A stretch of DNA of 64,000 nt. It comes from Anolis carolinensis. Taxonomy: Eukaryota. Shown one piece after another: positions 1 to 64,000 of this stretch (positions are counted from its first letter, which is position 1; each line of letters starts with the position of its first letter). A model generated the notes under the pieces. That model had not been told where the DNA came from. It ran no database searches and was given only the letters and a program-made list of their open reading frames with translations. The translations under genes and the position numbers were made by a program. The stretch lies in NCBI RefSeq assembly GCF_035594765.1, contig NC_085842.1, forward strand, positions 218,747,747 through 218,811,746, read 5' to 3'.

Positions 1-880
1 GTTGCAATGACAACTCATGTGTACATCATAATACCAGCAATGCTGCTGCCTGGAAATTTTGCTATTACAATACGTACCTCCCAAGGAAAATAATGTGAGG
101 CGGAGACAGCAACTTCACAGCCAGTATGACTTCCACAAGATTTTCTGCTATTTCAGAATGGCAAACTTTGAACTGATGGGCTACAAGGCAACAAGCACAA
201 TATTCTATGAGCATCCACAGAATAATAGTAATTCCTTGTTAAGCAGTAACAGCGCTCCTCACCATGCAGTTCTCAATGAGTTTGAAAAATGTAGAGTGAG
301 ACATAACTGAAATTGGCCACCTACTGTTCAATTAACCACACTGACATGACAAAACACTACGAACATTCCTCGTTGCATCGATATAAACATACCAGCAACA
401 AGGATGCCTGAGCCCACAAGGAATGGCCTTGACTGTTGGTAGAGTAGCCAAATCCAGTTCATAAACTCCCAGCAAAGCAGAACAATGGCATTGCTAGAAA
501 TCTCTATATTCTGCAGCTGCCTTTTTTCATTTTGCTTTTTGTCCTTGAAGGGACTTGTTCTGCACCTCATATACTGTGGTTATAGTTTCCAGCAAGGCAG
601 ACACTCCTACTCACAACTCTATTGCATACTCTATTTCAATAATCCTCAGATCAGTGACTGACTGTGATTATGAGCAGAGCAGTAGTGGATAGGACACATA
701 TGATGGCTAACATACATTTTATGACTGGTATACACTTGTCCAAATGTATTGTTTATTATTCATGCTGAGGGCATAGTCCAATATATAAGTGCAACAATAT
801 ACAACAATATAAAAGTACTGTCTAAAGCAATTGGCATACAGATCTTGCTTATCGTAATTAAATCCCACTAAAATACAATA

Positions 881-1203
881 CAGTAGAGTCTCACTTATCT
901 AACACTCACTTATCCAACGTTCTGGATTATCCAACGCATTTTTGTAGTCAATGTTTTCAATATATCGTGATATTTTGGTGCTAAATTCATTAATACAGTA
1001 ATTACTACATAGCATTACTGCGTATTGAACTACTTTTTCTGCCAAATTTGTTGTCTAACATGATGTTTTGGTGCTTAATTTGTAAAATCATAACCTAATT
1101 TGATGTTTAATAGGCGTTTCCTTAATCCCTCCTTATTATCCAACATACTCGCTTATCCAACATTCTGCCGGCCCGTTTATGTTGGATAAGTGAGACTCTA
1201 CTG
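881..1203. mobile_element. Tc1/mariner-pogo-type MITE, family A (323 bp)
   Basis: TIR CAGTAGAGTCTCACTTATC...GATAAGTGAGACTCTACTG with TA duplication. Confidence 0.9.
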
Positions 1204-2251
1204 TACCATTAAAATACAATATAGCACATCAAATACAGACACCATTAACATTTAGATTAGATAAAATTCAGTTGGTTGAGAGCATCCCCATAGAAATCAA
1301 CTGCAATATCAGCAAATAGTTTAGCTCAAATCTTCATTGCTCTCAGGGTGAAAAGACATTTTTGTGACTTATCATTTCCACGACTTTTCATTTCTACCCT
1401 TTTGAGTTTTAGAAAAGCCCTGAAAACATGGGTATGTGCCCAGGCTTTCGAAGATTAAATGATAAAGACGACCCGGACTGATTTACGGCTACAGCACGAG
1501 GATTTTGGAGGAATGGATTTTAATCATATGTTTTATATCTTTATATTGTTTTAATTGTTTTATTGGATTTTCATTGCTGTTTTAATTATGTGTAGGCATC
1601 GAATTGTTGCCAATTTTGTACGCCGCCCTGAGTCCCTTCGGGTGAGAAGGGCGGGATATAAATGTTGGAAATAAATAAATAAATAAATTATCATAACATT
1701 GATATCACACAGGAAATAGAAAATCTCTTCCGACACATTATTAGAATTCAGATTAGACATAATAGATCCCAAGAATTCGGATCCTGGTTTTGAACATAAT
1801 GTGTAGAAAAGCAAAGATACGACAAATCTTCAATATCTGGAGACAGACAAATACACAAAACAGAGGGCCAGAGGGACATGATAATCTCTGCCATAGATCA
1901 TGACTACCTATGGTTTAAAAAGACAAAAGGCTGTAAAAACCTGCCTAAGTTTTGAAAATGTAAGCTTTTCCAGGTAAACGGACTATTGATGGTCAAATGT
2001 ATATAGTCTATAAAATTTTTAAAAAAATTCAATTGTTAACAGCCTCTCTATCCAGTTGTGCACCATGATTAAAATGTAGTCATGAAGCTTCTCTTTCGAG
2101 TTCAAGATAGAAACACTGTCAAGTAGAGTAGGATAGGACTACAGCAACATTTGATATCTTGGACTCCAAACACTGCAGTTTGGTAGCTGTTCAAAAGTTA
2201 ATTTAGGAAAGTCCCGAACTAAAAAATATTTTAGAATACTACAGTAGTTTA

Positions 2252-2281
2252 ATACTTACCCGGCAAGAGAGACACCATGAT
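2252..2281 (+). pseudogene. 5' fragment of U1 snRNA
   Basis: ATACTTACCCGGCAAGAGAGACACCATGAT versus the U1 5' end ATACTTACCTGGCAGGGGAGAYACCATGAT; starts exactly at U1 position 1. Confidence 0.7.
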
Positions 2282-2296
2282 TGATAAACTACTATC

Positions 2297-2678
2297 GTGG
2301 CTTCAAAAGCTGGGTATGTTTAGCCTGCAGAAGAGAAGGTTGAGAGGAGACATTGTTGCCATGTATAAATATATGAAAGGGGAAGAGGGAGCAGGCTTGC
2401 TTTTTGCTGCCCTGGAGAATAGGGCTCGGAGCAATGGGTTCAAATTACAGAAAGGAGATTCCAATTGAACATTAGGAAGATCTTCCATACCGCGACAGCT
2501 GTTCTGCATGGAACTCTCTGTTTCAGAGTGTGGCAGAAGCTTCTTCTTTGGAGGCTTTTAAACAGAGGCTAAAAGGTCATCTGTTGAGAGTGCTTTGATT
2601 ATGCTTTTCCAGCATGGCAGGGGGTTGGACTAGATGGCCCATGCGGTCTCTTCCAACTCTTGTTATTCTAGGATTCTA
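2297..2678 (+). mobile_element. CR1 3' fragment (others at ~3535-3772 -, 4235-4395 +, 8460-8660 -, 31695-31830 -, 33913-34870 -)
   Basis: [17 protein letters not shown]...; 3'UTR and TTATTCTAGGATTCTA tail. Confidence 0.85.
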
Positions 2679-3773
2679 AGAGAAATTAAAACCATATCAT
2701 CAGCATATAAAAGAACAGACACCATCTCTGACCCAACTGAGGATGGAAAATTTTCCAAGCCAGATAATGTTGGAATTACATCATTCAGATATAAATTAAA
2801 GTGTGATGGTGTCAACAGGCATTCTTGCTTTACTTTTTTATCTATGTGGGTAGATAAGGCATTATCTACAGGGATAGGATCAAGTAATCTGTTGAATACT
2901 GCAACCTTCTCAAGCCTCTATTTAATGTTTTGTCTGTTTTATAATGTGTCAGTTTATTTCCTGAAGTGTATGTCTTCTTTGGTTTGCAGTTTTCTTACCT
3001 CTATGTACTTGAAGCAGTAGGAGGGGCTGCTGGTCATGTGACTATTTAGAATGCATTTTTAAAAGGGTGACAGTTATAAATGACAGTTGAGGCTTGAATC
3101 TGTTAGAGGGCAGAAGCCAGTGTTGGGAGTTAGAAGACAGTTGAGGCTTGAGTTCCTTGGAAGTACACTGTTATAAAAGAGGGCAATATAGTGTTAAAGA
3201 GACTATTAAAGATTATAAGTTTAAAGATACAAACTGAAACATTTTAAAGTTTAACCTGACAAGAAATATACCTGTATATTTAAATATATGAAGTTATCAG
3301 TAAAACAAACACGTTATTTTAAAGAATTCTGCTTGAATCTTTGTTTGCTGAGAGCTTCAAACAAGATTTCCATTGCCCAATAAACTAAAGGATCCTAACA
3401 GGTCATAATCCAATAGTCTATTACTGTATTAGTTAGTGAGTTTATGCCACAACAGGCTTCTATCAATGGAATCAAAAGTTGCTGCTAAGTCAACAAATAG
3501 ATGTTTGATAGGACCAACAATTTCTATGATTCTATAGAATCATAGAATAATAGAGTTGGAAGAGACCCCAAGGGCCATCTAGTCCAACCCCGTCATGTAG
3601 GGAAATTCTAAAGCAGCCCTGACGGATAATCCAGCCTCTAAATCAAAGTCCCAAGAAAGTTTATTGAAAAGATGACACACTGAAGATGGAGGAAGCGTAT
3701 GTTCTGCTGCTCCAGAGATCAGGCTATGGAACAATGGATTCAAACTGCAGGAAAAGAGATGCCACCTAAACAT

Positions 3774-4029
3774 CAGCCGTGGCGGCACAATGGGTTAAAC
3801 CCTTGTGCTGGCTGACCTGAAGGTTGGGTTGCTGACCTGAAGTTTGCTGGTTCAAATCCATGAGACGAAGTGAGTTCCTGTCTGTCAGCTCTAGCCTGCA
3901 GGGACATGAGAGAAGCCTCCCAGCTAACACATCTGGGCGTCCCCTGGGCAACGTCTCTGTAGACGACCAATTCTGTCACACCAGAAGCAACTTGCAGTAT
4001 GTTCTCAAGTGGCTTTGACACAATAAAAA
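3774..4029 (+). mobile_element. Poly(A)-tailed squamate tRNA-derived SINE (second copy at ~63281-63545)
   Basis: A-box-like TGGCGGCACAATGG, B-box GGTTCAAATCC, shared body GGGCGTCCCCTGGGCAA...CCAGAAGCAACT, A-rich end. Confidence 0.75.
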
Positions 4030-4750
4030 GTTATAATTGCATATTATATAACATGTAATATTACTAATAATATTGCAGTATAGTGGTATAGTACAATATA
4101 GTAATATAATGCTTATATTGTGCTATGTTAATAAAATATTGTATGTACATATAAGCCGCCCTGAGTCCCCTTTGGGGTGAGAAGGGCGGGATATAAATGT
4201 TGTAAATAAATGATCAATAAATTAAATCAGCAAAAACTTTCACATGGTAGGAGATAGTTGATGGTGGGATATGTCATTGTTTTCTTTTTTTGAGTTTTTA
4301 AAAATGGAGGCAGGATGTCCATCTGTTTGGAAAGCTTTGACTGTGTATTTTTTCATGGCAGAAAGACCCTTGTGGTCTCCTCCAACTCTGTGGTTCTCTC
4401 TGTTTGTTGAAATTATTTGTTGTCTATTGCTCTTAAAATTGGTTCATTTTCGGGGTTTAATTGAATGTATATCTAATAGCATGACTTTAGGCCAATCAAG
4501 CTGAATCTGAAAAAGACAGCAGAATAGTACAGCACTGCACTGTGTTCTGGTGTTGATATTTCAGGTCAAGAGTTGGAGATGGAAGTAGTAGTCCTGGTTT
4601 CCATTCAAACAGAATCTTCCTCCTATAGAAGCCAAAGGAGGCTCCAGGCTACATTTCTTGGACGTCCCAAGGAGGAGAAATGCAGGCGGCCGAGAACTAG
4701 AGCCCAGTTCCGGCGAGTCAACGCAACATTGGCGAAAAGAAGCTCTAGAG

Positions 4751-4929
4751 CAGGGATGGGCAAACCTGGGCCCTCCAGGTATTTTGAACTTCAACTCCCA
4801 GAATTCCTGACCTCAGGCCCTTTCCTTTTTCCCCTCAGCCGCTTAAGGGGAAAAGGAAAGGGCCTGAGGCCAGGAATTCTGGGAGTTGAAGTCCAAAACA
4901 CCTGGAGGGCCCAAGTTTGCCCATGCCTG
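4751..4929. mobile_element. hAT-type palindromic MITE
   Basis: CAGGGATGGGCAAAC...GTTTGCCCATGCCTG with 8-bp TSD CTCTAGAG/CTTTAGAG. Related copies at ~8993-9127, 9488-9623, 9643-9745, 10048-10132, 11500-11635, 17250-17377, 23531-23664 and 54889-55008. Confidence 0.85.
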
Positions 4930-4934
4930 CTTTA

Positions 4935-6030
4935 GAGATTAGGCGAACGAGCCTCGGGCGCGAGCATAACGACAGCGCGCGCTCCTCCCTTCCCTCGGTT
5001 GTTGCCGTGGCGCATGCGCAGGTAAGGGCTCAGGAAAGATCCAAGTCGCCTCACAGCCTGTGGCCTCCAGGTGCTTTGAAACGCCGACTCCCAGCATTCA
5101 AAGGGCTTCTGGGAGTTGGAGATGAACCTCCTCCGACCAAGCGTCCTCAAAGCTGCTGTTTGGGACTCCAACTCCCAGAATTCCTGACCATTTAACAAGC
5201 TGGCAAGGGCTTCTGGGAGTTGGAGGCCAAACCGGTTTGAGGGAAGCGCTCTTTCGACGAGACGCCAGCCGAAGTTTGCGCATGCGCAAGAGAGAGTGTG
5301 GGGGGGGAGCGCGCGCCGTCGCTTCCGTTCTTTCCGAGCGCGCGCAGGCGCAGAAGAGGAGATTGGCGCCGTTTCTCTGAGGAGGGCTTCCGCGTCGGCT
5401 GTTGCCTGGCCCTGGTGTTCGTTGGCAGAGCGGGCGGGGAAGGAAGGCAGGAAGAGCGTCCCCTTCCTCCGGCGCCTCGCTTGCCGCCCGCCTTGAGGGG
5501 CCTGGTCGCAGGCGGGAGGCTACGGCGTCGCCTCCTCCTTCTCCCCGGATGTGTGTGGCCGCCCCGGAGCCCTCCCAGGCCTCGCGGGTCCGGGGTTTGC
5601 CGCCCGGGAGGGAGCCGCTCTGATGACGGCCTCCTCCCTTGGCGACGCCTCCACCGCCGAGCACTGGCCTGAGCCGGGTTTCCCTTCCTCCTTCTCGTCT
5701 TTCTGGGCGCGATGACCACCCCGGCCTTGCTGCCTCTCTCTGGGCGCCGCATCCCGCCGCGGAGCCTGGGCCCGTCCTCCTCCTTCCCGCACCACAGGGC
5801 TACCTTGAGACTCTCCGAGAAGTTCATCCTGCTGCTGATTCTCAGTGCCTTCATCACGCTGTGTTTCGGGGCCTTCTTCTTCCTGCCGGACTCCTCCAAA
5901 CACAAGCGTTTCGACCTGGGCTTGGAAGATGTCCTCATCCCTCACGTGGAGGCCGGCGAGGGGGGCAAGCAGGCCGGAGGGTACCTGATCCACGGGCAGG
6001 GCCGCGACCAACACAGGCACAGGTAGGTAG
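4935..6030. promoter_or_regulatory. CpG island and TATA-less promoter of MAN1A2 with NRF1 and ETS motifs
   Basis: Abrupt GC- and CpG-rich stretch in an AT-rich background. NRF1 motifs GCGCATGCGCA at 5010-5020 and TGCGCATGCGCA at 5277-5288; CTTCCG (ETS/GABP) near 5322 and 5387. Confidence 0.85.
5712..6022 (+). CDS. MAN1A2: MAN1A2 exon 1 (cytosolic tail, type II transmembrane anchor)
   Basis: ATG at 5712; MTTPALLPLSGRR...HRH; donor AG|GTAGGT at 6023, phase 2. Confidence 0.96.
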
Positions 6031-6113
6031 GTAGGTCTGTCTCCCAGGAGGAGGCGTGTAAGGCCACCCTGAGATGAGATCTCCAGAGAGGAAACCTGTT
6101 GATTGGCTTAGAC

Positions 6114-7622
6114 CAGGCATGGGCAAACTTCGGCCCTCCATGGGTTTTGGACTTCAACTCCCACAATTCCTAAATTGCTGGAGAGGATGCCAAGAAGTGG
6201 GACCATATATATAAATAGATGGTGGCATTGTAAATATGTAATTAGTTTTTGGCAAAAGGTATTTAGAGGGATAGAGGATATAATGAACATTAAAATAGAA
6301 CATTAAAATAAAATGGCAAAATAATAATAATAATTTTATTTTTATATCCCGCCTCCATCTCCCTGCAGGGACTAGGGGCGGCTAACATGGGCCCAAGCCC
6401 AGGAAATCACAATAAAACAGGATAAAATACATACAGAACAAAACAAACATCGTCAACGAAAAGAAACTTAACTGAATAGGTAAAGGTTTCCCCTGACGTT
6501 AAGTCCAGTCGTGACCGACTCTGGGGGTTGGTGCTCCTCTCCATTTCTAAGCCGAAGAGCCGGCATTGTCCGTAGACACCTCCAAGGTCATGTGGCCGGC
6601 ATGACTACATGGAGTGTCGTTACCTTCCTGCCGGAGCGGTACCTATTGATCTACTCACATTTGCATGTTTTCGAACTGCTAGGTTGGCAGGATAGAATAG
6701 AACACCATATTAAACAGTAATGTAGTGATAAATAATTGGTTCAATGGCTTGCTGTGAGTTTTCTGGATTGTATGGCCATGTTCTAGAAGCATTCAGCCTG
6801 GAAACTCACAGCAGCTCAGTGATTCCAGCCATGACAGCCTTCGACGACACAATTGGTTCAGTGTTTACAAAGCTCAGTTGGTGCTAGACTTCATACGATT
6901 GATAAGACTATTTTAATTGATATTTATGTTTTTGACAGTTTTAGAATATTGTGTTTTATTGATACTATTATTTAAATTTGGCATTGAATTATTGCCATCA
7001 TTTATAAGCTGCCTTGAGTCCCCCTTCAGGGGTGAGAAGGGTGGGGTATAAGTACAGTAAATAAAGAAGTCCGGGTATAGCATTATTATCGCTATATCAT
7101 AATAAACAGTTGAAAAAAGAAGTAAAGGATGCAATTTCAAATCTATTAATAGCAAGATTTCTTATAGCAATGAATTGAAAAAGGGAGATGAATATACAAA
7201 TTGAAAGTGGTATAAGGAAATATGGAAATTGGCAATAAGTGATAAGCTGACATGTAAGTTAAAAGTAGGTTATGAAAACAAAGCGATTTTGATGATGTCT
7301 CGGGAAAAAATTTTTTGAAAGAGGATTTTAAAAAAAGGATGGAAAGTTACCTCCACAAGAGGAAATGAAATTTTGGACAGATACTATTTAAAAGAAGTGG
7401 CTCGGGGAGGGGAGCACGGGGGTGGGGGATAGAAAAGTATGTGTAAGTGTGGAAGCAACAATGGATACAAAAGGTTTTATGAGATATATTGTATTGAATA
7501 TTACATATCTGCTGTTTAACAAATGTGTGGAACTTTTAAAAAATAATTCAAAATATTAAAAAGTAGGAATTGTGGGAGTTTAAGTCCAAAACCCCTGGAA
7601 GGCCAAAGTTTGCCCATGCCTG
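6114..7622. mobile_element. hAT MITE split by nested L1, L2, Sauria SINE and Penelope fragments
   Basis: Perfect 8-bp TSD GCTTAGAC (6106-6113 and 7623-7630); left arm 6114-6171, right arm 7564-7622. Confidence 0.85.
6172..7563 (+). mobile_element. L1-clade LINE 3' fragment (zinc knuckle), interrupted at ~6301-7065
   Basis: NCWRGCQEVG...WWHCKYVISFWQKVF..IEDIMNIKIE, resuming as RSPGIALLSL...NLLIARFLIAMN; A-rich tail at ~7537. Confidence 0.7.
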
Positions 7623-7702
7623 GCTTAGACTGATACCAATAAGGTTTAGAGTTGGTTTGTTTTGGTAAGAGATTAAAGTACTATACATTATTATTATTAT
7701 AT

Positions 7703-8074
7703 TTGGGTTACTGTGAGTTTTCCGGGCTGTATGGCCATGTTCCAGAACCATTCTCTCCTGACGTTTCGCCCACAGTTATGGCAGGCATAGTCAGAGGTTG
7801 TGAGGTCTGTTGGAAACTAGGGGTTTATATATCTGTGGAAAGTCCAGGGTGAGAGAAAGAACTCTTGTCTGTTTGAAGCAAGTGTGAATATTGGGTTTTC
7901 CACAGATATATAAACCCCACTCGCCCAGTTTCCAAGAGACCTCACAACCTCAGAGGATGCCTGCCATAGTTATGGGTGAAATGTCAGGAGAGAATGCTTC
8001 TGGAAAATGGCCATACAGCCCGGAAAACTCACAGCAACCCAATGATTCTGGCCATGAAAGTCTTCAACAACATT
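7703..8074. mobile_element. Penelope-like element remnant with inverted pLTR arms
   Basis: GGGTTACTGTGAGTTTTCCGGGCTGTATGGCCAT...ATGGCCATACAGCCCGGAAAACTCACAGCAACCC palindrome; each arm holds a hammerhead motif. Confidence 0.8.
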
Positions 8075-10429
8075 ATATTTATTTATATCCCGCTTTATCT
8101 CCCCAAAGGGAACTCAAAGTGGCTTGACAAAAGCATTAGTATACAATTGAAGGTGGGATGTAATTTAGGCTTCTGAACACCAAGTACAGGCAGTCCCCTG
8201 AGTTACAAACATTTGATTTACAAGCTACTCCTAGTTAAGAACCAGACAGCAGATGCTATTCCCTCCCTCCCCCTGAAACGTGGCCTTGACTGATTGGGAA
8301 CGAAAGTGACAAAACACTTCAGGTGTGGTTGGGTCATTGTGTGCTCTTGTGAGACATATTGTCCTAAAGACCACTTGGTATGGGTAGAAGCCTTACTCTG
8401 CACCTGACTCTATGCAGTGTGGATAGCACCAAAGATATTTGAAGAAAAGAAAATGAAAAGTTGAATAATAGCATTGGAAGAGACCCAGCGTCTGCCAAAA
8501 AACCCCCAGAGAAGGAGACTCTGTGTACTCCAAGGCAGCATATTACACCTTTGAATAGCTCTTACAGTTCTTCCTAATGTTTAGGTGGAATCTTCTTTCT
8601 TTCCATTTGAATCCATTGTTCTGAGTCCTAGTCTCCAGAGCAGCAGAAAACAAGCTTGCTATAAAATGTTTAAGTTTTCCTTATATGCTCAGATCCAACT
8701 ATTGAGTTACATGTGTAACCAATAAGGAAAGTCTGCTTTTAGAAAAGTTTATTTTCCTTTTTCATTGTGAATGAAGCACGGAAAGTAATGTCAGCTTCAA
8801 GTAGACACTAAATCCTCTTAATGAAAAGATTGGGAGAGTTTTCATAGACAGGTAGACTTAACCTTGTTAATTAAAACATACTAGAAATATGACAGTATTT
8901 TCCTATTGAATGCTGTTTGTTCTCTCTTCTCCCCCCAACCCTTTTTGGGACAAGCTATATAATGTGCTGCAGCTGATTAAAGTATATCCCATGCAGGGCT
9001 CAAAACTGTGGGTCCCCAGGTGTTTTGGCCTACAACTTCCAGAAATCCAAGCCAATTTACCAGCTGTTAGAATTTCTGCAAGTTGAAAGCCAAATCACCT
9101 GGGGTCCCACAGGTTGAGAAATATTGCTCTTGAAGGACATGATATGCACATCACATTTCAGTGGGCTGGTTAAGAAAAATACCTCACATTTTTTAGCGGC
9201 TGTTCCTGGGCTTGGTTCTGATCTGTAGTCAACCGATACTGTGGCCACCGGTTTTTGGAGTGTTTTTGTAGGCACTGCACAGTGAAACCAGTTTGTTTTA
9301 ATTTACTTCCAAAAGTCTATTTAGAACTGCCCTCTGTTTTGGTGCTACTTATCTTACCTGTTGTACGTTTGTGCACATGACAACAGAAGGATCGACTAAG
9401 GTAGAGTTTCATAGCTGAAGCTTGATTTCTATGTTTACTGCAGAAACACTGTCCATACCCACTATCCTCCCAAGTGCTAATGCTAGAACATAATTTCTCA
9501 AACTGTGTTCCTCCAGATGCTTTGGACTTCAGCTTTCATAACTCCTAACAGCTGGTAAGATGGCTGGGATTTCTTGGAGCTGAAGTTCAAAACATGTGGA
9601 GGAGCATGGTTTGAGAAACACTGTGCTAGAGAATGTCTAGATCAGGCCTGCAGAAACTGTACCAACTCCCAGGATCCCTAGCCAGCTTGTCCAGTGGTCA
9701 GGAATTCTGGGAGCACCTGAAGGGCCACAGGCTGTGCAGACCTGGTCTAGATAGAAAGAGGACAAAGAAGAAAAATGAACTTCACTATCAGAAGCTTTGT
9801 TAATTGGGGTATACCTGTTCCTAATTTAGAAGACAACAAAAGCAGTACATGTTAACCACAAAACATACAGGCCACATGTAGAACTACATACACTTATTGT
9901 CCTTTGGTTTCTCCAACAACAGTTCTCCTCCCCTCATAATGCAGGGGGCAGTAATCTTCAGGGATTCTCCCCCTTCTTGCTATGCCCACTCCAGAAGATT
10001 AGGGGATTGGGTGTGAGAGTGCAAAGGGAGGGGGAAATTGCTAAAAGCAGGCATGGGCAAACTTTCAGCTGTTAGGAATTGTAGGAGTTGGAAGTCCAAA
10101 ACACCTGGAGGGCCGAAGGTTGCCCATGCCCGATTAAAAGTAACCAATACAGTCCAGGTTTTATAATATGGGAAAAAATTCTCTATAGAAGGAAGATTTG
10201 GAAAATGGTAACTGCTATCCATTCAGTCTACCAAATGATCTCTATTTTGGTTTTTCCTCTGTGTGTTATATAGCTGGATTTAAGTGAGCAAGGAAAACAG
10301 CATTAAGTTGGTTGAGGTTTTAGTAGGTTTTAACTTAGTAATGTTCATTTTGGTTCCCCCCCCCCCCCCCCCACATTTCTTCATGTACTTTGACTGAAGA
10401 CTGACTGGATACATAAACGATTAACAACA

Positions 10430-11040
10430 ACAACAACAACATTTATACCCCCTTTATCTCAAGAACCACAACCCAACCTATATATTTAAAATATACAGCA
10501 ATAATTATTAAAATAATATTAAACTAAAGTTCACATAACATACAATTTTCAAATATAGTAAATAAAAGCTGTTAAAAACAGTTCACTAACACCATACAGT
10601 AACTTTTTTTTTAAAAAAAAGCTATGTTTTAAAAGCCTTCTTGAATAAAGTTTTAGCTTGCCACTTGAAGGAGAATAAGGAGGGGCTTCTTGGGTAGAGA
10701 GTTTCAGAGTCGAGTGGCAGCAACCAAAAAAGGCTCTTGTGATGGTGGCAAGACTGAGATAAGTACCTCTCCTGAGGATCTCAGGTTTTAGATAGATTCA
10801 TTAAGGAAGACATGATTTGCCAGATAGTGTAAATTTGAGCCATATAGAGCTTTATAGGTCAAAACCAGCAGTTTGAATTGTGCCCAGAAACAACCTGGCA
10901 GCCAGTGCAGCTGTTGAAGTGGGGGAATTGTGTTCTCACTGTAGCCAGCCCCTGGCGCAGCTCTTTGGGCCAGATGAAGTCTCCAAATACTCTTTAAAGC
11001 CTGTCCCAAGTAGAGTGTGTTACAGTAATCCAAAGAAGAT
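10430..11040 (-). mobile_element. L2 LINE 3' fragment (others at ~1375-1690, 4150-4220, 26050-26615, 26840-26910, 49090-49150, 61395-61455)
   Basis: DYCNTLYLG...LQQLHWLP..WAQFKLLVLTYKAL is the L2 ORF2 C-terminus; the other copies share the GCCCTGAGTCCC...GGGCGGGATATAAA tail. Confidence 0.8.
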
Positions 11041-11660
11041 GCAACTTGCTGATGTTCCAGTTAAGCAATTGTGCTTATGAGACAAGGATCTACAAACTAT
11101 GGCTGGTTTGATTGTTAAATTTTGGTTTTTACTCACTATCCATAAATTTCAGTAATAAATGCATATGGTGTTGTTTGTTGAAGCTATGTCACTTCAGGTT
11201 TGTGTATGCTAGATGATATTGCTATTATTATTGTTATTTTTTTCACACCCAATTCTTCCCTCTTGTGCAATACCTAGAGCAGCACACACCATTTTAAAAA
11301 ACTAAATTACGGCTTTAACTTCAAATCCATTCTACAATTTTTAATATTCCCATTTTCTAAATGTGGGCACAGTGAACAATTTGGATAAAACTATGCATTT
11401 TATAGTTTATTTAAAATGAAGAAATATGTACAGTATTTTCAAGAAACCCTATAGCTTTCTTAGAAGCATTCACTTCTTTTTTAAAAATATAGGTTCCACC
11501 AGGCCTGCACAATCTGTGTTCCTGCAGGTGTTTGGGATTCTAACTCTCAGAAGCCCTAGCTAGCTTTGTTCAATGGTCATGAATTTTGGGACCTGACGTT
11601 CAAAACACCTGGAGGGCCACAGGTTGCTCTGGCTAACCTAATAATGAAACAATGAAAATA

Positions 11661-12000
11661 CCATATTTTATCACATAATTGCCACATTTTTATCTTTTCA
11701 TGCAAGGATTTTTTTTCCAGCTGTGGGGCTTCTCTTGCAGCACTTGCCAGCAGGCACATGGGTGGGTGAAGGCTCGCCCACCTACACACCTCTCCCATTT
11801 GACCTATGGAGTACTGTCTTGGCCCTGCCGGATCGCCATGGTAGCCCTCCATAGCTTGGAAGAGGCAATCAGGAGGTGTTGCTCCCTTGCATAATAGGCA
11901 ACATGTGAACTGTGGGTGCGACTATTAAGCGAGGAATTACAAAATACTAAAAGTGTGTGTGACTATTATGCAATGGCATCTATTATGCGATGAAATACAG
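11661..12000. mobile_element. Old Tc2-like MITE (similar small element at 46679..46843)
   Basis: ta|CCATATTTTTATCACATAAT...ATTATGCGATGAAATACAG|ta degenerate TIRs. Confidence 0.5.
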
Positions 12001-12267
12001 TAGTGATACAGTAGTGAAAGCACTGGTTTGCTTTCAACACTGGTGAGAAAATTAGAATTAGACATATTTGGCATAAATACTATTTTTCAAGGTTACTAGT
12101 ACCTGTACTGTACTTCTTTTAAGCAGAAAAACTGAACAGAAGGTACAGTGAAAACAGTGTCATATCCACATTTCTCAAAAAGTTAGTTAGTGGATTCTCA
12201 GCCTGCTAGTAGTACTAATGCCTATGCATAGCTGTAAGGGCATGGCATTTTATGTAGTTAGTTGTTA

Positions 12268-12600
12268 AGGTAAAAGGTAAAGGTTTCCCCTGACATTAAG
12301 TCCAGTCATGTCTGACTCTGGGGGTTGGTGCTCAGCTCCATTTCTAAGCCAAAGAGCTGGCGTTGTCCGTAGACACCTCCAAGGTCATGTGGCCGGCATG
12401 ACTGCATGGAGCGCCGTTACCTTCCCGCTGGAGCGGTACCTATTGATCCACTCACATTGGCATGTTTTCGAACTGCTAGGTTGGCAGAAGCTGGAACTAA
12501 CAGCGGCTGCTCATGCCGCTCCCGGGGTTTGAACCTGGGACCTTTCGGTCTGCAAGTTCAGCAGCTCAGTGCTTTAACCCACTTCGCCACCGAGGCAAAG
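12268..12600 (-). mobile_element. Sauria SINE, full length
   Basis: (ACCTTT)n tail on the minus strand; tRNA-like head; 13-bp TSD TAGTTAGTTGTTA (12255-12267 and 12602-12614). A partial copy lies at 6478-6690. Confidence 0.9.
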
Positions 12601-14049
12601 TTAGTTAGTTGTTATTACTTGTTTATTGCAAAGGAGTTGATTTGCCATTTTGAGTTCAAAGTAATGACAATTCTAAAAATGTTGACTATAATTTGTATTG
12701 AAAAGACTGAAGGACATTCAGCACATCAGGTGATGACACTTTCATTTTCAAACCATATGTTTTCTGACTTTTTAATAGGGCTGAGTAGTTTTAAAGCTAC
12801 TCAAGGGATCAGCATGAACTTAAATCCTTCATGCTAAATCTCTGATGAGTTTTCAATCCCCTTTAAATCAGATTTATAAGGGGAATCTTAAATTGTAGTC
12901 CTAAACATGCTTTTTTAGGAGAAAGCCCTGTTGAATATAGTGGGGCTTATATCTTATCAAACATGTATAGATGGTGAGGTTTGTTCTTTAAATTCTCAAT
13001 GTCAGTTTTCCAATGACAGCTGTCTCTCTTGTTTTGTGATTGCTGTTGCTTTGTTATTTGGGCCCATACAAATTGTGTAACCACATATTACTGTAGCTAT
13101 GTGAAATCTGTGGGTTGCGATTAGTCTTAATTGAATTACCGAGTTAATTTTTGTTGAACTCTAAATTGAATAACAGACTGTGAAACTGCACCTTTAAAGC
13201 TCTGGATCTATTAAAAATGTTGCTTGCTTCCTTCTCTTACTGTTGTAGTGCACCATCCACATTTGAGAGTGCATTTTCTGTGGAATGAATTCAGTTCGAA
13301 ACCACTTGAACTGCCATGGCTTAATGCTTTGGAATTCTGAGGTTTGTAGTTTTACAAGATCTTTAGTTTTCTGTGGTGCTTCAAGCTACATGTCCCAGGA
13401 TTGTATAGCGTTGGGCAATGGCAGTTATAGTGGTGTCGAACTGCAATAAATTTCCTTGAGCCATGAGGAGAGGCGGGCAAGAAATAAAATTTTGTTGTTG
13501 TTGTTGTTATTAATCTATAGTTCAGATGCACCCAGTGTTTCTCTGAATGTTTCAGCATCTTCCACTTTGTCCTCACCAATCCCTTTCCAATGACCTTTGT
13601 ACATGTTATGCCCCTAGAATTGGCAGGAACAAATAATTCAGAACAGCAAGTTCAAGATCATCCTGGGAATCTCTCAATTTTGCTTACTTTCTTGACCTCT
13701 GTTACTAATAATAGAGTCCCTTTAGCTAGTAACAGAGACAGTTGAGCTTATAATGGGTCTCCCTGGTACACAAAATTCTTCGTAGTTCCTTCTAAATGAT
13801 TATTTTCCCATATTGAAAGGAGTATTCAGATCTTATATTTAACATGCCTGATCTTAGCTATCAAGGTACCTGGACATAGCAGCGTTGCTTATTGCTTCTG
13901 GGCTTTTTCAAAGTGCAGGTTGAAATTGGAGATCGCTTGGCCTACTTTTACTTTGAACTGGGTCCAAAGTTTGCTAGAATTCAAAACAGCTTTGTTGCTT
14001 GTAAGTATACTTTATGAACATTTATTACAGATGTAGTCTGTAATAGACT

Positions 14050-16276
14050 CTTGATCTAATCTTAACAAATGTGGAAGACCTGATCAATACAGTTAAAGTG
14101 GTTGGATCCTTAGGGGCAAGTGACCATGTGCTCCTGCAGTTTGCAATACAAAGGAATGCTGAAACTAAGACAAGTCAAACACGCATTCTGGACTTTAAGA
14201 GAGCTGACTTCCAAAAAATGAAGGAATTACTGAGTGGCATTCTATGGACACCAATATTAAAAAACAAGGGAGTTAAGGATGGATGGGAGTTTTTCAAAAG
14301 TAAAATACTCAAGGCGCAAATGCAAACAGTGCCAACAAAGAAGAAAAATAAGACAAGTGCAAAGAAGCCAGAATGGATGTCCAAAGAACTTCTAACTGAG
14401 CTAAAACTCAAAAGTGACATGCACAAGAAGTGGAAAAGGGGAGAAATCACCAAAGAAGAATTCAAACGTATAGGGAAAAGGTTCGCAAGGCTAAAGCGCA
14501 AAATGAGCTCAGGCTTGCCAGGGACATAAAAAACAACAAAAAAGGCTTTTTTGCTTACGTTGGTAGAAAAAGGAAGAACAAGGAGGTGATAGGGCCACTG
14601 CAAGGAGAAGATGGGGTGATGGCGACAGGGGATAGGGAAAAGGCAGAACTGCTTAATGCCTTCTTTGCCTCGATCTTCTCACAAAAAGAAAGCCATCTTC
14701 AACCTCAGCAACATGGAATGGACGAAGGATTGGGGGGAAATCCAACCCCAAATAGGGAAACAAGTTGTCCAGGAACACCTGGCCGCTCTAAATGAATTCA
14801 AGTCCCCAGGGCCAGATCAGCTACATCCAAGAGTATTGAAGGAACTAGCGGAAGTTATTTCAGAACCACTGGCAATTATCTTCGAGAGTTCTTGGAGAAC
14901 GGGAGAAGTCCCAGCAGATTGGAGGAGGGCGAATGTGGTCCCTATCTTCAAGAACGGAAAAAAGAACGACCCAAACAATTACCGTCCGGTCAGCCTCACA
15001 TCGATACCAGGCAAGATTCTGGAAAAGATCATTAAAGAAGTAGTCTGCGAACACTTAGAAACAAATGCGGTCATTGCTAATAGTCAACACGGATTTACCA
15101 AAAAAAAGTCATGCCAGACTAATCTGATCTCTGTTTTCGATAGAGTTACGAGTTGGGTCGATACAGGGAATGCCGTGATGTAGCGTACCTGGATTTCAGT
15201 AAGGCCTTCGACAAAGTCCCCCACGACCTTCTGGCAAACAAACTAGTAAAATGTGGGCTAGACAAAACTACGGTTAGGTGGGTCTGTAATTGGCTAAGCG
15301 AACAAACCCAAAGGGTGCTCACCAATGCGTCGTCTTCATCATGGAAAGAAGTGACAAGTGGAGTGCCGCAGGGCTCCGTCCTGGGCCCAGTTCTGTTCAA
15401 CATCTTTATTAACGACTTAGACGAAGGGTTAGAAGGCACGATCATCAAGTTTGCAGACGACACCAAACTGGGAGGGATAGCTAACACTCCAGAAGACAGG
15501 AGCAGAATTCAAAATGATCTTGACAGACAAGAGAGATGGGCCGAAACTAACAAAATGAAGTTCAACAGGGACAAATGCAAGATACTTCACTTCAGCAGAA
15601 AAAATGGAAATCAAAGATACAGAATGGGGGACGCCTGGCTTGACAGCAGTGTGTGCAAAAAAGACCTTGGAGTCCTCGTGGACAACAAGTTAAACATGAG
15701 CCAACAATGTGATGCGGCAGCTAAAAAAGCCAGTGGAACCCCTTCTTTGGAGGCTTTTAAGCAGAGGCTGGATGGCCATCTGTCGGGGGTGCTTTGAATG
15801 TGATTTCCTGCTTCTTAGCGGGGGATTGGACTGGATGGCCCATGAGGACTGCCGAACAGCCCTCACAGTCAGGAAGTTCTTCCTGATGTTCAGGTGGAAT
15901 CTCCTTTCCTGTAGTTTGAAGCAATTGTTCCGCGTCCTAGTCTGCAGGGCAGCAGAAAACAAGCTTGATCCCTCCTCCCTATGACTTCCCCTCACATATT
16001 TGTACATGGCTATCATGTCTCCTCTTAGCCTCTCTTCTGCAGGCTAAACATGCCCAGTTCTTTAAGCCTCTCCTCATAGGGCTTGTTCTCCAGACCTTTG
16101 ATCATTTTAGTTGCCCTCCTCTGGACACATTCCAGCTTGTCAACATCTCCCTTCAACTGCGGTGCCCAGAATTGGACACAGTATTCCAGGTGTGGTCTGA
16201 CCAAGGTAGAATAGATGGGTAGCATGACTTCCCTGGATTTAGACGCTATAGCCCTATTGATGCAGGCCAAAATCCC
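14050..16276 (+). mobile_element. Young 5'-truncated CR1 LINE (end of endonuclease plus RT), frameshifted and rearranged at its 3' end
   Basis: LGASDH, KSPGPD, NYRPVSLTS, YLDFSKAFDKV, GVPQGSVLGP, KFADDTKL; the segment 15848-16276 is inverted. Confidence 0.95.
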
Positions 16277-16639
16277 AATAATATCTGAATGTCAACTTTC
16301 TTGTGACTTTCTCAAAAATTTTAAATTGATTTTTTCTTGGAATTGCCTAAGTTATGTTCTGTTACCAAATAAAATGCCTCCAAAAGCCAACTACAAATGC
16401 ATTTATGAATAGCTTTCGTTCTTTTAAAGAGCAAGTAATCCCTCTGACCTGTGTATTAGCTTGCTCATCTGAATACCTGTTATAAAAACTAAGGTCAAGG
16501 AAATGAATCCACCTCTCCCTTATATAGAATTCAGGGAAGGAAAGCAGGGTTCTTTTTCCTAGGCTGAAGCAAAGATGAAAAGAACAACAAAATGGTGTGC
16601 TTTAAATGTATGTCTGCTGCTCCATCATTCCCCATGTAG

Positions 16640-17910
16640 TTTGGATACCAAGAGGAGGAACAGTATTTTTTACCTGGACCAGAAAGCACTATTCCTGTAG
16701 CCTAGGAAAACTGGCCTGTGAAAAAAAATTAAAAGAAGGTGGAAGGTACAATTTCATAATTGGCGTCCTGAAATCTTTTACTGTTGACAAATTTTACGTG
16801 AGCTTAGGGGACTCCATTTGGGGTTGGAACTCACCGTTTAAGAAGCAGTGCATTAGAGGATGAGCGAGCAAAGCTACTAATATTTCGGGCAATGTTTACC
16901 AAGGTTCCCCATGACATTCTCACAAAGAAGCTAATAAAATGTGAGCTACACCATACTGCTGTTAGGCGGACTGGGAATTGCTTAACTGGCCAAACCCAAA
17001 GGGTGCTCACCTGTGGCTCCTCTTTATCCTTGAGAGAAGTGACCAGTGGGATGCCACAGAGTGGGATATCCAGTGCTATTCAACATATTTTATCAATGAT
17101 TTGGAATGAAGATCTAGAAGGCATGCTTACCAGGTTTGCAGATGACACCAAATTGGGAAGAATAACTAATATGCCAGAGAACAAGATCAGAATACAAAAT
17201 AACCAAGATTAGAGACCTAAGCCCAAACTAACAATGAATTTCAATAGGGCAGTGGTTCTTAACCTGTGGGTCGCCAATGTTTTGGCCTTCAACTCCCAGA
17301 AATCCTAACAGCTGGTAAACTGGCTGGGATTTCTAGGAGTTGTAGGCCAGAACACCCACAGATAGAGAATCATTGCAGTAGGGAGAAATGTATGGTACTA
17401 CACTTTGGCAATAAAAAGGAAATGCATGTATATAGGATGGGTGACATCTGGCTTGAAAACAGCCCATGTGAAAGGGACCAAGGAATCTTAGTAAAACACA
17501 AACTGAACATGATTCAACAGTGTTGTGCAGCATATGAAAAGCCAATGTAATTCTAGGCTGTAGCAACAGGAGCATAGTGTCTAGGATGTCCTAATCCCAC
17601 TCTATTCTGCTTTGGTCGGACCTCACCTGGAGAACTGTGTCCAGTTCTGGGCACCATAATTCAAGAAGGATATTGACGAGGTGGAATGTGTCCAGAGAAA
17701 GGCAACTAATATGATCATAGGTTTGAAAATGGAGTGGCTTAGGGAGCTGGGTATGCTTAGTTTGGAGAATAGAAAACTGAGAGGGTACATGACAGCCACG
17801 TTTAAGTATTTGAAAGGATGTCACATTAGTGAGAACTTCTCAGTGGAAAAGGCTATTTGGCAGTGGAATATGATATGCAGAAGAGTACTTCCTCTGATAT
17901 TAGAGGAAAT
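16640..17910 (+). mobile_element. Older degenerate CR1 with a hAT MITE inserted at ~17250-17377
   Basis: FTKVPHDIL...RFADDTKLG...ECVQRKATNMI, with stops and frameshifts. Confidence 0.85.
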
Positions 17911-18489
17911 AAAGTAGTTCGCAACCATTGAGAGCCTCATCATCCATGAAGCTGTCAAAACCGGGGCCATCAATACATCTTACAGTAGTAAATTCTACAT
18001 GTAACTGTGTTGGACTATACTTTGTATTGTTTTTAATTGGGTAAACAAGTGAATGTGCATCATATCTATGTTCTTGTGCAGCTAGACTTGCATAATCCTA
18101 TCTTTCCAGTATTATGTAAGGTTTTAGAATTTTAACTGATAGATTTCTTAAAGATCAGAGGTCTTTCATAAATCATACTTTTGTCAGGAAGGTAGTTCAT
18201 AGATTTAAAAAATCTTTAGCAATTGGAATTGTACTAATTGTTATAATCTTGGGGCATTTTTTCTGTTTAAAAGCTGTCAATACTTTAGAAATCTTTTGAA
18301 TTTTGTTATAAGTTTTGAGGTATTAAATATATTCACATTTTTCCTGTCATTTAAGTGGATTCAAATTAAATGAACTTCATGGGTTTCTTTTGAAATAGCA
18401 AGCTAAGGTCAACCCCCTTTTAACATTTCTGAAAAAGAAAATGTAAACTATTTGGAAAGTAATTATTTGATTGTTGACTGTCTCTATAG

Positions 18490-18745
18490 GGAAGAAGAGG
18501 AACGACTGAGAAATAAAATTCGTGCAGATCATGAAAAAGCTCTAGAAGAAGCAAAAGAGAAACTGCAGAAGTCACAGGTTGAGATACAAGCAGAAATTCA
18601 GACTGAGAAGAGCAAGATAGCAAAGAGCTTGAAGAATAAAAGCAACAAGCCTCTGCCACCAGTCCCGGTGCCAAATCTTATCGGGATAAACGATGGAGAC
18701 CCAGTGGACCCAAACATTCGAGAAAAAAGGGACAAAATTAAAGAG
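18490..18745 (+). CDS. MAN1A2: MAN1A2 exon 2 (stem, coiled coil)
   Basis: tag|G acceptor; EEEERLRNKIRADHEKALEEAKEKL...REKRDKIKE; donor GTAAC. Confidence 0.96.
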
Positions 18746-19354
18746 GTAACAGATAGAGTTATCTGATTATCATCCAGCAATATTTCCTAACAGCAGTGTC
18801 ATTTCTGTAAAGATCAGAAACAATGTATGTGACAACAAAATTTCTCCCCTGTGAATGGTCATGCTCCACATTGAGACCTCCCTTTGTATCTGGTTGTTAA
18901 TTCCCGTTGACAATTGCATTGTTTTGCCTTTGTTTATTGAAAAACTAAGAATATGTCCTCCTAAAAATAGCAAACTGGTACAAAATTCTGAAAAGCTTTC
19001 ACTATAATGACATAGTGAAAAGAAATATTCATTCTTTTTTTGCCAAAGCAAAGTATTAGTATCTCTCCATTATGACTCCTACAATTGGCTTGCATTTGTA
19101 GAAACATCACAAAAGGGTCTTTTAGATTGCCCAGAATAAGTTTGCCAATGTCTTGGCAGGCAGTGTTCTTTAAAAGATGAGGTTTTGTAGATTTTCAATA
19201 TATGCTGCTTCAAGATACATATTAATGACATCTTTATGCAACAAGCTATCATTTTCCTCCTTGAATATTTAGAGCAAAATAAGTGCCACATTTTCCTTTA
19301 TAAATTGTTCTTGCAAGTACAGTATAAATGTTTGCAATATTTGAGTATTTGTAT

Positions 19355-19535
19355 ATACATTCGATGTTGCCTGTAGACTCTTAGGCAAGAAATACTCAGA
19401 GGTGGTTCTGTCAGTTCCTTTCTCTAAAATATATCCTATATCACCTGGTATTCTTCGCAGTCTCCCATCCAAGTACTAACCTGATCCTGCTTAGTTTCCA
19501 ATGCCAGATAAGATCTGGTCCTTAGGGTATATAGG
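19355..19535 (-). mobile_element. 5S rRNA-derived SINE (5S-Sauria type)
   Basis: Minus strand has CTAAGCAGG..GGTTAGTACTTGGATGGGAGAC..GAATACCAGGTG (5S internal promoter region) followed by a non-5S body. Confidence 0.8.
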
Positions 19536-21555
19536 CTATACCAGCAGATCTCAAACTTTTTAAGCAAAGGGCCATTTCACAGTCCCTCAGACCGTTGGGG
19601 TCTATAGTTTCAAATAACACTATGCACACTGCACATATCTGTAAAACATGAACAAACAATTTTAACCAACATAAACTTACCAGTATTTTAATGAGAAGTG
19701 TGGGCCTGCATTTGTCTGATGAGATAGTCAAGTTAATTGGGATTGTTGTTGTTGTTGTTGTTGTTGTTGTGTGCCTTCAAGTTGCTTCAGACTTAGGTGA
19801 CCCTAAGTCTAAAGTTTAGGCCGGTGGCCAGGTAAATAGCCTGTGAGGACTGCATTTGGCCCATGGGCCTTTGTTTGGGGACTCCTGAGCTACACCATTT
19901 GCAAAATATGTTTCCAATTTTTGAAAATGATTAAATTAGTTAAGACATCTGAAATAGTAGTTGGAGAGACCATATTGCAAGCCACAGTACCTGTTTTACA
20001 TGATGGAGTGACTCCATACTCCTGTCTAAAGATGACCTCCCCAGTTTTGAAAATTTCTAGTTATGTGTGCTTGAGAGCAATAAATAAACTGCAGTTGACT
20101 GGAGACTTAAAGTAATTTTCAACCTAGCAGTTTCCCTTTTAAACAAGACTTTCCGGGGCATGCTTTTTAAAAGACAAAAGAAAGAAAAAAAGAAAAAATG
20201 CTATTTCCCTTTTTTTGAAAGACATAGGAATAGATGTGCTTTTCCATAACTGGAGTAGGAATCCTTTTAATGCTCTTGTATTGGCCATAGGAGCCATTAT
20301 TGACACCTTTTGGAATTCTAATCAACTTCGTGATGAATGCCAGCGAGCCCATTCATACTAAGTAACAGATCTCTGGGTTTATCCAAGATAAATTATAATA
20401 GAATGCTCCTGTAGGCTTTTTGACATTTGAGCCCATTTGATCAGGCTTGGTAGAAATGGTAATATTTTGTTCAATGTTAGAAATGCAAAATTAGCTATAA
20501 AATGTAGTAAGACAGAGAACGCAAACAGGGAACAAGGAGAAAGAGCTCTTTTTGGCAAGCCACTAGATGCTTAACAGTTCTAGAGAGTAAAAGAAACTAA
20601 CTGGTGCACCTCTGGGACTTACTTTTATGCAACTGTTCACAGGGTGTCACGAAGAATTTATCCTAAAGTTGACTTGTTATGAATATAGAGTTGGCCCTCC
20701 ACTTTGATGACTGCTACTTCCTTTGGGACTTGCAGGTCATTAAGACAAATACTGTCTCATGAGGACAATCCTCCATTCTTTTTTTTTAAATAACTGAAAG
20801 GTGTAAACTGCCAATTTTGGAGTTCCAAAACCAGCTTTTCTCTGTGAATTGCTTTTCCCATATTATGCCGAAGTGAGGAAGAACTTTCAATCCAGACCAT
20901 GCCCTCAAAGTCAGTTTTCTTGAGGGAAGCACAGCTTCGCCATTTTGAAAGTGAAAAAAGCGTGATTACCTTTAGGGTGAGGAAGGGGCAAGGAAAGATG
21001 TGGTCCTACCACTGCTGTCCCCAAGGGGAGTTTCACATAGTGGCTCTCCAGCCCTTTTCTCTACCTGCTCACTTATTCTCCCTACTATCTTCTCTTCTTG
21101 TTGCTGTGTATGTGTTTGTTTCTACCTGGAGTTTTATAGGGATTTACAAGCCTCATCTTGCATTCATGGTCTCCTTCAGACCTGCGAGTCCTGTAATTAT
21201 TATGAAAGTGACCTAGGGCAGCAACGGGTACGGTTACAAATGAATGTAATATAAATAAATGAAAACTATAGCTTGTGAAAATGGCTAGTAGCGTCACATT
21301 TGATTTGTGTGGTTTTTGTAAAAATATGAGCCAGAATCAGGCAGAAAGAAAAAAGCTATCCTGACATTGGGCTGTTTAACTTTATATATTTTGTAGTTCA
21401 TGATTCAGTTGCATTTAAAGGCCTGCAGACTTTCAAGACGGTTTTCACTTGAAGGACTGAAAAATCTGGAAATACATTAGAATTATTTTCTGAAGTGTTA
21501 CATTATTAATTTCTGTTAACCAAACTCAGTTTTTTTAAAAATTTATATTCTTTAG

Positions 21556-21690
<135 letters not shown>

Positions 21691-23033
21691 TAATATCTTT
21701 GCATCATTGGTAAAATGGACAGATATTGAAAAAAATAATTATCCACAGTTAAGCAACATTTTAATATGACGGGGCTAAACTGATTGTCTTTTTTGTACAT
21801 TCTGTGCATTCCTACATGTGAGGGAAACGATCTGCATAGTTGTGGGATCTTGCAGAAAGTATTGGCAAATACGGAAATATAATATCTTAAAAATAACTTT
21901 CATGCTATTATGAATATATTAAAATGACAAGAGAATAAATATATATGGATATTACATTTGATACAAAGTCACCAAAAAATAAGTATTCTGGATAATGCAT
22001 TGCTCTTTGGATGAGCTGAAATCTGTTTGGACTATTTTCAGTGCCTTCAATTTTTTATCTTTATGTAAACAAGGTAAAGGAAATATATTCTCCCTACAGT
22101 TCTAGGATAATATAACTGGAAGACCTGGCTTTTCTCCTAGCTGTATACAAGTGGGAACTATTGGCATCTTGCTGGCCTGGAAAAAGAGCCTTGTAGTGCT
22201 TTCAGGGTTCATAGTACAGTGGTAATAAAAAGGACAGCTATCAGACTCAGCAGTTTATACCTTATTGCTTCACATTATATGTGGGTGGAGCTATGATAGT
22301 GGTTGGAATTTCCTCCAAATGGTTTCCTCCTTTTTACCTAACAAAATGTATCTACATTTGAGCTTCAGCTCTGAAATTCTGTATTGATTTAAAAAGACTG
22401 ACTTCCTCATACCTCACTCCTTAAACATTGCAAAAGAGAATCTCAATATTCCATAGGTTTTGGAGTCATGCAGGTCATTTTTTAATATATTGTGTGTTCT
22501 ATTTTTTTTTCTTTTAATCTGTAAACAAATGTGTTCCTGTTGGGACCTGGACTCAAAGAAATTAATCAATTAAATAAGCTTCAGGATTTTCTCCCCACAT
22601 ATATTTAGAAATAATCATTGGAAGGAGGGGAGCCCTTGTTTGACCTGCCTTGATATAGGTAGACGATAATTCGTAAAATGTGCATCATTACAAGAAAAAT
22701 ATAGAATTCACTGGTGACAGGATTCCTTTGTTGAAAATAAGTAATATATCTATCTATCTATCTATCTCTAGCTCTCTATAATATATAACTCATCAGTTAG
22801 GATTAGGGAACCCAATGGCAGTCACTGAGGACAAAGTGTTTCCCAAAATCTGGGCTTAATTTCCCCATATAAGTGTAAATATTAAACATTCACATACATA
22901 TAAGAGAAAATCAACTTATGAATCAATATGGCATAGCAGTGTAACTGTTGGGTGAGGACTCTGTGGTATCAGCCATGGGAGGAACTTGAGCAAGACACAC
23001 AGACTCAGAAGGCAATAAGAAACCTTCTGAATA

Positions 23034-23356
23034 CAGTAGAGTCTCACTTATCCAACACTCGCTTATCTAACATTCTGGATTATCCAACGCATTTTTGTAG
23101 TCAATGTTTTCAATATATCGTGATATTTTGGTGCTAAATTCGTAAATATAGTAATTACTACATAGCATTACTGCGTATTGAACTACTTTTCCTGTCAAAT
23201 TTGTTGTATAACATGATGTTTTGGTGATTAATTTGTAAAATCATAACCTAATTTGATGTTTAATAGGCTTTTCCTTAATCTCTCCTTATTATCCAACATA
23301 TTCGCTTTTCCAACGTTCTGCCGGCCCGTTTATGTTGGATAAGTGAGACTCTACTG
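23034..23356. mobile_element. MITE family A copy (323 bp)
   Basis: Same TIRs and TA duplication; near-identical to 881..1203. Confidence 0.9.
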
Positions 23357-23945
23357 TATATGTGGCAAACAAACCCCCCATGAAACCAGGTGCTTTAGAT
23401 GTACCATGAGTCCAGAAATGACTTGAAGGCACATGGCAAAAGCAAACTAATCCCTTGAGCAGGCTATCCTAAACCCTATCCTCTCTTCATGATAACCACA
23501 GATTTAGAATCAGACCTGCACTTGTTTATTCAGTGGTGTCAAACTTGTAGCCCTCCAGATGTTTTGGATTTCAGCTCCCAGAATTCCTGGCCTTAGAACA
23601 AGCTGGCTATGACTTTTGGAGTTTGAGTCCCAAACATTTGGAGGGCCACAAGTTTGACACCTCTGTTTTATGTACACTGACATCCAGCTGTATTGCTCAT
23701 GGCTTCTGTTTCTTAATTATGTTAAAATGACTGGAAATGGTATATACAGATGGTTGAATGATGAACTGTGCATTCTAATGGCGAAATTCCACATTAATGT
23801 TGACAGCACAACATTTTCCTCACCAAATCATAGAATCATAGAATGAATGAAGTTTAATGGACTTATATTTAATCACCCTTGGTTATTGATTGCTGAGCAC
23901 AGATTGTTTCTATGTGAGGCAGTTTTTCTTCAGAGTTAGTAGTTT

Positions 23946-25676
23946 TCACATTTCATCATTATAATAGATTTTGTGCTGACTTGCTAGTTCTTCATGGCTG
24001 GGAATGTTGTTAAAGACTTCCTCATTGCAAGTGTTCAGGTCAGATAACTCCTCTGTGAATATGTTGCTACTATGCTTTTCCTTTTGGAATGTGATGTTGA
24101 GAATTTCTTTTCTCCATTCTTGTTGACAGAGTTGTTCCTTAGACTCTTTTAGTTCCAAAGAAGGGTGGGACATATCTTCTTCAGCCCGCATACCTACCCA
24201 AAAAATCACAACTTCTTTGCGAGCAGCAGCAACAGTCAGAATAGTGATGAGTATACAGGGCACTAAGTATAGGAGAGTTGGCTGATTTGCCTGTAAGAAT
24301 GTTGTTGCAATGAAATTCACCAAAAGACCGTAGCTATAAGCCAGAGTAGATGCTAGAAAATAAACCCCTGAAGAGCCAACTTGAACGTCAAATCTGTGAC
24401 AGTAGGCTACTAGGAAGCCAGGAAGTACAACATCTCCAAGGCCTGCAACAGCAAAGGAATTGTCCAGAGTTGAAGCTGAAGATAATATTGGTGCTTTTAA
24501 CAGAAAGGGGATCTTTTCTGAGTGATATGAACCCAAACCTGTCACATCTGTGACACTTCTTCCAGTTTTGGTTAGGAAAGGTGTGATGAAGAGACAGACG
24601 GTATCATAAAACAAATGAGCTATAAGAAACATGCTGCAGTTCTTTAGGTTTGGAATATGAATTGTTCTCAGAAGATAGATGCCAATACACATTCCTAAAA
24701 CATTGTGCAAAATCCAGCCCCATACATCTTCATTTCCGATGAAAATACAGACTGCAGTGATAGATATGCACAGTAGCACCAGGAGTAATGCTCTGATCTC
24801 TAGTGCCTTGTGGAAATATGGAAGATGGATCACAGATCTTCCAGATGAGAATTTGCTCACAAATGGAGCCAAACAACAGTATAGGCTGAAAGATGCATAT
24901 AGACAGTAAATGCCAGTCATTGCAAACACCATATAATCATATAAGCAGTAGAGAGAAAGCAGCATGAAAGTGGCCATTACTGCACATGTACATGTAAAGT
25001 AGACATTGGTATCAATTGTTATCTCACCAGAACTTTCTGTTCGGCACTGACTTTTGATATGTTGCTTTTTTCTCTCTGAACATCCAGCCCAGTAGCTTCC
25101 TACAATAACAGTGACCATTGACATCAAGTAGATTATCCCAGTTTTGTATAGCAAGTCAGTGATCAGGTTCCTGAATAACAAGTAGAGAACATCTACTTCA
25201 CTAAGTAGAATCCCTGGAATAGTAATCTCTTCACAGTGACCCCAGTTGAATGCAGATCGCCACCTTTTCATTGGATATGGAGCATCTCCGCCAAGAGTCA
25301 GGAGCCCCTGGGTTCTGTTTATCTGATGGAGTCTGGCATTCTCAAAGAGATTGCAGTTTCCCTCTCTTATAGATGCAATTCTGGTACTGAATCCGCCTCC
25401 ATCATTGTCATCTTTCCCAAAGAATGAAGGTAGGCAACACAAGGCTGAATAAGTGAGGTTCTGACTGAAAAGCTGAAAATCAAACCAGTGATTTTTATTA
25501 CCTTCCTGATGTGATTTAATCTGCTGTGAATGGAAGACAAAGCAGTAATCGCCTCCTTTTTCTGGATCAATATGAATGACACCAGGGTTCTGAGCAAGCA
25601 CAGGTGGAACAAAGAGCAGAAATAGCCAGGCTAGCAACAGCACTGCTTTCCTTGATATTCTACAATTGTCCTTCAT
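23946..25676 (-). CDS. Intronless signal peptide peptidase-like 2 family GxGD aspartyl intramembrane protease (SPPL2B/2C-like), nested antisense in MAN1A2 intron 3
   Basis: Uninterrupted 576-aa ORF. It has a signal peptide (KAVLLLAWLFLLFVPPVLA), a PA-domain remnant (GGDYC, REGNC), GSYWAG, multiple TM segments, YD at 24603-24608, GLGD at 24432-24443, AYCHRFDVQV and QPTLLYLVP. The family is clear; which paralog it is remains uncertain. Confidence 0.9.
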   Translation of the reverse strand: MKDNCRISRKAVLLLAWLFLLFVPPVLAQNPGVIHIDPEKGGDYCFVFHSQQIKSHQEGNKNHWFDFQLFSQNLTYSALCCLPSFFGKDDNDGGGFSTRIASIREGNCNLFENARLHQINRTQGLLTLGGDAPYPMKRWRSAFNWGHCEEITIPGILLSEVDVLYLLFRNLITDLLYKTGIIYLMSMVTVIVGSYWAGCSERKKQHIKSQCRTESSGEITIDTNVYFTCTCAVMATFMLLSLYCLYDYMVFAMTGIYCLYASFSLYCCLAPFVSKFSSGRSVIHLPYFHKALEIRALLLVLLCISITAVCIFIGNEDVWGWILHNVLGMCIGIYLLRTIHIPNLKNCSMFLIAHLFYDTVCLFITPFLTKTGRSVTDVTGLGSYHSEKIPFLLKAPILSSASTLDNSFAVAGLGDVVLPGFLVAYCHRFDVQVGSSGVYFLASTLAYSYGLLVNFIATTFLQANQPTLLYLVPCILITILTVAAARKEVVIFWVGMRAEEDMSHPSLELKESKEQLCQQEWRKEILNITFQKEKHSSNIFTEELSDLNTCNEEVFNNIPSHEELASQHKIYYNDEM

Positions 25677-28600
25677 CTTTCCTAGGGACTGTAATCATGT
25701 CCTTCTTCTGTCCCCTTCTGGTATTCTGACCCTTTTCCTTGTTTGGGTTCTGGGACCCAAGATTTGGTCTGAAACTGCTTGCTACATGATGAGCTTTTCC
25801 TGATACCCTTTCTCCCCATCATGGTTATAACCCACAGCTTTGTTTGTTATGTAATAAACCCAGCTTTTTACCATGGAGACAAGCCTTCACTTTTGTCTGA
25901 TGTACTGAAGGCTTCACCTCTCCCATTTTGGACTTGCTTTTACAGAGCAAGTTGCTTCTAGTTCTTAGCAAGATCATATGGCATCTGATGCCTTTACACC
26001 CTTAACCTAGGGTTCATTTACACTGTGGATTTAATAGTTTGACACTAATTTATTTATTAAGAAATTTCTATATCTCCTTTCTCTGAGGACTCAAGGCGGT
26101 TTACAACAACAGCTAAACATGCAATGTACAATTTAAGTCGTTAAAATAATCCCATTCGTATCCGTTGAATATGAAATTGTCATTAAAAAGACTAAAACGA
26201 TATATAAAATTCCCAGGAAGATAAAAAAATATGACTATAAAGTGCAGTTCCTAGGCTTCTGTCATCATTAATTAAAAGCTATTCTACAAAGGAAAGTTTT
26301 CAGATTTTTTTTTCTCAAGGACAAGAGGGTGGGGGGTGCTCTGATTGTTTCTGGCAGAGCATTTCAGAGTTTTGGAGCTGCACCCAAGAAGGTGCCATAT
26401 GTAGACAGTTTTCATTGTCAACTGTCCCTGAGCTAAGTGGAGAGGAGTGTTTCGCAAATCAATCTTAGGAGTCTAACTGGCTTGCGTGGAAGGATATGCT
26501 GTCTCAAGTATCCTGGACCGAAGTGTGTAGGGCTTTATAGGTTAAAACCAGCACCTTAAATTGGGCCCGGAAACTAATCGGGAGCCAGTGGAGCTGCCTC
26601 AGCAGGGGGGTGGCTTTAACTTCCATGGGTCTATGCTTTGGGATGATGGTATTTGTAGTTTGATGGAACACCTGCAGTCTCTGGCAGAGAAGGACAAAGA
26701 ACTTGCAAAACTACAATTTCCATGATTGGCTTTTTTCTAGAAGAAAGGAAAGAGTCTTCCCAATCTCTATTTTTGCTTAGTGCTAGTTTGGTCATGGGAC
26801 ATTAACAGTCCCGAACAGATGAAATTTATAGTGATATAGTTATTTATTTATTTACTTACTTACTTGCAGCATTTACTCACCCCGAAGGGGACTCAGGGCG
26901 GATCACAGTGTACATATATTTGGCAAACATTCAATGCCATTAGACAAACAACACACAGACAGACAGACACACAGAGGCTATTTTACTTCCCAGCTTCTGG
27001 TTTTCTGAGGGTTTGTTCGATTCTGGCCACAGGAGGAGCTGCTGCTTCATCATCCACTGTGACAACAAGTCCTTTTTGATGGAGTACTTCCTCATCTAGT
27101 GTTGTAAATCAGTTAAATTAGCCTCCCCACATAAACGGTCCCTAAATTTTCCTACTTGACAGATGCAACTGTTTCGGGTTGCTTAGGTCTACAACGAGCA
27201 GGACTATTTTTTATTTTAATTGTCGGGTGCTCATTCCGACAGGCTGGCCTAAACTCATGACCTCTTGGTAATAGTGATTTATTGCAGCTGGCTACTAACC
27301 AGCCTGCGCCACAGGCTGGTTAGTTCAGTTCATTTGTCACGAATGTGATTAAGCAGTAACAAAATATTTAGAAGTCTTACATTCCTGAAATGTTCAGACT
27401 CAAACTGGAATAGATTTATTGCATTGCTGACATCAGAGCTACTGGTCTTTACAACTTTGCTCTATCTGGGAGAGAGTGAAATAATAGAAAGAAAAATATT
27501 TTTAAATGAAGCCAGTAGATTGTAAAAGGGGAATTTTGTGAAGTTCATGGGAGAGAAAATCTGCAGATCTTAGCAGAACTAAAATGAACTGAAAATGAAA
27601 ATGGATTGTAATAGCAAGATGCTATTTATAGGAGGGCAACATTAAAGGCTTAAGTGGAAGCATAAGTAACTCTGCTTCTTGCCTATTTTGAGATCATCTA
27701 AGATACACTCTTGTACACAGACTTAATGGTATATATGAGCCACATTCTCAAAATGACGAAGGAATGCAGAAGTTCTTTAGGGGGCCTTAGAGCAAGAAAG
27801 CTGTTCTTGAATCTTCCCTAAAGGTTTCTATTACTCTTGCCCATGAAGTTGTCAAATGTGTATGTATAGGATTTTCAAAGCTAAGTATATGCCAAAATGA
27901 TCCAAAAAACTTTATAGTGTAGTATGAGCTTAAGAATTGACTTAAGAGAAAATGTTCCTTTATTTCGTAATTCACCCCCACCCCAACTATCAAATACCCA
28001 TGATGTTATCCCTATGTATGTATTAGGCTAATCTTAGCATCTTAGATTAATAAGATAGCTTTCACAATTGTTCACTCTAAAAATCCCCAACTTCTGATAT
28101 ATGTGTATGTGCCTTAAAGTCACCTCTTGCTGGACAAAGATATGTGAATTTCCCAGTGAATGTATCTGTTAAATGTAAATGGACAACATCTGAGTCATGA
28201 CATGTTTAAGGTTTCAGCTTTAGATGGGAAATTTCAAATGGAAATTTCAGATGGAAAGGAGAAAGTTGACTTATTTAATACATTCATAATAAAGACTTTG
28301 TGAGACATGGGAGTGGAGACTTTTCTGGATGCTTCAAGAAGGACAGGACAAATAATATACCTCATATAAGAGCATAAGAAGAGCTGTGTGCTGTATTCAG
28401 TCAGAGAACTTAAAAAGAGACATTGCCAAAATACAGTCAGCTTCAACTTTCAGTGGTTTAGCTCCTGCAGATTTAATTATTAGTGGATTATTTGCTGCCA
28501 CCTCTGCTGCTGCCCTATGCCCTTTTAAATAGGGACTTTAATAAACAAGTGTCCACTGAGCTTTGTTCTGTTAAGTCCAGTTTGATCAGTAGTCAAAAGT

Positions 28601-29313
28601 CCCTATTAAAGAGCCTATGATACTTTTATATGTACTATTTAAATAGAAGACTGTAACCCCGTAAAAAAATATTATCTGAGAAATTATTATGAAATACTAA
28701 CAGCTGCACTGTATGCAACAAATATTTAGAAATGTATGTCTATTTGAATAAAAAGAAAAACAAATGGAGATGTGCACCAAAAAAGAAAAGAAAAAAATGA
28801 CACAGGGAAGCAGTAGCGACAAATAATCATGTGGATCATGCAGATAGTTCTTCGTGTTATATAGTTTGGGGGCTTGAGGATATTGGCGTTTTTAATCACT
28901 TATTTTTGGGTCCTGTTCCCTTAACTCTGCAGGATATGACTGTAACAGCTCATGGCACTGATACATAGAAGCATACTACAGAGGGAATGTCCTGTAGCCT
29001 AATTATGCATACATTTCTGGACCGTTTTAATAGACAAGCAAGATGGCAGTCTTATTTCAGTAAAGCCCACAACCTAACTCTGAACATTGCTAAGCAACTA
29101 TCTTCTTCTCCAGTTACATTGTAAAGAGATGGGATACAAATATAGGAAATGAATGACTGAAACACACATTTTAATAGAATTACTTGCCATGGCAGATTGA
29201 TTTAGTACTTGGAAAAAAACCTATTAATTTTTAGCAAAATATGGTTTCATATTGTGGATAAGTAATAACATTGGAGGGGAAGATTATTTCTATAAGTGAA
29301 ACATTTATAATGA

Positions 29314-29460
<147 letters not shown>

Positions 29461-29975
29461 TAAACTTTTTTAAAGTATAACTTGACTAGTTTGGAGAAAC
29501 TAAAGTTCAGTGTTGAGCTTGTCTTACTAACCATCGTTAAAAATAATTTAACTGTCCAGGTTGGGAAATGACACTTAATGATGATGAATGTAGAATGATA
29601 GTGAAAGCTTCTAATATTTCCTTCCTATCAGTGATAAAGAATGGAGAGGAGGGCAGGGGAGCACACAATTTCAAGGCTCACTGTAGCTCATTCAACCATG
29701 TTTTATTGCATGGTTCAGCCTGTTACATCCACATAAGACTAATATATCTTGTTTGTTATCTCTATCTCAACATGCATTCTGAGTTCTTGTTTTCTTCTTC
29801 AAGCAGCTCAAATTTACCATAGCTTTGATAGGTTGTCAACCAGAAGGATAAGATTTTAATTTGTGCACTCATTAGATATAATTACAGATTTTAACAGATC
29901 TCTTTGTATAACAAAAGAAGCGTGTATGGAACACATAATATCTATTGTATGCAAATGCTCTCTATTGGTGTCTAG

Positions 29976-30158
<183 letters not shown>

Positions 30159-31415
30159 TGACCAAGTTAGAAGTTGAGACAGTCTTCCATTCTTACCCAT
30201 ACTTGCGCTCTCAGTCCTTCCCACCCATTTTTATTTCTGAAAGTGCGAATAGCTCTCAAAGTACACTTGTGGACAGGATGAACTTCTTCTCTTCCTCCCA
30301 CTTCGTACCATTTCCATGAATTGTAAAGTGATGATTTGCCTCCCACAAATAGTTTTTGTGCCAGACTCTTGTTGGCTTTCGACCTTCGCTGCACTGGTTT
30401 CTTCACTGATTACTTCCTTACTCGTACCCCCTCCCCACACACACACACATGGAGACAGTCTTCAACTACTGTAGTGCAATTCTGTTGTGTTGCTTAAGTG
30501 TGGAGAACTGTTGAGACAGAATCAAAAGAAGATCATCCATCATTACTGCAGAGTGAGGGAGAAAGTGAAAAGGTAGCCTTTATCTCAGCAATTGCCTCTT
30601 CAATCCAAATGTACACCCAGAAAATGTGAGAAGAAAAGAAGGAGGGAGAGCTTCTTTCTCTTCTTATTCCTTAGCATGTTATTGAAAATGCACAAATCCC
30701 ACAGTACTTTTTAAAAAGTCCAATAAACACTCTTCTGTTGACATTTGTGATGATCATAAATGGATGTTATATTTACTTGAGTTTCTTTTTTTCTAAGCAG
30801 CAGAAAGTTATTCTTCTCAGTTTTACAATCGTGGGGAAAGATTTGACATATCTGAGAGTGGTACACAGACTTTTTAATTCTGTCTGCATACAACTTTAGA
30901 TAACAAGGAGATCCTTTGTTCTTTCATCTTTCATGCTTCAGAATGGATGTGTTGTAGAATTTCAGAGTATATCATTTGTTTCAGTAATAATACTAATTTG
31001 CTAATGTTTTAAAGGCTGAAAATGTATGGAAGGAATACAAATCAGCTACTTGGAGAATCTCAGGATTTTGTTTGGAATAAGTTCCCTTTAGCACCGATAT
31101 TGCACACTCTCAATAAAATACCTGTTGCAAACTAACAGGCTGAACCGAATCTAGAGCAAATACAGCAGTCAGTCAGTCAGATCTTGATTTTGCAAGGATG
31201 GCAAAGGAGAATGCTAAAGGCTGTTTATAAGAGTCTCTTTTAAGAACTGGTTACATCAGTGGGAGTGTTGCTGAAACTCCTGGTCTTCCTGTAGACCAAG
31301 GATTGTGAGCTTACATACTCATAATCCATATCACACTGATTTAGTGGGACTTATCCCAGAGTAGGATACAGCATTGTATTATAGATGATCGACAGTAGTT
31401 TGATCTTTATTCTAG

Positions 31416-31520
<105 letters not shown>

Positions 31521-31866
31521 TAGGAAGAGGCACATATTGGCAGTCAGAAGTTGTAAAATGAATATGTAACCTATTTTGGTAGATTTTGGCTGTTCAAACT
31601 CTCTTAAGGATTCTTTTACGTAATCAATATAGAGTACATACATGCCATAGTATTTTTCTTTCTGTTTTAAGCAGTACTCCCATATTAACCTAGTATCAGA
31701 AAATTGGAAAGGACCACAAGGGCCATATAGTCAAACCCTCTGCCTTGAGGAATGCAATACTAAAGCACTCCAAAGGATTTCCATCCAATCTCTCTTAAAG
31801 ACTACCAGAGGAGTCCAGCATTCTCCGAACCTATTTGCATGTTCAAGTTTGTGTGGCATGTTTTGA

Positions 31867-32073
<207 letters not shown>

Positions 32074-32301
32074 TGATGTGATACATTTTTTTCTGATTGT
32101 AGATACAGAAAACTACATTCATGTTGCATGTACACATATGAAAAGTATTTAAGCATAATTTTCATAAAATGATTATCCATAACTGCTAAAATACCTAATT
32201 TAGATTTTGTAAAGGAATCTATTTGAAACATTCAAAATAGAAGTTTTGATTTACATCTTGTATTGAGAAAGAGCTCTGGTAATTCCCCTCTTTTAATATA
32301 G

Positions 32302-32421
<120 letters not shown>

Positions 32422-33473
32422 TAATATGGCACATAGTCATTTCACAATCCAATTCAGATACTTCAGTCAAACCAGAGTTTAGTCATCCTTGCTTACTCCA
32501 CTTTCCTAATTTGCTTTGTTTTGATGGTGAATTGGGCATCAAATTACACGTTGCCTGCAAAACAGAGGAAACTAAGATTCTACTTATCAGTTGGAAGAGT
32601 GTCTGAGGTAGCAGTAGTTTAGATGGTCACAGTAAACTATATATCTTGCGAACTGTCAAGTGTCATGGACAGCAGTTTGCCTGGCCTGTCTCAGCTGCTG
32701 CTGGGGCTTGGAAGGGGTCAATCTGACCTTGCTGAGGAAAGCCTCACAGGCTTCTGTGATGATCTGTACAGGCTTGCTGAAATGAACAGCAACTGACATA
32801 TCCTGATAAAAGGGGTCTGGAAAAGCATAACTCTTTATTAACAGATAACGTACCTTGGTACTCTGGTCCTGGATTTTGGCTCTGCTTGGCCTTGAGTTAG
32901 AATTTTGGACCCTGGCCATATTCCTATAACCTTGTTCTGGATTATGTGTTATCCTGACTTCTGAGCCGACTACCAGGCTTGATTTATGGACCTGAATTTC
33001 GGTTTGTACCCTTGGATTTGTTTTATGAACTCTGATAAGTCAATCTGTGGCATCTGAGTATTGGACTGCATGGATAGTTGGGCTTGAGTTTGCCCAAAAG
33101 TTATTGATTGCTTCTTTAACCTTCCTGAAAATAACAGCTTGATACCTGCTGTGAATGAAGGGTGAAGGAGCAATGGACTCCCCTGTATGGATGTATTAAA
33201 AAAGAAAAAGAGGAAAAGGTCAGTTTCCATTCTAGTTCTAAGGCTATGTAATAAAAATGAAGGGGCGAGAAATGGGGCAGCAAATGAAGCAGATTAGAAT
33301 TTGGGAGTTCCTGCTTTTTATCAACTGTCATGAAAGGTGGTGGATTTTAGCTTCTGTCTTCCCATGGCAGATAGCAACCTGCTGTTTTCTATATGTGATG
33401 AAAACTAAATATTTAGTTGGCAGTTCTTCTGGAAGTATCATTTTAAGAAAATGACAGTTCTATATTGAATTAA

Positions 33474-33686
<213 letters not shown>

Positions 33687-33951
33687 TGATTTCCCCGTTA
33701 TAAATAAGACAACACACCCCTAGTACACTTTATGTTCTTTAACGGTAGGACAGCAAGGTATACACAACCCCGTTTAGCCTTCATTAATATTCTTTACTCT
33801 TGAATACATGTATAACATTCACTGAACTGAATGTGGCCCACTGGACATATCTTGTGCTCTGCCAGGGACTTGATAACCCTCACCCACTTCTATAAGCTGA
33901 GGTAGGCAGCAAAATCATAGAATTGGAAAAGACCACAAGGATCATCTAGTC

Positions 33952-34726
33952 CAGTGATTCCCAAAGTGGGCGCTACCGCCCCCTGGTGGGTGCTGGAGCG
34001 ATCAAGGGGGGCAGTGTTGGCACCTATTAGGACACGGGGGTTGGGCCAGGGCCAGGGGAGGGGCGGGGCCTCTTCCCAAGTGCTGGAGACAGGGCTGAGC
34101 GCCTGATGCACCTGTTAGGACACAGGGGGCGGGGCTAGAGGAGTGGGTGTGACCTTTTCCCAAGAGCCCAAGACAGAGCTGAGAATCTATACCTCTCCTG
34201 AGGCGCCTGTTAGGACACAGGGGGCGGAGCTAGGGAAGGGGGCAGGGCCTCTTTCCAAGAGCCCGAGACAGGGCTGAGCCTCTATAACTCTCCTGAGAGG
34301 CCTTTTAGGACTAAAGGGCAGGGTAGGGGTGGGGGCAGGGACTCTTCCCAAGGGCACAAGTCAGGGCTGAGCCTCTGTATACCTCCCCTGAGGCGCTTGT
34401 TAGAACATGGGGGTGGGGTACAGAGGTTCAGCCCCATCAGGCACTTGGGTAGAGGCCCCTCTCCTCCTCTAGCCCCGCCCCCTGTATCCTGGCAGGCGCC
34501 GCAGGACAGGGATGGAAGCTCAGCCCTGCCTCAGCACTCGTAACTCCGCCTTTCCCAGTCCTGGCCGCCCATTTGTGGCCCCGCTCATTCCCCCTCGCAG
34601 CCCTGCATCTTGGACTAGGGGAGAGGCTCAGCCCCGCCCTCCAAGCCACAACCCCATTCCAGGGGGCACTGAGTAATATTTTTTCTGGAAAGGGGGCGGT
34701 AGGCCAAATAAGTTTGGGAACCACTG
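33952..34726. mobile_element. hAT non-autonomous element with an internal GC-rich ~90-bp tandem repeat, inserted in a CR1 3' end
   Basis: CAGTGATTCCCAAA...TTTGGGAACCACTG with perfect TSD ATCTAGTC (33944-33951 and 34727-34734). Confidence 0.85.
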
Positions 34727-36975
34727 ATCTAGTCCAACCCCCTGCCATGCGCTAATATACAATCAAAGCACTCCTGAGAAGCAGCCACCAGACTCTGTTT
34801 AAAGAAACCCAGAGAAAGAAATATTGAGGCAATGTATTCTATTGTCAAACAGCTCATACCTAGTCTCTGGAATAGCAAAAAATAAACTTGCTCCATAACA
34901 CCTGTCTGGTAGATTACTCTTAATTTCTTTGTTTTCAAGTTGTCCAGAACTGTGTTAAACTGTTGTAACATAAAATCATCAGCTATGTAAATGTGACAGG
35001 TACCATATGTTGAGAACTGGATTTTGACGTTAATCCTGATTTTATTTCATCAGTGTTATTTCTAAGAAATATGTATTGGTGTCTTGTATTTGTATTCCCA
35101 AGCATGCTCAGTTTAGTGGATTAAATCCTACCTAAATGCTAGTAGACTATGGCCTTTCAGTTCTTACAAGCTGGGGTGGGTGGAGTGAGGCTAGATTGTG
35201 TCCCATGAATACAAAAATAAAATCTGTCAAAAGTGCTTTGTTTGCTTCCCCCAAGAGTGGAGATTTCTCACGGAAACAGGTTTCGGGCCTGCTCAAGCCT
35301 GCCTCACCAACCCCTTTAAAAAAAAGTAGAAGTGGAGTTCCAGTCACTTCCAATTTGCTTTAAATTATTATTTGTTTTTAGCCCTCAGATGGCCTGAGAG
35401 TATTCAAGAGGCTGAAAACTGTCCCCAAATCCTTTGAAAATACCACACCAATACTGTTGTAATCACTTCACTATCAAAGCATTGATTGAGTTGGACAGTT
35501 CAAAAGTATCATTTTCAGGAATTAGCATTTGGAGTTGAGCAGAAGCTACAGTTTTTTACTGGACCATGCTTCATTTTATAGCCCACTGCCTTTTGAGACA
35601 ATTCCTACAACTACAGTTATTTTTAAAGCATTGGCTGAGTTTGCAATCATCTCTATGTGATGAGCAAAACGCTGGCTCATTTGCAGAGATTTTGACATAC
35701 ATATAATAAAATTCCTCTCTACTTAGATATTTTTTATAAAGGGAGGGGTGGTCCATTGATTTAAACTCTGTGAGCAAGAAACAATGGAATAAAGAATTAT
35801 AACTAGGGATTTTCCTTTTCTGGGTTGTTGTTGATGATTTTTTTTAATGTCTTCCCTCTGAGGAGGGAGATAAAGGAGAAGGGGAGTCCCAGCCAGAGCC
35901 GAGGAAAGGCAAGAAACCGATTTTGGGATCTGAAAAGAGGGGTACGACTATTACGAGGCAAGATAAGGCAGTTCTTCCTCAAATGGCTTCCACCATTCTC
36001 CATGATTGGCTGTGTTGTTTGAGGTTAATTGAAATTTTCTGTTATAGAGTACTTTTCTCCAAAAGGTCATGATAGTAATATTGAGAAAAATAATGATAAC
36101 ATACTGAGTGACATTATTTTATGGAACATCTGGCTGCAAAATGATAGCTGACAATATTGGATTAATAGCACAAATTGAGCAGTTGTGTGGAAATACAATA
36201 GTCTTGTCAGTTGGAAGGCAAAGGAAATGATCACTTTCACAGGAACTTGGGGAAGAAATGGAAATGACTTCTGGAAAACAGGCAAGTCTCACTGGTTTAT
36301 ATTGGTGTTACAATGTGTAACGGAAGCTTAAATTCTGGCCTCTAGGCTTAAAAATGTCTCAAAACTCACACTGCATGGGAGTTATGTTATTGGCACAATA
36401 GACTTCTGAGATTAATGGATTATATTCTTTGGGGTTGGAAGAAACTGTAAACATATTATAGACTGAGAAAGAGAAAATGTCCTGGTTCGGCAAATTTAAT
36501 CGCTTTAGGGGAAAAAAAACTGCATTCAGAATCATTCTAACCAGTCCGTCCTGCTCAAACCCTTCCAAAGGGACACTTGGATCATCAGTATCTTTGGGAA
36601 AGAGAGGAAAAGAACGGAGGTCTGACTTCCTGATCGATAGTTTGCATCCTTCACTTTGGGAGGGAGGATGAAGGAGATAAGATACTTTATTTTCCTCAAA
36701 TATGACAGAGTAGTGGCTATAAGCCTTCCCTTCCTTCACCACCACCAGCCTCTTTGGCCAAGAGAGAAGGAGAGCAGCTATTTACCCCCCATCCTTCTTT
36801 GGGATTTGCTTCTCTAAATTTGTTGTGCTTATCCAATTGTATCAATATGTGCATATTTCAAAGAAAAGAAATTTATTGGGAAATATTTTTCAATTAATGC
36901 AAGGCATAAAAGTGCACTAATGTATTGGATGTTATTATCATTCCAAGATTGGGATTGTTTTACTATTCCAGATAA

Positions 36976-37314
<339 letters not shown>

Positions 37315-38825
37315 TGACCTGTAAGAAAAAATGGAAAATGGTGTAAGCTTGGTGAAATACATGTTATGAATCCATAGGTCTGGTCTTTGGATTTGAATTG
37401 TGAATGTGCTGGTTGATTTAAACTAATTCTGACAAAAGAGCATAAAAGCACCTTAGATTTCTGAGTTATAAGGAAGCAATATTTTGAGAGAGAAAGACTA
37501 CCATAAATCTCTTGTTAAAATTGAAACTAGGCTTGTAAAGAGATTTTTTTATTTTTAACTTCCAATTCTTTCACTCAGCAAGAGAAAGATTATAGGCCAA
37601 AATGGGAAGTTTATGTTTAAAAACATCAAACTATGTGTGTGTGATGGGAATGATGGTGGTGGTGGTGGCGGGGGGGGGGGGGGGGACGGGACGGGACGGG
37701 GGATGGTTGTGATTTCAAACCAATCCTGTCTTGAAATGTGAACATGGAGCAAAAGCACATTATTGCCAGGAAGTATACCACCTCATTGATGGCTGATCCA
37801 TATGCATTAAACAGAATACAAGTTTTTCTGTCTGTGCAGGTACTGGAATGTGGATTTCATGAAGCTCAGGAAACTGCAGTTTACTATCAGACTACATTCA
37901 TAAATCTTAAAGAATAAAAAAAAAACTTCAAAGACGTAGCCTGATATGGAAACAATGGCATCATCAGCTGAGGCTTTTGGATCCTTAGAAGTCTCAGCAG
38001 ATGATGTCCTGCATCAGGTTTAGGGACATAGCCAGGCCCTTCTTTTATGCCTCCTTGTAGTAAGTGGCCATGGAGGAGGTGCTCTTGCAACCAAGAGATG
38101 AATTTGTCAGGGAATTTGTAATGATCCAAGAAGTGATTTTTTAAAAACAACTGGACTTACATTTGTACATCATTAACATAATGGAAGCCATACATTTTCT
38201 CCTTTAATACAAAGAAAAGAAGTAGTAAAATGCTACTTGTGCTGAGAATGCGTTGGAATGAGTACTACCTTGTTTGCATAGATATACATGTACTCTCTGC
38301 AACTTCACCCCATTTTAATCTTTCTATGTAATTTGCCTCCTTTACTACTTCAGAGTATTATATAATCTGTTTTTGCCACATATGGCACCCTGTTTCCTTG
38401 ACATTTACACATGTAAAGTAGAAGTGTTCATGTGAAGCAAAGTATGGAAAGCACTGAGTGATATATGGCAGTGATATCCAGAAAGCACACTTGTTTTGAG
38501 TGAAGGAGCTGTAGAGTTTCACATAAAAATTCATTATGAAGCCGAAACATACTAAGGCTGGAAAATGCGACGTAGGAGGAAGTGAAAAATTTCTGGGGCA
38601 GCAAGTGTTCTCGCATTATTCGGTATTCTCTGTACAAGGACTTTATCACATGTTAAAAACTTCTATTGTATAACTGTGTGTACCTTCGTATTTTTTCAGT
38701 CCCTTTTAGATTTTTCTACAGCAACAAAGCAAGAACTGTCACAAGTTCTGGTCTCAGCAGAATAATTGTAAAAAATTAAAACAAACATAAATCTGTCTGT
38801 TTGATACAGAAAATCCATAAAATAG

Positions 38826-39068
<243 letters not shown>

Positions 39069-39663
39069 TGAATGTTGAAACCTTTCCTCACCACTATTAT
39101 TATTTGTAAGAAAGGTGTGATGAACATTGAATAATTGCCTGCTTTGTGATAAAACTTAGAGGGTATAATGCTTAATTATAATTTCAGATCTTATCAGCTG
39201 GCTTCCTTACATGAGAATATTAAATTATTAAATTTTTCTTTTCTAAAAACATGTTTTACAAATAATATCTTGAGCTATACAATGAACATTGAAATAGAGA
39301 AGTATGAAGAAAGGCATTCCAAGTGTATATAGGTTCTGTATGTGAGACAGGGCAGTACAAGCTATTTTATTTCCTTTTGATTCAGTTACACTTCTTGTAC
39401 ATGGAGGGCACAGAGCATCTTTTTGTTTAGAGAGGCTCTGTATGAAGTAGACGATTTTCCAGGGTCGACTACTATGAAAAGAAAGGATCATTTGAATATA
39501 CTGTTGCCAATGTTTTATTTTTTTCATAAATGCCAGTGTTGAATCTTGTTTTTTTCTGCTGCTGTCTTCTGTTTGTGATTTTGTAATAATGATATAACAA
39601 TTATACTTAATGTGAAAATAAATCATTGGTAGAGCATTCATCATTTTTTCTGCTCTTCCGTAG

Positions 39664-39780
<117 letters not shown>

Positions 39781-41002
39781 TAAGCAAATTCTTCTTCCTC
39801 CTATTTGAGCAAGACTGAACCAGTGAGGAAAATACAGTGATACCTAGTGTTTATAGAAGGGGTGGCCAACTGTAGAAGGCTAGAAGGGGGTGGGTTAGCT
39901 CCCAAGGAGATTTCATGAGACCGCATGTCTCTACCACAGCTGTTCTCACAAAAATATTTAAAAGTTTTTTTGATTCCAAATGATTTCTAGAGAACAATAG
40001 GAGCACTTTCACCATGTTTTGACTGTTCACCTCCTGTTTTAAAAAGACCGTTCCTGGGCTTAATTTTGCCAAGGGAGACGAAATGTTGCAAAAGCATCCC
40101 ATGCACCCTAGAAAAATATTGCTTTGGAAATTTTACCAAAAATTTATTTTGAGGAATCCAGAGGGCCTCCAAGCATGTTGGAACTATGCATCTGTGGGCA
40201 TTTTCCAATCATACAAAACACCCTAGAAGTTACAAAAATGGCTGCTGGGGTTGGATGTGGTCCATGGCTTTCATGTTGCCCATTCCTAGAATATAGGATG
40301 AAGTCTTCTTTAATTACCATTATTCTCATATTTTAACTTTTTAAATGTTGTAAACAATGCCAGAATTGATTTCAGTGAAATGTTTTAAACAAATATTTGA
40401 TACTGATGAGGAGGATAAATTACAGTGAAATGTCCACCAGTCCATATGAGGGTAAGTCCAAACAGACAGATAAAAAGGCAACACCTCAGAAGCCAAATTT
40501 TGTTACAAAATACTATTTTTACTATTATGTATTTAATACCTTCTGATAGGGTGACTGTTAATCCTGTTGGAATAGAGTAGACCCATTTAATCAGTTATTG
40601 AATTGGATGGTAGAATCTCTGGAAGCAGAATAGGTGGATATGGAAAGCTAACTGTATTCAACAAGGGCTGTATTTCAAATCCCAAATTATGAAAAGTAAA
40701 TTAGTTGAACTAGAACTTAAAGGACTAATTTTTATTAAAATATGAATTAAAGAGAATTTAAGGGATTTGTGAGGAATCTTGTTAATCTTTTGCAGCCAAA
40801 AAAACAAACAAAGAATTTGATGACATCTTAAAAACATAACACATTTTATTGACCATGAGCATTTATGAACTCTTGTCTCAAAAATTTCATCTGATGAAGT
40901 GAACTGAGGTCCACACAAGCTTTATCCACAAAATATGTGCTGCAAGAATATTTAAAGCATTTCCTTGGATAATATGTAAGCAGTGTTTTAGAGCAATTGT
41001 TA

Positions 41003-41225
41003 TGTGCCTTCAAGTTGTTTCCAACTTATGGGGACCCTAAGGTAACACTGTCTTGGGGTTTTCTTGAGAAGATTTGTTCACTGAGTGTTTGCTTTTGACT
41101 TTCTCTTAGGCTGAGACAGTATGACTTGCCTGAGGTTACCCAGTGTATTTCCATGGCTGAGCAGAGATTCAGACCTTGGTCTCCAGAGCCATAGTCCAAC
41201 ACTGAAACCAATACACCATGCTGTC
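41003..41225 (-). mobile_element. CORE/MIR-like tRNA SINE
   Basis: Minus strand has A box GGTGTATTGG, B-box-like GGTCTGAATC and core TGGGTAACCTCAGGCAAGTCA. Confidence 0.65.
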
Positions 41226-41564
41226 TGTTTGGAGCAAACACTTTAAAAAATGTTGTCCGGTGGATATCTCTGCAGGACTGTTTCAAAGTAGAAGCATTAT
41301 CTTTATAAAGAGAATGCCTTTAAACAGAAATTTTATTATGTCTATTATTATCATATATCTAAAATCATTATTTTCCTCTTAAGAAATGTTAATAAATGTA
41401 TGCTAACATACTTGATAAATTGATCAGCCAAAACTTTCTGTAGTCAGTTGATAAGAGTTATTTTAAAGCCTTTTTGCCCACAGTTAATCTGAGGTGACCT
41501 TGTCTAACTCAGGCACAGTGACAAATATTTCTGCCGCACATTCTAAACTTGTCTGTCTGTCTGA

Positions 41565-41705
<141 letters not shown>

Positions 41706-42275
41706 AGACTATTCCAGGAGGAGGACAAAACATTTCGTTTTAGCTGTGTTTTGTTTACATGAACCACTTAAAGGCTTGAGAGAAGACTGGCGACTATTTA
41801 ATTAATCAAGGCCTTTGAATCAAGAAAGGATCAAAACTGCACTCTTAAGCATGTAGATACATTTAAAAATTCCATTTTATACGTGACCAAAACAAACTAG
41901 TGCAGTGTGTGTCAGACAAAAGACCTTGTATATTTGCAACCAAGATGATGGAGCATGATGTTTAAGGATTCAATCAAAGACCAAGGGAACATGCGTCCCA
42001 TCTAGTGACCGGAATCAGCTGCAGCTGCTACAACTGGTCTTTGTAGTGAGTTGCCTCCTGCCCAGATTATGTGGATTCCTGATACTCTGTCATTTGCTCT
42101 TTCTTTCGGTGATGGCACAAGCAAAACATTTACAAGCCACAGAGGCGTGCCCAGATTTGAAGCTCCTTACTCTTGTTTTGAATTTTCTACTTTTCATCAG
42201 TGTGTGCAGACTGGCAGCCATTCCCAGTGCCTCTTGAGACCCTTGCCTCTTTTTATGATTACTATTATTACTATT

Positions 42276-42301
42276 GATGATGATGATGATGATGATGATG
42301 A
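42276..42301. repeat. (GAT)n microsatellite in the putative MAN1A2 3'UTR (also (TTG)n at ~19744-19770 and mixed AAT/AAC at ~61331-61396)
   Basis: Seen directly. Confidence 0.9.
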
Positions 42302-44288
42302 GTCATTTGTTCTTGTTCATCAGTAAATGAGATATGGAATCATCAACTTCTCACAATCTGTCATTTTAGGATTTTAAGATTGTCCATCCTTGTCAGCTAA
42401 GTTGCAAAAAGTCATGAAGCGTGGAGTTCTTTTATCCTTTTTTTGGCACAGTATTCAAAAACAGAACAAATATTCCATAAGATATATCCAATAAGATATT
42501 CTTTACAATCTAAACCACTCTGAGTAAAAAGACTTTTACCTGGGTATACATGGTGCTTGTTTTTCTTTTCTTAAAAACCTGTTTGAGGAGAAGTGAGTAT
42601 TGTTCAACACATAATAGAAAATCTACCAAATTTATCTCTTACCTAATGGGAAACGTTACATCTATTGGCCTCAATAGTAGTGCAAAACAGATGAATAGGA
42701 GTTTGAAAGCGAACTTACTTTGCAATACATTCTTTTCCTTGCTAAATACTACTAATAACAATTTAGGTAAGAAACTGAAATCTCATTTCCTGGTGAATAG
42801 AAAAAACAGCTTTCTTTTTGGTTGGTATGCGTTGCTTATAAATACATTGCTAAAATGCAATCACTGGTTAGAAACGGCCTCTATTGACCAAATTTCTCTT
42901 CATTAAGATTTTTTAATGCCTCAAGTACATATGATTGACACGTTGGAATACTATTAAACAAATATATTGTAATTAAAATACAAGTTAATATGTTTTACGT
43001 ATTACCACCCCTATGGTAGAGATCACTGCATCTAGTTTGTGCTGCCATACTGTGCACAGTTGGACCTCTGGGACAGGACCATGCTATGCTCTAATTTGAA
43101 ATTCAGTATTTCCTGCACGATCTAGCCCACATTGTTACAGAAAGAATGCCTTAAAACATGCTGTGAGTTTTAATGGAATATTTATAGTAAAATGTGTAAA
43201 ATTCCAGGCTTCGGGAAGTTGAGTTTTCCTCACTTTCTTCACACATCGCCCATTATCTACTTTGTATTTTACTGTCCCTTCAAATTGATTTTTCACATTT
43301 CTGTACCCTAAATTTTCAATCATTTTTTTCTTCCTATTTTTCAATAGAACCAAATTCTGAATTTTGCATGAAAAAGGAAGTGGCATGTCCAGACGCAAAC
43401 GTGTACAGATTTATCAATGGAGTCCAGCTTTAAAAATTAGAATATTCTTAGAATTCTAGAGTCATTGTGTCTAGTACAAAATTGAAAGTTGGAAATCTTT
43501 CTCCAGGCCCTCCTAATATTACTTTTATTTATTCTGATTTGAATAGAGTTCTCACTGAAATCAGTTGAAAAAGTATTTATTTTGCTGAAAGGGGAGCTAC
43601 AGTGTTTCTGAACCAAAAGATAATGGATTGGGATTTAGAATTAAACTGGAAAAGATCTCTTTCATCTGGTAAATGGAAATACGTACTTTATTGAACATAT
43701 AGTCTTGGATTTTTCTACTTTAAAAGCACCACATGCCTGTTAGATTTTGTTTCCCCAAAAATATTATTGTGCAGACTAATAATTCATTACTATTCATGAA
43801 CAGAAATATATATCACAACATTATAGTATGAGAGTTACCTGGTCTTGTTTGCAGACTGTTTATCATGTGCACTTTACCAGTTTTGAGTTTCCTTCTTTTT
43901 CCTGCTCCCCTTTTCTGTTTGTGCCAGGATGCATGGTTTAAAACGGGTGGGCAGAAGGCAAATCAGGATCTACTAAGAACTATGTGGGTTTTTTGTGTCA
44001 GATCCAAAAGGGTTTCGAGTTCCTTTTTGCTTAACAAAATAAAGAAGTGATTCTGTCTCTCTTTATTAGACTTCATTAGTTGAAATGAAGAAAATGTGAA
44101 AGAAAATAAGTACATTACTTAGCACATCTTTTATTTCATGGGTTGACAGGCTTGTGGGATCTTTTTATAGAACACTAACAAACTGACACAAAATAGTTAA
44201 AGATAGCATAGATAATGTGGAATGTGGGTCAGAGCTCATGGTGTAGGCTAGCAATTTCTTTTCAAAACCAGGTGTGAGCTCATTTATA

Positions 44289-44658
44289 CAGGCGGTCCCC
44301 AAGTTATGAGCAAGATAGGTTCTGTAGGTTTGTTCCTAAGTTAAATCTGCATGTAAGATACTTTTTTAAAGTGTAACTCCAGCCAAAAATGTATATTTAG
44401 CTTGGAAGGGTTAACACCCCTGTGATGTTTGTTTTACTCAGAAGATTTCATAGCACTTTCAGTCCCTGTGATAATTGGATTTTGAAAAATGTGGCTTGTT
44501 GTGAAAACAAGGATTGGTGCTAAAGCTTCAGTTGAGACTCCTTTTCCCCGTGATCACTCTTCCAGGAGTGAATTTCCCTTCCTAGGGAAACAGGCAGAGG
44601 GTGAGCTTCCTGTTGTCTCACCCCTGTTCTTAAATGTTTGTAACTTGAGGACTGCCTG
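44289..44658. mobile_element. Tigger/pogo-like MITE
   Basis: ta|CAGGCGGTCCCCAAGTTA...TAACTTGAGGACTGCCTG|ta; a related terminus occurs at ~8188. Confidence 0.75.
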
Positions 44659-44887
44659 TATATGAAAGTCCACTCATCTCGCTGTTAATTAAATTAATAA
44701 TTGTGTAAAAGGGAATCTTTGGAGATAGCAGTTACTCCATGTGCTTAGGAGGATGGAGGGAAAATAAAAAAAGAGAAATTGCACTTACCTATTTGTTAAA
44801 CTGCAAAGAACAATCTTTGTGTTAATAAAAAAAAGAGTAGAGTACAAGTCAAACCCAACAAGCAGGAACACAGCATCTTTATACATA

Positions 44888-45210
44888 CAGTAGAGTCTCA
44901 CTTATCCAAGACTCGCTTATCCAAGGTTCTGGATTATCCAACACATTTTTATAGTCAATGTTTTCAATATATCATGATATTTTGGTGCTAAATTCATAAA
45001 TACAGTAATTACTACATAGCATTACTGCATATTGATCTACTTTTTCTGTCAAATTTGTTGTATAACTTGATGTTTTGGTGCTTAATTTGTAAAATCATAA
45101 CCTAATTTGATGTTTAATAGGCTTTTCCTTAATCCCTCCTTATTATTCAACATATTTGCTTATCCGACATTCTGCCGGCCCGTTTATGTTGGATAAGTGA
45201 GACTCTACTG
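44888..45210. mobile_element. MITE family A copy (323 bp)
   Basis: Same TIRs and TA duplication. Confidence 0.9.
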
Positions 45211-46929
45211 TACTTAGATTTTTCCTCTTAAGGCCCTTTACAAATCTGTGGAAGTTATTGCTGTTCCCTCAATGTGATAGGAACAAAGAAAAAGGGAACA
45301 GCAGGCTTGCAATTTCCTTACTTTTACTCGCCTTACTCCAGGACAGTGTCCATAGTGTGGACTGGGACTAGAAGAGCAGGGCAAGTGAATCACAGCCACC
45401 ATAAAGAAGAAGAGGACGATCTACCTTTTGCCCAATTCCACCTCCTCAATGCTGACAGCTGAAACTATCTGCTTCACTTCATTCACAAGGTGCATTTTCC
45501 CACCTTCATTTGCAGCTGTCAGTGACACTGAATAAAATATTCAGAATAAAAAAATGTACATGTTATTTATAATAACCGTATGTTAGTGGGAAGAGAATAT
45601 AGGACAAAGGGATGCTATTTTGAGCAGCATTTCCAACAAACAATATCATGGCTGTACTTAAACTATTCCTCCCACTCCCACCCTAAAGCTGAAACTTGGA
45701 AGGGGAAGATTTGAATAAAATCTATAGTATGCTTTCTAGGATATTATTAAACCTGTTGCTGTAATTAATAAATAGAAGCTGAGAATTCAAAATATGATAA
45801 GATCTCAGTTAACTAGCACCCATGCAGATTGGTAGATGCCAGATAAATGTAGTGCATAGTTGATTGAGAGCTACTATCAAAAATAAATTTAACGATATTA
45901 ATATTGAAGTGCAGTAATACTAGATAGCACGATTTTTGTTCCTGGGTTATAAATGTCATTTCCTAATTGGTTCTATCATTAAAACATGGGAAAAGTTGAT
46001 TAAACTGCAAAAACTTAGTTTTTGTGGGACATCCTCCAGCACATTTTGCTATAATTTTTCAATAAATATCTCATACCATCTCAACCAACTCAGCATAGTT
46101 TGTGGCAGCCACAAAAATGAAGCTTTTGAACAACTACTTTCAAAGTAAGTACCACACCATTAAACAGGAAATAACAATTTCAAACCAGGAACAGAAAATG
46201 CTTCAAATGTTATGTAGTGTAATTGAAAGCAAATTAAGACAAATAAAGATAACTTTAGGTAACAAAATTTTAAGAACTTTATGCAATTTTAATTTTCTTA
46301 AACTGTCAGTTGCTTGAGTTTCAGTTAACTGAAAGTGTAGTGTAGTTGCTGCAACAATTAATGGTCACTCAAGTTAAATGTGACTTGCATGGCTATTTAC
46401 TTGGAACCAGCAGCTGAATGAAATTGCCATGATTGATTTTCTAGCATCATTAAAACTAATTGTCTAATAATGACTTAAGTATTTTTGTTCCGTTTTAAAG
46501 AAATAGTTTAAAATTAGATTTTTCCATTCTTTTCGTAATTGCTAGTAATTTGAATGTGAGTCTCATTCTACTTCTATGAGCTTTTTTTGCCTCTAGCAGA
46601 CTCGGAGGAAGCGCTGTAATCTCTCTATAAATTCCTTCATCCTCTTGGAACATTATCTTCATCCCCACTCACAAAGTACCATATTTCATTGATTCTATGA
46701 TTATAAGACACTAATTTCAGTACCACCAAAGGAATATATATATACTGTATATATATGTCTCTCCAGCAGGTCTAAGACCATCCTATTTTTAGGGATGTTT
46801 ATATGGGAGTGAGGGAGTGGGTCTTAGAATCAAGGAAATACAGTACTGGCCCAAGTTCTACAAAAGTGATCAGGGTTAAAATTTTAATTATGTTGCCCAT
46901 ATCTATTAAATTTGCTTTTTCATTAGCAC

Positions 46930-48694
46930 AGTTAAAATTTTAGTTAAGTGCTTCTTGCATTCACTCATGGTTTTAAATCACTGCTACAAAAAATCTGGTT
47001 TTTAGATCCTAAGCCATTTTAGGGCAATTTTTAAAAGATTTTTACTAATTAAATATAATACCAATTCTCTCTTGTTTATTGTGATGGGGTTTTGTTGTCC
47101 ACCATACACTTCACTAACTTCACTAATAGTAGTAGTTTTATAAGAGTTTCAGTAAGGGTGTGAGGTTTACCGGCAAGAACCAGGTCATGACTAACCAAGT
47201 TCAATGCTCTCAGTGCTTTCTTGTTATTTGTCTTTGCATGAGATTCAAATTTTGTCTGAACTGCATGGAGTTCATTGCTTTTTCTTTTGAAATAGTCTGC
47301 AGTTTTATTTGTAAAGTCAGGATAAGTTTTGAAATGTAGTCGAAACTTATCAGGGAACATAGAAGTATTGGGCAAAATTTTGTTTCATATCACACACTGG
47401 ATATCCATCAGCAAACAGTGAATCATAGAATCATAGAATAGTAGAGTTGGAAGAGACCTCATGGGCCATCTAGTCCAACCCCTGCCAAGAAGCAGGAAAT
47501 CGCATTCAAAGCACCCCCGACAGATGGCCATCCAGCCTCTGTTTAAAAGCCTCCAAAGAAGGAGCCTCCACCACAGTCTGGGGGAGAGAGTTCCACTGCC
47601 GAACAGCCCTCACAGTGAGGAAGTTCTTCCTGATGTTCAGGTGGAATCTCCTTTCCTGTAGTTTGAAGCCATTGTTCCGTGTCCTAGTCTGCAGGGCAGC
47701 AGAAAACAAGCTTGCTCCCTCCTCCCTATGGCTTCCCCTCACATATTTGTACATGGCTATCATGTCTCCTCTCAGCCTTCTCTTCTGCAGGCTAAACATG
47801 CCCAGTTCTTTAAGCCTCTCCTCATAGGGCTTGTTCTCCAGACCTTTGATCATTTTAGTTGCCCTCCTCTGGACGCTCTCCAGCTTGTCAACATCTCCCT
47901 TCAACTGTGGTGCCCAAAATTGGACACAGTATTCCAGGTGTGGTCTGACCAAGGCAGAATAGAGGGGGAGCATGACTTCCCTGGATCTAGACGCTATTCC
48001 CCTATTGATGCAGGCCAAAATCCCGTTGGCTTTCTTAGCAGCCGCATCACATTGCTGGCTCATGTTTAACTTGTTGTCCACAAGGACTCCAAGATCTTTT
48101 TCACATGTACTGCTGTCTAGCCAGGTGTCCCCCATTCTGTATCTTTGATTTCCATTTTTTCTGCCGAAGTGAAGTATCTTGCATTTGTCCCTGTTGAACT
48201 TCATTTTGTTAGTTTCGGCCCATCTCTCTAGTCTGTCAAGATCGTTTTGAATTCTGCTCCTTTCTTCTGGAGTGTTGGCTATCCCTCCCAGTTTGGTGTC
48301 ATGTCCAAATATGAATAGCAGTACTTCTGTTTTTTACTTCCTTTTAGTACCTTTTCACTAGGCATTGTAGACTGAAGCAGGAATATGTGCAGTATTTTCC
48401 GAGTTCAAGCGCAAGGAATTTGCATTATCTTCTTCGAGAGTAAGCTCACAACTGTTGTTATCTCCCTTTGAGCAGTGGTTGATGGCAGATGACTCAGATC
48501 TTAGGGAGCCCATCTTAAGCCATAGTCCTATTTCAATGAAAGTTTAGCGCTAACAATTGGGGGAGGGGGAGGAGGGAAGTAGCATGGCACTGCCACCGTT
48601 CGCACTTATGCCAGTCCGGGAGCAGGAAGAGGAGCCCCTCACAATCACTCATGGAGTCCCAAGGACTCCGCGGAGCACCCTTTGGCAAGCCCTG
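46930..48694 (-). mobile_element. Decayed hAT (Charlie/Buster) transposon with transposase remnant, interrupted by a CR1
   Basis: ORF 47076..47375 reads DYFKRK...KALRALNLVS...AGKPHTLTETLIK, typical of Buster/Charlie transposases. The N-terminal KY..SYLD/FTV segment is split by the CR1. Terminus CAGGGCTTGCCAAA (minus strand) at 48694 sits next to GTCTAGAC. Confidence 0.7.
47420..48302 (-). mobile_element. Young 5'-truncated CR1 LINE with intact ORF2 C-terminus and (ATTCTATG)n tail
   Basis: 232-aa ORF MKFNRDKCKILH...KQRLDGHLSGVL; tail reads GAATCATAGAATCATAG on + at 47420; near-identical to the 14-16 kb copy. Confidence 0.95.
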
Positions 48695-50509
48695 GTCTAG
48701 ACTGAGGGCAGTAATGGTGTCATCTATCCTTCTCTGGTTAGACCTCACCTAAAATTCAACAAAGATAGTGACAAACTGGAATGTGTTGAGAGAAAGTCTG
48801 GATGTGGCTTGGGGAGGTGGGTAAATTTTTTTTAGTCAATGCTGTAGACGTGATTCCTGGAGAATGAATGTTCTGAAATCCTGGTAGTCTGCGGTCATAC
48901 TAGTGCAGTGGTATCAAACTCATTTTCATGGAGGGCCACATCAGCCTTAGGATTGCCTTCAAATGGCCATTAAATCAATAGTAAGTAAATCCATGGATGT
49001 CGAGGACCAGCTATAATGTTTTTTTTTACATAGTGACCAGTACTCTAGTATTTAATCAATTAGGTTGAATAACAACAACAACAACAACAACTTTATTTTT
49101 GTATCCCACCTCCATCTTCCCGAGGAGACTTGGGGTGGTTTACATGGGGACAAGCCTGAACAAAATAGTTAAAATATAACATTAAAATTAATAAAACATC
49201 ATAAAACAGTGTAAAACAACCAAGATATAACAACCATCTAACAAACCACCAATAGCCTGAGTAGTAAACAGATTCTGAGCTTGGGCGGACAGGCTGGTGC
49301 AACTCAGTTGCAGTTGAATGACACCTCTCATCACTTCTGATTATCCACCAATCTGTTGGGAATTGCAACCCAAAAGCACTTGTGACTCTAAGGTTGGGGA
49401 AGGGTTAAAGGACATTTTAAAGTCAGACATATCTATAAGTCTTGTATCTAAATTCAAACCCCACCATTCTAACCAAGCAGAACAAACTGCAGCCTTCCAG
49501 ATGTCGCAACTCTCATCAGCTCTAGCCATGATGTCTAATGAGTAATGCAGGAGTTATAGTCCATCAGCTAAAGAGACATAAAATGGCATGGTGGGTCAGA
49601 TTTAGCCTGTGGGCCTTGACTTTGACACATGTGATCAAAAATACATTTTGTAAGCACTTCAGGAGGAGGGAAGACTTGTCATCTACACAGCAGTAAAATC
49701 CAGTTTGAAGCCAGCACAAGGTTGGGGGTGTCCAGAAAATACCTCCCTCCCCATGTGAGTTCTGAAGCGAATCCACATAGGAAACTGTGATTAAAAAATT
49801 CACCAGAAATGCTTGATTCAAGTCAGAATGCTGAATCCCTCCTGTGACTAACCATGCCACTGGAAGTAACCCAAATGCAAATTATAGAGGCAAATGTACA
49901 CAGGGATTAAACTGGATCAGCCAGAATGCAAAAGCATTTGCCATAACTCAGCCAGAAGGTGAGGAATACCTCCCCCCCCTAAACAAAACATTCCTGTGGG
50001 ATTCTGCTTGTAGTGATTTACTTAGAACCACTGTGCTTGGTAAGTGTGAGCTAAACCAGATAGGCCAGAACAGAGAAACAAACTCACCAGGTTGAAGACA
50101 AGCCACAGAGGTTTATTGCGATTTGGCCAAAAAGGATGCAAGTACAAGCAGTTTGCTTCAAAAGGTACAAGCATAAATATACAGAAAAATGCAAAACATT
50201 TAATACAGTTCTGACAGCCATTCAGACTTCCCACTCCCTCATTTTGCTTAAAGATTGTGTTGACACATCTTCAGCCATCGCTTGCATTGCTTTACCCTTT
50301 GGTCTTATTTTGTAAAGATGAAAAGACATCTGTTTCTTCTCCATATAAGAATAAACTTATTTTAGTATTATTCTGTCTCTCTAGAAAGTTGTTTGGGAAT
50401 GAAATATTCTCTGTGTGTGTGTGAGAGAGAGAGACTGAGAGAATTGAAATCTAAATTGGACAGTCAACAGATGTGGAAGTCAGTGATTTTAAGGCATTTC
50501 TCCAGTGTG

Positions 50510-50700
50510 GTTGCTTAATATTATAACTTTGTTTTTCAACAGGAACTTGGAATTTCCCTCAGTTCTCTTCTCAGAAGTCATCTGACCTCTCTGGGGGATT
50601 TAAAAAAAGAAAAAAAAGAATCCAAACTTCGCCCTGCCAAAATAGGGATTGTGCAACTAAATTATCTGAACACTGCTTTCGCTTTTGATATTGTTTAGCA
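50510..50700. promoter_or_regulatory. Putative C1S promoter/enhancer with clustered inflammatory motifs
   Basis: GGAATTTCCC (NF-kB) 50549-50558; TTCTCAGAA (GAS/STAT) 50568-50576; ATTGTGCAAC (C/EBP) 50648-50657; GCTTTCGCTTTT (IRF-E, reverse AAAAGCGAAAGC) 50675-50686; about 1.8 kb upstream of the C1S ATG. Confidence 0.55.
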
Positions 50701-51221
50701 ATACAGCAGAGTGAAGGATGCCACTGCCAAGCAGCAGAGGGGAGCAGAGTTCTTCAATGCTGAACAGGCATATCAACTGCCTGTGGACAGTATGCGTTGT
50801 AGGGAAATGAGAAGAGGGAAATAGAAGAGGCAGGAGGAGACAGAATCAGCCGGAGATAAAAGGGGTAAAAGGTAAAGCTTTCTCAAAAAATGAATGATAT
50901 TTCTGGATATTGGAATATGGGTTAAATGCGTCCTGTTATGGAATCCACCCTTTTACATTGGGGAAAGTAGTGCTTTCCCTAAAATAGTGTGCTTTGAGGG
51001 AGTGGAAGCATTCGACAACACATTTGTCACCATTGTACCATGTTCTGTAGAAGTGTAACTACCTGTGGCAATTGGTCTTCTTGGCCCCACATCTTGCTTA
51101 GTGCCTGACCTTGTGCCCAAGTGTTCCCTGCTGCTTTGTGCACATATGGTACAGAATGCTGCTTTGGAACTCATTTTCCTTCTTAAATCCTAGAGTAGTG
51201 TTGTGAACCGTTGTGCTAGAG

Positions 51222-52337
51222 CAGGCACAGGCAAACTTTTTTTGCTTTAGTGCCACATTGTGGGCCCGACCAAGAGGAATGGTCCGGGAGGGAAAGGGCC
51301 TGTGAGAGGGTGGGGCTGGGAGGGGGCGGGGCAGGGCAGGGCCTAGGTCATCTTCAGGTTGTCCTGACATTAGCATGGGGCTGCTCACCTTATGCCGGGA
51401 GGAAGACTAGACATTCGACAACTGCCCTGATCCTCCTCGCCGATCCTTCTCCCCCGATCTTTGGGCTGTCTTCTTGGCATTGTGCTGGGAGGAGGGTGAG
51501 ATATGTGGTGGCTGAGAGCAGGGGCGGTTCAACCATAAGGCAAACTAGGCAGTTGCCTGTGGTGCCATCCTGTAGGGGGCGCCATTGAGGCAACTCTTGC
51601 CTCTGCCGCTGTGCCTGCCTCCGCAAGGAAGAAGGTGGCGGCTTCTCTGCTCCCCAAAGCGGAGAACGCCTTTCTTCTTGCCCTTTCCTTGAGACCAGGT
51701 CTCCGGGCTGCCTGACCATGTTCCAGAAGCATTTTCTCCTGATGTTTCACCCACATCTATGGCAGGCATCCTCAGAGGTTCTGAGGTCTGTTGGAAGCTA
51801 GGTAAGTGGGGTTTATATATCTGTGGAGGTCCAGGGTGGGAGAAAGAACTCTTTTCTGTTTGAAGCAAGTGTGAATGTTGCAGTTTGCCAGCTTGATTAG
51901 CATTGAGGTGCCTTGCAGCTGCAAAGCCTGGCTGTTGCTACCTGGAGGCATCCTTGGTTGAGAGGTGTTAGCTGTCCCTGATTGTTTCCTGTCTGAATTT
52001 CCCCTGTTTTCAGAGTGTTGTTCTTTATTTAGGCTTTTCCTTAATCCCTCCTTATTATCCAACATGTTTGCTTATCCAACACTTATTTTTCAGTGATTGG
52101 TTTGCGGGCGGGGGGGGGGGGGCGCCAAAATTCTGTTCACCTATATTTGAAAATTACCTTGGGCCAGCCCTGGCTGAGAGTGTTCCAGAGGCTCCCAGTT
52201 GCTGTGTGCCTTCCTACACACAGGATGTGGCAGGCTATCTTGTCCTTATGCTGAGAAGACAGGGGAAATGAGGAGGGCCTGAGGTAAGCATCCAGGGGGC
52301 TGCATCTGGTCCCCGGGCCTTAGTTTGCCCATGCCTG
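51222..52337. mobile_element. hAT non-autonomous element carrying Penelope and MITE fragments
   Basis: CAGGCACAGGCAAAC...GTTTGCCCATGCCTG; TSD TGCTAGAG/TCCTAGAG. Confidence 0.75.
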
Positions 52338-52514
52338 TCCTAGAGTCTTTACTACCTTAGTTCTCTGTGAACGGGGATTTAATTCCATTTTCCTGTCTCC
52401 CAACCAGGGCTATTTCAGAAGAAGAGTGGGGAAAAAGGAACAAATGGCTCAGTAGTATCTTGTGTTTGTTGAAATCTGAAGTTCTACCTTTCTAGTTTTG
52501 AGAAAGAAGTTGAG

Positions 52515-52534
52515 ATGGAGAGTTTACAGATCTG
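52515..52534 (+). CDS. C1S: C1S first coding exon (start of signal peptide)
   Basis: Acceptor tttctag at ~52495; ATG GAG AGT TTA CAG ATC TG|GTAAGT. Phase 2 joins the next exon to give [20 protein letters not shown]. Confidence 0.75.
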
Positions 52535-52822
52535 GTAAGTTATTCAAGGCCATGGCATACTTCACGAGTGTCGCAAGCCAAGGCACCCATCCCTTCTCTC
52601 ACCTAGGACTTGCCCAATTTTTTTTTACCAAAATGATTTTGCTTAACAACAATCCCTCTTTGCTCCCGTTTAAACATGATGTTAGATAGCTCTCAGAAAT
52701 TTTCAGGTGCTCCTCAGATGCTTGTCTCAGAAATTGAAACTTCTCTCTGTTCTTTCAGTTCTGAAGCATTTAGAAACAAACTACAGGTATATTTTTGCAC
52801 ATCATGAGACAGTAGAGGATTG

Positions 52823-53295
52823 TGCCAGCGTGAGTGTCAGGGTGCGTGCCGGGTGGTGGGTTTCTTCAAACTCCAATCAATCATCTTCTCCAGCACCCTG
52901 ATGAATTGGTTGCAATCGTCTGCCTCACCAATTCCTCTTCAATGTCAGACTCAAACACATCTGTAGTCTGAAGTCCAAACATTTATTCAATATCTATAAT
53001 ACATATTTACAAAGCACAGCAAAAGCCATCGCTCTGAGCTGGCATTCTTCTATAGCCTCTTCGCTCAGCTAGCACAGCTCAACACACACAGAGATAAGAA
53101 AGCACATTCCTCAGTACGAAGGAAGTTCCCAACCTACAAAACCGGAAACCATGCCTGATAGGTCATAGCAATCACAACAGGCTGTCAGTCAAAACTAGCC
53201 TGCTGTTAACGGTTTCATTACTGAAACACACACTCTTGCCTAACAGCAGAAAACACTTGATTTACATTTCATACACATACAACCATAATCCAACA
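52823..53295 (-). mobile_element. Solo LTR in a C1S intron
   Basis: TG...CA termini with perfect 5-bp TSD GATTG (52818-52822 and 53296-53300); AATAAA on the minus strand at ~52982. Confidence 0.7.
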
Positions 53296-53754
53296 GATTG
53301 GTTGGTAGCAGTACAATTTAAGGTTGAGAAACCAAGTTGTGATACAGATCTCATCACATGGAGACCTTTGATGCAGGGAATCTGAGGGGCAGCAGGACAA
53401 ATCGTGGGGCACGGGGCGAATCTATCGCTCAGCACTGCACATTGCCTGCTTGCTGAACAAAACGTATCTTTCCGGCTTGCTCCCGCACTGTCCTCAACAT
53501 TTCTAATCTGGACATGAGTAGACTCCCATGGTCAGAGTTCACCTTGTAGAAGACTTCATCATTGCAGCCAGCACAGAGCAACACCAGAAGTAGCTGTGTG
53601 TCATGTGATGAGATCCGGCGGGTTCCATGCTAGCTGCGTTGGCAAAATTTGCCAATGTGTTGAGGTTGTAGACTCTTCTGGCCTCTTGGAGCACGGACAG
53701 ACAAGGGCTGAGTGTAGAAGTGGCAAACAACTCAATTTTCTTTTCTCTCTCTAG

Positions 53755-53959
53755 GAGCTTCATCGCATGGTACTTCCTGGCTTGCACTGAAGCATCCTCC
53801 ATGTATGGAGAGATCCTCTCACCAAACTATCCTCAGGCATATCCCAACAATGCTTTAGAGTCCTGGGAAATAAACGTTCCTCCAGGTTATGGTATTCACC
53901 TTTACTTCAGCCACCTGGATATAGAGCCATCTCAAAACTGCGAGTATGATTTTGTGAAG
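53755..53959 (+). CDS. C1S: C1S exon: end of signal peptide and first half of CUB1
   Basis: [54 protein letters not shown] matches recalled C1s ([16 protein letters not shown]); flanked by AG and GT. Confidence 0.92.
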
Positions 53960-55369
53960 GTAAAGGGCCATGAGTTTTCACTGGTGGGATCGGGGAGAAC
54001 GGAACAATTAGAATATTTGCTGGACAAAGATGTGTCATGCTGCTTAGGAGCACCATGGAGAAATTGCAAATTGTACTCTTCTGGTTACATTCAAAGGTCC
54101 TGATGTAGCTGACAGGTTTGTTTGTTTTTCAAATAAAGCTAAAAGTCATTGGCCACATATTTGTTTCCATTGTCTACTTTCACCTTGGTTTTGCTTGTGA
54201 TATGGATAATGGCATAATAATTATTATTTTTTAAAAAAGTAATGTCTAGCTATGACTCTTTGTCTTAGCTCTACTCAAAAATGGCAGTGTAAAATATAAA
54301 GAAAAGCATTTGACATTTCAAAACTGTATAACATCAGGTGTAATGTTGATACCATTTAATATATTTAGATGATGCATGCTAGGAATCTTCTTGTAATTGT
54401 GTAATATATTTATTTGCTCTGTGGATATTTCACTTTTTTTTTACATCAAAAATTAGCCACAGAAACACCCTGCTAGTTTTTGTTTTAATTTCAAGCCGCT
54501 CCACAATGTTAAGCTCTCATGAGACAGGGGTGTGTATTGAAAAGATATGAAAGAACATGCAGACAGTATCCCACAAAATTGTTCACTAAAAAGAAACGGA
54601 ACATTTCTATACAGGTTTATGAAGCCTATTCATGTTTGATGGGACTTGTTCTCTCAGTCTGTCTAGGATTTCAGCCTGAGTGACATACGAAGCTCCTTGT
54701 ATTTATGGTCTGTCTGTTCTACAATATTGCCCCTTACTTTTCGCTGCTAAATATTCTCGAACTATAAGCCTGCTCTGCATTCATACTTTCCCCGCTAAAT
54801 GATACTTTACGAAAAAGTCCAAATGCCAGAACTATCACATCACATTGAGATTCAGTGTCCAAACCTTCTTTCATTAATACTATATATCGGTGGTTCCCCA
54901 GATGTTTTGGCCTTCACCTCCCAGAAATCCTAACAGCAGGTAAACTGGCTGGGATTTCTGAGAATTGTAGATCAAAACACCTGGGGACTCACAGGTTGAG
55001 AACCACTGCTGTGTATAGTACTGTTGAGGCTAGGCTCCCTTTTGAGCCTCAGAAACCTGTTTCCCCAATAATGGATTCTGAGGAGAGGAGATGAGTATGA
55101 ACAGACTGTTTATTTTGCAAAACAAAGGTACTGTCGGGCAGCATGGAGAGAGAGAATGTCACACGGGATGCAACCTCCGTTAGGTTTTTATACATTTTCC
55201 AGGGAAATTTCACACCTCTGTGTTTTGCTGTTCTCAGCTCTTTGTCCTTTAATCTGGTCTTTTCTCATGCATGGTGCTTTTGATGAAACGTTTATCAAAA
55301 CAGTTCAAGACAAATGTCCGATTATAACCAATATTATCAATATAATATTGATAATATTGATAATATCGA

Positions 55370-55703
55370 GGAGCCCCGGTGGCGAAGTGCGTTAAAGCGC
55401 TGAGCTGCTGAACTTCCAGACCAAAAGGTTCCAGGTTCAAATCCCGGGAGCGGAATGAGCGCCCACTGTTAGCTCCAGCTCCTGCCAACCTAGCAGTTTG
55501 AAAACATGCAAATGTGAGTAGATCAATAGGTACCACTCTGGCAGGAAGGTAACGGCACTCCATGCAGTCATGCCGACCACATGATCTTGGAGGTGTCTAC
55601 GGACAATGCCGGCTCTTCGGCCTAGAAATGGAGATGACCACCAACCCCCAGAGTCAGACATGACTGGACTTAACGTCAGGGGAAAACCTTTACCTTTTTT
55701 ACC
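55370..55703 (+). mobile_element. Sauria SINE, full length
   Basis: GGAGCCCCGGTGGCGAAG head, B-box GGTTCAAATCC, ACCTTTACCTTT tail. Confidence 0.9.
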
Positions 55704-56920
55704 ATCTGGACCCTTTGAAGCCTCAGTGTGGCCCAATCAATCAAAATCAAACTACATCAAAATGACATTTCCAACCCTTACATCTAAAGCAGTTGTATTC
55801 CCAGACCCTCCACTTGCACCTCTAAGGAAGTGATGGTCTGTTTATTGCTGTCATTTGGTGTTTGTGGCAAACCCTCCTTTCAACTGCTGTTTGTGTTACA
55901 TACTTTCAAAGACACTAAAGCTACCTCCAGTTGATTTCTAAGACACTAAAGCTATTTTCCTGATCAATCTATTGCTATTTATTAATCAAATTGAATCAAA
56001 TTAAATCAGGCCCCTTGTGTCCCTTCAGTACAATCCACTGGATTCTCCCCCCGCCCCTTTCCTCTTTTGCAAGTCAGTAGGACTCTTTGATAGCTTCCTT
56101 GCATTTCACTGAAGCCACTGCACTGAAGTGCATTATATGGCAGTGTAGATGGGGACTGTGCTTCCTTTGGAGATATTATTGGAGAGTGATGGCTGAAGGG
56201 GTCGGATATCTGCTGCAGCCAAGTATAGAAAAGACAGGGAAAGGATATAAAGCACCCAACATTGCTGTAAGGTCCATTGCTGATGGAGATAATTTCTTTT
56301 ATGAAATTAAATGAACAGATAAGAAAGGAGATCTGACTGTGGGCATCAACAGTACCCTTCACCAGTACTGAGGCCTTATAAATGGCCCAAGATGGTCGAC
56401 CTCACAAGAAGGCTGCCCATGTCTTACCCTTCTTGACCATGATCTCTTCCTAATTTGCCAAGTTAAAAGAGGCATTGAGGTGCTTCTTAGAGCTCTGTGC
56501 ATAAAACTGAGGTGGGATGATAATACCCTAAAATGCAGAGGGTATTCTAGTTTGGATCTGGATTGAGTCACAAACACAGTAGATCCGAGTAGTCTTGATT
56601 ATTTAAAGTCCATAGTTTCCAATGGGCCAATTCAAAGTATGACTAATTTGGATCTAATTTCATGTACTATATATACTTGAAGATAAGCCAAGTTTTTCAG
56701 TCCTTTTTTTTTGAGGTGTAAAAGCCTCCCTTGGCTTTTAATGGGGTTAAGGTCAAGCCGGCAGTGGAGCCTGGAGGCCACTGCTTGCAATATATATTTT
56801 TTCCCTTATCAGTGTGTTTACTTTTCTAAAGCCTCCCTCGCTCTTAACCAAGAGAATGTTTTGAAAAGGGAAAGGAGTGGGAGAGAGGCCTTGCAAGTCA
56901 GGAAGAAGAAAATATATATA

Positions 56921-57243
56921 CAGTAGAGTCTCACTTATCCAATCTAAACGGGCCTGCAGAAGCTTGGCTAAGTGACTATCTTGGATAATAAGGAGGGATT
57001 AAGGAAAAGCCTATTAAACATCAAATTAGGTTATGATTTTACAAATTAAGCACCAAGACATCATGTTTTACAACAAATTTGGCAGAAAAAGCAGTTCAAT
57101 ACACAGTAATGGGATGTTGTAATTACTGTATTTACAAATTTAGCACCAAAATATCACGATATATTGAAAACATTTACTACAAAAATGGCTTGGATAATCC
57201 AGAAACTTGGATAAGTGAGGCTTGGATAAGTGAGACTCTACTG
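56921..57243. mobile_element. MITE family A copy (opposite orientation)
   Basis: Same TIRs and TA duplication. Confidence 0.9.
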
Positions 57244-58028
57244 TATATCCATTTCTCTTATAAAAGCATTTTCCCTGAAATATGTGTTAATCTCTCCTAC
57301 AGATATATAGGCATTTCCCCTTGCAAGCCTTTGCAATCCCTATGTACCTATATATCTCTATCTATCTATATATGAATTTTCCCCTCATATGTTTACAGGT
57401 TTTTGCAAATCCTATATACATATAATATCTTGAGATTTCCATGTACCTGTATTTTTACATCTATATGTATACATTATTTTTATATATGAATTTTCCTCTC
57501 ACATGTTTGCAAGTCTCTGCATATCCTATATAGATATAATTATCTATATATAGAGAGATGTCTAGATAGATAGATATGAATATATTGGGCTTGCAAATAT
57601 TACAGGGTGGAAATGCACAAACATATATAGACATGTCCAGATATGAATAGATTTATCGGGCTTGCAAATATAGCAGGAGGGAAATGCACACACACATATA
57701 TATAGAGAGAGAAGATTTACAAACGTTTTAGGGGAAATGCATATGTGAAATTAGTATATATAATGATAGATCTATATCTAGCTCTGCATTGTTTATATAG
57801 GCATTGAATGTTTGCCTGTTACTATGTTGGAAGCCGGCCTGAGTCCCCATAGGGAGATACGGCAGGATACAAATGAAGTTTAATTATTGTTCTTATTATT
57901 ATAAAGTTATTGTTGATACTGTATTGTTTTTGTTGACCCTGCTTTTCCGCTTACAGAGCTAGTTTACTGTTTTTCTTTGAAATATGGTAAATATTCAAAA
58001 ATATTTAACCTACTGATGCCTCAATAAA

Positions 58029-58345
58029 CAGTAGAGTCTCACTTATCCAACATAAACGGGCCGGCAGAATGTTGGATAAGTGAATATGTTGGATAATAAG
58101 GAGGCATTAAGGAAAAGCCTATTAAACATCAAACTAGGTTATGATTTTACAAATTAACCACCAAAACATCAGGTTATACTACAAATTTGGCAGAAAAAGT
58201 AGTTCAATATGCAGTAATGCTTTGTAGTAATTACTGTATTTACGAATTTAGCACCAAAATATGTATTGAAAACACTGACTACAAAAATGCGTTGGATAAT
58301 CCAGAACGTTGGATAAGCAAGTGTTGGATAAGTGAGACTCTACTG
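58029..58345. mobile_element. MITE family A copy (opposite orientation)
   Basis: Same TIRs. Confidence 0.9.
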
Positions 58346-58603
58346 TACTTTTATTGGTATCTATTTTTATTTTGAAATTTACCAGTAGCTGCTGCATTTC
58401 CCATCCTTGGCTTATGCTTGAGTCAATAAGTTTTTTGAGTTTTTTGTGATAAAATTAGGTGCTTCGGCTTATATTTGGGTCAGGTTATACTCGAGTATAT
58501 AAGGTATATGGATTTCTGTTGTTCCACTTAGATATAATGCTAACAACCAATTATGACATATTTCAATTGCAGAGACCAACATCTGTCTGTCTGCCTCTTT
58601 CAG

Positions 58604-58781
58604 ATCATGTCTGGTAGCCATGTTGAGGGCCAGCTTTGTGGTCAGAAGACAAAACACTACCGTGGCTCTCATATCCTGGAGGAATTTCATATCCCCTATA
58701 ATACCTTGACTATTACCTTTCAGTCTGACTTTTCCAATGAAGAAAGATTCACTGGGTTTGCTGCTTATTACACTGCAGTGG
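58604..58781 (+). CDS. C1S: C1S exon: second half of CUB1
   Basis: IMSGSHVEGQLCGQ...FQSDFSNEERFTGFAAYYTAV|gtaagc. Confidence 0.92.
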
Positions 58782-59521
58782 GTAAGCCCTTGATGGATAT
58801 TTCTTTTTTCTTCCAGTGTTTACCTATGATGTGGGACCAGGAAAAGGCCAGAATTGTTAGTGCTCTTGAGGATTTGTCACATGTGATCTGAAATGCCCAG
58901 TTATATAGATGCTGAAAACACCACAGTATTTCTTCAATGGTGCCCATAGATGGCAAGGTGTGGGAAAGGACATATCATCATTATATCAATTAAACTGATT
59001 TTCTAAAATAAAAAATAGAATTGGTGCCCCTTGCACTCAGAGCACTCCTTTGACTTAATTCACCGAAAGTTGAACCCACTTCTAAAGGGACAGCCTAACT
59101 CACTCTCCCTTTCATTCAGGGAACAAATTGTGCGAAAAAGCACATAAGAGGGGTTGTTGAATGGCTTTATGTGTGTGTTTAAGATGAAGTAGATAAACTA
59201 ACCGTAAGATAGAAGATAGTAATTGTTCTCCAGATAACAATTTGAAGAAGTATAGCAAGGTACTTTCTCTCTTCGCATGTTTGCCTCTGTCTGTCTGTTA
59301 CCTTGTTCTCCAGATAGCAAAGCAACCCACGGGGAGAGTGACCAAGGCTCTTAAGTAGGATAAGGCATATGATTTGGAAGGAATTTGTCATTTTTCATTT
59401 TGAAGACATATAGCAAAGAACTTTCTCTCTTCGCATGTTTGTCTCTGTCTGTCTGTTACCAAAAAGGTAGCACTAGTTATGCTTCTACCACCAATGATGT
59501 ACCTGCCCTGTCATTGTCAGC

Positions 59522-59580
<59 letters not shown>

Positions 59581-59584
59581 TAAT
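59522..59584. repeat. (AAT)n microsatellite
   Basis: About 20 units, seen directly. Confidence 0.95.
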
Positions 59585-60399
59585 CTGGCAAAAGAAGGCT
59601 CTCCATGGGCAGTTCCTGGGAAAAATTGAGAGCCAAATTGACAAAGAAAAAACATGGCTGTGGCTCACAAATGGAACTTTGAAAAAGGAGACGGAGGGCC
59701 TGATTCTGACAGCCCAAGAACAAGCCATTAGGACCAATGCCATCAAAGCCAAAATTGAAATGTCGATGACAGATCCCAAATGCAGACTCTGCAAGGAAGC
59801 AGTTGAAACAATAGATCACATCCTCAGCTGCTGCAAGAAGATTGCAGACTACAAGCAGAGGCATAACACCATTGCTCAGATGATTCATTGGACCTTGTGC
59901 CACAAATAACATTTGCCTGCAACAAAGAACTGGTGGGATCACAAGCCTAAAAGGGTTACAGAGAATGAACATGTCAAGCTACTCTGGGACTTCCAAATTC
60001 AGACAGACAGAGTTTTGGAGCACAATACGCCTGTACTCACGATCGTGTTAAAAAACAAAGTATGGATTGTCGATGTTGCAATCCCAGGGCACAGCAGGAT
60101 TGACGAGAAACAACTGGAAAAGCTGACACGATATGAGGATTTAAAGATCAAATTACAAAGACTCTGGCACAAGCCAGTTAAGGTGGTCCCAGTGGTGATC
60201 GGCACACTGGGTGCAGTGCCTAAAGACCTTGGCCTGCACTTAAACACAATTGGCACTAACAAAATTACCATCTGCCAGCTGCAGAAGGCCACCTTACTGG
60301 GATTTGCACGCATTATTTGCTGATACATCACACAGTCCTAGACACTTGGGAAGTGTCTGGCGTGTGATCCAATACAACAGCCAGCAAAGTGTCTGCTGT
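59585..60399 (+). mobile_element. R4/Dong-clade non-LTR retrotransposon 3' fragment (CCHC plus restriction-like endonuclease)
   Basis: ETEGLILTAQEQAIRT...CRLCKEAVETIDHILSCC...RHN...LLWDFQIQTDR...VDVAIP...EKLTRY; abuts the (AAT)n tract; one in-frame stop at 59907. Confidence 0.85.
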
Positions 60400-60538
60400 N
60401 NNNNNNNNNNNNNNNNNNNNNNNNNNNNNNNNNNNNNNNNNNNNNNNNNNNNNNNNNNNNNNNNNNNNNNNNNNNNNNNNNNNNNNNNNNNNNNNNNNNN
60501 NNNNNNNNNNNNNNNNNNNNNNNNNNNNNNNNNNNNNN
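60400..60538. other. Assembly gap (N run)
   Basis: Run of N. Confidence 1.
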
Positions 60539-60853
60539 CATCTCCCCGAAGGGACTCAGGGCGGCTCACATGAGGACCAAGCCCAGCAATACAATAAAAT
60601 ACAATCACATAAATACATTTAAAACATATAAACATAAAATCATAAAACATAAAATACATTAAAATATACTCAGGCAATAGCTAATAGTCAGGCGCAGTGA
60701 ACATATACCACTGGGGGCAAGACAAATGCTGTCTGTGTACAATATCTTATAAACCTCTACTGAACAAACCGTAAGAAGTGCAGCATTGGTGGGGTTGGGT
60801 GGTTGTACCCCATCATCTTTTGTTATTTATTCCCCACTGTACATTTCTTACAG

Positions 60854-60979
60854 ATATGAATGAGTGCACAGATTTTGTAGAAGAGCCCTGCAGTCATTAC
60901 TGTAATAACTACATTGGTGGCTACTTTTGCTCTTGTCCAGCTGAATATTTCTTGCATGAGGATCAAAAGACATGTGGAG
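60854..60979 (+). CDS. C1S: C1S exon: calcium-binding EGF domain
   Basis: [42 protein letters not shown]|gtaaga; 126 nt, phase 1-1. Confidence 0.93.
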
Positions 60980-62032
60980 GTAAGAGACCGATTCATATTT
61001 TCCCAGTAATAGCACTCTTTATGTTCCTTGCTAATGTCTAAGCTGGGAAGAACTTTCTCATTCCACTTTGGAAAAGTGAAAATCTTTAGAAGCAGATACA
61101 TTGAGGGGAGTTCTGGCTACTCAGAAGCAGAGATAGATTAAATTAAATAAATCACATGACAAATATTCTTACACATTCTCAACCCATGTTCCTCTTTAAG
61201 CAAGGGAGAAGCTTTCATGAAAAACTGTTGAATGACTTGGTTCTTTCTAATTCTGGCTTATCAGAAATGAGCAAGTGGCTCAGTCATTCCTACTTGGCTC
61301 TTTCTGCCTGTGTGAGTGGTTAAATAAGCCAATAATAATAATAATAATAACAACAACAATAGCAACAGCAACAATAACAATAACAACAACAACAACTTTA
61401 TTTTTGTACCCCGCCTTCATCTCCCGAAGGGACTTGGGGCGGCTTACATATGGCACAAGGTATCTAAAACAATGCATAAAATAAACTTTGCTTTGGGTTG
61501 CTTGCTAAGTCCAAACGAGAATCTTTGGCCTTTTCTTATGACAGAAACACGAGCCAGAGTTTGGTCTTGAATTATAATTCTGTTTTGGCTGGTGGTCCTG
61601 GTCCAGATGTAAAACTCAACAAACTAGAGATGGAGGCTTCCTAGTTTATTTAGCTGCTCCTGTTGATAAAAGGAGTCAGAAAATGCAATTGAACAGCATG
61701 ATCTGGTACAGTTTTCATTTTTAAAAAATTTTGGCTTATTTCAGAAGTGATTGACATATGTCTACTTTCTACAAATTGGCACTGGTGGATTTAATGCTTC
61801 CATTATCAAACCTTTTAGATTTAAGATTTAAAAATTAAAACACGGAAAATTTGATTTCTTTGTAAACAAACCCCATAAACCAAACACTGATGATGTTTTG
61901 AATGTTCAGATAACAGGAAAGGAATGGACATTATAGAACTTAGTATTTGCAGAGATGTTTTACTTGCTTATGTGTGCATATGCGTACACGCACTCACTGG
62001 TAAAAATGGCTATTTGTTTTTTTGTTCATATA

Positions 62033-62340
62033 CAGTAGAGTCTCACTTATCCAATGTTCTGTATTATCCAACACATTTTTGTAGTCGATGTTTTCAATAA
62101 ATCGTGACATTTTGGTGCTAAATTTGTAAATACAGTAATTACTGCATAGCATTATTTCATATTGCACTACTTTTTATGTCAAATTTGTTGTATAACATGA
62201 TGTTTTGGTGCTTAATTTCTAAAATCATAACCTAATTTGATGTTTAATAGGCTTTTCCTTAATTCCTCCTTATTATCCAATACATTTGCTTATCCAACGT
62301 TCTGCCGGCCCATTTATGTTGGATAAGTGAGACTTTACTG
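62033..62340. mobile_element. MITE family A copy
   Basis: Same TIRs and TA duplication; short internal deletion. Confidence 0.9.
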
Positions 62341-62502
62341 TATCTCAAAACATTGATGTTATCCTCCTGGGGTAGGAAGAGGATGTTGAACACAAAGACT
62401 GAAAGATGCTGTCTTTAAGGTTTAAAGTAGTATCATTACCAAAATAAATATCATCTGCTAACTTTGTTTCTGATTTTCTGGCTTCTCTCTTTCCTAAACT
62501 AG

Positions 62503-62702
62503 TGAACTGCTCTGGGAATGTGTTTACTGAACTATCTGGCGAAATCACCAGCCCCAACTACCCTGAAGCATATCCGGAGAATTCGCATTGTGATTATCGT
62601 GTGGCTTTGGAGCCAGGATACCGGGTAGTCTTGACCATCCGAAAGGAGGACTTCGATTTGGAGCCAGCTAGTTTGGAAGGAAAATGTTCTGATGACTTAC
62701 GA
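62503..62702 (+). CDS. C1S: C1S exon: first half of CUB2 (gene continues beyond the window)
   Basis: VNCSGNVFTELSGEITSPNYPEAYPENSHCDYRV...KCSDDLR|gtaggt. Confidence 0.92.
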
Positions 62703-62750
62703 GTAGGTGATAGCAGAGAGAGATGAGGATGTCTGACTTTTCCTATAATT

Positions 62751-62928
62751 GGGTTGCTGTGAGTCTTTTGGGCTGTATGGCCATGTTCCAGAAGCTTTCT
62801 TTCCTGATGTTTCGCCCACATCTGTGGCAGGCATCCTCAGAGGTTGTGAGGTATACCTCATGGCCATACAGCCCGAAAGACTCACAGCAACCCAGTGATT
62901 CTGATCGTGAAAGCCTTCAACAATACAT
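62751..62928. mobile_element. Penelope-like inverted remnant (smaller copy at 6744-6850; longer fragment at 51705-52030)
   Basis: Same pLTR sequence; flanks TTTTCCTATAATT/TTTTCCTGTAATT. The 6744 copy is flanked by the AATTGGTTCA duplication. Confidence 0.8.
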
Positions 62929-63728
62929 TTTTTTCCTGTAATTGTTCTTGAATGTGTCTTGACTGTATGCTTCAAGCAATTAGTTGGAAGGCACACATGG
63001 AGGACAGGCCACCCTATGGTAGGAACCAAGCACAATGGCCCATTGCACTACCAGCCCTTTCCTTTTGCTTGTCTTTCCAGCACTCTGCTCCTGTTTGTTC
63101 TCCAGTATGTAAGGTAGATATTTGGCTGTAATCTGACAAGCTTTTGACCATGGAATCAGAAGAGAGGGTTTCTGTCTTGCGCCTTGCCCATCAACAGCAT
63201 GTTTTGCATTGGCCTTGCATTGGAGATGTAATGAATATTCACAAATTTTCATCCAGAAATGGTTTCTCAGTATCTCAAGAGGAGCCTCCGATGGCCTAGG
63301 GGATAAAAGCCTCATTACTTGAAGGTTGGGTTGCTGACCTGAAAGCTGCCAGGTTCAAATCCCACCCGGGGAGAACGCGGATGAGCTCCCTCTTTCAGCT
63401 CCAGCTCCATGCGGAGACATGAGAGAGCCTCCCACAAGGATGGTAAAACATCAAAACATCCGGGCGTCCCCTGGGCAATGTCCTTGCAGATGGCCAATTC
63501 TCTCACTCCAGAAGCAACTCCGGTTGCTCCTGGCACAAAAAAAAACTATCTCAAGACACCCCACTGAAAAGTTGCCTGAAAAAAGAATGAACAGCTCAGT
63601 GCTGTTTTACATTTTTGATCAAATTATTGCTGCTGCACAAAACTGTTCCTATATAAAAAAGTTTATATACAATTTTTAAAGAAATCCTTCAAAAACCAAA
63701 TACAACCAATCCCCATCAAAAACAGATA

Positions 63729-64000
63729 CCGCAGAGTTTCTCTTATCCAACATAAACAGGGCGGCAGAACGTTGGATAAGCAAAAATGTTGGATAATGAG
63801 GGATTAAGGAAAAGCCTATTAAACATCAAATTACGTTATGGTTTTACAAATTAAGCACCAAAACATTATGTTTTACAACAAATCAACAGAAAAAGAAGTT
63901 CAATACATGGTAACGTTATGTAGTAATTACTCTATTTATGAATTTAGCACCAAAACATCGCAATGTGTTGAAAACATTGGCTATAAAAACATTGGCTACT
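63729..64000. mobile_element. MITE family A, diverged copy cut by the window end
   Basis: ta|CCGCAGAGTTTCTCTTATCC followed by the family A internal sequence. Confidence 0.8.

Follow-up and report, generated by a model that had tools for sequence, protein, structure and literature searches.

Gene and Host Locus

The stretch of Anolis carolinensis DNA analysed here (the window; 64,000 nucleotides) contains a minus-strand open reading frame at 23946..25676, which is listed as a single exon with an ATG start and 576 codons plus a stop, encoding 576 amino acids. Its product is an SPPL2-type GxGD protease, and the frame lies antisense within intron 3 of MAN1A2—we use SPPL2X as a working name for this intronless, SPPL2B-like paralog nested in MAN1A2, and X for its clade. 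The host gene, which we located exon by exon, is on the plus strand; by exon search, SPPL2X lies between exon 3 (21556..21654, plus strand, past the SPPL2X 3' end) and exon 4 (29332..29454, plus strand, past the 5' end). ORF listing and exon mapping bear out the 1731-bp stop-free single-exon frame that an initial annotation of this DNA had placed antisense in MAN1A2 intron 3.

The SPPL2X coding sequence (23946..25676, minus strand) is identified by its ORF, by Pfam, and by a structure match; the RNA contigs that span it are colinear with the genome, show 0 differences from it, and have no joints. Six genomes besides the window likewise carry the ORF as a single exon. The window also holds a run of N at 60400-60538.

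Transcript and Regulatory Signals

RNA contigs define an SPPL2X mRNA of about 1.9 kb (23848..25737, minus strand), with a 5'UTR of about 61 nt and a 3'UTR of about 98 nt or slightly more. The contigs, from runs of three studies, span 23831-25730 (X4), 23869-25737 (X5), and 23848-25737 (X9); being without joints, they show the mRNA to be unspliced, and it is polyadenylated. This RNA evidence comes from coded, unlabelled contigs, those taken for human having been excluded, and the strand is given by the poly(A) tail only: on the plus strand, 23 T form a loose end before 23848, and these represent the poly(A) tail of an RNA from the minus strand. Read depth in these public runs is 561-2350 over SPPL2X and 0 in the adjoining intron; the gene is expressed.

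Two ATTAAA poly(A) signals were read from the sequence at 23873-23868 and 23858-23853 (23853..23873, minus strand); the second, in the context CATTAAAC(C/T)TCATT, is also kept in transcripts of other squamates. At the other end of the gene, conserved promoter blocks lie 5' of the transcript start (25775..25885, minus strand), as placed by a seven-species alignment (A2) and by motif positions. Their motifs—..GTCTCCATGGT..TTATTA(C/T)(A/G)TAACAAACAA.. and ..CATCATGTAGCAAGCAG—are preserved in that alignment from squamates to turtle.

Protein Architecture and Catalytic Motifs

The protein matches the Pfam family Peptidase_A22B (PF04258) over residues 227-495, scoring 200.5 bits where the curated cut-off is 23.3 (E 5.6e-59), and its closest solved structure by sequence is human SPPL2A (9k92; E 1e-66, residues 15-504 aligned). 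A hydrophobic N-terminal stretch (residues 1-28, ending VLA|QN; 25593..25676, minus strand) is signal-peptide-like by sequence reading and aligns with the signal-peptide region of SPPL2A and SPPL2B, in agreement with the signal peptide proposed earlier.

Behind this stretch, alignment, hhalign, and dN/dS delimit a remodelled, PA-derived luminal ectodomain (25161..25592, minus strand). In the alignment it carries features specific to the SPPL2X clade, namely the inserts CCLPS..DGGG and NWGHCEE and a 13-residue deletion before TM1. The PA-like character that had been claimed for it holds by profile comparison, in which hhalign matches SPPL2X-clade ectodomains to SPPL2B ectodomains with 99.7% probability (E 1.4e-26), but not by Pfam, whose PA family finds no match in any isolated ectodomain of the clade even at E<=10. 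The AF2 model of the ectodomain (22-159), built from a 44-row alignment, is of low confidence (pLDDT 25-34). From the same alignment, the nine-TM protease core (24186..25160, minus strand; placed by Pfam, AF2, and the structure match) was modelled with pLDDT 70-93; it matches human SPPL2A 9k93 with E 1.3e-17, a TM-score of 0.91 by target, and an rmsd of 2.4 A, and the next fold matches are presenilins and PSH. The core is thus predicted by modelling to adopt a presenilin-type nine-TM fold. The protein ends in a cytosolic C-terminal tail (23949..24185, minus strand) that is weakly constrained by dN/dS.

Both catalytic motifs named in the initial annotation are present by alignment: YD (FYD, Y357-D358; 24603..24608, minus strand), which supplies the first catalytic Asp (D358, 24605-24603), and GLGD (G412-D415; 24432..24443, minus strand), which supplies the second (D415, 24434-24432). 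D358 is invariant in 44 aligned sequences. The catalytic Asp residues are retained in 16 of the 17 members of the SPPL2X clade, and every squamate sequence has the two of them. The PAL motif, in contrast, is altered: at the QPAL(LY) position the alignment shows QPTL (24273..24284, minus strand), a site at which RNA contigs do not differ from the genome. This anole has QPTLLY, all other squamates sampled have QSTL, and turtles and birds have QPALLY. Squamates also show a change of the conserved YDVFFVFITPF to YDTVCLFITPF; geckos, Pogona, and a Pogona relative lack the tyrosine of YD, and in geckos the first G of GxGD is changed, so that GLGD becomes SLGD or SLRD.

Selection, Distribution, and Age

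The SPPL2X ORF is intact in 17 sauropsid proteins. NG86 dN/dS lies at 0.16-0.36, with bootstrap intervals below 0.51 that exclude 1, and the ML omega is 0.357; the earlier view that the gene is kept by selection stands. The ectodomain (0.12-0.37) and the TM core (0.18-0.34 in squamates) are both constrained, and the C-terminal tail gives 0.5-1.1 in most pairs.

The gene lies antisense inside MAN1A2 in all seven genomes examined for its position, which comprise four squamates (window included), one turtle, and two ratites; in each the host is a GH47 gene of 643-646 aa with MAN1A2 exons. Besides the anole, the MAN1A2-nested gene occurs in snakes, geckos, turtle, and ratites, and in the tree the clade takes in two turtles and four paleognaths; no SPPL2X member was found among the crocodilian, neognath, or monotreme proteins searched. 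Since squamates, turtle, and ratites share this arrangement, it predates the squamate-turtle/bird split, which makes it at least as old as crown sauropsids. The position within the host is not constant, however—SPPL2X occupies MAN1A2 intron 3 in squamates and intron 5 in turtle and ratites. From this difference it follows that the gene crossed MAN1A2 exons 4-5, apparently along with its promoter, and we consider it quite probable that the shift between introns 5 and 3 took place as DNA, promoter included.

A processed pseudogene, young or decaying, might hold an open frame by chance and collect reads from the host pre-mRNA; the intronless structure and the intronic location are all that speaks for this reading. 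Against it stand the frame that is open in 17 species, a dN/dS far below 1, the conserved promoter and poly(A) signal, and RNA that covers exactly SPPL2X, leaves the neighbouring intron empty, and carries a minus-strand poly(A) tail. Those 17 sauropsid species span more than 250 My of divergence. Open frames, dN/dS, and RNA together refute the pseudogene reading, to which we give next to no credence. Just as negligible in our judgement—and likewise refuted, here by clade, inserts, and host gene—is the inference of the initial annotation that the gene is a retrogene born within Squamata as an analogue of SPPL2C. The squamate proteins are indeed the most divergent (squamate stem 0.5), and intron 3 is the position common to the squamate genes. 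But turtle and paleognath orthologs fall with them in one clade of 100% support, have the clade-specific ectodomain inserts and deletion in common with them, and lie antisense in the same host gene (in turtle and two ratites), and the promoter blocks are also found in turtle. Very probably, then, SPPL2X is a functional protein-coding gene, an intronless SPPL2B-like paralog that has been antisense inside MAN1A2 since before the squamate-turtle/bird split.

Origin and Relation to SPPL2B and SPPL2C

SPPL2X is distinct from the multi-exon SPPL2B of the same species, as the description of an SPPL2B-like intronless gene had implied: A. sagrei, Pogona, and Paroedura each have SPPL2X plus a separate SPPL2B, and the true SPPL2B of Paroedura is a 28.8 kb gene with introns that adjoins an LSM gene on another chromosome. 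In trees, SPPL2X falls outside the SPPL2B clade and forms its own clade with 100% support; databases mislabel it as SPPL2B. SPPL2B is the likely parent. SPPL2X is a single exon without the introns of that multi-exon gene, and we infer a retrocopy origin from this one contrast. No scar of retroposition is visible, be it a poly(A) tract or a target-site duplication, and the genome shows no A-rich tract beyond the 3'UTR; in a copy this old, erosion of such marks is to be expected, and their absence says little.

The relation to therian SPPL2C is less settled. In the whole-protein tree, under a site-heterogeneous model and with a long-branch warning, the SPPL2X clade is sister to therian SPPL2C (UFBoot 95 / SH-aLRT 94); in the TM-core tree the two group at 95 without that warning. 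AU tests reject joining SPPL2C with mammalian SPPL2B (p=0.0076) and do not reject joining SPPL2X with sauropsid SPPL2B (p=0.068). Both stems are long, there are warnings that long branches meet, and the joint clade is placed outside all gnathostome SPPL2B, from shark to mammal—a biologically unlikely placement that suggests root attraction. Ectodomain-only trees do not join the two, placing SPPL2C with SPPL2A or frogs and SPPL2X with monotremes; these placements are incoherent, and we treat them as uninformative. Rare changes are shared: SPPL2X and SPPL2C have the same 3-residue deletion, in a loop that does not vary in length among SPPL2B from coelacanth to mammals, a 1-residue insertion in common, and the same residue at 10 of the 21 SPPL2B-invariant sites that are changed in both. 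Lineage-specific SPPL2B signature sites do not decide the matter, being only 8 and mixed, and none of them ties SPPL2C to therian SPPL2B or SPPL2X to sauropsid SPPL2B. The loci differ, as had been stated earlier: SPPL2C lies outside MAN1A2 in opossum and elephant, with no GH47 gene across either locus, and a search for MAN1A2 exons at the opossum locus found none. In human, SPPL2C lies near MAPT/CRHR1. Comparison of the promoters gave no significant similarity; the longest common words are 11-12 nt, with p of about 0.05 in just 2 of 14 comparisons, and the word GGCTTATTAT is present in opossum and not kept in elephant.

Two readings of these data deserve weight. On one, which the evidence slightly favours, SPPL2X shares a single origin with therian SPPL2C and is the sauropsid SPPL2C. 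On the other, SPPL2B was retrocopied independently in stem sauropsids (giving SPPL2X) and in stem therians (giving SPPL2C), and the grouping and the residues shared near the active site are products of long-branch attraction and of parallel change, both copies being fast-evolving and specialised in similar ways. The initial annotation had put this idea forward for squamates; here it is moved back to the sauropsid stem. Two origins would sit well with the different loci and with the lack of any monotreme member of either clade in protein searches, which fits a therian birth of SPPL2C; the AU test that leaves SPPL2X free to join sauropsid SPPL2B, the long-branch warnings and implausible joint placement, the ectodomain trees that keep the two apart, an hhalign comparison that puts the SPPL2X ectodomain nearer SPPL2B than SPPL2C, and the promoter result lean the same way. 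They are countered by the grouping that persists under a site-heterogeneous model and, free of the warning, in the TM core, by the rejection of SPPL2C with mammalian SPPL2B, by the identical deletion and the 10 common derived residues, and by the missing lineage-specific SPPL2B ties. The independence from SPPL2C that had been proposed is therefore opposed by the sister placement and one AU test and favoured by the other AU test, the loci, and the long branches; we regard two origins as a real if doubtful possibility.

With the single origin goes a broader account, to which we give about an even chance. SPPL2C would not be a mammalian invention; one intronless SPPL2B copy, dating back over 300 My to the amniote stem, would survive as therian SPPL2C and as the MAN1A2-nested gene of squamates, turtles, and paleognaths. 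At least two relocations of the copy would have occurred: one within sauropsids, past MAN1A2 exons 4-5, and one between chromosomes, in either direction, that sets the sauropsid gene apart from the therian one. Squamates would then show, as an experiment of nature, a protease of presenilin type kept under selection without PAL.

Proposed Function and Catalytic Status in Squamates

We propose that SPPL2X most likely arose by retrocopying before squamates parted from turtles and birds, and that its own conserved promoter drives the unspliced, polyadenylated mRNA of about 1.9 kb. The protein would begin with a signal peptide, followed by a luminal domain of PA type, remodelled and glycosylated, then by a nine-TM core of presenilin type, and lastly by a cytosolic tail that is unconstrained. 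It may act like other SPPL2 enzymes through Asp358 (FYD, TM6) and Asp415 (GLGD, TM7); its substrates would then be type II or tail-anchored proteins of the membrane, cut inside the bilayer.

PAL-motif mutations impair SPP and presenilin (PMC7366577), and in some squamates the tyrosine of YD and the leading G of GxGD are changed as well; for these reasons activity in squamates is not assured. Judged from sequence, the squamate proteins are nevertheless likely to be proteases still, despite the replacement of PAL by STL or PTL. The same gene history would fit a pseudo-protease that squamates keep for a non-proteolytic task, such as trapping substrates or serving as a scaffold, and non-catalytic roles exist for mammalian SPPL2c. 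STL in place of PAL throughout the squamates sampled (PTL in this anole), the YDTVCLFITPF change, the lost YD tyrosines, and the gecko SLGD/SLRD would all be accounted for. We think this unlikely, however: both Asp residues, which a pseudoenzyme would be expected to lose, are retained in all squamate sequences over a deep radiation, and the squamate TM core equals that of turtles and birds in its low dN/dS (0.18-0.34). Moreover, the accepted signatures of the family include (Y/F)D and G(L/I/F)GD, and formal proof that SPPL enzymes need PAL is outstanding (PMC7366577).

Significance

Within the SPP/SPPL family, SPPL2c has been viewed as an oddity of mammals, restricted to the testis, and it was long suspected to be a pseudogene owing to its absent introns (PMC7366577). 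SPPL2X adds another intronless lineage to SPPL2, one that is expressed, evolves under purifying selection, and predates the split between squamates and turtles/birds. Should it be the true SPPL2C counterpart, the origin of that gene would go back to stem amniotes, and its function could be studied in non-mammalian models. The squamate proteins, with both Asp residues and a replaced PAL, make the need of SPPL enzymes for PAL testable with natural sequences. SPPL2X is also a clean case of a nested antisense gene—it has stayed in one host for hundreds of My, yet has changed intron. A literature search found no mention of SPPL2C together with MAN1A2, and among the matches listed for SPPL2C and reptiles none mentions SPPL2C.

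Comparison with Known Systems

Among named families SPPL2B scores highest, with 35-39% identity to the anole protein and about 50% to the turtle ortholog; the domain order is alike, and the ectodomains are homologous by hhalign. SPPL2B, however, is multi-exon, broadly expressed, and very slowly evolving (end branches 0.01-0.1), whereas SPPL2X is one exon nested in MAN1A2. SPPL2A is the best match by solved-structure sequence and by TM-core fold (E and TM-score as given above); it is the outgroup in all trees, with 30-33% identity.

SPPL2C is therian, testis-restricted, ER-resident, and intronless. Both it and SPPL2X are intronless, SPPL2B-like, and fast-evolving, and they are sisters in the whole-protein and TM-core trees, yet identity to the anole protein is 31%. 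The states PGFLVAY, PTLKNC, and FLLALL are common to the two, as is the 3-residue loop deletion; of the mosaic of 2B-like and 2C-like residues described in the initial annotation, PGFLVAY holds as a trait common to SPPL2C, while YCHRFD is present in all SPPL2 paralogs and is not 2B-specific. Unlike SPPL2X, SPPL2C has QPALLY, GFGD, and a Pfam PA match, and its acidic loop after TM1 is longer. Finally, the altered motif occupies the same site as the PAL of presenilin and SPP, where TM9 begins and the surrounding sequence is Q-x-x-L-L-Y-L-V-P; at this site squamates have STL and this anole has PTL.

Genomic context of the nested gene

The intronless SPPL2-type gene of the window, called SPPL2X here together with its sauropsid orthologs, is real, expressed, and under selection, confirming the original observation; new are the nesting within MAN1A2 across sauropsids, a shift between introns, and a loss of PAL throughout squamates that spares the catalytic aspartates. 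In the anole, SPPL2X is a 576-codon ORF with an ATG start at 23946-25676 on the minus strand. Its product matches Pfam Peptidase_A22B at 200 bits, and human SPPL2A (solved structure 9k92) aligns with residues 15-504 (E 1e-66), in agreement with the initial annotation of a single-exon SPPL2-type ORF. We located the plus-strand host gene, the GH47 Golgi mannosidase MAN1A2, exon by exon: exon 1 starts at 5712, exon 3 spans 21556-21654, exon 4 spans 29332-29454, and the others lie at ~18.5, 30.0, 31.4, 31.9, 33.6, 37.0, 38.9, 39.7, and 41.6 kb. SPPL2X lies between exons 3 and 4; the antisense placement in intron 3 first assigned to it is therefore correct.

Sequence around MAN1A2 exon 1 (4500-6030) is GC-rich (GC 0.54 in 4001-6000) and resembles a CpG-island promoter of the host, while the promoter of SPPL2X itself (GC ~0.41) is not GC-rich. 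Stop-free reverse-transcriptase-like stretches, probably LINE remnants, occur within MAN1A2 intron 1 (14047-15794, plus strand) and downstream of MAN1A2 (47509-48333, minus strand).

In all six other genomes fetched, SPPL2X is single-exon and antisense within a GH47 gene of 643-646 aa. Anole MAN1A2 exon peptides were mapped onto the SPPL2X loci: in the four squamates, this anole included, SPPL2X sits between exons 3 and 4; in two ratites exons 4 and 5 are both past its 3' end; and in the turtle exon 5 is past its 3' end, with exon 4 outside the fetched locus. The turtle and the ratites have SPPL2X in intron 5, the squamates in intron 3; the gene has therefore crossed MAN1A2 exons 4-5 with its orientation kept. 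Because ~110 bp upstream of the gene are common to squamates and turtle (..GTCTCCATGGT..TTATTATGTAACAAACAA..CCATGG.. and ..CATCATGTAGCAAGCAG), this conservation suggests that SPPL2X relocated as DNA with its promoter attached. The route may have been, for example, local duplication and then loss; a second retroposition would leave the promoter behind.

Transcription

We compared public, tissue-unlabelled Anolis carolinensis runs with window positions 22300-28200. SPPL2X is transcribed: three small runs from three studies contain contigs confined to it (23831-25730, 23869-25737, and 23848-25737) at depths of 561-2350, and the adjoining MAN1A2 intron within the compared interval has no depth, two interspersed repeats excepted. 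These contigs match the window without a single difference, and none has a joint within the ORF; in one run, 23 unmatched T precede 23848 on the plus strand—the poly(A) tail of an RNA transcribed from the minus strand. From the gene-only contigs, the absence of joints, and this tail, it follows that the mRNA is unspliced, polyadenylated, and ~1.9 kb long, with a 5'UTR of ~61 nt. Two ATTAAA signals lie ahead of its 3' end, the second of which, in the context CATTAAAC(C/T)TCATT, is also found in transcript-like contigs of other squamates.

An out-of-frame upstream ATG (25698-25696, minus strand) begins a uORF of 12 codons that runs across the SPPL2X start codon (window 25660-25698); this ATG is missing at the same place in Rhineura. 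The repeats, at ~22900-23500 (with inverted ends, GAGTCTCACTTATCCAACA...) and 27000-27400, reach summed contig depths of 1e4 to 2e6 in RNA-like runs. In a contig of run SRR6291270 (L004:1950-2348), a squamate transcript is fused, ~65 nt past its stop codon, to GC-rich sequence whose opposite strand encodes a HEM4 (UROS)-like fragment—most likely a transcriptome-assembly chimera.

Distribution and constraint

Protein searches with anole SPPL2X and its turtle ortholog as queries both led to one clade. Identity is 89% in Anolis sagrei, 56-70% in Rhineura, Vipera, Pogona, Podarcis, Paroedura, and several transcript contigs, ~50% in turtles (Mauremys, Pelusios), and 43-46% in paleognaths (Dromaius, Rhea, Apteryx, Nothoprocta); the same searches found no crocodilian, neognath, mammalian, or amphibian member. 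Their sources name all of these proteins SPPL2B, yet the same species also possess an ordinary SPPL2B, in which Pfam PA is recognised—that of Paroedura spans 28.8 kb, adjoins an LSM gene, and lies on a different chromosome. SPPL2X is an unrecognised SPPL2 paralog lineage, wrongly labelled SPPL2B; it is older than the squamate-turtle/bird split, and its earlier description as a squamate analogue was wrong on age.

Retention by selection, as initially proposed, is borne out by ten orthologs aligned codon by codon (493 codons without gaps): NG86 dN/dS between pairs is 0.16-0.36, unsaturated pairs give 0.19 (dS 0.37), 0.23 (dS 0.51), and 0.36 (dS 0.16) with bootstrap 95% intervals all below 0.51, and the ML GY estimate is 0.357. 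By region, dN/dS is 0.12-0.37 in the ectodomain, 0.18-0.34 in the TM core, and 0.5-1.1 in the tail in most pairs. The ectodomain is constrained despite no longer being recognised by Pfam PA; the label "PA-like" holds for its homology to the SPPL2B ectodomain (hhalign, 99.7%) but not for a Pfam match. The ectodomain also has clade-wide cysteine-rich inserts (CCLPS..., NWGHCEE), has gained an NGT sequon, and lacks 13 residues ahead of TM1. The AF2 model is confident in the TM core only, which superposes on SPPL2A 9k93 (TM-score 0.91).

Active site

The annotated YD and GLGD motifs are both present in the anole, as FYD (D358) and GLGD (D415); in the third family signature, QPTLLY stands in place of QPALLY. 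Turtles and birds retain VYDVFFVFITPF and QPALLY, and PAL has become STL in all squamates sampled, with PTL in this anole. The residues following YD have also diverged in squamates, and in some lineages its tyrosine is replaced by F, C, or T. Both aspartates are retained in all members but the tinamou Nothoprocta (P0203), in which ELGN replaces GLGD and the catalytic Asp is lost. Two geckos (P0011, P0012) have TD for YD and SLGD/SLRD, the first G of GxGD being changed, and Pogona and a relative (P0006, P0007) have FD and CD for YD; in these and the tinamou, the active site has eroded in single lineages.

PAL mutations harm SPP and presenilin function, and a PAL requirement in SPPL enzymes has no formal demonstration (PMC7366577). 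Squamate SPPL2X could be a pseudo-protease, which we consider unlikely; since the aspartates persist throughout the squamate radiation, it probably remains active as a protease, in an altered active-site environment.

Relationship to SPPL2C

SPPL2C is known from placentals and marsupials by protein search, with no monotreme among the matches listed; its closest non-2C relatives are SPPL2B proteins (47-53% identity). Opossum (L006:9830-9900) and elephant (L012, the 170 bases just upstream of the ATG) SPPL2C share an upstream block of their own, TTTATGA..GGCCCTGGTTTC..GCTCTGTGACA(G/A)GGAG, one 12-nt word of which also lies ahead of turtle SPPL2X, a match that is not statistically significant.

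The initial annotation raised the possibility that SPPL2X arose independently of SPPL2C, an idea that is unproven and to which we give tentative credence. The SPPL2C and SPPL2X promoters have no significant similarity, SPPL2C occupies a different locus (outside any GH47 gene in opossum and elephant), and an AU test does not reject SPPL2X grouped with sauropsid SPPL2B (p=0.068). Both stems are long, drawing a long-branch warning from the tree software; ectodomain-only trees give incoherent placements; and with fish SPPL2B included, SPPL2X plus SPPL2C branches outside gnathostome SPPL2B as a whole, which looks like attraction to the root. Against independent origins, SPPL2X and SPPL2C form a clade (UFBoot 95, SH-aLRT 94) whose sister is tetrapod SPPL2B in a careful LG+C20 analysis of 35 proteins, a TM-core-only tree recovers the same clade (95) without the long-branch warning, and SPPL2C with mammalian SPPL2B is rejected (AU, p=0.0076). 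The two clades also have in common a 1-residue insertion, a 3-residue deletion in a loop of constant length among SPPL2B proteins from coelacanth to mammals, and the same residue at 10 of the 21 SPPL2B-invariant sites changed in both. A single origin is somewhat probable—SPPL2X is possibly the sauropsid SPPL2C.
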